From: Acidobacteriota bacterium
GTDB taxonomy: Bacteria > Acidobacteriota > UBA4820 > DSQY01
Reading direction: 5' to 3'
Assembly (NCBI GenBank): GCA_040758175.1
Contig: JBFLVU010000002.1
Location: forward strand, 1 to 39,834
Length of the DNA: 39,834 nucleotides
Shown: one piece after another, positions 1-39,834 of the stretch
How the letters are laid out: every line of letters begins with the position of its first letter
Position numbering within the stretch: the first letter of the stretch is position 1
Translations under genes and position numbers: made by a program
Notes under the pieces: model-generated
What the model saw: only the letters and a program-made list of their open reading frames with translations
Databases searched by the model: none
What the model was told of the DNA's origin: nothing

Positions 1-1012
1 ACCCAAGGGCGTCGCTCGTCTCCGGCTCGAAGAAGAAGGAGGAGTCGTTGAGGCGCAGTTTGTCCAGGGCCTCGCGCAAGTCCGGATAGGCCGCCGGGTC
101 CACGGGGTAGAGCCCTGCGAAGACCAAGGGTTTCACCTGGCGGAACCCTCCGAAGGGCGACTCGGCGGGCCGAAGGGGGTGGGTGAGCGTGTCGCCGATG
201 GACACCTCCCGCACATCCTTGATGCCCGCGATGACGAACCCCACCTCTCCTGCCTCCAGGAGCGTCACCGGCGCCGGCTTCGGAGTGAAGACGCCCAGCG
301 CCTCCACGGCGAACACCCGCCCCGTGGCCATGAACTTGACCGGATCCTTGACCGCCAGGCGACCGTCCATGATCCGGACGAGCATGACGACCCCCCGGTA
401 GCTGTCGTACCAGGAGTCGAAGACCATGGCCTTCAGCGGAGCCTCGCGGTCACCCCGAGGCGGCGGGAGCCTCTCCACGACGGCCTCGAGGATGTCGGCG
501 ATGCCCAGCCTCTCCTTGGCGGAGGCGAGGATGGATCCGGAGGCGTCGAGCCCGATCACCTCCTCGATCTCCTCCATGGCCTTCTCGGGTTGGGCCGAGG
601 GGAGGTCGATCTTGTTGATGACGGGCACGATTTCCAGGCCCCCGTCCACGGCCAGGTACGCGTTGGCCAGCGTCTGGGCCTCCACGCCCTGGCTGGCGTC
701 CACCACGAGGAGCGCGCCCTCGCAGGCCGCCAAAGCCCGGCTCACCTCGTAGTTGAAATCCACGTGCCCCGGGGTGTCGATGAGGTTGAGGTAGTACTCC
801 CGCCCGTCCCGGGCAGCGTGGACGAGGCGCACGGCATGGGCCTTGATGGTGATTCCCCTCTCCCTCTCCAGGTCCATTCCGTCCAGGAACTGCTCGACCA
901 TCTCCCGCTCCGACACGGCGTGGGTCGCCTCCAGGAGGCGGTCCGACAGGGTGGTCTTCCCGTGGTCGATGTGGGCGATGATGCAGAAGTTCCGGATGCG
1001 GGAGAGTTCCAT
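1..1012 (-). CDS. lepA: Translation elongation factor 4 (LepA), N-terminal ~337 aa; 3' end lies beyond the left edge of the window
   Basis: Absent from the ORF track because the ORF has no stop in the window. Reverse-complement translation from ATG at 1012..1010 reads [30 protein letters not shown]...[15 protein letters not shown]...[14 protein letters not shown]...[11 protein letters not shown] (GTPase G1-G4 motifs). It continues to ...[41 protein letters not shown] at base 1, the characteristic EF4/LepA sequence. Confidence 0.9.
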
Positions 1013-1111
1013 GTATCTATTTAACCACAGAGACGAAGGAGAGCCCAGCCGTTCCTTGCGAGCAGCCCCGGGCTCCCATCGCCCCGCGGACCCTCGAATC
1101 GGAATGCCCGG

Positions 1112-1495
1112 CTAACCGACGGTCGCTACGGCCTCGATCTCCACCAGGACGTCCTTAGGCAGCCGTGCCACCTCCACCGTCGCACGGGCCGGGGCGCCCT
1201 CTGCGAAGAAGTCCGCGTAGACGGCGTTCATGGCCGCAAAGTCCTCCATACGCTTCAGGTACACCGTGGTCTTCACGACACCGCCCAGGGACGATCCCCC
1301 CGCGTCGAGCACGGCCCGGAGGTTCTCGAGGACCCGGCGCGTCTGGGTTTCGACGTCCGACCCCGCGATCTGTCCGGTAGCGGGGTCCAGGGCGATCTGC
1401 CCCGAACAGAAGAGGAACCCGCCGGCCCGGATCGCCTGTGAATACGGGCCCAGGGCGGCCGGGGCACGTTCCGTGGAAACGATTTCCTTCTTCAT
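1112..1495 (-). CDS. ridA: RidA/YjgF/TdcF family reactive-intermediate (enamine/imine) deaminase, 127 aa
   Basis: Track ORF 1112..1732 trimmed to the internal ATG at 1495. [43 protein letters not shown]...[25 protein letters not shown]...[23 protein letters not shown] is a full-length RidA signature. The upstream 79 aa are R/S-rich shadow sequence. Confidence 0.9.
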
Positions 1496-1544
1496 TTCAG
1501 CCCTCCCTGGCGCACCGGCGGAGCAAGAACCCGCCGGCGTGCCG

Positions 1545-2255
1545 TCACGGCACCTCGAAGCGGAGGAACGGGCCTGCCAGCGAGGGCTTTGCACCCTTGC
1601 CGAAATCCGTGAGCGCGACCTCCTCCTCGCCGCTCGCGAGGCGGACCACTCCGAACGGCGCCACCTCGTCCGAGAGCCAGACCTCCGCGGACCTCCCCTC
1701 CTCCGCGACGATGCGCAATCGCCGGCAGACAAGGGTCCTTCGGCCCACCTTCACCTTCTCCTCGGGAAGGGCCTCCAGGCGCCCGAAGGTCGGTCCGATG
1801 GCCGCCGCCCGTTGACCAAATCGGTCTCCGCCCTGCTGCCGGAGACGCTCCAGGGCGGCGCGGTCGATCTCCACGGCCGGCCCATCCCCGTCCTTCGCCC
1901 GGACGGACACGATGTTGGCGTCCTCCGTGGGATCTCCCTTGAGGAGGTAGGCCGCCACCGAGGGCACCCCGCCGGAGGAAGTGCGGATCTCCATCCAAAG
2001 GCCTTCGGGGCCTTCCCCGACCACGGCGAAGGTGAGGTCCGCCTCCTCGCCGCGAGCGTCCTTGACGTGGTAAGTGCTCCAGGCGCCCTGGCGGGGAGCC
2101 CACTGGTGGTAGAACTCCGGAAAGAAGGAAGAGGCCTCGGAGGCCAGGCCGGCGAGCCACAGCAGCGCCGGCGCGAGAAGGATCGCCGCGGCCCTGGCAA
2201 CCCGCAGGGCCGGCGGGCGGGGCGGCAGGGACACCGTATCGGGGCGGGTTCGCAT
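1545..2255 (-). CDS. Hypothetical secreted protein (N-terminal signal peptide), 236 aa
   Basis: Track ORF 1545..2948 trimmed to the ATG at 2255, five nt downstream (in the minus-strand transcription direction) of the stop of the preceding gene (2261). N-terminus [41 protein letters not shown] looks like a signal peptide. The rest has ordinary, non-shadow composition. No family recognised. Confidence 0.6.
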
Positions 2256-2260
2256 TCGGG

Positions 2261-3622
2261 TCAGTTCCTCAGGGACGTTATGGGCGCCGGGATCACGCCG
2301 CCGCGGCCCACGAATCCGGAGCAGGAGAGCGTGCGGATCTCCTGGATGGGGGCGTCGCCGAGGAGTCCCCCGAAGGAGACCAACTCCCCCACCCGCTTCC
2401 CGTAGGCGGGGATGACGCGAACGGCGGTCGTCTTGTGGTTGACGATGCCGATGGCGAGTTCGTCTGCGATGAATCCGGCCAGGACGTCTTCCTCCACGTC
2501 CCCCGGAACGGCCACCATGTCCAGCCCCACGGAGCACACGCTGGTCATGGCCTCGAGCTTCTCCAGGGAGAGGTGCCCCTCGCGGGCCGCGGAGATCATG
2601 GTGGCATCCTCGCTGACCGGGATGAAGGCTCCCGAGAGTCCGCCCACGGCGGATGTGGCCATGGCCCCGCCCTTCTTCACGGCGTCCGTGAGAAGCGCGA
2701 GGGCCGCCGTGGTCCCGCACGCGCCCACGCGCTCCAGTCCCATGGCTTCCAGGACTTCCCCCACCGAGTCGCCGAGTTCGGGGGTCGGGGCCAGGGAGAG
2801 GTCCACGATCCCGAAGGGGACGCCCAGGCGGCCCGCCACCTGACGGCCGATCAGCTCGCCCACCCGTGTGATTTTGAAGGCCGCCCGCTTGATGACCTCT
2901 TCGAGGGCCCGCAGGTCGCAGGAACCCGCCCTCTTGATGGCCTCGCAAACGACCCCCGGGCCGCTCACGCCCGTGTGGATGACGACCTCCGGGAGCCCCA
3001 CCCCGTGGAAGGCCCCCGCCATGAAGGGATTGTCCTCCACGGCGTTGGCGAAGACGACGAACTTGGCGCAGCCGATGCTACCCGATTCCCTCGTCCGGTA
3101 GGCCGTGTCCTTGAGGAGGCGGGCCACGGTTCGCACGGCGTCCACGTTGAGCCCCGTCCGGCTGGAACCGGCGTTTACGGAGGAGCACAGGCGCGAGGTG
3201 GAGGAGAGGGCCTCGGGGATCGAGGAGAGGAGGGCCCGGTCGGCGTCCGTGAAGCCCGCGTGGACGAGGGCCGAGTACCCGCCCACGAAGTCGAATCCCA
3301 TCTCCGACGCGGCCCGGTCTATGGCCCGGGCGATCTCCAGGTAGGCCGACGGATCGCATCGGGTGCTGATCAGGGACACGGGCGAGATGGACAGGCGGCG
3401 GTTGGCCACCCGGATCCCCAGGTCGTCTGCCGTGGCGTTGACGGCGGCCGGGAGCGGAGAGGCGATCCGCTTCAGTTTTTCATACACTCGGCTGGCGGCC
3501 TCGCTCGGATCCGGATGGGCGCAGTCCAGCAGACTGATGCCCAGGGTCACGGTCCGGACGTCAAAGTGCTCCAGCTCGGTCATCCGAAGGGTTTCGAGGA
3601 TTTCGCGCCGCGTGTAGGTCAT
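2261..3622 (-). CDS. UPF0210 / DUF711 (PFL4705-like) family protein, 453 aa
   Basis: MTYTRREILETLRMTELEHFDVRTVTLGISLLDC... with the typical ~450-aa length and the ending ...GGVIPAPITSLRN matches my recollection of the UPF0210 family. Lies immediately downstream of an ACT-domain UPF0237-like gene, which is the conserved pairing. Confidence 0.85.
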   Translation of the reverse strand: MTYTRREILETLRMTELEHFDVRTVTLGISLLDCAHPDPSEAASRVYEKLKRIASPLPAAVNATADDLGIRVANRRLSISPVSLISTRCDPSAYLEIARAIDRAASEMGFDFVGGYSALVHAGFTDADRALLSSIPEALSSTSRLCSSVNAGSSRTGLNVDAVRTVARLLKDTAYRTRESGSIGCAKFVVFANAVEDNPFMAGAFHGVGLPEVVIHTGVSGPGVVCEAIKRAGSCDLRALEEVIKRAAFKITRVGELIGRQVAGRLGVPFGIVDLSLAPTPELGDSVGEVLEAMGLERVGACGTTAALALLTDAVKKGGAMATSAVGGLSGAFIPVSEDATMISAAREGHLSLEKLEAMTSVCSVGLDMVAVPGDVEEDVLAGFIADELAIGIVNHKTTAVRVIPAYGKRVGELVSFGGLLGDAPIQEIRTLSCSGFVGRGGVIPAPITSLRN

Positions 3623-3650
3623 CGCATTCGCTCTCCGCGCCCGATCAGCG

Positions 3651-4073
3651 TCAGACCCGGTTCACGGCGCGCATCATGTCCTCGTACTGCACGAAGACCA
3701 GGACGCCCACCTCTTCCCCGCGCCGCTTGAGGGAGGCCCTCAGATCTTCGAAGGAGACCGGGGAGCCCGAGGGATCCAGAATCATCATCATGGCGAAGTT
3801 CCCGTGTACCAGGGTCTGGTTGATGTCCACGATGTCCACGGAGAGCTCCGCGAGGACCTCGGAGAAGGCGTGGACGATGCCCGTGCGGTTCCGCCCCAGG
3901 GCCGTGAAGACCACGTGGCGCGCGCCCGGACCTTCCCGTTCCAGGAAGGGCTGGGATTCGAGAAGGCGGACCATGTCCGCAACGACCCCCTCGAGGGCCT
4001 CCCGGGAGGCCTCCCGGGGGAGGTGCCTAAGCACGATGTCCGATACGGCCACGGCCAGGGCTTCTCGGTCCAT
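3651..4073 (-). CDS. ACT-domain protein, UPF0237 family, with ~50-aa N-terminal extension (start uncertain)
   Basis: The C-terminal ~90 aa, ARHVVFTALGRNRTGIVHAFSEVLAELSVDIVDINQTLVHGNFAMMMILDP...VLVFVQYEDMMRAVNRV, is the UPF0237 ACT fold pattern. Family members are usually ~90 aa. The alternative start M34 (MVRLLES) would give 107 aa. Confidence 0.8.
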   Translation of the reverse strand: MDREALAVAVSDIVLRHLPREASREALEGVVADMVRLLESQPFLEREGPGARHVVFTALGRNRTGIVHAFSEVLAELSVDIVDINQTLVHGNFAMMMILDPSGSPVSFEDLRASLKRRGEEVGVLVFVQYEDMMRAVNRV

Positions 4074-4173
4074 GGGACCCTCCCGCTTGAGGATACCCGA
4101 AGCGGACTGCCGAATGATAGGGCTCCGGAGCCCCTTGCGCCGGAGGCGCTCGAGGAGTTACGTTGGAGGAGGA

Positions 4174-4572
4174 ATGTTCGAGAACAAAATGGTGGTTCGC
4201 TTCAAGGACGGCGCAACGCTCTCCGGGTTCGGGGACAACTTCATGCCCGGAGAGACGGAAATCTTGATGCAGGACCTGGAGGAGCGGCTTCACAGGCTGC
4301 CGCTGTCGGGCGTGAAGATGGTCTGCTTCGTTCGGTCCTTCACGTCGGACTCGGGGGAGACGCACAGGATCCCCGGCCGGGTTCTCTACCAGCCCGTCCC
4401 GGGATCGCGCGTCAGGGTCTCCTTCCGGGACGGGGAGGTCCTGGAGGGGGTGTCCGCCGTGCGATCCCGCCCCAGGGCCGGGTTTTTCCTGACCCCTCTC
4501 AATCCGAACAGCAACAACCTCCACGTCTACGTGAACATGGACGAGGTGATCAGCTTTCGCTTTCTCGACTGA
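4174..4572 (+). CDS. Hypothetical small protein (132 aa) with an internal duplicated (V)xF(K/R)DG..L.G module
   Basis: Track ORF 3676..4572 trimmed to the ATG at 4174, which is preceded by GGAGGAGGA. Sequence is [20 protein letters not shown]... and ...[15 protein letters not shown]...[31 protein letters not shown]. The upstream part of the track ORF is antisense to the ACT gene. Confidence 0.6.
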
Positions 4573-7500
4573 GCCAGATCCTCTCCGGCCGAACCATGGG
4601 CGGAGTGAGGAAGAGTTTCATCCCCATGACGTCGGGCTGCTGGGGCACGATGCCCCGCGTGTGGTAGAGGAAGATGCACGGGGCGTCCTCGATGAGCATG
4701 TCCTCCGCCTTCCTGTACAGGTCCACCCGCTCCTCCGGGTTGAGGGAGCGCCGGGCCCGGTCCACGACCTCGTCGAACTGTGGATTCCGGTAGTGGACTT
4801 CGAGCACGTCCCCTCCCAACGAGTGGAAGAGGAAGTGCATGAAGGAGTCCGGATCGGGATAGTCGGCGTACCACCCCGTCGCGTACAGGGCGGGTTTTCC
4901 GCGCGTCTTCCTCAGGGCCTCGAAGGACTCGTGGCTCATGGGTTCCGCCTCTACCCTCACGTTCACGGCCCTGAGCATCTCGACGAGCACGGAAAACTCC
5001 TTGGCCTGCCTCACCCGGCTCGTATCCACGGGGACCTTCAGGTCGAGCCCCGATCCGAATCCGGCTTTCTGGAGCAGCCATTTGGCGCGTTCCGGGTCGT
5101 AGTGGAAGCCCCTTAGGTCTTGGCGGTACCCCAGGATGCCTGGGGGCAGGATTCCTCGGGCCGGGGTCGAGCGGGCGTGAACGTATTGGCCCACCAAAGA
5201 CTCCCGGTCAACGGCGAAGTTCATCGCTTGCCGGACCTCCTTCACGTTCAACGGGGCGAGGTCGTTGCGGATGCTCACAAAGATGGTGTTGAGGAGCACC
5301 GTGCTCTGGGTGTGGTTCTGCCAGAAGGGGTCCTGGAGAAGCCTTTCGACGGCATCGTTGGAGAAATTGGAAACCAAGTGGACCTGACCGCGCTTCAGCG
5401 CCGCATCCAGGCACTCCTCGTCCCGGCACGAGAAGTCGAAGACGACCCGATCCAGGTAGGGGACGCCGCTCTCCCAGTACCCCGAGAAGCGCTCCATCCT
5501 CACACGGTCCGGAGAGGCCTCGGCGACCGAGAAGGGGCCGCATCCCAGGGGCTTTACCAGGCGGAGCGTCTGCTCGTCGAAGGCCTCCCGGGGCATGACG
5601 GAGGCCTCGGGGTACGCCAGGAAGTACAGGAAGAAGGCAAGGGGCTCTTTGAGACGGACTTCCACCGTGCGGTCGTCCGGGGCGCTCAGGCCCGAGAGGG
5701 TCCTGGCCTTTCCTTCCACGTAGTCCTCTATCCCTTCCACCGGACCCAGAAAGGACTTTCCTTCGGACAGCAGTTTGGGTGAGGCCGCCCGGTGCCAGGA
5801 GTACAGGACGTCCGCGGATGTCACGGGCCGGCCGTTGTGGAACACCACACCGTTGCGCAGGCGGAATGTATACACCCGGCCGTCCGTGCTCAGCCGCCAC
5901 GATTCCGCGACGCCCGGGAGGACCTGGGTGCCCTGCCCTAGGCGGACGAGGCCCTCGCAGTAGGGATGGACCACCTCGTGGTCCCGGATGTTGTTGGCGA
6001 AGGCCGGGTCCAGGTGGTATTCGTAGGCCACCCCGCCCAGGCGAAGCTCGCCTCCCCGGCGGGCCTTCGGCAGCTGAAAGGACGTGAGTTCCTCCACGAG
6101 GATGAGGGACTCCTGCTTGAGGGCGGCCGAGGTGGCCGAGAGTTCCCGTGCGCCGTGGAGGTTCTGCTCGGCCGATCCCGAGATGGCGTCCATGGCGCCC
6201 ACGATCTGCTGGCCCGCCTGGGACATGCGGATCAGCGCCCTCTGGATGGCCTCCACGGAACTCCGGACCTGGTCCATGCCCTCGGCGATGGTGTTGCTTC
6301 CGCCGGCTTCCTCCTCCATGGCCCGGTCCACGTTGCGGGTCAGGTCCTTCATGACCTCGGAGCGTTTGCTGATGTGCCGCGAGGTCTGCGCCTGCTCGCG
6401 GGTGGCCGTGGAGATGCGCTCGATGCGTTTGGTCATCTCTTCGATGGCCGCGGTCACCTGTCGGCTGCCCTTGGCCTGCTCCGAGGCGGCCCGCGCGATG
6501 TGGCTGATGCTCGTGCCGGCCCCCTCGATGGCCTTTCCGATCTTTTGCAGGGTGGCCTCGGCGCTCTGTCCCAACCGGAGCCCCTCGTCCACCTTGACCA
6601 TGCCTTCCTGGGCCACCCGGCTCGCCTCCTCGACCTCCCGCTGGATGGTCTGGATGATGGTGGCCACTTCGCCCGTGGAGGCCGTGGTTCGCTCGCTGAG
6701 GTCACGGATCTCCTCCGCCACCACGCCGAAGGAACGCCCGTGCTCTCCCGCCTGCGCCGCGATGATGGCGGCGTTCAGGGCCAGGAGGTTCGTCTGGTCG
6801 GCGATGTCGCGGATCACCTTCAGGATTTTTCCGATGTCTCGGGACCTGTCCACAAGGGAATTCATGGCCTCCTGGTTCGTGGTCATGACGTTGTGAATGG
6901 TCGAAAGGGCCACCACGGTGTGCTTGACGGCCTCCTCCCCGGTTCGGGCCGTGTCGAGGACCTGCCGAGAAATCCCCTCGGTGTCCCGTATGTTCTCCTC
7001 GATTTGGCTGATGGTGGCGTCCATTTCGACCATGGCCGAGGAATTCTCGATGGCGAAGGAGGACAGGCTTTCCCCGTGGCCGGCCACCTCGTCGATGGAT
7101 CTGGACATCTCCTCGATGGAAGCGCTGATCTCATCCACCAGCGCCGACAGGCTGTGGGTAGCCCCGAGGACCTCCTCGATGGAGGCACGCATCTCCAGAA
7201 TGGCGCTGGAAGTCTTCTCGGTGAACCCGGAAAGGCCGTCCACGCTCTCCACGACCTTCTCGATCTCCCCTTCGAGGGAGGTGAGGGAGTGTCGGACGCC
7301 GGATACGGATTTCGCCTGATCCTCCGCTTCCGAGAAGAGCTGCTGGGCCTTCTCCGAGATGCGTCCCGAGGCTTCCGAAACCCCGGCCCCCGTGTCCTGG
7401 AGGTGCCCGATGATGCCCTGGAGCGAAGAGAGAACCCTTTTCAGTCCCGGAAATGCCTCCAGGACGCCCCGCGTGCTCGTGTCCTGGCCGACGTCCAGGC

Positions 7501-7732
7501 TCCCCGAAGCGATTCGGCGGAGGATGTCGTCCAGGTGTTCCTTGGAGTAGGACCTCTGCTGAAAAAGGAGCACGGCCGTCCCGAGGGCCCCCATGGCGCC
7601 CGACACGAGGATGAAGGCCCAGAACCGGCCGCTGAACGTGCCGGCGGGCAGGATGAGGCGGGCCAAAACGGCCAGCAGGGCCGCAGAGGCCACACCTCCC
7701 AGAATCACACTGCTCCAAGCGCGCCTCGCCAC
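4550..7732 (-). CDS. Fusion protein: 2-TM anchor + HAMP-like + methyl-accepting chemotaxis (MCP) signalling domain + C-terminal family-5 (OppA/DppA/NikA-type) solute-binding domain, 1060 aa
   Basis: GTG start at 7732 with AGGAGG 5 nt upstream. Two hydrophobic helices lie at about aa 8-27 and 37-57. MCP hairpin-tip motif [40 protein letters not shown] is at aa ~310-349. From aa ~560: [35 protein letters not shown]... and ...[13 protein letters not shown]..., classic SBP_bac_5 signatures. Confidence 0.85.
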
Positions 7733-7843
7733 GGACCCCTCCTACGACATACGTCACCATCCTAGGCAAGAGCCCCGGGGGTGTCAATTGAGGGAAAACG
7801 GCCGGGAGCCCCGAGGGGGCGGTTTTTGCTACAATGGCCTGCC

Positions 7844-9994
7844 ATGCTGCCGCGCATAGACCGCGTCCTCGAGAAGGTGAAGACCTACAACCCCTCGTCG
7901 GACGAACGTCTGCTCCAAAAGGCCTACCTCTTCTCGGCGCTCGCCCACGAGGGCCAGCTGAGGTACACGGGGGAACCCTACCTCGTCCATCCGGTGGCGG
8001 TGACCGACATCCTGGCGGACCTGAAGGCCGACGACACGGCCCTCGTGGCGGGGCTCCTTCACGACGTCGTCGAGGACAACCACTCGGTCACCCTGGAGGA
8101 CATCCAGAAGCGCTTCGGGCGCGACGTGGCCCACATCGTGGACGGGGTGACGAAGATCGAGGACCAAGTCCCCCTCACGAGCCGCCAGGAGAGGGAGTGG
8201 GCCTCCCTCCGCAAGGTCATCCTCGCCATGGTGGACGATATCCGCGTGATCCTCGTGAAGCTCGCGGACCGGCTCCACAACCTGCGGACACTCGACGGCC
8301 TTCCCCCCGAGCGGCGCCCGGTCAAGGCCCTTGAGACCCTGCAGATCTACGCGCCCATCGCCTACCGCCTCGGCCTCGGGCGGATCAAGACCGAACTGGA
8401 GGACCTCTCCTTCCGCCACGCCTACCCGGAAGACTACGCCGCCCTTTCGGAGGCCCTCCAGAACCGGCGGACCTACAGCCAGGACTTCATCCAGGAGACC
8501 GCCGCCGAGATCCAGGCCATTCTGGACGCGAACAAGGTCAGAGGGGAGGTCTTCGGCCGGGTCAAGCACCTCTACAGCATCTTCCTCAAGCTCAGGCGGC
8601 AAGAGATCTCCCTGGAGCAGGTCTACGATTACATGGCGTTTCGGGTCCTCGTCCCGTCCGTGAAGGACTGCTACGCGGTGCTGGGGGGCATCCACGGCAA
8701 GTGGATTCCGGTGCCGGGGCGCTTCAAGGACTTCGTGGCCCTGCCCAAGGAGAACCATTACAGGTCCCTCCACACCTCCGTCGTGGGACCCCACGGCCAG
8801 CCCTTCGAGATCCAGATCCGGACCTTCCAGATGCACGAGGAGGCGGAGAACGGCATCGCCGCGCACTGGCAGTACAAAGAAGGGAAGCTCTCCAAGGAGG
8901 ACGAGGCCGCCACGACCCATTGGCTGCGGCAACTCCTCGAATGGCGCCAGGACGGCGGCACCGACAAGGACTTCCTCCACGACCTGCGGGTGGACCTCTT
9001 CCCCAAGGAGGTCTACGTGTTCACGCCCCGCGGGGAGGTCATGTCGTTCCCGAGGGGCGCGACGCCCATCGACTTCGCCTTCGCCATCCACTCGGAAGTG
9101 GGGCACCGCTGCGTGGGGGCCAAGATCAACGGGAAGCTCGTTCCCCTAAAGACGCCCCTCAAGAGCGGGGACCGCGTCGAAATCGTCACGAGCCCCCAGG
9201 GTAGGCCTTCGAGGGACTGGCTCAAGGCGGCCGTCACCGGCCGCGCCCTCTCGAAGATCAAGGCCTGGCTCAACTTCCAGGAGAAGGCCCGCGCCCTCGA
9301 GATCGGGAAGGCCGCCCTGGACCGCGAGCTGAAGCGACTGAAGGTGGGGATTAAGGAATCCCTGGAATCGGGGCTCCTCCAGGAGGCCTTGAAGAAGGTC
9401 TCCGTATCGGACCTGGACGCCCTTCACGCGGAGATCGGCTACGGGAAGATCTCCGCGCGCGTGTTCGCCCGCCGCCTGGTTCCCCCCGCGCCGGAGCCTG
9501 CGGCGCCCTCCGCCCCGGCCGCCCCGCCCGCGGCGCCCGGGGAACCGACCGGGGTGGTCCGCGGCGCCGCGGACCTCCTCACGACCCTGGCCCGGTGTTG
9601 CAAGCCCATTCGCGGGGACGACGTGGTCGGCTTCATCTCGCGGGGCCGCGGACTGGTCATCCACCGGGCGGACTGCCCCAACGTCTCACGGCTCAAGTAC
9701 AATCCCGACCGCTTCATGGAGGTCCGCTGGAGTGAGAAGGAGACCTCCTCCGCCGGCCACGAGGTCCACCTGGCCATCCAGACGGAGGACAAAACAGGAA
9801 TGGTGGCCGCCATCACCCAGATCGTGGCCGACGCGAAGGCGCCCTTGAGGCACCTCGAAGCCTCCGTCAACGACCGCGGAGAGGGCGTCATCCGCCTCGC
9901 CGTCCTCATCCGCGACAAGTCCCACCTTTCGGCCATCCAGACGCGGATCGCCCGCATCCCCGGCGTCCTCGGCCTTCGCCGCGTGAACCGGTAG
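7844..9994 (+). CDS. relA: Bifunctional (p)ppGpp synthetase/hydrolase, RelA/SpoT family
   Basis: Trimmed from 7781 to the ATG at 7844 (MLPRIDRVLEKVKTYNPSSDERLLQKAYLFSALAHEGQLRYTGEPYLVHPVAV..LLHDVVEDN = HD hydrolase domain). The RelA_SpoT synthetase region (YRSLHTSVVGPHGQPFEIQIRT), TGS (VFTPRGEVMSFPRGATPIDFAFAIHSEVG) and a C-terminal ACT-like region are all present. Confidence 0.92.
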   Translation: MLPRIDRVLEKVKTYNPSSDERLLQKAYLFSALAHEGQLRYTGEPYLVHPVAVTDILADLKADDTALVAGLLHDVVEDNHSVTLEDIQKRFGRDVAHIVDGVTKIEDQVPLTSRQEREWASLRKVILAMVDDIRVILVKLADRLHNLRTLDGLPPERRPVKALETLQIYAPIAYRLGLGRIKTELEDLSFRHAYPEDYAALSEALQNRRTYSQDFIQETAAEIQAILDANKVRGEVFGRVKHLYSIFLKLRRQEISLEQVYDYMAFRVLVPSVKDCYAVLGGIHGKWIPVPGRFKDFVALPKENHYRSLHTSVVGPHGQPFEIQIRTFQMHEEAENGIAAHWQYKEGKLSKEDEAATTHWLRQLLEWRQDGGTDKDFLHDLRVDLFPKEVYVFTPRGEVMSFPRGATPIDFAFAIHSEVGHRCVGAKINGKLVPLKTPLKSGDRVEIVTSPQGRPSRDWLKAAVTGRALSKIKAWLNFQEKARALEIGKAALDRELKRLKVGIKESLESGLLQEALKKVSVSDLDALHAEIGYGKISARVFARRLVPPAPEPAAPSAPAAPPAAPGEPTGVVRGAADLLTTLARCCKPIRGDDVVGFISRGRGLVIHRADCPNVSRLKYNPDRFMEVRWSEKETSSAGHEVHLAIQTEDKTGMVAAITQIVADAKAPLRHLEASVNDRGEGVIRLAVLIRDKSHLSAIQTRIARIPGVLGLRRVNR

Positions 9995-10000
9995 CGCCCC

Positions 10001-10939
10001 GTGCCCGACGCCCACGCCTTCATGGCCAAGGGAAAGAGCCGGCCGGCCGCCTGGCTCCTGCACAACCCGGCGGCGCGGGGCGCCCCCGACCCCTTCATGC
10101 TCTCTCGCATCGCCCGAGAGCTGTCCCTCGCCGGGTTTCGCGTGGAAGCGGCCGCGTCGGATCGACCAGGCGCCGTGACGGAGCTGGCAAATCGTGCGGC
10201 CGCCGAGGGCGCCTCCAGGGTCGTGGTGTGCGGCGGGGACGGTACGGTTCGCGAGGCGGCCCAGGGGCTGGTCCACACCGGCGTCCCCCTCGGGATCGTG
10301 CCCCTGGGAACGGCCAACGTCCTAGCCCGGGAGCTTGGCCTTCCGCTGGTCCCCGGCCCGGCGGCGGTGGTGGCGTCCAGGGGCCCCGTGAGGACGGCCG
10401 CCGTTGGCCGCCTGGATTCGGGCGCCGTCTTCACCTTCTGCGCTTCGGCGGGGCTGGACGCCCTCGCCGTGGACCGGATCGACCTCCGGATGAAGACCCA
10501 GACGGGGGGATGGGCCTATGTCCATGCCGCCCTTCTCGCTCTCCTGGAGGAGGCCGTCCCCACCCTCCTGTTGGAGACGGAGGAAGGGAGGAGGGCGGAG
10601 GCCTCCCAGGTGCTCGTCCTTCGGGCGAGCCGCTACGGGGGCGACTTCCGCCTCTGTCCTGGCGCATCCGTCTTCGTCGATACGATGCGGGTCCTCGCCG
10701 TGGCGCCGCCTCTTCGCGCGCGCCTCATCCCTCTTCTGATGCAGGCCATGCTGGGGCGGGCCGAGACGGCCCCCGGCGTGCGGTCCTTCGAGACCAAGGC
10801 CCTGCGGATCAAGGCCCCCCGTGGGTTCCCCGTCCAGGCCGACGGGGACGTGGTGGGACGTCTTCCGGCGGAGATCCGCACCGATCCCGGTTCCCTCGCC
10901 CTCGTCGTTCCCAACGTGAAGGGAGCGCCGTCCCCTTGA
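10001..10939 (+). CDS. Diacylglycerol-kinase-family lipid kinase (YegS/BmrU-like)
   Basis: RVVVCGGDGTVREAAQGLVHTGVPLGIVPLGTANVLARELGLP is the DAGK catalytic-domain GGDGT / PxGTxN motif. GTG start at 10001; an alternative ATG lies at 10022. Confidence 0.8.
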   Translation: MPDAHAFMAKGKSRPAAWLLHNPAARGAPDPFMLSRIARELSLAGFRVEAAASDRPGAVTELANRAAAEGASRVVVCGGDGTVREAAQGLVHTGVPLGIVPLGTANVLARELGLPLVPGPAAVVASRGPVRTAAVGRLDSGAVFTFCASAGLDALAVDRIDLRMKTQTGGWAYVHAALLALLEEAVPTLLLETEEGRRAEASQVLVLRASRYGGDFRLCPGASVFVDTMRVLAVAPPLRARLIPLLMQAMLGRAETAPGVRSFETKALRIKAPRGFPVQADGDVVGRLPAEIRTDPGSLALVVPNVKGAPSP

Positions 10940-11027
10940 CCCCGGGAGTCTGCCCCTTCCGGCCCGACTCCCGGTCCTCCTTCCCTCTCCCCTCCTGGTC
11001 GATCATACTTGTCTCCGGGGAGGCCAC

Positions 11028-11666
11028 GTGTTCCGCCCGCCGCTGAAGGAGCCCAGGAAGTATCCCGCCCGCCTGACCTGGTGGCTTGGGTGGCTGGCCC
11101 TGGTGCCGCTTGCGGCGCCCGTTGCCGCCACCGCGGCGGCCTGCACGGCCCTCGTCAGCCACTTCCTGTGCACTCGACGCCCCGAGCGGTACACGGGGAA
11201 GACCTGGATCTGGTCCGGTTTGGGGCTGTGCATCCTGGGGCTGGTCCTCTTCTTCGCCGAGGGCCTCCTGTTCTTTTCGTGGAAACAGGACCAGCTGTAC
11301 GCCCAGAATCTGGCCGTTAGCCGGTTCCGCCTGACCCGAGTGGCCGAAGCCCTCGAGCGATATCGGGAGGAGGTGGGCCACTATCCGGAGGTATCGGGCA
11401 TTCACCGGCTCAGGGCGCTGCTCGAACCGAAGTTTGCGACCGACTGCCCGACCCGCGACGGCTTCGAAGGATCGATTTCGGCCTGGAGCCGTCCTGAGGG
11501 GTTTCGTCTGGAAGCCCGTTCGCCCCTTCGAAAGGACGGGACCGAGCCGGCCCCCCTGGTGGCCGAGGGCCACTTCCAGCCGGGCCCTTCCCCTCCCCCT
11601 CCTCCCCCGCCTCCGGTGGAGGAGGCACCGGCGGTCCCATCCACCTCAGCGGCCCCCCGAGAGTAG
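11028..11666 (+). CDS. Hypothetical 2-TM membrane protein with pseudopilin-like (GspG-type) motif and poly-proline tail
   Basis: GTG start preceded by GGGGAGG. High G/C at third codon positions throughout. Two hydrophobic helices ([28 protein letters not shown] and [24 protein letters not shown]), then [18 protein letters not shown], which resembles the GspG alpha-beta loop motif. Ends with [13 protein letters not shown]. Confidence 0.6.
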
Positions 11667-13703
11667 CCGTGTCAACGCCTCGGGCGAGTCCACCGGGGGG
11701 AGGCAGGTCCCTCCCCGGCAGACGAAGGCCCTCACGCACTCCGAGGAATGCCTCCCGGAGAAAAGAGCAAGGGATTCCTCCTCCTCAAGCGAGAACTCTC
11801 CCCCCACGAGGGGGACGACGAGGGCACCCGGCGGGGAATCTCCCCTGGCCGCGGCCAGGAGTGCCTCCGTTGCCCCGTCCAGAGACGGCGATGAAACGAC
11901 CACCTCGACGGGCTCCGACGCCAGGTCGGATGCCAGTCCCGCCAGAAGGGGCGCGGACCCGGCCCGAAAGGCCAGCGCCCCACCTTCGGATGCGAGGAGC
12001 GAGTCCAGGAGGTCCCGGGCCTGCCGGCTTCCGGTAAGCCGGTGCCAGAACCAGAGGACCCTTCCATACGCGGAAACGGCGGAGGGAAGCACACCGTCGT
12101 CCGCATCGCGGACCGGCATCAGGAGGTAGGGGTCTCCGCCCTCCAGCGGCGCGTCGTACATGCGGCCGGTCTCGGGATGGCGGAAGGCCCGTTCCATTCG
12201 GGACAAGAGGGTCTGAACCCGCCGGAACCGACGGGATCTTCCCGTGAGAGCGAAGGCCTTCCATTCGGCGGCGGCCAAGTAGGCGTGGTCGGCGAGTTGT
12301 CCCGGAACCTTGGCCCTCCCCCCGTCCCAAACGTGAAATAGCTTCTCTCCGTCCCACGCGCGGGCCCAGGTCGAATCCAGGACGCGGAGACCCCGGGCCA
12401 GGAGTTCGGGACCCCCGGTGGCCGCGTATCCGTCCAGGAAGGCCTCCGCCGCCAGGGCGTTCCAGTCCGTGAGCACCTTTGTGTCGGCGCCCGGTGGAAC
12501 CCGGCCCTGCCTAGCCTTCCGGAGGGCATCAAGGGAGGCGCGAATGCGGCGACGGAACGGCGCGGGCTCCTCGCCCGTCCAGAGGCAAGCCTCTTCCCAT
12601 GGGACCCGGCGATGGAGGGTTCTCTCCTCCAGACCGGGACCGTCACCCAAACCGAAGAGGTCAGCCACCAAGCGACCCTCCTCCGGCCCGACCACCCGAA
12701 CCACTGCCTCCCGCGTCCAAAGGTAGTAGCGCCCTTCTTCCCCCTCCGAATCCGCGTCCAGGGCCGCGATGAAGCCCCCGCCCGTCTCCGAGAAGGTCCT
12801 TTCCAGGTCGTCCAAAACCTCCTGTGCCACCCTGGCGAACTCCTCCTCCCCCGTGAGGGCGAAGGCCTTGAAGTACAGGGATCCGAGCTGGGCGTTGTCG
12901 TAAAGCATCTTTTCGTAGTGGGGAACGTGCCAACGGCCGTCCACGCAGTACCGGTGGAAGCCCCCGCCAACCTGGTCCCGAATGCCCCCCGCCTCCATCT
13001 GGCGGAGGGTGAACAAGGCGCGCTCTCGCGGGAGGGTCTCCCGCCTCCTCGCCGCGGCGTCCAGGAGAAAGGTGAGAAGCGGCGGCTGAGGGAACTTGGG
13101 GCCCTCGCCGAACCCGCCTCGCTCGGGGTCCATGCGGGACAGGATCGCATCCAGGGCCAGGTCTTCGGCCCGAGGCCCGCCCGGTGACGCTCCTTCCGCG
13201 GGCTGAAAGGACCTCCCCACGGCCTCCGCCGCGGCTCCTGCGGAGGTCTCCACCTCGCTTCTCCGGGTCCTGAACGCCTCCAGCACGCCCCGGAGAACCT
13301 GCCCAAAGGAAGGGCGGCCCCATCCGGCTTCCGGAGGAAAGTACGTGCCCCCGTAGAAGGGCCGGAGGCTGGGGGTCAGGAAGGCCGTCAGGGGCCATCC
13401 GCCCTGTCCGGAGAGGATCTGGACGGCCCGCATGTAGAGGGCGTCCAGATCGGGCCTCTCCTCCCGGTCCACCTTGATGGAGACGAAGTGGTCGTTGAGG
13501 AACTGGGCGACGTGGGGGTTCTCGAAGGACTCGTGGGCCATCACGTGGCACCAGTGGCAGGCCGAGTATCCGATGGACAAGAAGACAGGCTTGTCCTCCG
13601 TCCGAGCCTTCTGGAGCGCCTCCTCACCCCAGGGATACCAATCCACGGGGTTTTCCGCGTGCTGTCTCAGGTAGGGGCTCGACTCAAGGGACAATCGGTT
13701 CAT
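11646..13703 (-). CDS. Thioredoxin-domain protein, DUF255 / YyaL (SSP411-like) family
   Basis: [87 protein letters not shown] is the hallmark DUF255 N-terminus. It is followed by a long alpha-toroid-type region; 685 aa is the typical length. Confidence 0.9.
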
Positions 13704-13852
13704 GGGCGCCTCCGGAGCCTATTGCAACGGCTCGCGGCCGAGCGGTAATTCCTGGACGGGACCTGACGGTGGTTTCCGCGGCACCATTCGGCGGGGCGGG
13801 GCCCGCTCCACGACTTCCTCCCGATGCCAGACCTTGGAGCCGGCGTCGCAGG

Positions 13853-15430
13853 TCAACGGGCCCGGGCCCACGAGTCCACGACACGAAGGGCGTCCACGGC
13901 GGAGGAGACGATCCCGCCGGACCAGCCCGCGCCCTCGCCGGCGAGGAGGAGCCCCGGGAACCCGACAGGTTCCGCCGAGTCGCTCCGTACGACCTGCATG
14001 GGACTGGAAGTGCGGGTTTCGGGCGCCAGGAGTACGCCTCGTTCCACGAAGCCCGGCATCACTCTGTCGAAGCGCGACAGGGCCCGAAGTAAGGGCCCCT
14101 CCACCCACTCGGGAAAGAAGCCGCGCAGATTGGCGCTCCGGGTCCCGGGACGAAAGGAGGTCTTCAGCGGGCGCGGATCCGCACGGTTCTCCAGGAAGGC
14201 CGGCGCCGACTGGGCGGGAGCCCTGAAGCCTCCCCCCCCGAGTTCGTATCCCCGCGCCTCCAAGTCCTCCTGGAAGACAAGCCCTTTCAAGGGATCGGCG
14301 CCGAAGTCCTCGGGGCGCACGGTGACCACGATACCGGCGTTGGCGAAGCCGGACGCCCGGTGAGACATGCTCATCCCGTTGGTCACCAGGCGCCCCGCCT
14401 CGGAGGCCGAATTGACGACGAGGCCTCCGGGGCACATGCAGAAAGAGTAGACTCCTCGCCCCGTCTCCTCGTCCTTGTAAGTGAGGAAGTACTCCGCCGG
14501 CGTCAGGTCGGGGTGGCCGGCAAACCTCCCATACTGCCGGCGGTCCACCCAATCCTGGGGGTGCTCCGCCCGCACCCCTACGGCGAATCCCTTGGCCCGG
14601 AAGGGCACGCCCAGGGAAACGAGGCGGCGGACGATGCCGCGGGAGGAGTGGCCGACGGCGAGGAGCACGACATCGGCGTCCAGGGCCCCGTCTGGGGTGG
14701 AAAGCCTCCAGCCCCCTCGCCGGGGGACCAGGTCAAGGACCGGGCGGCGGAAGTGGAAGAGCGCTCCGAGCCCTTCGATCTGCGCGCGCATGGACCGGAC
14801 CACCCGCCTCACCCCGTCGGTTCCCAGGTGCGGATGGGCCTCCTCCAGAATGGACTCGGGAGCCCCGGCCTCCGCAAACCGCCTCAGGACATCGCGGGAG
14901 AGGGGGTCCTTGATGCGGCTCGTCAGTTTCCCGTCCGAAAATGTGCCCGCTCCGCCTTCCCCGAACTGCACGTTCGCATCGGGGTGGAGATCCCCCGCCC
15001 GCCACAGCCCGGCCACGGCGGATACCCGGCCCTCCAGCGGCGGTCCCTGCTCCAAGACCGTCACGGAGGCCCCGCGCAGGGCGAGGGCTTCGGCGCCGAA
15101 GAGCCCCGAGGGCCCCGTTCCCACCACCACGGCCCGAACCCCTCCTAGGTTCCGGGCCGGCGCCTCGGAGGCGGCCGGACGATCGGGGACGGGCCCGAGC
15201 CGGAGACCGCCCGCGCTTCTGGTGGCGCGGTCGCGCATCTCCAGGTCGAGCGTGAACACCCAGGCGGGGACCTGCCGCCCCTTCCTGGCGTCCAGGGATT
15301 TCCGCACAACCCGGAGGACCGAAAGGGATTCGATTCGGATGCCCAAGGCTTCCGCCGCGAGGCGCCGGAGGGCCTCCTCGTCGGCAGGGCTCCCGAGAGG
15401 GACCTCCAGTCCCCACAGCCGGTTCTTCAT
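13853..15430 (-). CDS. NAD(P)/FAD-dependent oxidoreductase (COG2509-type uncharacterised flavoprotein)
   Basis: N-terminal small domain LSVLRVVRKSLDARKGRQVPAWVFTLDLE, then the dinucleotide-binding motif VVVGTGPSGLFGAEALALRGASVTVLEQG, then ...FCMCPGGLVVNSASE.... Architecture matches the COG2509 family. Confidence 0.85.
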   Translation of the reverse strand: MKNRLWGLEVPLGSPADEEALRRLAAEALGIRIESLSVLRVVRKSLDARKGRQVPAWVFTLDLEMRDRATRSAGGLRLGPVPDRPAASEAPARNLGGVRAVVVGTGPSGLFGAEALALRGASVTVLEQGPPLEGRVSAVAGLWRAGDLHPDANVQFGEGGAGTFSDGKLTSRIKDPLSRDVLRRFAEAGAPESILEEAHPHLGTDGVRRVVRSMRAQIEGLGALFHFRRPVLDLVPRRGGWRLSTPDGALDADVVLLAVGHSSRGIVRRLVSLGVPFRAKGFAVGVRAEHPQDWVDRRQYGRFAGHPDLTPAEYFLTYKDEETGRGVYSFCMCPGGLVVNSASEAGRLVTNGMSMSHRASGFANAGIVVTVRPEDFGADPLKGLVFQEDLEARGYELGGGGFRAPAQSAPAFLENRADPRPLKTSFRPGTRSANLRGFFPEWVEGPLLRALSRFDRVMPGFVERGVLLAPETRTSSPMQVVRSDSAEPVGFPGLLLAGEGAGWSGGIVSSAVDALRVVDSWARAR

Positions 15431-15505
15431 GGGCTTCCCATGGCCATTTCCCCGGGGTGCGACGTCAGAGCCGAGGGCGCCTGCGCCCGTCCCGAACGAG
15501 GGGGG

Positions 15506-16927
15506 TCAGAACCGGTCGGCCTCACCCAGGGCCTTCATCCCGGCCTCGATGAAGGCGTCGAGCTCGTTCCTGTCCGTCACTTCGCAGTAGACCCGAAGGG
15601 AAGGCTCCGTCCCCGACTGTCGGAAGAGGATCCATGAGCCGTCCGAGAGTCTCAGCTTGAGCCCGTCCAAGGTGTCCGCCTCAACAACCTTTCGCCCCGC
15701 GAAGGACTTCGGAGGTTTCTGGGACAATCGAGCCACTTGACGCAGGCCCTTGTCGGGAGAAACGGGGAAATCCCGTCTGCGGAAATGGAACTCGCCGAAC
15801 CTCTCGTGAAGGTCTTTGAGGAGTTCCAGGCTAGTCTTCCCGCGCTTTACCATCATCTCCAGGACCAGGAGGTTGATCATCACTCCGTCCCGCTCGGGCA
15901 GGAATCCCTGGATCGTGATGCCGCCGCTCTCCTCTCCTCCGATGAGGAGGTCCTGCTCCTGCATGAGTTCGGCGATGTGCTTGAAGCCCACCGGCCGGTT
16001 GGCGTAGGGAAGGCCGAAGGCTTCGGCGATGCGCTGGAGGTAAAGGGTATTGGCGTTCGTGGCCGCCACGAGCCCCCTCTGTTTCCGGTGCTCCGCGAGG
16101 TACAGCGTCAGGAGGGCGATCACTTCGAGGGGGGTGAAGATGGATCCGTCCCCGTGGACGGCCCCGGAGCGGTCCGCGTCACCGTCCGTGGCCAGGCCCA
16201 CGGCGGCGCCCTGTGCGAGGACGGCCTCCTGAAGGAGGTCGAGGTACTCCTCCTTCGGCTCCGGGGCCCTCAACCCGAAGAGGGGATCTCTCTCCCACCG
16301 CAGGGTCGTGACCCGGCACGACGGGCTGGCGGCACACCGCTCCAGGCGCCGCTCCCCCACGCCGTTCATCGAATCCACGACCACCTGGAGATCGGCGCCT
16401 CGGATGGCCTCGATGTCCACCAGGGACTCGACCAAGGCGTCGTAGCCCTCGTCGAGGGGGGTTTCCACGATGCGGCCCAGGTTCTTCGCCTCCCGGTAGG
16501 CCATGCGCTTGGGGGGCGTCTTCCCGAGCAGGGACTCGATCCGCGCCGTGGTCTGGGGGAGGGCGCTGCCGCCGAAGCGTTCTTTCAGCTTGAAGCCGTT
16601 GTAGGTGTATGGGTTGTGGCTCGCCGTGATGACGATCCCCAGGGGAAGGCCCTGCCGCTGGACGAAGTAGGACACGTGCGGCGTCGGACAGGCCCTCGGG
16701 CTCAGGTAGACCGTCACGCCGTTGCCCGCCAGAACCTCCGCCGCCGCCCGGGCGAAGTCCTCCGAAAGGAAGCGGAAGTCGTACCCGATGGCCACCCGCC
16801 TGTCCTCCGCCGCCTCGGCCAGATGGTCCGCCACGGCCTGCGCACAGAGCCGCACGTTCGCGAAGGTGAAGTCCTCGGCGATGACGGCGCGCCAGCCGTC
16901 GGTTCCAAAGCGGATCTTCGCGCTCAA
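15506..16927 (-). CDS. Phosphoglucomutase/phosphomannomutase family protein
   Basis: TTG start at 16927 with GAGAGGTG 5 nt upstream. MSAKIRFGTDGWRAVIAEDFT..., active-site loop ITASHNPYTYNGFKLK, metal-binding loop ATDGDADR and sugar-binding GGEESGG are all present. Confidence 0.9.
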   Translation of the reverse strand: MSAKIRFGTDGWRAVIAEDFTFANVRLCAQAVADHLAEAAEDRRVAIGYDFRFLSEDFARAAAEVLAGNGVTVYLSPRACPTPHVSYFVQRQGLPLGIVITASHNPYTYNGFKLKERFGGSALPQTTARIESLLGKTPPKRMAYREAKNLGRIVETPLDEGYDALVESLVDIEAIRGADLQVVVDSMNGVGERRLERCAASPSCRVTTLRWERDPLFGLRAPEPKEEYLDLLQEAVLAQGAAVGLATDGDADRSGAVHGDGSIFTPLEVIALLTLYLAEHRKQRGLVAATNANTLYLQRIAEAFGLPYANRPVGFKHIAELMQEQDLLIGGEESGGITIQGFLPERDGVMINLLVLEMMVKRGKTSLELLKDLHERFGEFHFRRRDFPVSPDKGLRQVARLSQKPPKSFAGRKVVEADTLDGLKLRLSDGSWILFRQSGTEPSLRVYCEVTDRNELDAFIEAGMKALGEADRF

Positions 16928-17013
16928 ATCGCACCTCTCTTCGGGTTCTTCTCGTTCACAGGCGTGACCGTCCCTCCCGGATTCCTACCGGAAGCCCGCC
17001 GCGGCTCCACCCC

Positions 17014-18207
17014 TCACAGATCCACCTGCCGGAGGAAGACGTCCGCCTCCTCCGTTACTGGATCCCACATGTCCAGGACCTCGCCCGCATCCAGCGTGGA
17101 CAGGGCCCTGTCCCTTCGCCCCGAGGCGGAGAGGCCTCGGAAGAGACCCTCTTCTGCCTCGGCGTCCACCGAAGGATCCATCATCCGCAAGCGCTCGAGG
17201 GCCTCGCGCCCCTTGGTCCACCACCCCCTGGCCAGCAGGATGCGCGCCCTCAGCCGCAGGGCGGGCACAGACTCGGGGGCGTTGGCCAACAATTGGTCCA
17301 GCCGTCCCTCCGCCGCGGCGATCCGGCCGTCCCGAAGGTGGACCAGGGCGAGCAGGAAGAGGGCGGCGGCGCTTTCCTCGAGGGAGAGGGACTGCTCGGC
17401 CCGCTTCCGGCAGGCCTTCCAATCGCCGCAAAGGCCCTCGGCGAGGGCCAGGAGACTGAGGGTCGAAGCGTCCTCCCGGCCCTTCTTTTGGAGGCCTCCC
17501 AGCGCCTTTCTCGCCTCCGCGTTCCGTCCCTCCATGAGGCCCAGGAGACCCCACGACCTGAGGGCACCGGCGGAGGGTTCCCGTCCGGCAAGCGCCAGGT
17601 CCAGGTGGCGCCGGGCCCGCGGGAGGTCCTTGAGGCCCAGGTACATTTCACCCAGGAAGGCGTGGAGCGGGCCATTGGCCGGATCCAGCGTGGCCGCCTC
17701 CTCCAGGGCCAAGGCGCCCGGGGCGGCCTCCAGGTTGAACAGGTGGTCCTCGGCGGCCAGGATACGCTCCTCGAACCTGCGCCGGTTCTTGCCCCCGAAG
17801 GCCGAGAGGATCTGGGCCTTGGCCTCCAGAAACCTCTCTTTGCGGGTGATTCCGCCAAGGTTGTCGAGGGTCCTCTGGCGCCACCGAACGTGGAATTCCG
17901 AGGCCGCCAGAAGCCCCCGCTCCCGGAGCATCCGGACCAGCACGTGGATCCCCGCCCGCGTCACCATCACGTTTCTCTCAAGGAAATCGAGGGCCTGCAC
18001 GAGGAGGTCCACGTCCTCGGACGATCGGTGCGCCTGCTTCTCCACCGTGGAGATCTTGTCGATGACGTATTCTTCGATGCCGAGGAGGGACTGCAGGTCT
18101 CCGCCTTCGCCGGAACGCTCCTGCCGCACCACGAGAAGGGGCGCCTTGCAGTACCGGCACCGCTCCGCCTCCGGCTTGTTCCGTTTCCCGCAGCGTTGAC
18201 AGTACAT
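17014..18207 (-). CDS. Zinc-ribbon plus TPR-repeat protein, 397 aa
   Basis: Trimmed from 18384 to the ATG at 18207. MYCQRCGKRNKPEAERCRYCKAPL is a CxxC-N10-CxxC zinc ribbon. The C-terminal half has TPR-like repeats (AFLGEMYLGLKDLPRARRHLDLAL, GLLGLMEGRNAEARKAL, etc.). Confidence 0.7.
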   Translation of the reverse strand: MYCQRCGKRNKPEAERCRYCKAPLLVVRQERSGEGGDLQSLLGIEEYVIDKISTVEKQAHRSSEDVDLLVQALDFLERNVMVTRAGIHVLVRMLRERGLLAASEFHVRWRQRTLDNLGGITRKERFLEAKAQILSAFGGKNRRRFEERILAAEDHLFNLEAAPGALALEEAATLDPANGPLHAFLGEMYLGLKDLPRARRHLDLALAGREPSAGALRSWGLLGLMEGRNAEARKALGGLQKKGREDASTLSLLALAEGLCGDWKACRKRAEQSLSLEESAAALFLLALVHLRDGRIAAAEGRLDQLLANAPESVPALRLRARILLARGWWTKGREALERLRMMDPSVDAEAEEGLFRGLSASGRRDRALSTLDAGEVLDMWDPVTEEADVFLRQVDL

Positions 18208-18251
18208 TATCCGTCCCGGCTCCTTTCCGATACCCCGGCCGCCGCCTCTCC

Positions 18252-19100
18252 CTAGTACTTGTAAAACCCGCGTCCCGACTTTCGTCCCAGGAAGCCCGCG
18301 TCCACCATCTTGACCAGAAGCGGGCAAGGGCGATACTTGGGGTCGCCCAAGCCCTCGTGGAGCACGTTCAGGATGAACAGGCACGTGTCGAGGCCGATGA
18401 GGTCGGCCAGCGTGAGGGGGCCCATGGGGTGGTTCATGCCGAGCTTCATGACGGTGTCGATGGCCTCGGGAGTGCCCACGCCCTCCATGAGGCAGTACAC
18501 GGCCTCGTTGATCATGGGCATGAGGACGCGGTTGCTGACGAACCCCGGATAGTCGTTCACCTCGACGGGCACTTTTCCCATCTTCTTCGCCAAATCCATC
18601 ACGCCGGCGAGGACCGAATCCTCCGTCGCGATGCCCCGGATCACTTCAACGAGCTGCATGACCGGGACGGGGTTCATGAAGTGCATCCCGATGACCCGGC
18701 CCGCCCTGCCCGTAACGGCCGCCAGCTTGGTGATGGAAATGGAGGAGGTGTTGCTGGCAAGCACGGCTTCCGGCCCCAACACCTTGTCCAGCGCTTGAAA
18801 GATGGCTCGCTTCACTTCGAAGTTCTCGACGACCGCCTCGACGACGATCTGGCAGGGAGCCAGGTCCGACGGATTCGTCGTAGTACGAATCCGGCCGAGA
18901 ACGGCCGCCTTCTCCTCCGGGCTCATCTTCCCCTTGTCCACGCCCCGCTGGAGGTTCTTGTCGATGCTCTTCACCGCCTTCTGGCAAAGCGCCTCGTTCA
19001 CCTCGCACAGGAGGACCTCAAAGCCCGTCTGGGCGGCCACGTGGGCGATCCCGTTCCCCATGGTTCCGCCCCCCACCACGCCGAACACTTTTACATCCAT
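18252..19100 (-). CDS. hbd: 3-hydroxybutyryl-CoA / 3-hydroxyacyl-CoA dehydrogenase (NAD-binding)
   Basis: [35 protein letters not shown] (Rossmann GxGxxG), ...[11 protein letters not shown]..., [15 protein letters not shown] and [16 protein letters not shown] are canonical Hbd/HADH motifs. 282 aa. Confidence 0.9.
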
Positions 19101-19161
19101 GGTGATCTCTCCTTCCGCACCGCGTTCCGCCCGGCCTCCTATTTTCCGGCCGGGGCCGTCC

Positions 19162-20706
19162 CTATTCCAACACCACGCCGCCCCTCGCCGCCAGCTCGCA
19201 AAGGCGCCCTTCCTCGATCCAGCCGGCGAGAGATTCCAGCTCCGGCTGGATGTAGCGGTCTCGCTCCACCGCCGGGAAGGCCGCCCGGAGCGATGCGAGG
19301 ACCGGCCGCAGGGGCTGGGCCGGCTCCAGGGGCGCGAGGAACCCCATGCCCTGAGTCGCCGAGCGCACCTCCGCGGCCAAGACCTTCGCGGCGTTGCGGG
19401 CCACCAGGAGGGCCTTCCGAGCCGCCCAGAATCCCATGGAGACGTGATCCTCCTGACCCGCGGACGTGGGGATCGAATCCACGCTGGCCGGGTGGCTCAG
19501 CGTCTTGCACTCGGAGACCAGGGCGGCGGCGGTGACTTGGACCATCATGAAGCCGGAGTTTAGGCCCCCCTCGCGGACGAGGAAGTCGGGGAGCCCGGAG
19601 AATCTCCCGTCCACGAGCCGGGCGCACCGTCTCTCGCTGATGCTCGCCAAGTCGGTCAAAGCGGCAGAGAGGAGGTCCGCGGCCAGGGCCGCGGGGGCAC
19701 CGTGGAAGTTCCCTCCGGAGAGGATTTCCCCGTCCCCCGCGAAGATCATCGGGTTGTCCGTGGCGGCGTTCATCTCCACGGCAAGGACCCGCTCCACGTA
19801 GCCTACGGCGTCCCTCACCGCCCCGTGAACCTGCGGCATGCAGCGCAGGGAATACGCGTCCTGGACCTTTCCGCACTCCGAGTGGCTCCGCGAAACGGGG
19901 CTGTCCTCGAGGAGCCTCCACAGGTTCCGCGCGCTCGCCACTTGTCCCGGGTGGGGTCGCTCTGCGTGGACCCGGGGATCGAAGGCCCTCCGCGTGCCTC
20001 GCAGCGTCTCGAGGCTTAGGGCGCCCGCCACATCGGCCTCCTTGACCAGCCTGCGCGCCAGGGAGGCCGCCAGCGCGAGGAGGGCCGTCATCCCCTGCGT
20101 CCCGTTGATGAGGGCCAAGCCCTCCTTGGCCTGGAGAACGACGGGAGCGAGTCCCGCGCGGCCCAGGACCTCGGCCGCGGGCCCCGTCCCGCAGCCTCCT
20201 CGGACCGTGCCTTCTCCCATGAGGGCGAGGGCCACGTGGGCCAGCGGCGCAAGGTCCCCCGATGCCCCCACGCTCCCCTGGCACGGCACCAACGGCACGA
20301 TGTCCGCGTTCAACATAGCCGCTAGGGCCTGCAGCGTCTCGGCCCTGACCCCAGACCGGCCCCGGAGAAGGCAATTGATCCGGAGGGCCATGATGGCCCT
20401 CACGACATCGTCTGGAAGCGGCTCCCCCACTCCCACGGCGTGGGACCGGATAAGGTTTTTCTGAAGGTCCTCCACGCGGTCGCGCGGGATGGTGACGGTG
20501 GCGAAGTGGCCGAACCCCGTGGTGATTCCGTATGCGACCCGCCCCTCGTCCACGGCCTTCCGGACAAAGACCTCGCTCCCATCGACCTCGTCGAGGGCCT
20601 GGCGTGACAGAGAGACCGTCGCACCCCGGGCGACGGCCTCCAGGCCCTCAAGGGTCAGCGTACGTCCGTCGAGGGGCACGGAGGGGTGTCCCGCTTCGTT
20701 CATCAT
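19162..20706 (-). CDS. hutH: Histidine ammonia-lyase (MIO-dependent aromatic amino-acid lyase family)
   Basis: Trimmed from 21078 to the ATGATG at 20706/20703. [13 protein letters not shown] and the MIO-forming [14 protein letters not shown] are present. [13 protein letters not shown] carries the Ser-His pair that, as I recall, marks HAL rather than PAL/TAL. ~514 aa. Confidence 0.9.
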
Positions 20707-21074
20707 TCTCCGTCCGTTACCGAAAGGTCGTCCTTCGTGTCCCACTGCTGGTCCGGGCCGGCGGACGCGAGGGTGAACCGCATCCCCTCCCCGCTGTAGC
20801 GGACGGGGTTCCCCCATGGGTCGGTGACCGGCGCCGAGCGAATGCCCGCCGCCAGGAGAGCCTGTCCACCCTCGCCCAGCGGAACGTGGCCGTTCTCTCT
20901 CGCGTAGGCCCGGATCTCCTGCGCCGTGGCGTCCAGCGTGAGCCGGAAGGCGCCGCGGATGGGGGGGCCGGGGTTGAGCCCGGCGGGCATCTCCGTTCCC
21001 GAGTCCCCGCAGGAAAGCAGGGCGGCGGACGTGATCGCGCAGGCGGCGGCGAGGAGGAGTGGGGTCGCTTTCAT
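20703..21074 (-). CDS. Lipoprotein with GspG-like (pseudopilin globular) domain, 123 aa
   Basis: Trimmed from 21797 to the ATG at 21074. MKATPLLLAAACAITSAALLSCG has a signal peptide and lipobox (LSC). IRAYARENGHVP...DPWGNPVRYSGEGMRFTLASAGPDQQWDTKDDL matches the T2SS GspG C-terminal pattern. Its stop overlaps the hutH start (ATGA). Confidence 0.65.
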   Translation of the reverse strand: MKATPLLLAAACAITSAALLSCGDSGTEMPAGLNPGPPIRGAFRLTLDATAQEIRAYARENGHVPLGEGGQALLAAGIRSAPVTDPWGNPVRYSGEGMRFTLASAGPDQQWDTKDDLSVTDGE

Positions 21075-21100
21075 CCAAGACTCCTGTCTTGCTCCGGAAC

Positions 21101-22297
21101 TCAGCCCTTCCGCCCGGCGGTCGCGGTGCGGAAGGCCTCGAATCCCGTGATCTCGGCTCCGACAGCCAGCTTGTGGATGTCGTGGGTTCCTTCGTAAGTA
21201 TAGACGCTCTCCAGGTTCTGCATGTGCCGCATGGCGCAGTACTCGTCCAGGATTCCGCTGGCGCCCTCGATGTCCCTCGCCATCCGGGCGCACTCCCTGG
21301 CCATGGAGACGCAGTTCATCTTCGCCAGGCTGACCTGGGTGTGGCGCATCTTGCCCTCGTCCTTTATGCGTCCGAGACGCCAGACGAGAAGCTGGGCCTT
21401 GGTGATTTCGTTCAGCATCCAGACGAGCTTGTCTTGGACGAGCTGGAAGCGGGCGATGGGGCCGTCGAACATGATCCGGGTCCCGGCGTACGCCAGGGCC
21501 TCTTCGTAGCAGGCCATGGCGGCCCCTACGGCCCCCCACGAGATCCCGTAACGCGCTTGGGTGAGGCAGGAAAGGGGTCCCCTGAGTCCCTTCACCCCGG
21601 GGAGGCGGTTCGCCTCGGGAACGGCCACGTTCTCGAGGATCAGTTCCGCCGTCACGGAGGCGCGGAGGGACAGCTTCCCTTTGATTTCCCGCGCCGAGAG
21701 CCCGGGCGTTCCGCGGTCCACCAAAAACCCCTGGATGCCCTCGTCGGTCTTGGCCCACACGACGGCCACGTCGGCGATGGTTCCGTTGGTGATCCACATC
21801 TTGGTCCCGTTAAGAACCCAATCGCCGCCCCGCCGGAGGGCGCGCGTCCTCATGGACCCGGGATCGCTCCCCGCGTCGGGCTCCGTCAGCCCGTAGCACC
21901 CCACTCGCTCCCCCCGGGCCAGCGCAGGCAGATAGCGGCGCCGTTGCTCCTCGGTCCCGTAGGCGTGGATGGGAAACATGACGAGGGAGCTCTGGACGGA
22001 GGCAAAGGATCTCAGCGCCGAGTCGCCCCGCTCCAGTTCCTGCATGATCAGTCCGCCGGCGACGCTGTTCATGCCCGCCCCGCCGTAGGCCTCCGGAAGC
22101 GTCGCGCCGAACAACCCGAGGGAAGCCATCTCCGGGACGAGGTCCGTCGGAAAGGTCCCCTCCTGGTAATGACGGGAAATGACGGGGAGGACCTTCTCCT
22201 CCACCCACGAACGGACGGTATCGCGAACCATCCGCTCCTCCTGGGTCAGAAGGTCCGAGACGCCGTAGTAGTCCACGCCCTGAAATCGAGACGCCAT
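21101..22297 (-). CDS. gcdH: Glutaryl-CoA dehydrogenase (acyl-CoA dehydrogenase family)
   Basis: Trimmed to the ATG at 22297 with GGAGGA upstream. SVQSSLVMFPIHAYGTEEQRRRYLPALARGERVGCYGLTEPDAGSDPGSM...KMWITNG...SLRASVT...YEGTHDIHKLAVGAEITGFEAF aligns closely to my recollection of GcdH sequences. Confidence 0.88.
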   Translation of the reverse strand: MASRFQGVDYYGVSDLLTQEERMVRDTVRSWVEEKVLPVISRHYQEGTFPTDLVPEMASLGLFGATLPEAYGGAGMNSVAGGLIMQELERGDSALRSFASVQSSLVMFPIHAYGTEEQRRRYLPALARGERVGCYGLTEPDAGSDPGSMRTRALRRGGDWVLNGTKMWITNGTIADVAVVWAKTDEGIQGFLVDRGTPGLSAREIKGKLSLRASVTAELILENVAVPEANRLPGVKGLRGPLSCLTQARYGISWGAVGAAMACYEEALAYAGTRIMFDGPIARFQLVQDKLVWMLNEITKAQLLVWRLGRIKDEGKMRHTQVSLAKMNCVSMARECARMARDIEGASGILDEYCAMRHMQNLESVYTYEGTHDIHKLAVGAEITGFEAFRTATAGRKG

Positions 22298-22346
22298 GCA
22301 TCCTCCGAAACGCAAACAGGAGCGGCCCCCGAGAGGACCGCCCCTT

Positions 22347-22355
22347 ATTTTACCA
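22347..22355 (-). promoter_or_regulatory. Candidate extended -10 promoter element (TGGTAAAAT) upstream of gcdH
   Basis: The minus strand reads TGGTAAAAT (TGn + TAAAAT) about 50 nt upstream of the gcdH ATG (22297), in the only AT-rich patch of this intergenic region. No good -35. Confidence 0.3.
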
Positions 22356-22396
22356 AACAATAGGCCTCCGGCCTCTCTTCCCCCCCCTCGGGGCGC

Positions 22397-23098
22397 CTAT
22401 TCGGCCCTGGGGGCGGCCGCGGCCTCGGGCGAGGGTTTCGCGCCCTTGCGCCGGGCGGGGGACTTCACTGCCTTCAGGGCCTGGACTGCCGGCTTGGACC
22501 GGCGGGCCTTCGGCCGAGCCGGCTGGCGACCCTTCGCCTTCGCCTTCTTGGTGACCGTACGCTTCGGCCTTCGCCCCGTGAGGATTTTGCCCGTCGGAAC
22601 GGCGGCGCGCTCCCCCGCCTCCGTCAGTGCCCAGAGGCCCCGGCGAGAACCGGGAACGACCAACCCCTCCTCCTGGAGGGAGCGGAAATGCTGGCGCCCC
22701 GTCGGCGGAACCGGCAACCCCTGCGCCAGGAAACAGGCCTGGACGTGGGCGTCCGCCACCTCCCTCAGACCCTGGCCGCACCAAAACTGAAGGTAGGCCA
22801 GGTAGCGTGCCTTGTTGCTGTTTGGCTTTCTCCCTCCCACGGATTTGGAGAGGGCCTTCTTGTCAATTTCCGGGACCTCGTACTTGCCCTTTCGAGGCCC
22901 TTCCTTCTTCGGCGGGCGCTTTTTGATCGAGCCGCCGAGCCTTCGCTCCTTGGATCGAGCCTTCGCCGGAGGCGGGGGTTCGATTTCCCCCTCCGACAGA
23001 AACGCCTCCAGGTAGGATTCTACGAACGCCTGGTCCCCCTCGATGTCCAACTCGAACTCGCCGTGCCGGATGTGGATGCGATACGACTTTTCGGCCAT
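22397..23098 (-). CDS. Hypothetical DNA-binding-like protein: small N-terminal domain, winged-helix-like core, lysine/arginine/alanine/proline-rich C-terminal tail (233 aa)
   Basis: Trimmed to the ATG at 23098 with GGAGA upstream. MAEKSYRIHIRHGEFELDIEGDQAFVESYLEAF...; LQEEGLVVPGSRRGLWALTEAGERA (wHTH-like wing); tail GRRPKRTVTKKAKAKGRQPARPKARRSKPAVQALKAVKSPARRKGAKPSPE. Confidence 0.65.
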   Translation of the reverse strand: MAEKSYRIHIRHGEFELDIEGDQAFVESYLEAFLSEGEIEPPPPAKARSKERRLGGSIKKRPPKKEGPRKGKYEVPEIDKKALSKSVGGRKPNSNKARYLAYLQFWCGQGLREVADAHVQACFLAQGLPVPPTGRQHFRSLQEEGLVVPGSRRGLWALTEAGERAAVPTGKILTGRRPKRTVTKKAKAKGRQPARPKARRSKPAVQALKAVKSPARRKGAKPSPEAAAAPRAE

Positions 23099-23145
23099 TG
23101 TCTGGTCTCCATTCGGCTCCTGGGTCGCCGTTCGTATTCTACTCA

Positions 23146-23174
23146 AAGGTAGATCGCGCACGGAAGTTTGTCAA
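23146..23174 (-). promoter_or_regulatory. Candidate sigma-70-type promoter for the 22397..23098 gene
   Basis: The minus strand reads TTGACA (23174..23169), a 17-nt spacer, then TACCTT (23151..23146), about 48 nt upstream of the ATG. It lies in a locally AT-richer intergenic patch. Confidence 0.3.
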
Positions 23175-23237
23175 CCGAATCGGTGCGGGACCCGGGGCGT
23201 TAGCGAAACCGCCTCCAGAGCGCGGATCGGCTCCGCA

Positions 23238-23792
23238 TCAGCCCTTTCGGCGGAATGTCCCCACGGCGAGAACCATTGTTACCTTCAGGGCCTCACCGGG
23301 AAGAAACGGGGCCACCCCCATCAGAAAGGCCTTCCACGGCGATAGGCCAAGCAAGACTCCCAGCCAGAGGGCCCCCGCTCCAAGGATCAGGGCGTCCGCC
23401 GCGGCGAGGGCGAACAGCCGAGGCGCGGCCTTCTCCGAGCGCCGCCAGAGGGTTCCCGTGAGGACCGCGGCCAGGGGGAATGCCCAGAGGTATCCCGCCG
23501 TGGGCCCGAAGAGGTGGGCGGAGCCGGCCGCGGCTCCCGCGAAGGCCGCCCATCCTGCTCCTCCCAGCCCCAGGTAGGCGCACTGCGTTCCGAGGGACCA
23601 GCCTCGACCGAGCAGGACCCCGGAGAGGAGGACAAAAAAGGTTTGAAGGGTCAGCGGGACCGGCGTGAACGGGAGGGGAACGGCCACGTAGGCGCCGAGA
23701 AAGGTGGTCAGGACGAGGAAGAGGGAGAGGGCGGCCCGCTCGAAGATGGGGCCCGCCACGGGGACGGTCAGGGTTCGGATCACGCGCTCCAC
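23238..23792 (-). CDS. bioY: Biotin transporter S-component BioY
   Basis: AALSLFLVLTTFLGAYVAVPLPFTPVPLTLQTFFVLLSGVLLG...HLFGPTAGYLWAFPLAA...APFLPGEALK is the BioY signature. GTG at 23792 is chosen because AAGGAGGAG lies 3-5 nt upstream and third-position G/C rises sharply after it. The alternative ATG is at 23846. Confidence 0.85.
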   Translation of the reverse strand: MERVIRTLTVPVAGPIFERAALSLFLVLTTFLGAYVAVPLPFTPVPLTLQTFFVLLSGVLLGRGWSLGTQCAYLGLGGAGWAAFAGAAAGSAHLFGPTAGYLWAFPLAAVLTGTLWRRSEKAAPRLFALAAADALILGAGALWLGVLLGLSPWKAFLMGVAPFLPGEALKVTMVLAVGTFRRKG

Positions 23793-23828
23793 GGTCTCCT
23801 CCTTCGGCGCCCCTTTTGGGGCGATCGC

Positions 23829-23849
23829 AGAATGATTGTACACCATTCT
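23829..23849 (-). promoter_or_regulatory. AT-rich inverted repeat with embedded TACAAT, candidate promoter/operator upstream of bioY
   Basis: The plus strand reads AGAATG-ATTGTACAC-CATTCT, with 6-nt arms that are exact reverse complements and a TGTACA core. The minus strand contains TACAAT about 42 nt upstream of the proposed bioY GTG. Confidence 0.3.
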
Positions 23850-23893
23850 CTCGGGCGTCGGCTTCAAGGCTCCCCGGGGGCGCCGCCTCCGGG

Positions 23894-25933
23894 TCAGCCC
23901 TCCGCACCCTCGAACCGAGGGGACGCGAACTGCGTGTGGTAGAGGTGGGCGTAAAGGCCTCCACTTTCGAGAAGCTCCGCGTGGGTCCCCCGCTCCGCGA
24001 TCCTCCCCTTGTGAAGAACCAGGATCTGGTCCGCGTCCTGGACGGTGGACAGGCGGTGGGCCACGACCAGGGCCGTCCGGCCCTTCAGGAGTTCCCCAAG
24101 GGCCTCCTGAATGAGGGACTCCGTCTTCGAATCCACGCTGGCCGTGGCCTCGTCCAGAACCAGGATGCGGGGCTCGGCCACGAGGGCCCGGCAGAAGGAA
24201 ACGAGCTGCCGCTCTCCCTGGGAGAGGACCGTCCCCCGTTCGTTGACCGAGAAATCCAGTCCCCCGGCGAGGCGCTCGACCACGGCGCCCATCCGGCTCG
24301 CGCCGAGGGCCGCATTGAGGCGATCCTCCGTCACCTCTTCCCTCAGGGTGACGTTTTCCCGCAGACTGCCGGCGAAGAGGAAGAGATCCTGTTGGACGAA
24401 GGCGAACCGCCGGCGGAGGGCGTGCACGTCCCACCCCTCCACGGGATGATCGTCCACCAGGATCCTTCCTCCCCCCTCCGGGAGGGGGTAGAAGCGCAGG
24501 AGGAGGGAGGTGAGGGTCGTCTTTCCCGATCCAGTGGGCCCTACGAGAGCCACGGTGCTTCCGCCGGGAACCTCGAAGGACACGTTTTTAAGGACCGGCT
24601 GCCCCTCCTCGTACGCAAAGGAGACGTTTTCGAAGACGATCGCCCCTCCGCCCTCCCCGGGAACGACGCCGCGACCCGGGTCCTCCTCGGGAGTATCCAG
24701 AATGCGGAAGAGGCGTTCGCTGGCCACCACGCTGCTCTGGATGATGTTGAACTTCTCCGCGAGGTCCTGCAGGGGCATGAAGAGCATCTTGAGGTAGATC
24801 AAGAAGGCCACGAGGGTTCCGATGCTCGCCCCTCCTCCAAGCACCTGCAGCCCTGCGTAGCCGACGACGAGGGCCACGGCAGCCGTGGCGAAGGCGTCGA
24901 TGAGAGGACGGAAGATCGCAAAAATGTAAATGAGGCGCATCTGAGTCCGGTAGTTCTCCGCACCGAGGTCGTGGAAGCGTTTCGAGGCACGCGCCTCGGC
25001 CGTGAAGGCCTTGAGGACGGAAACGCCTTGGACCGCCTCCTGGAGGAAGGTGTTGAGGCGCGCCAGCTGGACCCGCAGCTCGCGGTAGATCCTCTGGGAC
25101 CTCGATTTGAACCAAAGCGCCAGGAGGAACAGCGGTGGGGCGAGGAGCAGAAGGCGGGCCGCCAGACCTGCGTCCAGCGAGAAGAGGACCGCGAGGATTC
25201 CCGCGAAGAGTGCCACGTCGCTCACCGCCGTCGCCACAACCGAGGTGAAGAGTTCCGAGAGCGCCGCCGTGTCGTTCGTGAGCCGGGTGACCAGGCGCCC
25301 TACGGGGTTCTCGTCGAAGAACCTCACCGGAAGGCGGTGAAGGTGGGCGAAGAGTTCCCGCCGCATGCTCGCCACGGCCCTTTGTCCCAGATCATTCAGG
25401 CCGTACGTCACGCCGTAGCTGAGGAAGAAGTTCGCGACCAGAAGCCCCGCGTACAGGACCGCCAGAAGCAGCAGGCCCTCTCGCTGACCCTGAAGGACCT
25501 CCTTTCTGGCCTCGGGGTCCAGGGCGCCGAGTTCGGCCTCCGAGACGAATGCCCCCGAGGGAAGGCGGTGGTACCGCTCAGCGGTCAGAAGCCCGCGGAC
25601 CTTGAGCTCCTCGGAAAGAGCGCGCGGCAGATCCGCCGCCTCGACGAACGTCGCCTCTCCGACCTCCTCCGTGGCCCCCTTCGCCTCCCGCCTCAGGCGG
25701 AGCAGGAGGCCTTCGTCATCCGTTCGCACGGCCGCGTACGGGGGGAGGATGTGGGCATCCAGGCCCCTCCTGACGAGAAGCGGCAGCGAAAGCTCCACCC
25801 CGGCCTGGACGACCGAGACGGCCATGCAGACCCAGAGGAGCCAGGCCCGGCCCCGAACGTATCCCATGATGCGGGACCCGTGCCGTACGAGGGTGAAGGC
25901 CCCGAGTTTTTCCTCCTCGCGCCTCACCGCCAT
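23894..25933 (-). CDS. ABC exporter, fused permease/ATPase subunit (MsbA/MdlB-like), 679 aa
   Basis: Six-TM exporter domain, then Walker A GPTGSGKTT, signature LSQGERQ and Walker B ILVLDEATASVD. Carries a ~95-aa insertion between TM1 and TM2. Confidence 0.9.
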   Translation of the reverse strand: MAVRREEEKLGAFTLVRHGSRIMGYVRGRAWLLWVCMAVSVVQAGVELSLPLLVRRGLDAHILPPYAAVRTDDEGLLLRLRREAKGATEEVGEATFVEAADLPRALSEELKVRGLLTAERYHRLPSGAFVSEAELGALDPEARKEVLQGQREGLLLLAVLYAGLLVANFFLSYGVTYGLNDLGQRAVASMRRELFAHLHRLPVRFFDENPVGRLVTRLTNDTAALSELFTSVVATAVSDVALFAGILAVLFSLDAGLAARLLLLAPPLFLLALWFKSRSQRIYRELRVQLARLNTFLQEAVQGVSVLKAFTAEARASKRFHDLGAENYRTQMRLIYIFAIFRPLIDAFATAAVALVVGYAGLQVLGGGASIGTLVAFLIYLKMLFMPLQDLAEKFNIIQSSVVASERLFRILDTPEEDPGRGVVPGEGGGAIVFENVSFAYEEGQPVLKNVSFEVPGGSTVALVGPTGSGKTTLTSLLLRFYPLPEGGGRILVDDHPVEGWDVHALRRRFAFVQQDLFLFAGSLRENVTLREEVTEDRLNAALGASRMGAVVERLAGGLDFSVNERGTVLSQGERQLVSFCRALVAEPRILVLDEATASVDSKTESLIQEALGELLKGRTALVVAHRLSTVQDADQILVLHKGRIAERGTHAELLESGGLYAHLYHTQFASPRFEGAEG

Positions 25934-25961
25934 GGACCTTCCTCCAGGGCCCAGCGCCGCC

Positions 25962-27728
25962 TCATTCCCTCTCCATTTCCTGGAGTTCCACCATGTCCCG
26001 GTAGTACCCCTCTCGGTCCATGAGGTCGTCGTGGCGCCCCACTTGGACCACCCGGCCTTCCCGGAGGACGAGGATCAGGTCCAGGTCGCGCACGGCGCTC
26101 ATCCGGTGGCTCACCACGACGAGCGTACGGTCGCGGACCGCTTCGGCCATCCCCGCGAGGATCCGCCTCTCCGTATCGGCGTCCACGGCCGAGAGGGTGT
26201 CGTCCAGAACCAGGACGCTGGAGGGCTTCAGCAGGGCCCTCGCGAGGCAGAGCCGCTGTTTCTGGCCCCCCGAGAGGGTGATGCCCCGCTCGCCGAGGAG
26301 CGTGTCGTAGCCGTCGGGAAAGGCGGCCACTTCCTCGTGAAGGGCGGAGAGCCGGCAGGACTCCTCCATTTCCCCGCGCGTCGCGTCCTCCTTCCCCAAC
26401 CGGAGGTTCTCCGCGATGGTGTCGCTGAACAGAAAGGGCTCCTGGGGCACGTAGGCGATGGCTCGGCGGAGGTTCTCCGGATTCAAGCCCGCCACATCCT
26501 CCCCGTCCAGAAAAAGCGTTCCCTCGGGGGGCTCGTGAAGCCGGAGGAGGAGTTGGGCGAGCGTGCTCTTGCCTGATCCCACCTCGCCCACCAAGCCCAG
26601 GGAGCCTCCCGGCGAGACGGCAAAGCACACGTCTCGGAGAGCGGGCCCCCCGGCCCCGGGGAAAGCGAAGGTAAGGCCCCTCGCCTCCAGTCCGCCCCGG
26701 CGCCCCTCGCCGGAGGGCACCGGGCGTCCCGACCCCTCCGCGTCGCGCTCGGCGAAGAGTCCGTTGATGCGGTCCATGGATGCGGCGGCCCGCTGGGTAA
26801 GGCTGAGCATCCACCCCGCCGCGATCATCGGCCAGGTGAGCATGCCGAGGTAGGAGGCAAAGGCCACGAAGGAGCCCACGGACGTGTTCCCCGAGAGGAC
26901 ACGGCCGCCGCCCACGGCCAGCAGGATCGCCACGCAGGAACCGGCCAGGAGGAGGACGGCGGGGTGGAAGACGGCGTCCACCCGCACGTACTTCAGGGTC
27001 TTGGCGAAGACGTCCGCGTTGTACCGCTCGAAGTCCGCGAGGTCGGAGTGCCCTCGGTCGTAGGCCCTCAGCACGCGCATCCCGGCCACCGATTCCCGGG
27101 TCTTCTCCGTCAGGGCCTCGAAGGATGCCTGGACCGCGTCCCACCGGTCGTAGATGGCCTTCAGCGACACCGCCATGAGCCCCGCGAGGAAGGGAAGGGG
27201 CAGGATGGTCCACAACGCCAGAACGGGGTCTAGGAAGAGCATCGCTCCGATGGCGACGAGGGCGTACACCGAGGCGTCGAAGCCCGCGACGAACCCCATG
27301 GCGAGGGCCTGGCGCACCGACTCGACGTCGTTGCTGGCTAGGGCCAGGAACTCCCCGGTCCGGGTCCGCTGGAAAAACCGTGTGGACAAGGTCAGCGCGT
27401 GGTCGAGGATCCGGTTCCTGAGGTCCAGCTCCGCCTGGCGCGCCAGGGAAAAGAAGAAGTGCCTCCAGAGGAACCGGAACAGGGCGATGACCAGCGCGAG
27501 AAGGAGGAGGAGGAAAGAGCCCCGGAGGATGATCCCGCGCGTGGCGGCGCCGCGGGCCAGGCCGTCCACGACGTGCCTGACGACCAGCGGGATCGCGAGC
27601 TGGGCCCCGTCCACCACGAGAAGGCAGAGGATTCCCAGGGCGGCGCGGGCGCGGTGCCGCCACAGGATGGCCAGGATGTCCCGGACTCCCTTCTTCACGG
27701 CGCACTCCGGCGGTCCATCATAGTCCAT
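25962..27728 (-). CDS. ABC exporter, fused permease/ATPase subunit (partner of 23894..25933), 588 aa
   Basis: Trimmed from 28169 to the ATG at 27728 (MDYDGPPECAVKKGVRDILAILWRHRARAALGILCLLVV...). Walker A GEVGSGKST, signature LSGGQKQR and Walker B VLVLDDTLSAVD are present. Its stop lies 28 nt before the partner start. Confidence 0.9.
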   Translation of the reverse strand: MDYDGPPECAVKKGVRDILAILWRHRARAALGILCLLVVDGAQLAIPLVVRHVVDGLARGAATRGIILRGSFLLLLLALVIALFRFLWRHFFFSLARQAELDLRNRILDHALTLSTRFFQRTRTGEFLALASNDVESVRQALAMGFVAGFDASVYALVAIGAMLFLDPVLALWTILPLPFLAGLMAVSLKAIYDRWDAVQASFEALTEKTRESVAGMRVLRAYDRGHSDLADFERYNADVFAKTLKYVRVDAVFHPAVLLLAGSCVAILLAVGGGRVLSGNTSVGSFVAFASYLGMLTWPMIAAGWMLSLTQRAAASMDRINGLFAERDAEGSGRPVPSGEGRRGGLEARGLTFAFPGAGGPALRDVCFAVSPGGSLGLVGEVGSGKSTLAQLLLRLHEPPEGTLFLDGEDVAGLNPENLRRAIAYVPQEPFLFSDTIAENLRLGKEDATRGEMEESCRLSALHEEVAAFPDGYDTLLGERGITLSGGQKQRLCLARALLKPSSVLVLDDTLSAVDADTERRILAGMAEAVRDRTLVVVSHRMSAVRDLDLILVLREGRVVQVGRHDDLMDREGYYRDMVELQEMERE

Positions 27729-27781
27729 TGGGAACGCCGTGGGGTGAGCGGATTGTTCCAGGGGGGAGCGCCCCGCCCAGA

Positions 27782-28507
27782 TTACTTGGCCATCTTGTCG
27801 GAGGAGCCCTGCTTCAAAGGTCCTTGCGGCGGGGGGATCACGAGGGGCGAAAAGAACCACTCGCTGTACTTCGACGCGCCGCGGTACTCCACGAAGGAGC
27901 GGTCCTCGAGGCGGCAGTACACTCCCAGAATGGGCTGGCCCTCTTTTCCGTCGATCCGGAAGGGGAGAACCTTGTTTTTTCCTCCGGGAGGACCCTGCCC
28001 CCCCCGTCCTGCGCCCGTCGTCCCTCCCGTCCCTCTCGAGGCCCCCGAGCCCTGGGGCGGCGCGGTCGTGGTGCCGGCGCGTGTGGCGGTTCCCCCCTGG
28101 GGCGTGTACACGGTCTTCCCGTTCTCGTCCACGGAGACCACCGTCGTGCCGGGAGCCAGGAGCGACCACTTGCCTTCGGGGTCGAAGGGGTTACGGTAGA
28201 GCCGGCGGATGTACCGCCTGCGCTTGGGGCCCTCCTTGAGGAGGTCCTCCAGCCGCGTCGGGAAAGTCCCCGCGTGTTCGGTCTGGTACAGACGAATGGC
28301 TTCCGTGTACTCCTCGCCCCGGAAGATCAGTTCCTGCTCGTTCTCGCGCTTGGCCACGATGGAGGCCGGCTGGACGGCGGCCATGAGCATGACGGCCAGG
28401 ATGAAGAGCCCCACGAGAACCCAGATGAAGACCACGCCGCGCTCGCCACTGGCCCGGGTGGCGGCGGACGTCGATTCCGGTCTTCCATCACTCCCGAAGA
28501 GGTGCAC
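27782..28507 (-). CDS. Atypical pseudopilin-like protein (no Glu at +5), 241 aa
   Basis: GTG start with AGGAGAAGGGAG upstream. N-terminus ...ASGERG/VVFIWVLVGLFILAVMLMAAV resembles a prepilin helix. YTEAIRLYQTEHAGTFPTRLEDLL is a GspG-like motif. Gly/Thr-rich stretch, then KYSEW shared with the two neighbouring pseudopilins. Confidence 0.6.
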   Translation of the reverse strand: MHLFGSDGRPESTSAATRASGERGVVFIWVLVGLFILAVMLMAAVQPASIVAKRENEQELIFRGEEYTEAIRLYQTEHAGTFPTRLEDLLKEGPKRRRYIRRLYRNPFDPEGKWSLLAPGTTVVSVDENGKTVYTPQGGTATRAGTTTAPPQGSGASRGTGGTTGAGRGGQGPPGGKNKVLPFRIDGKEGQPILGVYCRLEDRSFVEYRGASKYSEWFFSPLVIPPPQGPLKQGSSDKMAK

Positions 28508-28531
28508 CGTGTACTCCCTTCTCCTCAGGTC

Positions 28532-29014
28532 CTACCACTCGGAGAACTTGGAGCCGTCGCGGGCCGTCCCCTCGGAGGCCGAATGGACGTCCCAGATGCC
28601 CCCGCCTCCCTCCTCCCCTTCCGTGGGCTCGAGCTGGCCCTCCTCGGCCCCCGTGTAGGGGACCGTGACCCAATCGGACTTTTCCGTAATCGGGTCCACT
28701 GGGAGGTGGCGCAGGTACCCTTCGGACACGAGCGCCTCGATGCTGTCGGGGTAGCGGCCCTTGTCCGCGTAGTATTGGTCGATGCAGTCCCTGATCACGG
28801 ACAGGTTCTGCCTCAGGACGGTTTCCTTCGTCCGCTCCACGGCGGTCCGGTAGGTCGGAACGGCCATGCTGACCAGGATGCCGATGATGGCGACGACCAC
28901 CATCAGTTCCATGAGCGTGAAGCCCGCCTCGCTACGGGATCGGCGTGATCGCCCGGAGGGGGCGGGGCGCGTCTCCCCGCGGGGGGTGTCGTCTCGGCGG
29001 CGTTCCCTCATCAC
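28532..29014 (-). CDS. gspG: Type II secretion major pseudopilin GspG-like protein with long charged leader
   Basis: Canonical prepilin cleavage/methylation site ...SEAG/FTLMELMVVVAIIGILVSMAVP. IRDCIDQYYADKGRYPDSIEALVSEGYL and the ending DVHSASEGTARDGSKFSEW. Start is GTG 29014 or ATG 29011. Confidence 0.85.
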   Translation of the reverse strand: MMRERRRDDTPRGETRPAPSGRSRRSRSEAGFTLMELMVVVAIIGILVSMAVPTYRTAVERTKETVLRQNLSVIRDCIDQYYADKGRYPDSIEALVSEGYLRHLPVDPITEKSDWVTVPYTGAEEGQLEPTEGEEGGGGIWDVHSASEGTARDGSKFSEW

Positions 29015-29053
29015 CTCATCACCTCTTCATCTCGTCCCGTCTTCGCGGCCCGC

Positions 29054-29617
29054 TCACCACTCGTTGTAGTGGGTTTTTCCGTCCAGAGCGGCGGCCGTGC
29101 TGAGGGAATAGACGTCGTAGACGTTCTCGCCGCCCCACATGGTGGAGTCGGGTTCGTCCCGGGTGGACCGGAGCCCCCACTCGTCCGTACCCGTCATGGG
29201 ATCCACGGGGATCCTCCGGAGGAATCGCACCTTCTTGCCCGTCGGGTCCCCCACGATCGCCACACCCTCCGTCAGCGTTTCCAGCTCCTCCGGGTAGAAG
29301 TCTTGGGAGACGTCGGTTTGCATGATCAGCCCCTGCACGGCGTACCGGTGGTACTCGTCGATGGCCCGGCGCATCTCCCTCAGGGAGCGCCTCAGCTCCA
29401 CCTCCTTGGCGCGCCGCGACATGATGTGCTGGGCCGGAATGGCCACGAGGGCCAGAATGGCGAGCAGACCGACGGCCAGGCCGACCTCGAAGAGGGAAAT
29501 GCCTCGCTCCCCCGATCCACGGCGGGGGAAGGAAACCGCTTCCGCACCCCTCTTGCCGGCGGCGGTCTCTGGTTGGGGTCCCAACAAGGCTATCTTCCGG
29601 TCCAAAACCCTCTCCAT
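29054..29617 (-). CDS. Pseudopilin (prepilin-type N-terminus) with ~38-aa leader
   Basis: ...GSGERG/ISLFEVGLAVGLLAILALVAIP has Gly(-1) and Glu(+5). MRRAIDEYHRYA...; ends DVYSLSTAAALDGKTHYNEW, paralogous to the GspG C-terminus. No internal ATG/GTG lies between aa 13 and the cleavage site. Confidence 0.7.
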   Translation of the reverse strand: MERVLDRKIALLGPQPETAAGKRGAEAVSFPRRGSGERGISLFEVGLAVGLLAILALVAIPAQHIMSRRAKEVELRRSLREMRRAIDEYHRYAVQGLIMQTDVSQDFYPEELETLTEGVAIVGDPTGKKVRFLRRIPVDPMTGTDEWGLRSTRDEPDSTMWGGENVYDVYSLSTAAALDGKTHYNEW

Positions 29618-29645
29618 CTGTACAGTGGCCTGCGGCGCCCGGCCC

Positions 29646-31970
29646 CTACTCCCCGGCCCCTCCCGTCTGCGGCGGCCTGACCGCCACGGTGGCGAAGGCC
29701 GGCGTGAGCGGACTCGTCTGGCCCGAAACGGATGTGCTCACTAGGGTGCCCAGCTGAATCCGGCCCTCCCCGGCCGCGGCCGCCGAAAAGCGCACCCTCG
29801 CGACGAGGCCCGACCCTGAAGCGCCGGAGGCGTCCTGCCTCATGGCATCCAGGACGATGGCTCCAGGCCGGGTTTCCTGGCCGGCAAAGGTCGTTACGCC
29901 TCCTCCCATCTTCAGGAAGGTCCCCTCCTCCACACCCTGGAATTGGAGGACGCCCGAAGGATATTCCATCTCGGCGTGCAGGCCTTTCATCTCCTGCGCC
30001 CCGATCAGAACGAGGTTCAGCACCACGGTCTCCCCGGCGCTGGCGTTGATGCTCGTGGGGCTCACCAGGAGGCGGGCCTGCTGCTGGGGCTGCTTGTCCG
30101 TCGGCTTCTCCTCCTCTTCTTCCTCCCCGGCGGCGGCCTCCTCTTCGGGGACCTTGGCCTCCTCAGGCGCCTTGGGCGAGGGCTGGGACGGGGAGGGCGG
30201 CGCACCCCCCGCCGGGGCGCCGAAGGGCGACGCGGCGCTCCCGCCCACCTTGGGGCCCTGGTCCGTGCCGACCCAGAGCGGATCCAGATTCTCTTGTGTG
30301 ATATTGGGCAGGCGGATGATGTGGGGCGTGATGAGCATGACGACGTCGGTGGAGTTCTTCTCGTCCTTCGTGTTGGAGAAGAGCCGCCTCAAGACGGGGA
30401 TTTCGCTCACCCCGGGAAGTCCCGAAAGGTTCTTCTTGTCCTCCTGCCGGATGAGGCCCGCGAGCAGGCTCGTCTCCCCGTCCTCCAGGCGCAGGGTGGT
30501 CGTGGCCTCGCGGGTGCCGATGATGGGCTGGTCTCCCGTGAGGGACCCCGAGGCGGCGGATACGTACCCCGTGACCGAGGAGACCTCGCTCTTGAGCTTG
30601 ATGGTTACCTCCCGGTTGTGGTGGACCTTGGGTTCGATTTCGATTTTCACGCCCACGTCCTGGTATGTGTACGAGGTGATGGGCGTGTAGTTGGTGTTGG
30701 TTCCCGCGGTGCCCAGGTACTGCTGGGCCGTGGCGATGGGAATGCGGTCGCCGATGTGGACCGAGGCTTTCTGGCCCTCCATGACGCGGAGCTGGGGCTT
30801 GGCAAGAATCTGGCTGTCCGTGTCGGTAAGGAGGAGATTGGCCACCAGGTTGGGGATGGGGGATATCCAGAGCTGGCCCCGCAAGATGTTGTCGAAGCGG
30901 TCGATGCGCGCCGGACGCCCGGTCCCGATCCCCGTGGGAAGGCCCGTGTCCGCGTCGCGAGTGAGGTTTCTCTCGGGGCCGATCGTAAAGCTCTTCGCCG
31001 TGAGGTCGATGCCGAGGTTGCGGACGAGGTTGGAGTTGACCTCCAGGAGTTCCACGTCCACCACGACCTCCCCCTTGGACTTGTCGTTGTTCTCGATGAT
31101 CTGCTGGGCCACCGCCACGGTTTCGGGAGTGTCCTGGATGGTGATGGAGTTCAGGTCCTGGTTCATGGCCATCTTCCGAGCCTGGAGGATGGAACGCACG
31201 AGCTGAAAGACGTCCTTTACGTCCGCGTTGGAAAGATAGAACGTTTTGATCACCTGGTCCTGGTACTCGTCCCGCTTCTGCTTCGTGTCGGGAACGATGA
31301 CCAGGGTGTGGGGGTCGAGGACCTTGTAGAAATGCTTGGTTTGCATCATGAGGTAGTTCAGCACCTGCTCGAGGCTCACCTTGGCGAAGTCCACGCTCAC
31401 GCGCTTGGTTGTCTCGGCCTTGTCGTCGTACAGAAAATTGATTCCGGAGGCCTTGGACACGGCGTCCAGGATCGTCCTCATGGGCGTGTCGGCGAACTTC
31501 AGGACGATGGGGATGTTGGAGGCCGGATCGAGTTTGGGGGCCCCGGAGTTCTTGGCGGCCTCCGCCTTCATGGCATCCAGCGTGAGCGCCTTGGAGCGCG
31601 CCTCCCTCTCCTTCTCGTCCACGGCGGAAAGAACCTTCTGCAAATCGTCCTGGGCCAGTTGGTTGCCCGGATCCACGCGGAGGGCCGCCTGGAGTTCCTG
31701 GATGGCGGTGGCGTAGTCCTCCCGCGCCGTGGCCAGACGGGCGTTCTCGGAGTGCTTCCGCGCCGCGGCCATCTTGGCTCGCACCAGTTCGGTCTCGTAC
31801 TTCACGTTTCCGGGATTGGCCTTAACGGCCTCCTGGAGGCTCGTGACGGCCTCGTCCAGGCGGCCTTGCTCCAAGTACATGCGCCCCTTCTGGTAGGAGA
31901 CGGACCCGCAACCGAGGGCCAGCAGGAGCAGGCCGGAAGCGACGGCGGTGCGAAGGATTCGAATGCTCAC
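29646..31970 (-). CDS. Secretin (GspD/PilQ family) with lipoprotein signal, N-terminal TPR region and C-terminal cohesin-like domain, 774 aa
   Basis: GTG start at 31970. LLLLALGCGS lipobox, then TPR-like repeats in aa ~25-130 and secretin N-domains. Secretin core LAKPQLRVMEGQKASVHIGDRIPI...GVKIEIEPKVHHNREVTIKL...LLAGLIRQEDKKNLSGLPGVSEIPVLRRLF...VVMLITPHII. Acidic/Pro linker, then GETVVLNLVLIGAQEMKGLHAEMEYPSGVLQFQGVEEGTFL...GLVARVRFSAAAAGEG. Confidence 0.9.
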   Translation of the reverse strand: MSIRILRTAVASGLLLLALGCGSVSYQKGRMYLEQGRLDEAVTSLQEAVKANPGNVKYETELVRAKMAAARKHSENARLATAREDYATAIQELQAALRVDPGNQLAQDDLQKVLSAVDEKEREARSKALTLDAMKAEAAKNSGAPKLDPASNIPIVLKFADTPMRTILDAVSKASGINFLYDDKAETTKRVSVDFAKVSLEQVLNYLMMQTKHFYKVLDPHTLVIVPDTKQKRDEYQDQVIKTFYLSNADVKDVFQLVRSILQARKMAMNQDLNSITIQDTPETVAVAQQIIENNDKSKGEVVVDVELLEVNSNLVRNLGIDLTAKSFTIGPERNLTRDADTGLPTGIGTGRPARIDRFDNILRGQLWISPIPNLVANLLLTDTDSQILAKPQLRVMEGQKASVHIGDRIPIATAQQYLGTAGTNTNYTPITSYTYQDVGVKIEIEPKVHHNREVTIKLKSEVSSVTGYVSAASGSLTGDQPIIGTREATTTLRLEDGETSLLAGLIRQEDKKNLSGLPGVSEIPVLRRLFSNTKDEKNSTDVVMLITPHIIRLPNITQENLDPLWVGTDQGPKVGGSAASPFGAPAGGAPPSPSQPSPKAPEEAKVPEEEAAAGEEEEEEKPTDKQPQQQARLLVSPTSINASAGETVVLNLVLIGAQEMKGLHAEMEYPSGVLQFQGVEEGTFLKMGGGVTTFAGQETRPGAIVLDAMRQDASGASGSGLVARVRFSAAAAGEGRIQLGTLVSTSVSGQTSPLTPAFATVAVRPPQTGGAGE

Positions 31971-31971
31971 G

Positions 31972-32571
31972 CTACTTTCCTCCGGTCAAGGGGATGCGCT
32001 GGGTTTCCTGGAATCCCGTGAAGCCGATTTCCGCGGATTCGTACCCGATGTCCACCACTTTGTATGTGCCGAAAATGGAGTCGCCCTTCTCCGCAAGGAC
32101 CATCCCCGAGGGGCCCGCGAAGACGCCGAGGCGGGTCTCCGGACGACCAAAGTACCCGACGAAATGGAACGTGATGGGGGGCGGCTGGGGCGGGGGCGGA
32201 TTCAGTCGGAGTTCCTCCTCCCGCTTCTTCCGCTCCTCCTCGGCTTTCTTTCGCGCCTCTTCCGCCCTCGCGGCGGCCTCCTCGGCCTGGCGCTTTCTTT
32301 CCGCCACGACCGCCGGGTCCTCCTCGAAGGCGAAGAGGTTTCGCGGGGTCTCCTCGGCGGGGGCTTCCGCCGGAGACAGGGTTTCCAGGGAAAGGGCCGG
32401 AAGCTTCGACAGGTCGGCCTTCGCCTCCTGCCTGCGCTTGGAACGAGCCGCGGGGGCTTCGTCCTGCTCCGGATCCAGACCGCCCTGCTGCGGGCCCGTA
32501 GCACCTCCTCCGCAGGATGCGAAGGCGGCGAGGAGAAAGGCGGCGGAAAGCAGCCTCATCGGGGCGCTCAT
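31972..32571 (-). CDS. PilP-like lipoprotein (pilus/secretion alignment subcomplex)
   Basis: MSAPMRLLSAAFLLAAFASCG (lipobox), a charged E/K/R/A coiled segment, PPPPQPPP, then a C-terminal beta domain FHFVGYFGRPETRLGVFAG...GDSIFGTYKVVDIGYESAEIGF typical of PilP/GspC HR domains. Sits between the PilO-like gene and the secretin. Confidence 0.6.
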   Translation of the reverse strand: MSAPMRLLSAAFLLAAFASCGGGATGPQQGGLDPEQDEAPAARSKRRQEAKADLSKLPALSLETLSPAEAPAEETPRNLFAFEEDPAVVAERKRQAEEAAARAEEARKKAEEERKKREEELRLNPPPPQPPPITFHFVGYFGRPETRLGVFAGPSGMVLAEKGDSIFGTYKVVDIGYESAEIGFTGFQETQRIPLTGGK

Positions 32572-33176
32572 GGAGCCTCCTCCGGGGCTGTCTCCTCCGA
32601 GGCGAGGAACGCCGTGGAGACCTGCAGGTTCATCCGGAGAAGGACCCCCGTCTGCGTGCCCCCGCTCAGGGCGAGTTCGTCCACGGAGAGGAACTGGGGC
32701 GACGCGAGGAGGTCCCGGATGAAGGCCTTGACCGCGGGATACGTGCCGCTCAGGGGGAGCTGGACGGTCAGCCGGACGTACCGATTGGCCCAGGGCCCCT
32801 GGGGAGGCCTCGGGAGGGATTCGTAGGCGTAGCTTATGTTCTGGAGGTCGAGCCCGTTGGCCTCGACCAGCCGCTGGATTTCGGTTTGGACCGCCACCAG
32901 CCGCTGCTCCTGGGTGAGGAGCACCTTGTCCCGGAGTTCCTCCATGACCTTCCGGTTGGCCACCAGCCGGTCTCCTGCCACGTTCAGCCGCTTGTGCTCG
33001 GCCTCCATCTCGCGGAGCGATTTCCTGTTGGCCGCCACGGCCTCCTTCATGGCGCTCGTGTGGGCCTCCAGCTTGGAGACGGCGAAGACGTAGAGGCCGA
33101 CGTTGAGGGCCACGGCCGCGGTGCCCGCTCCGAGGACGAGGGCGAGCCGCCGGAAGAGGATCTGATCAAGGTTCAC
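32568..33176 (-). CDS. PilO/GspM-like bitopic inner-membrane protein
   Basis: Single N-terminal TM (LALVLGAGTAAVALNVGLYVFAV), a coiled-coil, then a ferredoxin-like C-terminus (YVRLTVQLPLSGTYPAVKAFIRDLLASPQFLSVDELAL). Position and 4-nt/11-nt overlaps with neighbours fit pilN-pilO-pilP order. Confidence 0.6.
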   Translation of the reverse strand: MNLDQILFRRLALVLGAGTAAVALNVGLYVFAVSKLEAHTSAMKEAVAANRKSLREMEAEHKRLNVAGDRLVANRKVMEELRDKVLLTQEQRLVAVQTEIQRLVEANGLDLQNISYAYESLPRPPQGPWANRYVRLTVQLPLSGTYPAVKAFIRDLLASPQFLSVDELALSGGTQTGVLLRMNLQVSTAFLASEETAPEEAP

Positions 33177-33750
33177 GGGATGCCTCCGGCAGATATTCGC
33201 AGGTCAGGGAAAAGGTGATCCAGGGGCTCCCGGGCTCCTTCTGTTCGCCCTCCAGCTTTCCTGCGCGAAACCGGGGGTCGTTGAAGAGGTTTTCCTCGAG
33301 CTTGAGGAGCTCCCCCCTCGGGTTGGCCACGCCGCGAAGTTGGACCTGCACCACCCCGGATTCCCGCACTTTCGGCGTCACGGCCGTGAGCATGACCCCG
33401 TAGGGTTTCACCCGCTCGAGATCGGCGAGGAACCGTGGCCAGTCGAAGCGCTTGCCCTCGATGAGCCGCGCAAGGAAGGCGACCTCCCCGGCGAAAGCTC
33501 CCGTGTCCCGGCCCTCCAGGGTAGCCCTCCGCTCGCCCATCTCCTTCTGCAAGGTCTCCATGCGCTGGCGCTGGTGAAGAAGCACCTTCCTCTCGCTCCT
33601 GAACTCCCGGCCGACGACGAAGAACGTCACCAGGTTGAACAGGGTGAGGATCACCGCGGCACCGGCCACCAGAACCGCGAGAGCGGCGGGGACGGTCCGG
33701 TTGAAGAACGGCACATCGGCGAAGTTCATCCAGACGCGCCTCATGGGCAT
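33166..33750 (-). CDS. PilN-like bitopic inner-membrane protein
   Basis: N-terminal cytoplasmic peptide MPMRRVWMNFADVPFF (PilN proteins carry a short conserved PilM-binding N-terminus), TM ALAVLVAGAAVILTLFNLVTFFV, coiled-coil, C-terminal domain. Overlaps the PilM-like stop by 10 nt. Confidence 0.6.
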   Translation of the reverse strand: MPMRRVWMNFADVPFFNRTVPAALAVLVAGAAVILTLFNLVTFFVVGREFRSERKVLLHQRQRMETLQKEMGERRATLEGRDTGAFAGEVAFLARLIEGKRFDWPRFLADLERVKPYGVMLTAVTPKVRESGVVQVQLRGVANPRGELLKLEENLFNDPRFRAGKLEGEQKEPGSPWITFSLTCEYLPEASREP

Positions 33751-34679
33751 CCCTCCAGGACCCCGTACAGGGGCAGGGCCGCCTCCACGGGCGCACCGCC
33801 GGCGGCCGCTGGAAGGAGCGACGCGAAATCCTCCACGCCCACGCCCTCCTCGAGTTCCTCCTCAAAGGGCAGGGCCAGCCCCTGCGGGTGCCGGCGGACG
33901 CACACGGAAGACAGCCTGGAGCCCCCCACCCGATCGCGGTAGTAGGCCAGGGTGAGGCGCATCTCCTGGGCAAGCCTCTCCGTCTCTTCCTGCTCTTCCC
34001 TTTCGAAGGTGGACAGGTCCTTGCACCGGAAGAAAGCGGGGATTCCCCGGTCGACGAAGAGAAGGGAGAGGTAGGTCTGAGTGCGATTCACCAGGAGGGC
34101 GCATCCGTCTGAGGGCAGAACCCCGCGCACCTCGGCAAGGGAGAGAAGCGCCAGGGTGGAGGGGCCCAGGAAGCCGACGTGGCAGCCCCTGCGGGCGAAG
34201 GCTTCTTCCAAGGCCGCCGCTTCGGCCTCCCGGCACACGGCCACGAGGAGCGAGGCCGTCCCGCCGGTTCGCGAGAGCACCTCGTACCGCAAACGGACTT
34301 GGTCCAAGGGCGCGTTGAGCGTCTTGCGGAGCTGCCACAAGATCACCTGCGCGCGCTCCTTTTCGTCCCGTGGGAACTCCTCCAGCGCGAGCACCTGGAT
34401 CTTGAAGAAAGGGTCTCCGACCACCAACGAAAGCCGCTTCGGAGCCCCAAGGTGGGTCATCAGGGACTCCGCCGCCCGCTCCAGAGCCTCGTCCTGCGGC
34501 AGGAAGGAATCCGCTCCACCGGAGAGGGCCTCCTCGTGCCGCACGAGCGTGGCCAGGTCCTTTCGGGCCTCCGCCACCCGCAGCCCGCAAAGGTACGGCG
34601 GCTCGCAGAGAGCTGCCACGGGAGGAATGGTGGGACGGTATTTCGTGAGCCAGTTCCTCAGGTGCCCCTCGAGCTGCAT
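33741..34679 (-). CDS. PilM/GspL-like actin-fold assembly protein (divergent)
   Basis: 312 aa. The pattern ...LSLVVGDPFFKIQVLALEEFPRDEKERAQVILWQLRKTL...VRLRYEVL...LLVAVCREAEAAALEEAFARRGCHVGFLGPSTLALLSLA...LLVNRTQTYLSLLFVDRG mirrors PilM topology, but no clear ATP-binding motifs were recognised. Position is directly upstream of pilN-like. Confidence 0.55.
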   Translation of the reverse strand: MQLEGHLRNWLTKYRPTIPPVAALCEPPYLCGLRVAEARKDLATLVRHEEALSGGADSFLPQDEALERAAESLMTHLGAPKRLSLVVGDPFFKIQVLALEEFPRDEKERAQVILWQLRKTLNAPLDQVRLRYEVLSRTGGTASLLVAVCREAEAAALEEAFARRGCHVGFLGPSTLALLSLAEVRGVLPSDGCALLVNRTQTYLSLLFVDRGIPAFFRCKDLSTFEREEQEETERLAQEMRLTLAYYRDRVGGSRLSSVCVRRHPQGLALPFEEELEEGVGVEDFASLLPAAAGGAPVEAALPLYGVLEGCP

Positions 34680-34725
34680 TTCCTGCCCTCCAGCCTGCCG
34701 CTATTCCCCGCGCCCTTGTCCGGGG

Positions 34726-36366
34726 TCAATCTTCTACGAACGTCACCTTGTTGATCTCCTTCAGGGTGGTCTGCCCGGAGAGCAAGACCCTGACGGCCGA
34801 CTCGCGCAACGTGACCATACCCTCCTCCCGCGCCGCCTTCTTGATCTCGCTGGACGGCTTGCGGTCGATGATGAGCTCCCGGATGCGGTCGGAGAGTTCC
34901 AACAGCTCCGAGATGGCCATGCGCCCCCGGAAACCCGTGCCGTTGCAGTCCAGGCAGCCGATTCCCCGGTAGAGCTGGGCGCCGGCGGCCAAATCGGGCG
35001 GTATCCGGTTGTCCACCAGGAGTTCCCGCGGGTACGTCACGGCTTCCCGGCACGACGGGCAGATCCGGCGCACCAGCCGCTGTGCCAGGACGCAGTTCAG
35101 GGCCGAGACGAAGTTGTAGGGCTCCACCTTCATGTTGAGGAAGCGTCCGAGTACGTCCACCACGTTGTTGGCGTGAACCGTGGTGAAGACCAAGTGCCCC
35201 GTGAGCGCGGACTGGATCGCGATGTTGGCCGTTTCCTCGTCGCGGATCTCCCCCACCATGATCTTGTCCGGGTCGTGCCGGAGGATGGACCTCAACCCCC
35301 GGGCGAAGGTGAGCCCCTTTTTCTCGTTGACGGGAATCTGGGTCACCCCGCGGAGCTGATACTCGACCGGGTCCTCGATGGTGATCATCTTGTACTCGGC
35401 CGACTGGATCTCCGAGAGGACGGCGTACAACGTCGTGGTCTTGCCGGATCCGGTGGGGCCCGTGACGAGGAGCATGCCGTAGGGCTCGTTGGCGTGGCGG
35501 CGAATCCTCCTCATCACCTCCGGCTCGAACCCCAGAACGTCGAGGCTCAGGTTCTTGAACTCCTCGCTCGTGGACTCCTTGTCGAGGATCCGGATCACGC
35601 AGTCCTCGCCATGGATCGTGGGAATGACGCTCACCCGGAAGTCGACGGTTCGGCCCTTGATCTTGAGCTTGAACCGCCCGTCCTGGGGCACCCGCTTTTC
35701 GGCGATGTCCAGCTCGGCCATGACCTTGATGCGCGAGATGATGGTGGCGTGAAAACGTTTGTCGATGGGATCCATGGCGGGGTAGAGGACGCCGTCGATC
35801 CGATACTTGATGACGACCTCCGTCTCTCCCGTCTCCACGTGTATGTCGCTGGCCCTCCGCTGAAGGGCGTTGAACACGGTGAAGTCCACGAGCTTGATGA
35901 TGGGCGACGTGTCCTCGGAGAGCTTGTCAATGGAGATGACCCCCTCCTCGCCCTCCTCCGCATCCTCCCTGACGATCTGGATCCGGAAGTCTTCGCTCAC
36001 CTCCTCCAGGACGCGCTGGCTCGATTCGGACTTCTTCAAAACGTCCTGGATCTCGCTCCGGACTCCCACGAAGAGGCGGAGAGGCCTCTTCATGAGGGCC
36101 TCCAGTTCGTCGATCATGGTAACGTCCGAGGGATCGGCCGCCACAACGGAAAGGAACGCGCCCTCCTCCCGGTAGGGGACGAAGGTGTAGCGAAACATGA
36201 GGTCCACCGGAATGGACAGGAAGAGCGCCGTGTCCACCCTGAAATCCTTCAGCGAGATGAAGGGGAGCCGCAGCGACTCGGCGAGGCGCCGCGCGCTTTT
36301 CTCCTCGTTCAGGAGCTCCCCGTCCGTGGGGAGCCGGGAAGTGAGTTCACCGGGCGACGCGGCCAT
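34726..36366 (-). CDS. gspE: GspE/PilB-family secretion ATPase with N-terminal T2SSE_N domain and tetracysteine zinc motif
   Basis: Walker A GPTGSGKTTTLYA; Asp box/Walker B MITIEDPVEY...KIMVGEIRD; His box LTGHLVFTTVHAN; CPSCRE...CLDCNGTGFRGR. The N-terminal ARRLAESLRLPFISLKDF... domain is present. Confidence 0.93.
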   Translation of the reverse strand: MAASPGELTSRLPTDGELLNEEKSARRLAESLRLPFISLKDFRVDTALFLSIPVDLMFRYTFVPYREEGAFLSVVAADPSDVTMIDELEALMKRPLRLFVGVRSEIQDVLKKSESSQRVLEEVSEDFRIQIVREDAEEGEEGVISIDKLSEDTSPIIKLVDFTVFNALQRRASDIHVETGETEVVIKYRIDGVLYPAMDPIDKRFHATIISRIKVMAELDIAEKRVPQDGRFKLKIKGRTVDFRVSVIPTIHGEDCVIRILDKESTSEEFKNLSLDVLGFEPEVMRRIRRHANEPYGMLLVTGPTGSGKTTTLYAVLSEIQSAEYKMITIEDPVEYQLRGVTQIPVNEKKGLTFARGLRSILRHDPDKIMVGEIRDEETANIAIQSALTGHLVFTTVHANNVVDVLGRFLNMKVEPYNFVSALNCVLAQRLVRRICPSCREAVTYPRELLVDNRIPPDLAAGAQLYRGIGCLDCNGTGFRGRMAISELLELSDRIRELIIDRKPSSEIKKAAREEGMVTLRESAVRVLLSGQTTLKEINKVTFVED

Positions 36367-36385
36367 ATTCCTCTCCCAAACCGAT

Positions 36386-36401
36386 GCGCCGTTTCCGGCG
36401 C
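36386..36401 (-). promoter_or_regulatory. Intercistronic stem-loop (6-bp GC stem, GAAA loop) between gspF and gspE
   Basis: The minus-strand RNA would read GCGCCG-GAAA-CGGCGC. It lies in the only sizeable gap (101 nt) inside the secretion operon, about 20 nt upstream of the gspE ATG and just upstream of its SD GGGAGAGGA. Confidence 0.3.
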
Positions 36402-36467
36402 GGGCGTGCGGCGGGCTGGTTCGTATCGTTCATGCGCGACGCGGCTCCACGGGCCTTCGACGGGCCC

Positions 36468-37685
36468 CTATCCGCTCACCAGGTTGTACATGGAGAAGAG
36501 CGGCATGTACACGGAGAGTACCACGAGGGCGATGAGGACGGCCATGAAAAGCAGGAGCGCCGGCTCGAGAAGCGCGACGAAGCGCTCCACCGCCGTCGAC
36601 AGTTCGTCGTCGTAGAACTGGCTCACCTGGTCGAGCATTTCCGCCAAGGACCCCGTGGATTCGCCCACCTCCACCATTTCGACGGCCATGGGCGTCATGA
36701 CGTTCGTCTTCTGGAGGCTGGACCAGAGGGCTTGGCCCTCCAGCACCTGCCGCTTCACGTTTCGAAGCTCCACCTTGTAGAGCTCGTTGCTCATGGCCTC
36801 CGCGACCACGTCGAGGGCCGTCACGATGGGGATTCCCCCCGCAACCAGCGTGCCGAGGGTCCGGCACATCTGGGAGATGTTGTACCGACGGATGTTGACG
36901 CCCAAGAGCGGGATGCGCATGCGAAAGCGGGCCAGCCAGAGACGCCCCTCGGGCCGCGCGGAAAGGACCTTGAAGAGAATCGGCGTCGCGACCAAAACCG
37001 CGAGGGCGAGGGGCCAGCCCACCTGGGCCACCTTGGAGGCCGCGAGTACGATCTGGGTGATGAGGGGCAGGGCGGCTCCGGAGCCCATGAACAGCTCCGA
37101 AAACTTCGGGACGATGACGGTCAGGAGAAGGAAGATCAGGGCCACCGACAGGGTGAGCAGGATGACGGGGTAGATGAGGGCCGACATCACCTTCTTTTGG
37201 ATGGACTGCACCGTCTTGAGGTAGAAGAGGTACCGCTGGATCACGGTCACCAGTTCGCCCGAGCGCTCCCCCGCCGCCAGCGTCGCCGAGTAGATGGCTG
37301 GAAAGGCGTTGCCTCGGTTGGCGAAGGCCTCGGAGAGGGAGGCTCCCGCGCGAACGTCGTCGCGGACCTGCCCCAGGATCTTCTGGAACCCCCCCTCCCG
37401 CTCGTGGGCCAGGAGGAGGTCCAGGGCGGTCAGGACGGGCAGCCCGGCCTTCAGCAGGGCCGTAAACTCCTGATTGAAGAGGATGAAGTCCCGCAGGCGG
37501 ACGCGCCGCTGCGTGGAGACCAGGTTGCCGAGGAGGTTCTCCCAGGCGCGGGAGGGCCGGATGGAGAAGACGAAATACCCCTTCTCCTCGAGCTGGCCCC
37601 GGAGGGCCCCCTCGCTCGGGGCCACAATCTCCTGGATCGAAACTTCCCCGGTGGAAGAGCCCAGCCGGCAACGGTACCTCGGCAT
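36468..37685 (-). CDS. gspF: GspF/PilC-family inner-membrane platform protein
   Basis: 405 aa with two T2SSF repeats (FNQEFTALLKAGLPVLTALDLL... and FCRTLGTLVAGGIPIVTALDVV...) and three hydrophobic segments. Ends ...LSVYMPLFSMYNLVSG, as is typical for this family. Confidence 0.92.
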   Translation of the reverse strand: MPRYRCRLGSSTGEVSIQEIVAPSEGALRGQLEEKGYFVFSIRPSRAWENLLGNLVSTQRRVRLRDFILFNQEFTALLKAGLPVLTALDLLLAHEREGGFQKILGQVRDDVRAGASLSEAFANRGNAFPAIYSATLAAGERSGELVTVIQRYLFYLKTVQSIQKKVMSALIYPVILLTLSVALIFLLLTVIVPKFSELFMGSGAALPLITQIVLAASKVAQVGWPLALAVLVATPILFKVLSARPEGRLWLARFRMRIPLLGVNIRRYNISQMCRTLGTLVAGGIPIVTALDVVAEAMSNELYKVELRNVKRQVLEGQALWSSLQKTNVMTPMAVEMVEVGESTGSLAEMLDQVSQFYDDELSTAVERFVALLEPALLLFMAVLIALVVLSVYMPLFSMYNLVSG

Positions 37686-38371
37686 CAGGGAACCTCCGGC
37701 CGGGCGACGTCGGGGAGGAGCGTGGGCGTGATCCTGAGGCGGAGCGGAGGGATCTCCTCCTTCGCCCGGAGGAGGAACAGCGTAGGTTCGCCTTCGGGAA
37801 GCACGGCGGCGCCCCGGAGCAGGTCCTTGGAGGCGTCCCCGGCGTCGGGCCGCCAGGACAATTTGAGACTTCTGAGACCGAGCCGGCGGCGGGAGGGATC
37901 AAAGCCCTGGGCCTCGGCTTCCAAGCGGAAGTCCTTCCCGAGAGCGCATTCTCCTCCTCCGCCCTCCCGCAGGTCGATGACCCCCCGGTGGGTGACCTCG
38001 GGGCGCTCCGAGGCGGACCACTCGGTTGCGTCCACAAAGGCCTGGGATTGCTTGAACAATCCCCCCGCGGGAGTCCTCGGCAGGACCTCCAGGGCCGCTT
38101 CGAGGGCGAAGCGGCGAGCCGGCGCGTCCAGGTCCCGAAGGAGCCGTCGAATGCCGGGAAGCCTGGAGACTTCATCCTCCACCGAGAGGGAGTTGCCGGC
38201 CCCCTCCACGGTGATGCGCCCGCGGGGTCCCAGCTCTTCGGTGACGCGTCCCACGACGGATCGGACGTCCCGGTGCCTGAGCGTGTAGCGAAATCCCGCC
38301 AGCTGCTGGGCCGCGAACCAAAGGGGAAGCACGGCCGCCAGCACCAGGATCACCCATGTCCTTCGACTCAT
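37685..38371 (-). CDS. Hypothetical membrane-anchored protein (228 aa), unassigned component of the secretion operon
   Basis: Trimmed from 38851 to the ATG at 38371. MSRRTWVILVLAAVLPLWFAAQQL is an N-terminal anchor, followed by a ~200-aa soluble domain of ordinary composition. Its start overlaps the upstream stop (ATGA) and its stop overlaps the gspF ATG by 1 nt. Confidence 0.55.
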   Translation of the reverse strand: MSRRTWVILVLAAVLPLWFAAQQLAGFRYTLRHRDVRSVVGRVTEELGPRGRITVEGAGNSLSVEDEVSRLPGIRRLLRDLDAPARRFALEAALEVLPRTPAGGLFKQSQAFVDATEWSASERPEVTHRGVIDLREGGGGECALGKDFRLEAEAQGFDPSRRRLGLRSLKLSWRPDAGDASKDLLRGAAVLPEGEPTLFLLRAKEEIPPLRLRITPTLLPDVARPEVP

Positions 38372-38667
38372 CCCGGGGCCTCCACGATCACCACGACGGC
38401 CCGGTCGGCCTCCAGCGCGGAGCCTCCGTCCGCTCGAAACGCGGGCGACGACACCCCCGGGACGATGGCGTTCAACAAGGGCTCGCGGCCCGGGTCGGTG
38501 AACGCGACCCAGAGCCCGACGCCGAGTCCGGACAGGAGTCCCAGGGCCGCCATCCTTACCGCGGCGCGACGCCTCCGCCGCGCGCGGATTCGCCCGTCGA
38601 GGCGGAGGGTAAACTCGTTCCAGGCTTCCGGGGACCGGCGAGCCGAAGAGAAGGCCTCGATCTTCAA
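38368..38667 (-). CDS. Small single-pass membrane protein (~99 aa), positional candidate anti-sigma factor
   Basis: The frame is open from TTG at 38667, overlapping the sigma stop by 4 nt. There is no ATG before the TM helix. Arg-rich cytoplasmic segment (RIRARRRRRAAVR), TM MAALGLLSGLGVGLWVAF and a ~45-aa tail. The call rests on position after the ECF sigma and on coding-like frame; no ZAS motif. Confidence 0.4.
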   Translation of the reverse strand: MKIEAFSSARRSPEAWNEFTLRLDGRIRARRRRRAAVRMAALGLLSGLGVGLWVAFTDPGREPLLNAIVPGVSSPAFRADGGSALEADRAVVVIVEAPG

Positions 38668-39215
38668 AGGACAATCCCCCTCTCCCCCAGGCGCCGCTGG
38701 ACCTTCCTCCTCGCCTGCATGGCTTGGTTCCGGACGGTGCTCTCCGCAACCCCCAGGGACAAGGCGATGGCCCGAAAGTCCATGCCCTCGACGAAACGCA
38801 AGAGGAAGACGGCCCTCTCTTGGGCGGGAAGGACCTCGAGCGCGGCGGCAAGGGCGTCCTCCACCTCGCCGGTCCACAAGGCCTCCTCCGCCCGCGGGGC
38901 CACCGGGACGGCCTCCAGGACCTCCGGCTCGGGAAGGACTCGGCGCGTCTCCTCCCGGCGGAGGTAATCGATGGCCCGGTTGATGCAAAACCGCCGGAGC
39001 CAGGCTTCGGGCTCCTCGGGCAGGCTGGCCTTCCCCCGTTCCCAGAGGGCGAGGTAAGCCTCCTGAAGGATCTCGTCCGCGATGGCTTCCCGTCCCGTCA
39101 TCCGCCGCACCGTCCAGAAAAGGCTCTCCCGAGTGGCCTCCACCACTTGGTCGAAGGCCGCGGGGTCGCCGCCGAAGGCAAGCCTCAGAAGGGACCGTAG
39201 CATCCCCCCTTTCAC
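38664..39215 (-). CDS. ECF-type RNA polymerase sigma-70 family factor (sigma-24)
   Basis: Region 2 ADEILQEAYLALWERG...WLRRFCINRAIDYLRRE and region 4 LPAQERAVFLLRFVEGMDFRAIALSLGVAESTVRNQAMQARRKV. 183 aa. Confidence 0.9.
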   Translation of the reverse strand: MKGGMLRSLLRLAFGGDPAAFDQVVEATRESLFWTVRRMTGREAIADEILQEAYLALWERGKASLPEEPEAWLRRFCINRAIDYLRREETRRVLPEPEVLEAVPVAPRAEEALWTGEVEDALAAALEVLPAQERAVFLLRFVEGMDFRAIALSLGVAESTVRNQAMQARRKVQRRLGERGIVL

Positions 39216-39697
39216 GCCTGCCCTCCCGCCTGTAAGACGGACGGAGCGCGATTCCGTCTAGCCCTCCTGCGCAGGACCGCGTACAGGCCCAACGCCGTCG
39301 CGGTCCCGCCGGCCGCAGAGAGGAGAGCCGCCCCGAGGGCAAAGGCCGCGAGCTTGCCGCCCGCGGCGGGAGAGTCCGGAAGAAGGCTTCTACCCACCGC
39401 GAAGGAGGCGGCCAGAATGGCCGGGGCCGTGAAGGGCTGCCAGATCAGGGTCCCCGCGAGCACGGCGGGCCGGTTCAGGCGGAGAAGGAAGGCGAGGACG
39501 AGGGCAAGGGCCGTCTGAAAGGGAACGAGGGGAAGCAGGCCGATGGCCACGCCCAGACCCGCGCCGGCGGCCGTCCTCCCGGGCGTGTCCCCGACCCCCA
39601 GGAGGACCCGCGCGGCCTCACGGAGCGAAGTGGTCGAACCCTTTGGGAAGAAGCGGTTCACTCCGTCCTCCGGGCCACCGAAGCTCACAGGCCGCAC
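39212..39697 (-). CDS. DUF2062-family membrane protein (start uncertain: GTG at 39697, 39688 or 39661)
   Basis: TPGRTAAGAGLGVAIGLLPLVPFQTALALVLAFLLRLNRPAVLAGTLIWQPFTAP matches the DUF2062 core. Its stop overlaps the sigma-factor ATG (ATGA). An in-frame TAG at 39703..39701 bounds the N-terminus. Confidence 0.75.
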   Translation of the reverse strand: MRPVSFGGPEDGVNRFFPKGSTTSLREAARVLLGVGDTPGRTAAGAGLGVAIGLLPLVPFQTALALVLAFLLRLNRPAVLAGTLIWQPFTAPAILAASFAVGRSLLPDSPAAGGKLAAFALGAALLSAAGGTATALGLYAVLRRRARRNRAPSVLQAGGQA

Positions 39698-39834
39698 CTT
39701 CTACCAACCGCCCGATCCGGAAGGGGGAGCCCACGCCCCCCCCCCGCGCCGGATCCGGCTCCCCTCCGGCCGCGAAGAGAAGAACCTGGTCTTCTCCCCC
39801 CAGGATCGCCTCCCTCACCGACTCCTCACTCCAG
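39618..39834 (-). CDS. Possible 3' end of an upstream gene entering from the right edge (unidentified product)
   Basis: The frame is open from the window edge (..WSEESVREAILGGEDQVLLFAAGGEPDPARGGGVGSPFRIGRLVEG..) to TGA at 39618. Third-position G/C is moderate. Overlaps the DUF2062 N-terminus by 44-80 nt. No family recognised. Confidence 0.25.
   Translation of the reverse strand, partial: WSEESVREAILGGEDQVLLFAAGGEPDPARGGGVGSPFRIGRLVEGAACELRWPGGRSEPLLPKGFDHFAP

Follow-up and report, generated by a model that had tools for sequence, protein, structure and literature searches.

A predicted membrane-anchored chemoreceptor of Acidobacteriota with a solute-binding domain fused behind its signaling bundle

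The stretch of DNA analyzed here (the window, identical with a contig of 39.8 kb in full) carries a gene in which an MCP signaling domain is followed, in the same reading frame, by a family-5 solute-binding protein (SBP) domain. This raises the question of whether the two halves belong together at all and, if they do, on which side of the membrane the binding domain lies and what such a protein might sense and control.

Distribution of the fusion gene

Domain searches of the 1060-aa translation found MCPsignal and then SBP_bac_5 in one protein, and the ORF, the Pfam and NCBIfam matches and the homologs all indicate that the single frame noticed in the preliminary description is one genuine gene, beginning at a GTG codon. 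It is predicted to have a promoter-like site and a strong Shine-Dalgarno sequence of its own (table 1), which we count in favor of the chemoreceptor reading. At NCBI, its homologs bear the name "ABC transporter substrate-binding protein," which is misleading because no importer genes accompany the gene or its homologs.

Table 1. Features of the fusion gene and its upstream region (window coordinates).
Feature	Coordinates	Strand	Basis
Whole fusion gene, 1060 aa + stop (2TM, putative HAMP, long MCP bundle, SBP_bac_5)	4550..7732	(-)	ORF list and translation, Pfam/NCBIfam matches
Promoter-like site TTGACA-17-TAGGAT	7759..7787	(-)	Consensus scan, 10/12 positions; pattern match alone
Shine-Dalgarno AGGAGG, 5 nt 5' of the GTG start	7738..7743	(-)	Read off the sequence; strong
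TM helix 1, aa ~8-30, Arg-Arg at N-terminus	7643..7711	(-)	Hydropathy scan; kept in family alignment
TM helix 2, aa ~37-58	7559..7624	(-)	Hydropathy scan and family alignment
Putative divergent HAMP, aa 59-105, motif A-x-G-x-L	7418..7558	(-)	hhalign vs HAMP of unfused relatives
N-arm of bundle, aa 106-327, ~32 heptads	6752..7417	(-)	No indels in 44 sequences; unbroken heptad phase
Hairpin tip motif (38 residues), aa 312-349, tip Glu 330	6686..6799	(-)	Invariant in family
C-arm of bundle, aa 331-554, 224 aa = 32 heptads	6071..6742	(-)	Indel count, heptad phase, comparison with unfused relatives
E446-Q447 in a 10-residue motif, best candidate methylation pair; Q447 invariant	6392..6397	(-)	Motif scan and column conservation
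Junction/linker F552-Q-L-P-K-A-R-R-G560-G561	6050..6079	(-)	Family alignment
Complete cluster-C SBP_bac_5 domain without signal peptide, aa ~560-1060	4553..6055	(-)	Pfam, PDB sequence matches, Foldseek
R906, candidate clamp residue	5015..5017	(-)	Alignment; role inferred
D957	4862..4864	(-)	phmmer alignment to 1DPP; invariant column

Nothing beyond the unusual architecture itself suggests that separate MCP and SBP genes have been joined by an assembly error or a frameshift. A database survey found the fusion across Acidobacteriota and Myxococcota: it stands in an uninterrupted frame in all 24 sampled genomes of the source organism's family, it occurs in about 54 of the 401 sampled genomes of the phylum Acidobacteriota, and homologs with as much as 96% and as little as ~30% identity keep it in its full length. 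Carriers belong to Acidobacteriota, Thermoanaerobaculia, Aminicenantes, Blastocatellia, Corallococcus, and Myxococcaceae, and those in Myxococcota (Corallococcus sp. and a Myxococcaceae isolate) are cultured organisms. Dozens of independent assemblies, complete chromosomes among them, show the same frame, the junction motif without variation, and a constant distance of 726–733 aa from tip to C-terminus. These uninterrupted frames rule out a mis-join or frameshift at ~6050–6090, the danger raised in the preliminary description, and leave an artefact with a negligible chance. Judged by its homologs, the protein is a real and widely conserved acidobacterial chemoreceptor.

The junction is well defined in the family alignment, which comprises 44 full-length homologs: F552, G560, and G561 are invariant and P555 is present in at least 90% of the sequences (pattern F-x-L-P…G-G), and distant members conserve the linker better than both of its flanks. 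Only 5–8 residues separate the bundle helix from the SBP domain, which is fused exactly where unfused long-bundle MCPs stop.

Signaling bundle and membrane anchor

The Pfam MCPsignal model matches aa 282–435 (E 5.6e-44, 150.5 bits vs a cut-off of 34.6) and is found in all 44 family members. The MCP coiled coil and the hairpin tip motif quoted in the preliminary description are indeed present, and no segment of the fusion protein is better conserved than the tip, with its 81% mean pairwise identity. Across the 44 sequences not a single indel occurs in aa 106–562; the two arms are of equal length (224 + ~224 aa), the heptad phase is unbroken along both, and conservation peaks and Gly hinges mirror each other around one single tip. 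Judged from sequence, the bundle would have a straight 2×32-heptad geometry. A weak second MCPsignal match might suggest two signaling modules, or a "double hairpin," a possibility that we rejected for this family given the single tip peak, the mirrored conservation and the continuous heptad phase; the same weak match is also seen in unfused relatives. AF2 was judged an unreliable guide to bundle topology, as its two monomer models disagree: the chain turns at the tip in the full-length model, whereas the bundle-only model has no DSSP break there, and fails to superpose on solved MCP hairpins (50–70 Å rmsd to 2CH7).

The tip deviates from the usual consensus (E to I and R to Q), which had been taken to suggest a role outside chemotaxis. 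This interpretation is not supported, the deviation being a fixed signature of a whole class of otherwise ordinary long-bundle MCPs. An identical 13-residue tip segment occurs in unfused Cache/4HB/HAMP MCPs whose C-terminus lies exactly 224 residues (32 heptads) past the tip Glu, and the same 224 aa separate the tip Glu from the linker in the fusion. The source genome encodes three unfused long-bundle (64H-type) MCPs, and an unfused MCP with the same tip is encoded there in one operon with CheW. By sequence comparison the altered tip is the mark of a long "64H-type" MCP class and not of degeneration, the class (64 heptads, 32 per arm, in the Alexander and Zhulin classification) being assigned here by residue arithmetic. 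The 64H class is among the MCP heptad classes listed in MiST3 (PMC6943060); the Geobacter che paper contains no mention of "64H." Unfused 64H-type MCPs of Deltaproteobacteria and Acidobacteriota resemble the fusion in their tip motif, in a C-arm of 224 residues and in a HAMP that is putatively homologous to the fusion's own segment, but they carry periplasmic Cache/4HB sensors and end where its linker starts. Besides the best candidate methylation pair of table 1, the motif scan yielded E207-E208 and E431-E432, and the candidate pairs are conserved.

A hydropathy scan of the whole 1060-aa protein detected two hydrophobic segments and none beyond aa 58, in agreement with the earlier observation of two TM helices whose connecting loop is too short for a periplasmic sensor. 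The protein would be a receptor without an outside (periplasmic) sensor, its periplasmic part reduced to this loop of ~7 residues; P29 is conserved in at least 90% of the family. The segment that follows, previously called HAMP-like, resembles HAMP in profile–profile comparison, in which hhalign aligns aa 59–105 in the same register with the Pfam-HAMP-positive segment of unfused relatives (95.7% probability, E 1e-8), but Pfam HAMP PF00672 matches 0 of 44 fusion family members at E≤1.

The solute-binding domain and its location

The C-terminal part was described at the outset as a complete OppA/DppA-type SBP_bac_5 domain from aa ~560, and on this point Pfam, NCBIfam, PDB, and Foldseek agree. 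Pfam SBP_bac_5 matches aa 604–972 (E 3.3e-76, 257 bits), NCBIfam models of the OppA/DppA/GsiB/NikA kind span aa ~573–1038, with a weak SgrR match at aa 602–753, and sequence matches in the PDB include 8UPI (2.5e-61) and DppA (7e-50). Foldseek gives a TM score of 0.85 to liganded OppA and to 8UPI over ~515 columns, which corresponds to a complete bilobal fold, and the domain is conserved as strongly as the arms of the bundle.

A sensor for peptide, nickel, or opine had been proposed. The first of these is favored, as the nearest solved relatives are peptide binders, D957 is invariant and R906 is conserved, whereas nickel and opine ligands, the less probable choice, score below peptide binders. 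D957 aligns with Asp408 of DppA, a peptide-clamp residue, and is a candidate for the same role. R906, present in 39 of 44 sequences, lies two residues off the position aligned with DppA Arg355; the Arg355 column itself shows no conservation in the fusion family, in which only this neighboring Arg is kept, and R906 is a candidate carboxylate-clamp Arg.

No signal peptide or lipobox was found on the SBP domain, which starts at aa ~560 straight after the cytoplasmic helix, and no Opp/Dpp-type permease or ATPase genes lie beside the fusion gene or beside the homologs examined. About 20 species possess a fusion subfamily devoid of TM segments and signal peptide, with the same tip-to-C-terminus distance. 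Because no further hydrophobic segment exists and because this soluble subfamily does, the SBP domain is, from its sequence context, cytoplasmic and C-terminal to the signaling domain, as the preliminary description had it; the scan revealed no additional TM segments. The contrary view, in which the SBP domain is exported, for example by an unrecognized C-terminal translocation, and works in the periplasm as part of an ordinary outside-sensing receptor, would fit the extracytoplasmic location of all characterized transport SBPs of family 5 and the N-terminal hydrophobic segments of the nearest stand-alone relatives (Gemmatimonadota, Myxococcales). It is nevertheless very improbable given the lack of hydrophobic segments past aa 58, the short linker that ties the domain to a cytoplasmic bundle helix, and the version without any TM segment or signal peptide in those species.

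Pathway, mechanism, and alternatives

That no che genes lie nearby holds for the entire contig, and none adjoins the fusion in any context examined. As a hint at function this absence is uninformative: the full Che set is found elsewhere in the source genome, with one CheA and two clear CheW genes on other contigs, and with CheR, CheB, and CheY. CheW is present in all ~54 sampled fusion carriers versus 52% of the other sampled genomes, a co-occurrence on which the pathway assignment rests and which was counted among related, non-independent genomes. A type IV pilus cluster is located on the same contig (28.5–37.7 kb), and FlhA (flagellar export) was not found in the source genome, a 355-contig draft. 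The neighbors of the gene in the source genome are RelA/SpoT, DUF6982, ACT, and DUF711. When flanking ORFs from 53 loci were clustered, the conserved neighbor sets were clade-specific only (EamA-like, ECF sigma/anti-sigma, polyprenyl synthase), included no che gene and had none in common with the source locus. The adjacency to RelA/SpoT, considered as a functional clue, was discarded because it is not conserved; ACT and DUF711 recur downstream only in close Acidobacteriota relatives.

The reading that we prefer, with a probability of about 0.65, is that of a membrane-anchored long-bundle chemoreceptor that senses a cytoplasmic peptide-like ligand through its C-terminal Venus-flytrap SBP domain. 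We infer the type of ligand, the direction of signaling, the coupling to CheA, and the output as follows. The short linker, if rigid, would join the SBP domain to the end of the C-arm of the signaling hairpin. Since the hairpin runs back toward the membrane, a receptor dimer would have its pair of SBP domains next to HAMP, where the four-helix bundle is closest to the membrane. The ligand would be a small cytoplasmic molecule that bears a free amino group and, probably, a carboxylate that is free as well; candidates are di- or tripeptides that come from proteolysis or from the uptake of peptides, glutathione, and murein peptides. On binding to the SBP domain it would close the flytrap. Closure would alter how the helices pack at the bundle's top, acting via the C-arm as HAMP does via the N-arm, and the change would reach the tip and modulate the single CheA of the genome through CheW, while CheR and CheB would adapt the receptor at its EE/EQ pairs. 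Since the search turned up no flagellar export gene, the output would most likely be a type-IV-pilus-based behavior or another nonflagellar function. A broader proposal is possible but should be held only tentatively: the end of the C-arm might be a second, general input port of MCP bundles, at which a Venus flytrap drives the kinase-control tip from the helix opposite to that used by HAMP, so that Acidobacteria and some Myxococcota would steer pilus-based behavior according to how large their internal peptide pool is.

Two other readings accept the architecture and the location but assign the protein a different role. The SBP domain may be a protein-interaction or tethering module in a receptor that still signals through CheA/CheW, for instance by clamping the free N-terminal tail of a partner (an adaptation enzyme, another receptor, or a transporter subunit) or by tying receptors to one another where the array is nearest to the membrane. 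The invariant peptide-clamp residue D957 would suit the free N-terminus of a protein as well, and the conserved TM hairpin loop and linker would fit partner contacts; yet no conserved partner gene adjoins the fusion across clades, the entire bilobal fold and the cleft motifs are kept as in transport SBPs for small peptides, and use of a cytoplasmic SBP5 domain as a sensor has a precedent in SgrR (PMC13060122). We regard this role as unlikely. Still less likely is a chemoreceptor-like protein decoupled from CheA/CheW, a regulator or scaffold outside chemotaxis, as the preliminary description suggested, in which some other output would receive the ligand state of the SBP domain. MCP-like regulators with other outputs reportedly exist, che genes are missing beside the fusion, and two residues of the tip differ from the E. 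coli consensus, at positions of trimer-contact residues in Tsr. Against decoupling speak the identity of this tip with that of unfused MCPs with normal sensors, including the one in an operon with CheW, its rank as the most conserved segment, the conserved candidate methylation pairs, and CheW in every sampled carrier.

The inverted architecture described at the outset is not without precedent, as several proteins share parts of it. In Helicobacter pylori, TlpD carries a C-terminal CZB domain on its MCP bundle. Azospirillum Tlp1/Aer similarly has a C-terminal PilZ domain (PMC13401364). Both resemble the fusion in having a cytoplasmic ligand-binding domain appended to the C-terminus of an MCP bundle, but their domains are small, bind zinc or c-di-GMP, and sit on bundles of other heptad classes, with no Venus-flytrap SBP. 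DcrH of Desulfovibrio vulgaris, an MCP with a C-terminal hemerythrin domain (PMC13401364), is likewise a transmembrane MCP whose cytoplasmic sensor follows the signaling domain, where the C-arm ends close to the membrane; it differs in having a periplasmic domain and, as its sensor, a small O2-binding hemerythrin of four helices, instead of a minimal loop and a bilobal SBP of ~500 aa. SBP_bac_5 proteins also have links to chemotaxis and to cytoplasmic sensing. Escherichia coli Tap mediates dipeptide chemotaxis through periplasmic DppA, an SBP_bac_5 peptide binder (PMC8050422), but there a separate SBP docks in trans on the periplasmic domain, whereas here it is fused, cytoplasmic, and at the other end of the molecule. 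SgrR/DsvR transcription factors use a cytoplasmic, C-terminal SBP_bac5 domain as their sensor (PMC13060122); their output is an HTH DNA-binding domain, and the SBP domain studied here is far nearer to OppA/DppA-type transport binders. The combination of a long-bundle MCP with a C-terminal cytoplasmic SBP_bac_5 domain appears to be undescribed, and none of the papers found to mention both chemoreceptors and SBP_bac_5 describes a fusion.

Input to chemoreceptors is pictured almost wholly as running from the periplasm through TM2 and HAMP to the N-arm, and the present family would be a natural system in which to study control of the four-helix bundle through the other of its helices. It would also add cytoplasmic sensing, within a major signaling family, to what "periplasmic" binding proteins are known to do. 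The database name under which these fusions are filed hides them from chemoreceptor censuses, and the cultured carriers, Corallococcus sp. and the Myxococcaceae isolate, make the idea testable. For Acidobacteriota, an abundant yet little-studied soil phylum, the family points to internal sensing of peptides or metabolites; if the proposal of a second input port is true, it would amount to a metabolism-coupled "peptide taxis" in nonflagellated soil bacteria.

Architecture of the fused receptor

The receptor gene encodes a chemoreceptor (MCP) carrying a solute-binding protein (SBP) domain at its C-terminus. Pfam places MCPsignal at aa 282–435 (E 5.6e-44) and SBP_bac_5 at aa 604–972 (E 3.3e-76), and the NCBIfam OppA, DppA, GsiB, SapA and NikA models match aa ~573–1038; together with the reading frame and hydropathy, these matches recover every feature that the preliminary description had listed for this gene. 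A Kyte-Doolittle scan of the whole protein found only two hydrophobic segments, at aa ~8–30 and ~37–58, joined by a loop of ~7 residues, and none after aa 58. The Arg-Arg at the N-terminus and the R/K residues after TM2 fit an N-in, C-in hairpin. Because no hydrophobic segment follows aa 58, because the SBP domain begins 5–8 residues past the helix that ends the cytoplasmic bundle, and because a soluble subfamily of homologs, without TM segments, lacks any export signal, the SBP domain is cytoplasmic and C-terminal to the signalling domain, as initially proposed. It is also a complete mature SBP, aligning to residues 22–488 of 8UPI (E 2.5e-61) and 36–491 of DppA (E 7e-50). Its AF2 model (pLDDT ~85–90) resembles liganded 8UPI, OppA and DppA (TM 0.82–0.85) more than open forms (0.66–0.70).

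The tip of the bundle had been described as deviating from consensus. The E to I and R to Q changes are indeed present, but the motif is invariant across the fusion family and identical in dozens of ordinary MCPs with periplasmic dCache, sCache or 4HB domains and HAMP, retrieved by the same protein search; three further MCPs of the same genome carry this class of tip. The ordinary MCPs end exactly 224 residues (32 heptads) past the tip Glu. With the tip Glu at residue 330 and the end of the C-arm (the helix following the tip) at ~554, the fusion again has 224 residues in this arm; its N-arm, which runs from the end of HAMP (~106) up to the tip, has the same length. The bundle is thus predicted to have the arithmetic of the 64H class, which is listed in MiST3 (PMC6943060). 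Since the tip changes are shared with unfused MCPs ending 224 residues after the tip Glu, we read them as a class signature, not decay. The Pfam HAMP model matched none of the 44 family members after TM2; a profile of this segment aligned in the same register with the HAMP segment of the unfused relatives, which have the same tip class, a periplasmic sensor and no SBP domain (95.7% probability, E 1e-8, 68 columns). The shared tip, C-arm length and HAMP alignment point to a long-class receptor whose periplasmic sensor has shrunk to a loop and whose SBP domain was added where its relatives end.

We also considered that the bundle might comprise two hairpins. A weak second MCPsignal match does occur in the N-arm, and the unfused relatives give the same match. 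Against this reading, the family alignment has one dominant conservation peak, the tip (aa 311–350), the secondary peaks at aa 221–250 and 411–450, both holding EE/EQ pairs, are mirrored about residue 328, and the heptad phase, taken from hydrophobicity averaged over the family, shifts by no more than about one heptad position over aa 110–545, its amplitude collapsing at the tip only. The 44 sequences show no indel from aa 106 to 562, and conserved glycines lie ±55–65 residues from the tip, resembling a glycine hinge. The AF2 full-length monomer turns at 327–329, whereas the bundle-only model runs through this point unbroken, and its fit to 2CH7 has an rmsd of 50–70 Å; as the two monomer models disagree, AF2 was disregarded for bundle geometry. 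The reading with most support is one long hairpin, possibly with flexible joints 106 or 152 residues away from the tip on either side.

Bundle and SBP domain meet at F552-x-L-P-x-x-x-R-G560-G561, in which all members share F552, G560 and G561 and at least 90% have P555. In comparisons with the six most distant members, identity is 58% in the linker, against 26–27% in the arms and 33% in the SBP domain. A conserved joint of fixed length suggests mechanical coupling across the junction and not a loose tether, and argues for one origin of the fusion, the Myxococcota and soluble forms included.

Distribution of the fusion

A protein search returned ~44 full-length homologs (1041–1078 aa, 96% to ~30% identity), all annotated with MCPsignal and SBP_bac_5, from sources including Acidobacteriota and Thermoanaerobaculia MAGs, Corallococcus sp. 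ZKHCc1 1396 and a Myxococcaceae isolate with a complete 8.4-Mb genome. In a scan with the C-arm end plus SBP domain (one genome per species), we inspected the best 80 of 568 relatives. About 45 of these 80, mostly Thermoanaerobaculia plus Aminicenantes and gp7, had two TM segments, tip and SBP domain, with a constant 726–733 residues from tip Glu to C-terminus; ~20 (Blastocatellia and others) were proteins of ~1020–1040 aa without TM segment or signal peptide, and the Gemmatimonadota and Myxococcales matches were ordinary 520–540-aa SBPs with an N-terminal hydrophobic segment.

A mis-joined or frameshifted gene could produce such a fusion artificially. We surveyed 401 genomes sampled over the phylum with a 290-aa query across the junction. 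Matches ran through the junction in uninterrupted frames of ~1030–1216 aa in all 24 sampled genomes of the window's family, in 3 of 4 genomes of the sister family and in ~54/401 overall (at least 12 families), a breadth that rules out an artefact and bears out the view of a single genuine gene. The fusion is a real, conserved chemoreceptor.

One junction-spanning match, in the complete genome G182 (contig C1, 921665–922480), contains two TAA stops in a 728-aa frame and may be a pseudogenised fusion. SBP_bac_5-like segments of the same subfamily also lie within giant frames of 1.8–2.3 thousand residues in several Acidobacteriota genomes (G155, G010, G083, G057, G084, G180, G388 and others), and a 1389-aa homolog (P0048) combines SBP_bac_5 with AAA_22 and AAA_16. 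Acidobacteriota thus seem to employ this "periplasmic" domain repeatedly, in further signalling proteins that are large and probably cytoplasmic.

Genomic context and chemotaxis partners

Genes and sites around the receptor gene and on other contigs (C30, C46, C52) of the same genome
Feature	Position	Strand	Remarks
Fusion (receptor) gene	4550..7732	-	single ORF, 1060 aa, GTG start
Promoter-like site TTGACA-17-TAGGAT	7787-7759	-	pattern match upstream of fusion gene
Shine-Dalgarno AGGAGG	5 nt before fusion GTG start	-	read from sequence
DUF6982 gene	4183-4572	+	Pfam E 5e-24; convergent, 23-nt overlap with receptor 3' end
ACT_6 + DUF711 (UPF0210) pair	2261-4073	-	immediately downstream of receptor gene
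Two adjacent fused TMD-NBD ABC exporter genes	23894-28169	-	ABC_membrane + ABC_tran
PilB-type ATPase	34726-36366	-	N-terminal MshEN, Pfam E 7e-17
Operon: secreted ABC_sub_bind-type protein, long-class MCP with periplasmic domain, CheW	C52, 6343-10016
Two paralogous MCPs	C46, 925-3507 and 6315-8942		~860-875 aa
MCP with canonical IEAARAGE tip	C30, 14998-17331 region		495 aa

With its own promoter-like site and Shine-Dalgarno sequence, a convergent neighbor downstream and a divergent relA/spoT upstream, the fusion gene is a self-standing transcription unit. The DUF6982 gene sits between it and the ACT_6/DUF711 pair. In a 50%-identical Acidobacteriota homolog's locus, this pair (L015 13183–14962) directly follows the receptor on the same strand; it is absent downstream of the receptor in the Thermoanaerobaculia and Myxococcota contexts examined.

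The absence of che genes near the fusion, noted initially, extends to every context examined; in this genome (2.85 Mb, ~99% complete) they lie elsewhere. They comprise one CheA with Hpt, dimerisation, HATPase and CheW domains, adjoined by a CheY-type receiver gene (assigned by eye from sequence), a cluster encoding CheW, a Response_reg protein (Pfam), a repeat-rich 736-aa protein, CheR and CheB, and a second CheW whose gene adjoins that of a long-class MCP. The operon on C52 is a conventional in-trans SBP/receptor arrangement, coexisting with the fused cytoplasmic SBP. Among the five MCP genes, the C46 paralogs have large hydrophobic N-terminal regions and a variant long-class tip, NASIIAAGAGEHG, whose Glu is followed by exactly 224 residues. 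Only the C30 MCP has the canonical tip; after it come a CheW-like match, very weak at E 8e-4 and short of the Pfam cut-off, and a gene for a CheY-type receiver. As only one CheA was found, it would have to serve long-class and canonical-tip receptors alike, whose bundle lengths differ greatly, unless the assembly lacks a second CheA.

CheW-domain genes occur in all ~54 fusion carriers against 182/347 other genomes of the phylum sample, a co-occurrence that is consistent with partnership but not proof of it, since the sampled relatives are not independent. FlhA was not found in a search of the ~99% complete genome. The window holds genes for a pilin, PilMNOP-like proteins, a secretin, PilC and a PilB with MshEN, a c-di-GMP-binding module; the two ABC exporter genes lie directly upstream of the pilin/secretin cluster.

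Candidate ligand, mode of action and precedents

Among proteins of solved structure, the closest relatives are all binders of peptides or of ligands resembling amino acids: 8UPI (aminoserine), DppA, OppA, HbpA/GbpA (glutathione), GsiB/YliB and MppA/DppE (murein tripeptide). Nickel and opine binders rank lower in sequence and structure matches. D957 is invariant and aligns with DppA Asp408, which clamps the peptide alpha-ammonium group in the DppA-Gly-Leu structure. Family members vary at the column matching DppA Arg355, but R906, two residues on, occurs in 39/44 of them. Mean pairwise identity is 0.50 for the SBP domain and 0.51 for the bundle arms. The likeliest ligand, on these similarities, would be a short peptide, or else a related metabolite that carries an amine. 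Binding of such a cytoplasmic, peptide-like ligand may close the SBP flytrap and, via the C-arm, alter how the bundle packs at its membrane-proximal end, beside HAMP; this change could reach the tip and modulate CheA through CheW. The receptor would be adapted by CheR and CheB, and its output might be pilus-based or another non-flagellar behaviour.

The elements of this arrangement have precedents. TlpD bears a C-terminal cytoplasmic CZB sensor domain on an MCP. The same placement is seen in DcrH and Tlp1/Aer, with hemerythrin and PilZ domains, respectively (PMC13401364), and SgrR/DsvR use a cytoplasmic SBP_bac5 sensor domain (PMC13060122). In the Tap-DppA and TlpB-AibA systems, in contrast, separate periplasmic SBP_bac_5 proteins feed the chemoreceptor in trans (PMC8050422), whereas the SBP domain described here is cytoplasmic and covalently attached. 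In the literature searched, we found no MCP described as carrying an SBP_bac_5 domain fused to its C-terminus. The NCBI name of these proteins, "ABC transporter substrate-binding protein", fails on two family-defining features, export and a permease operon. The chemoreceptor is probably functional, and its family is approachable by experiment through the cultured Myxococcota that carry it.
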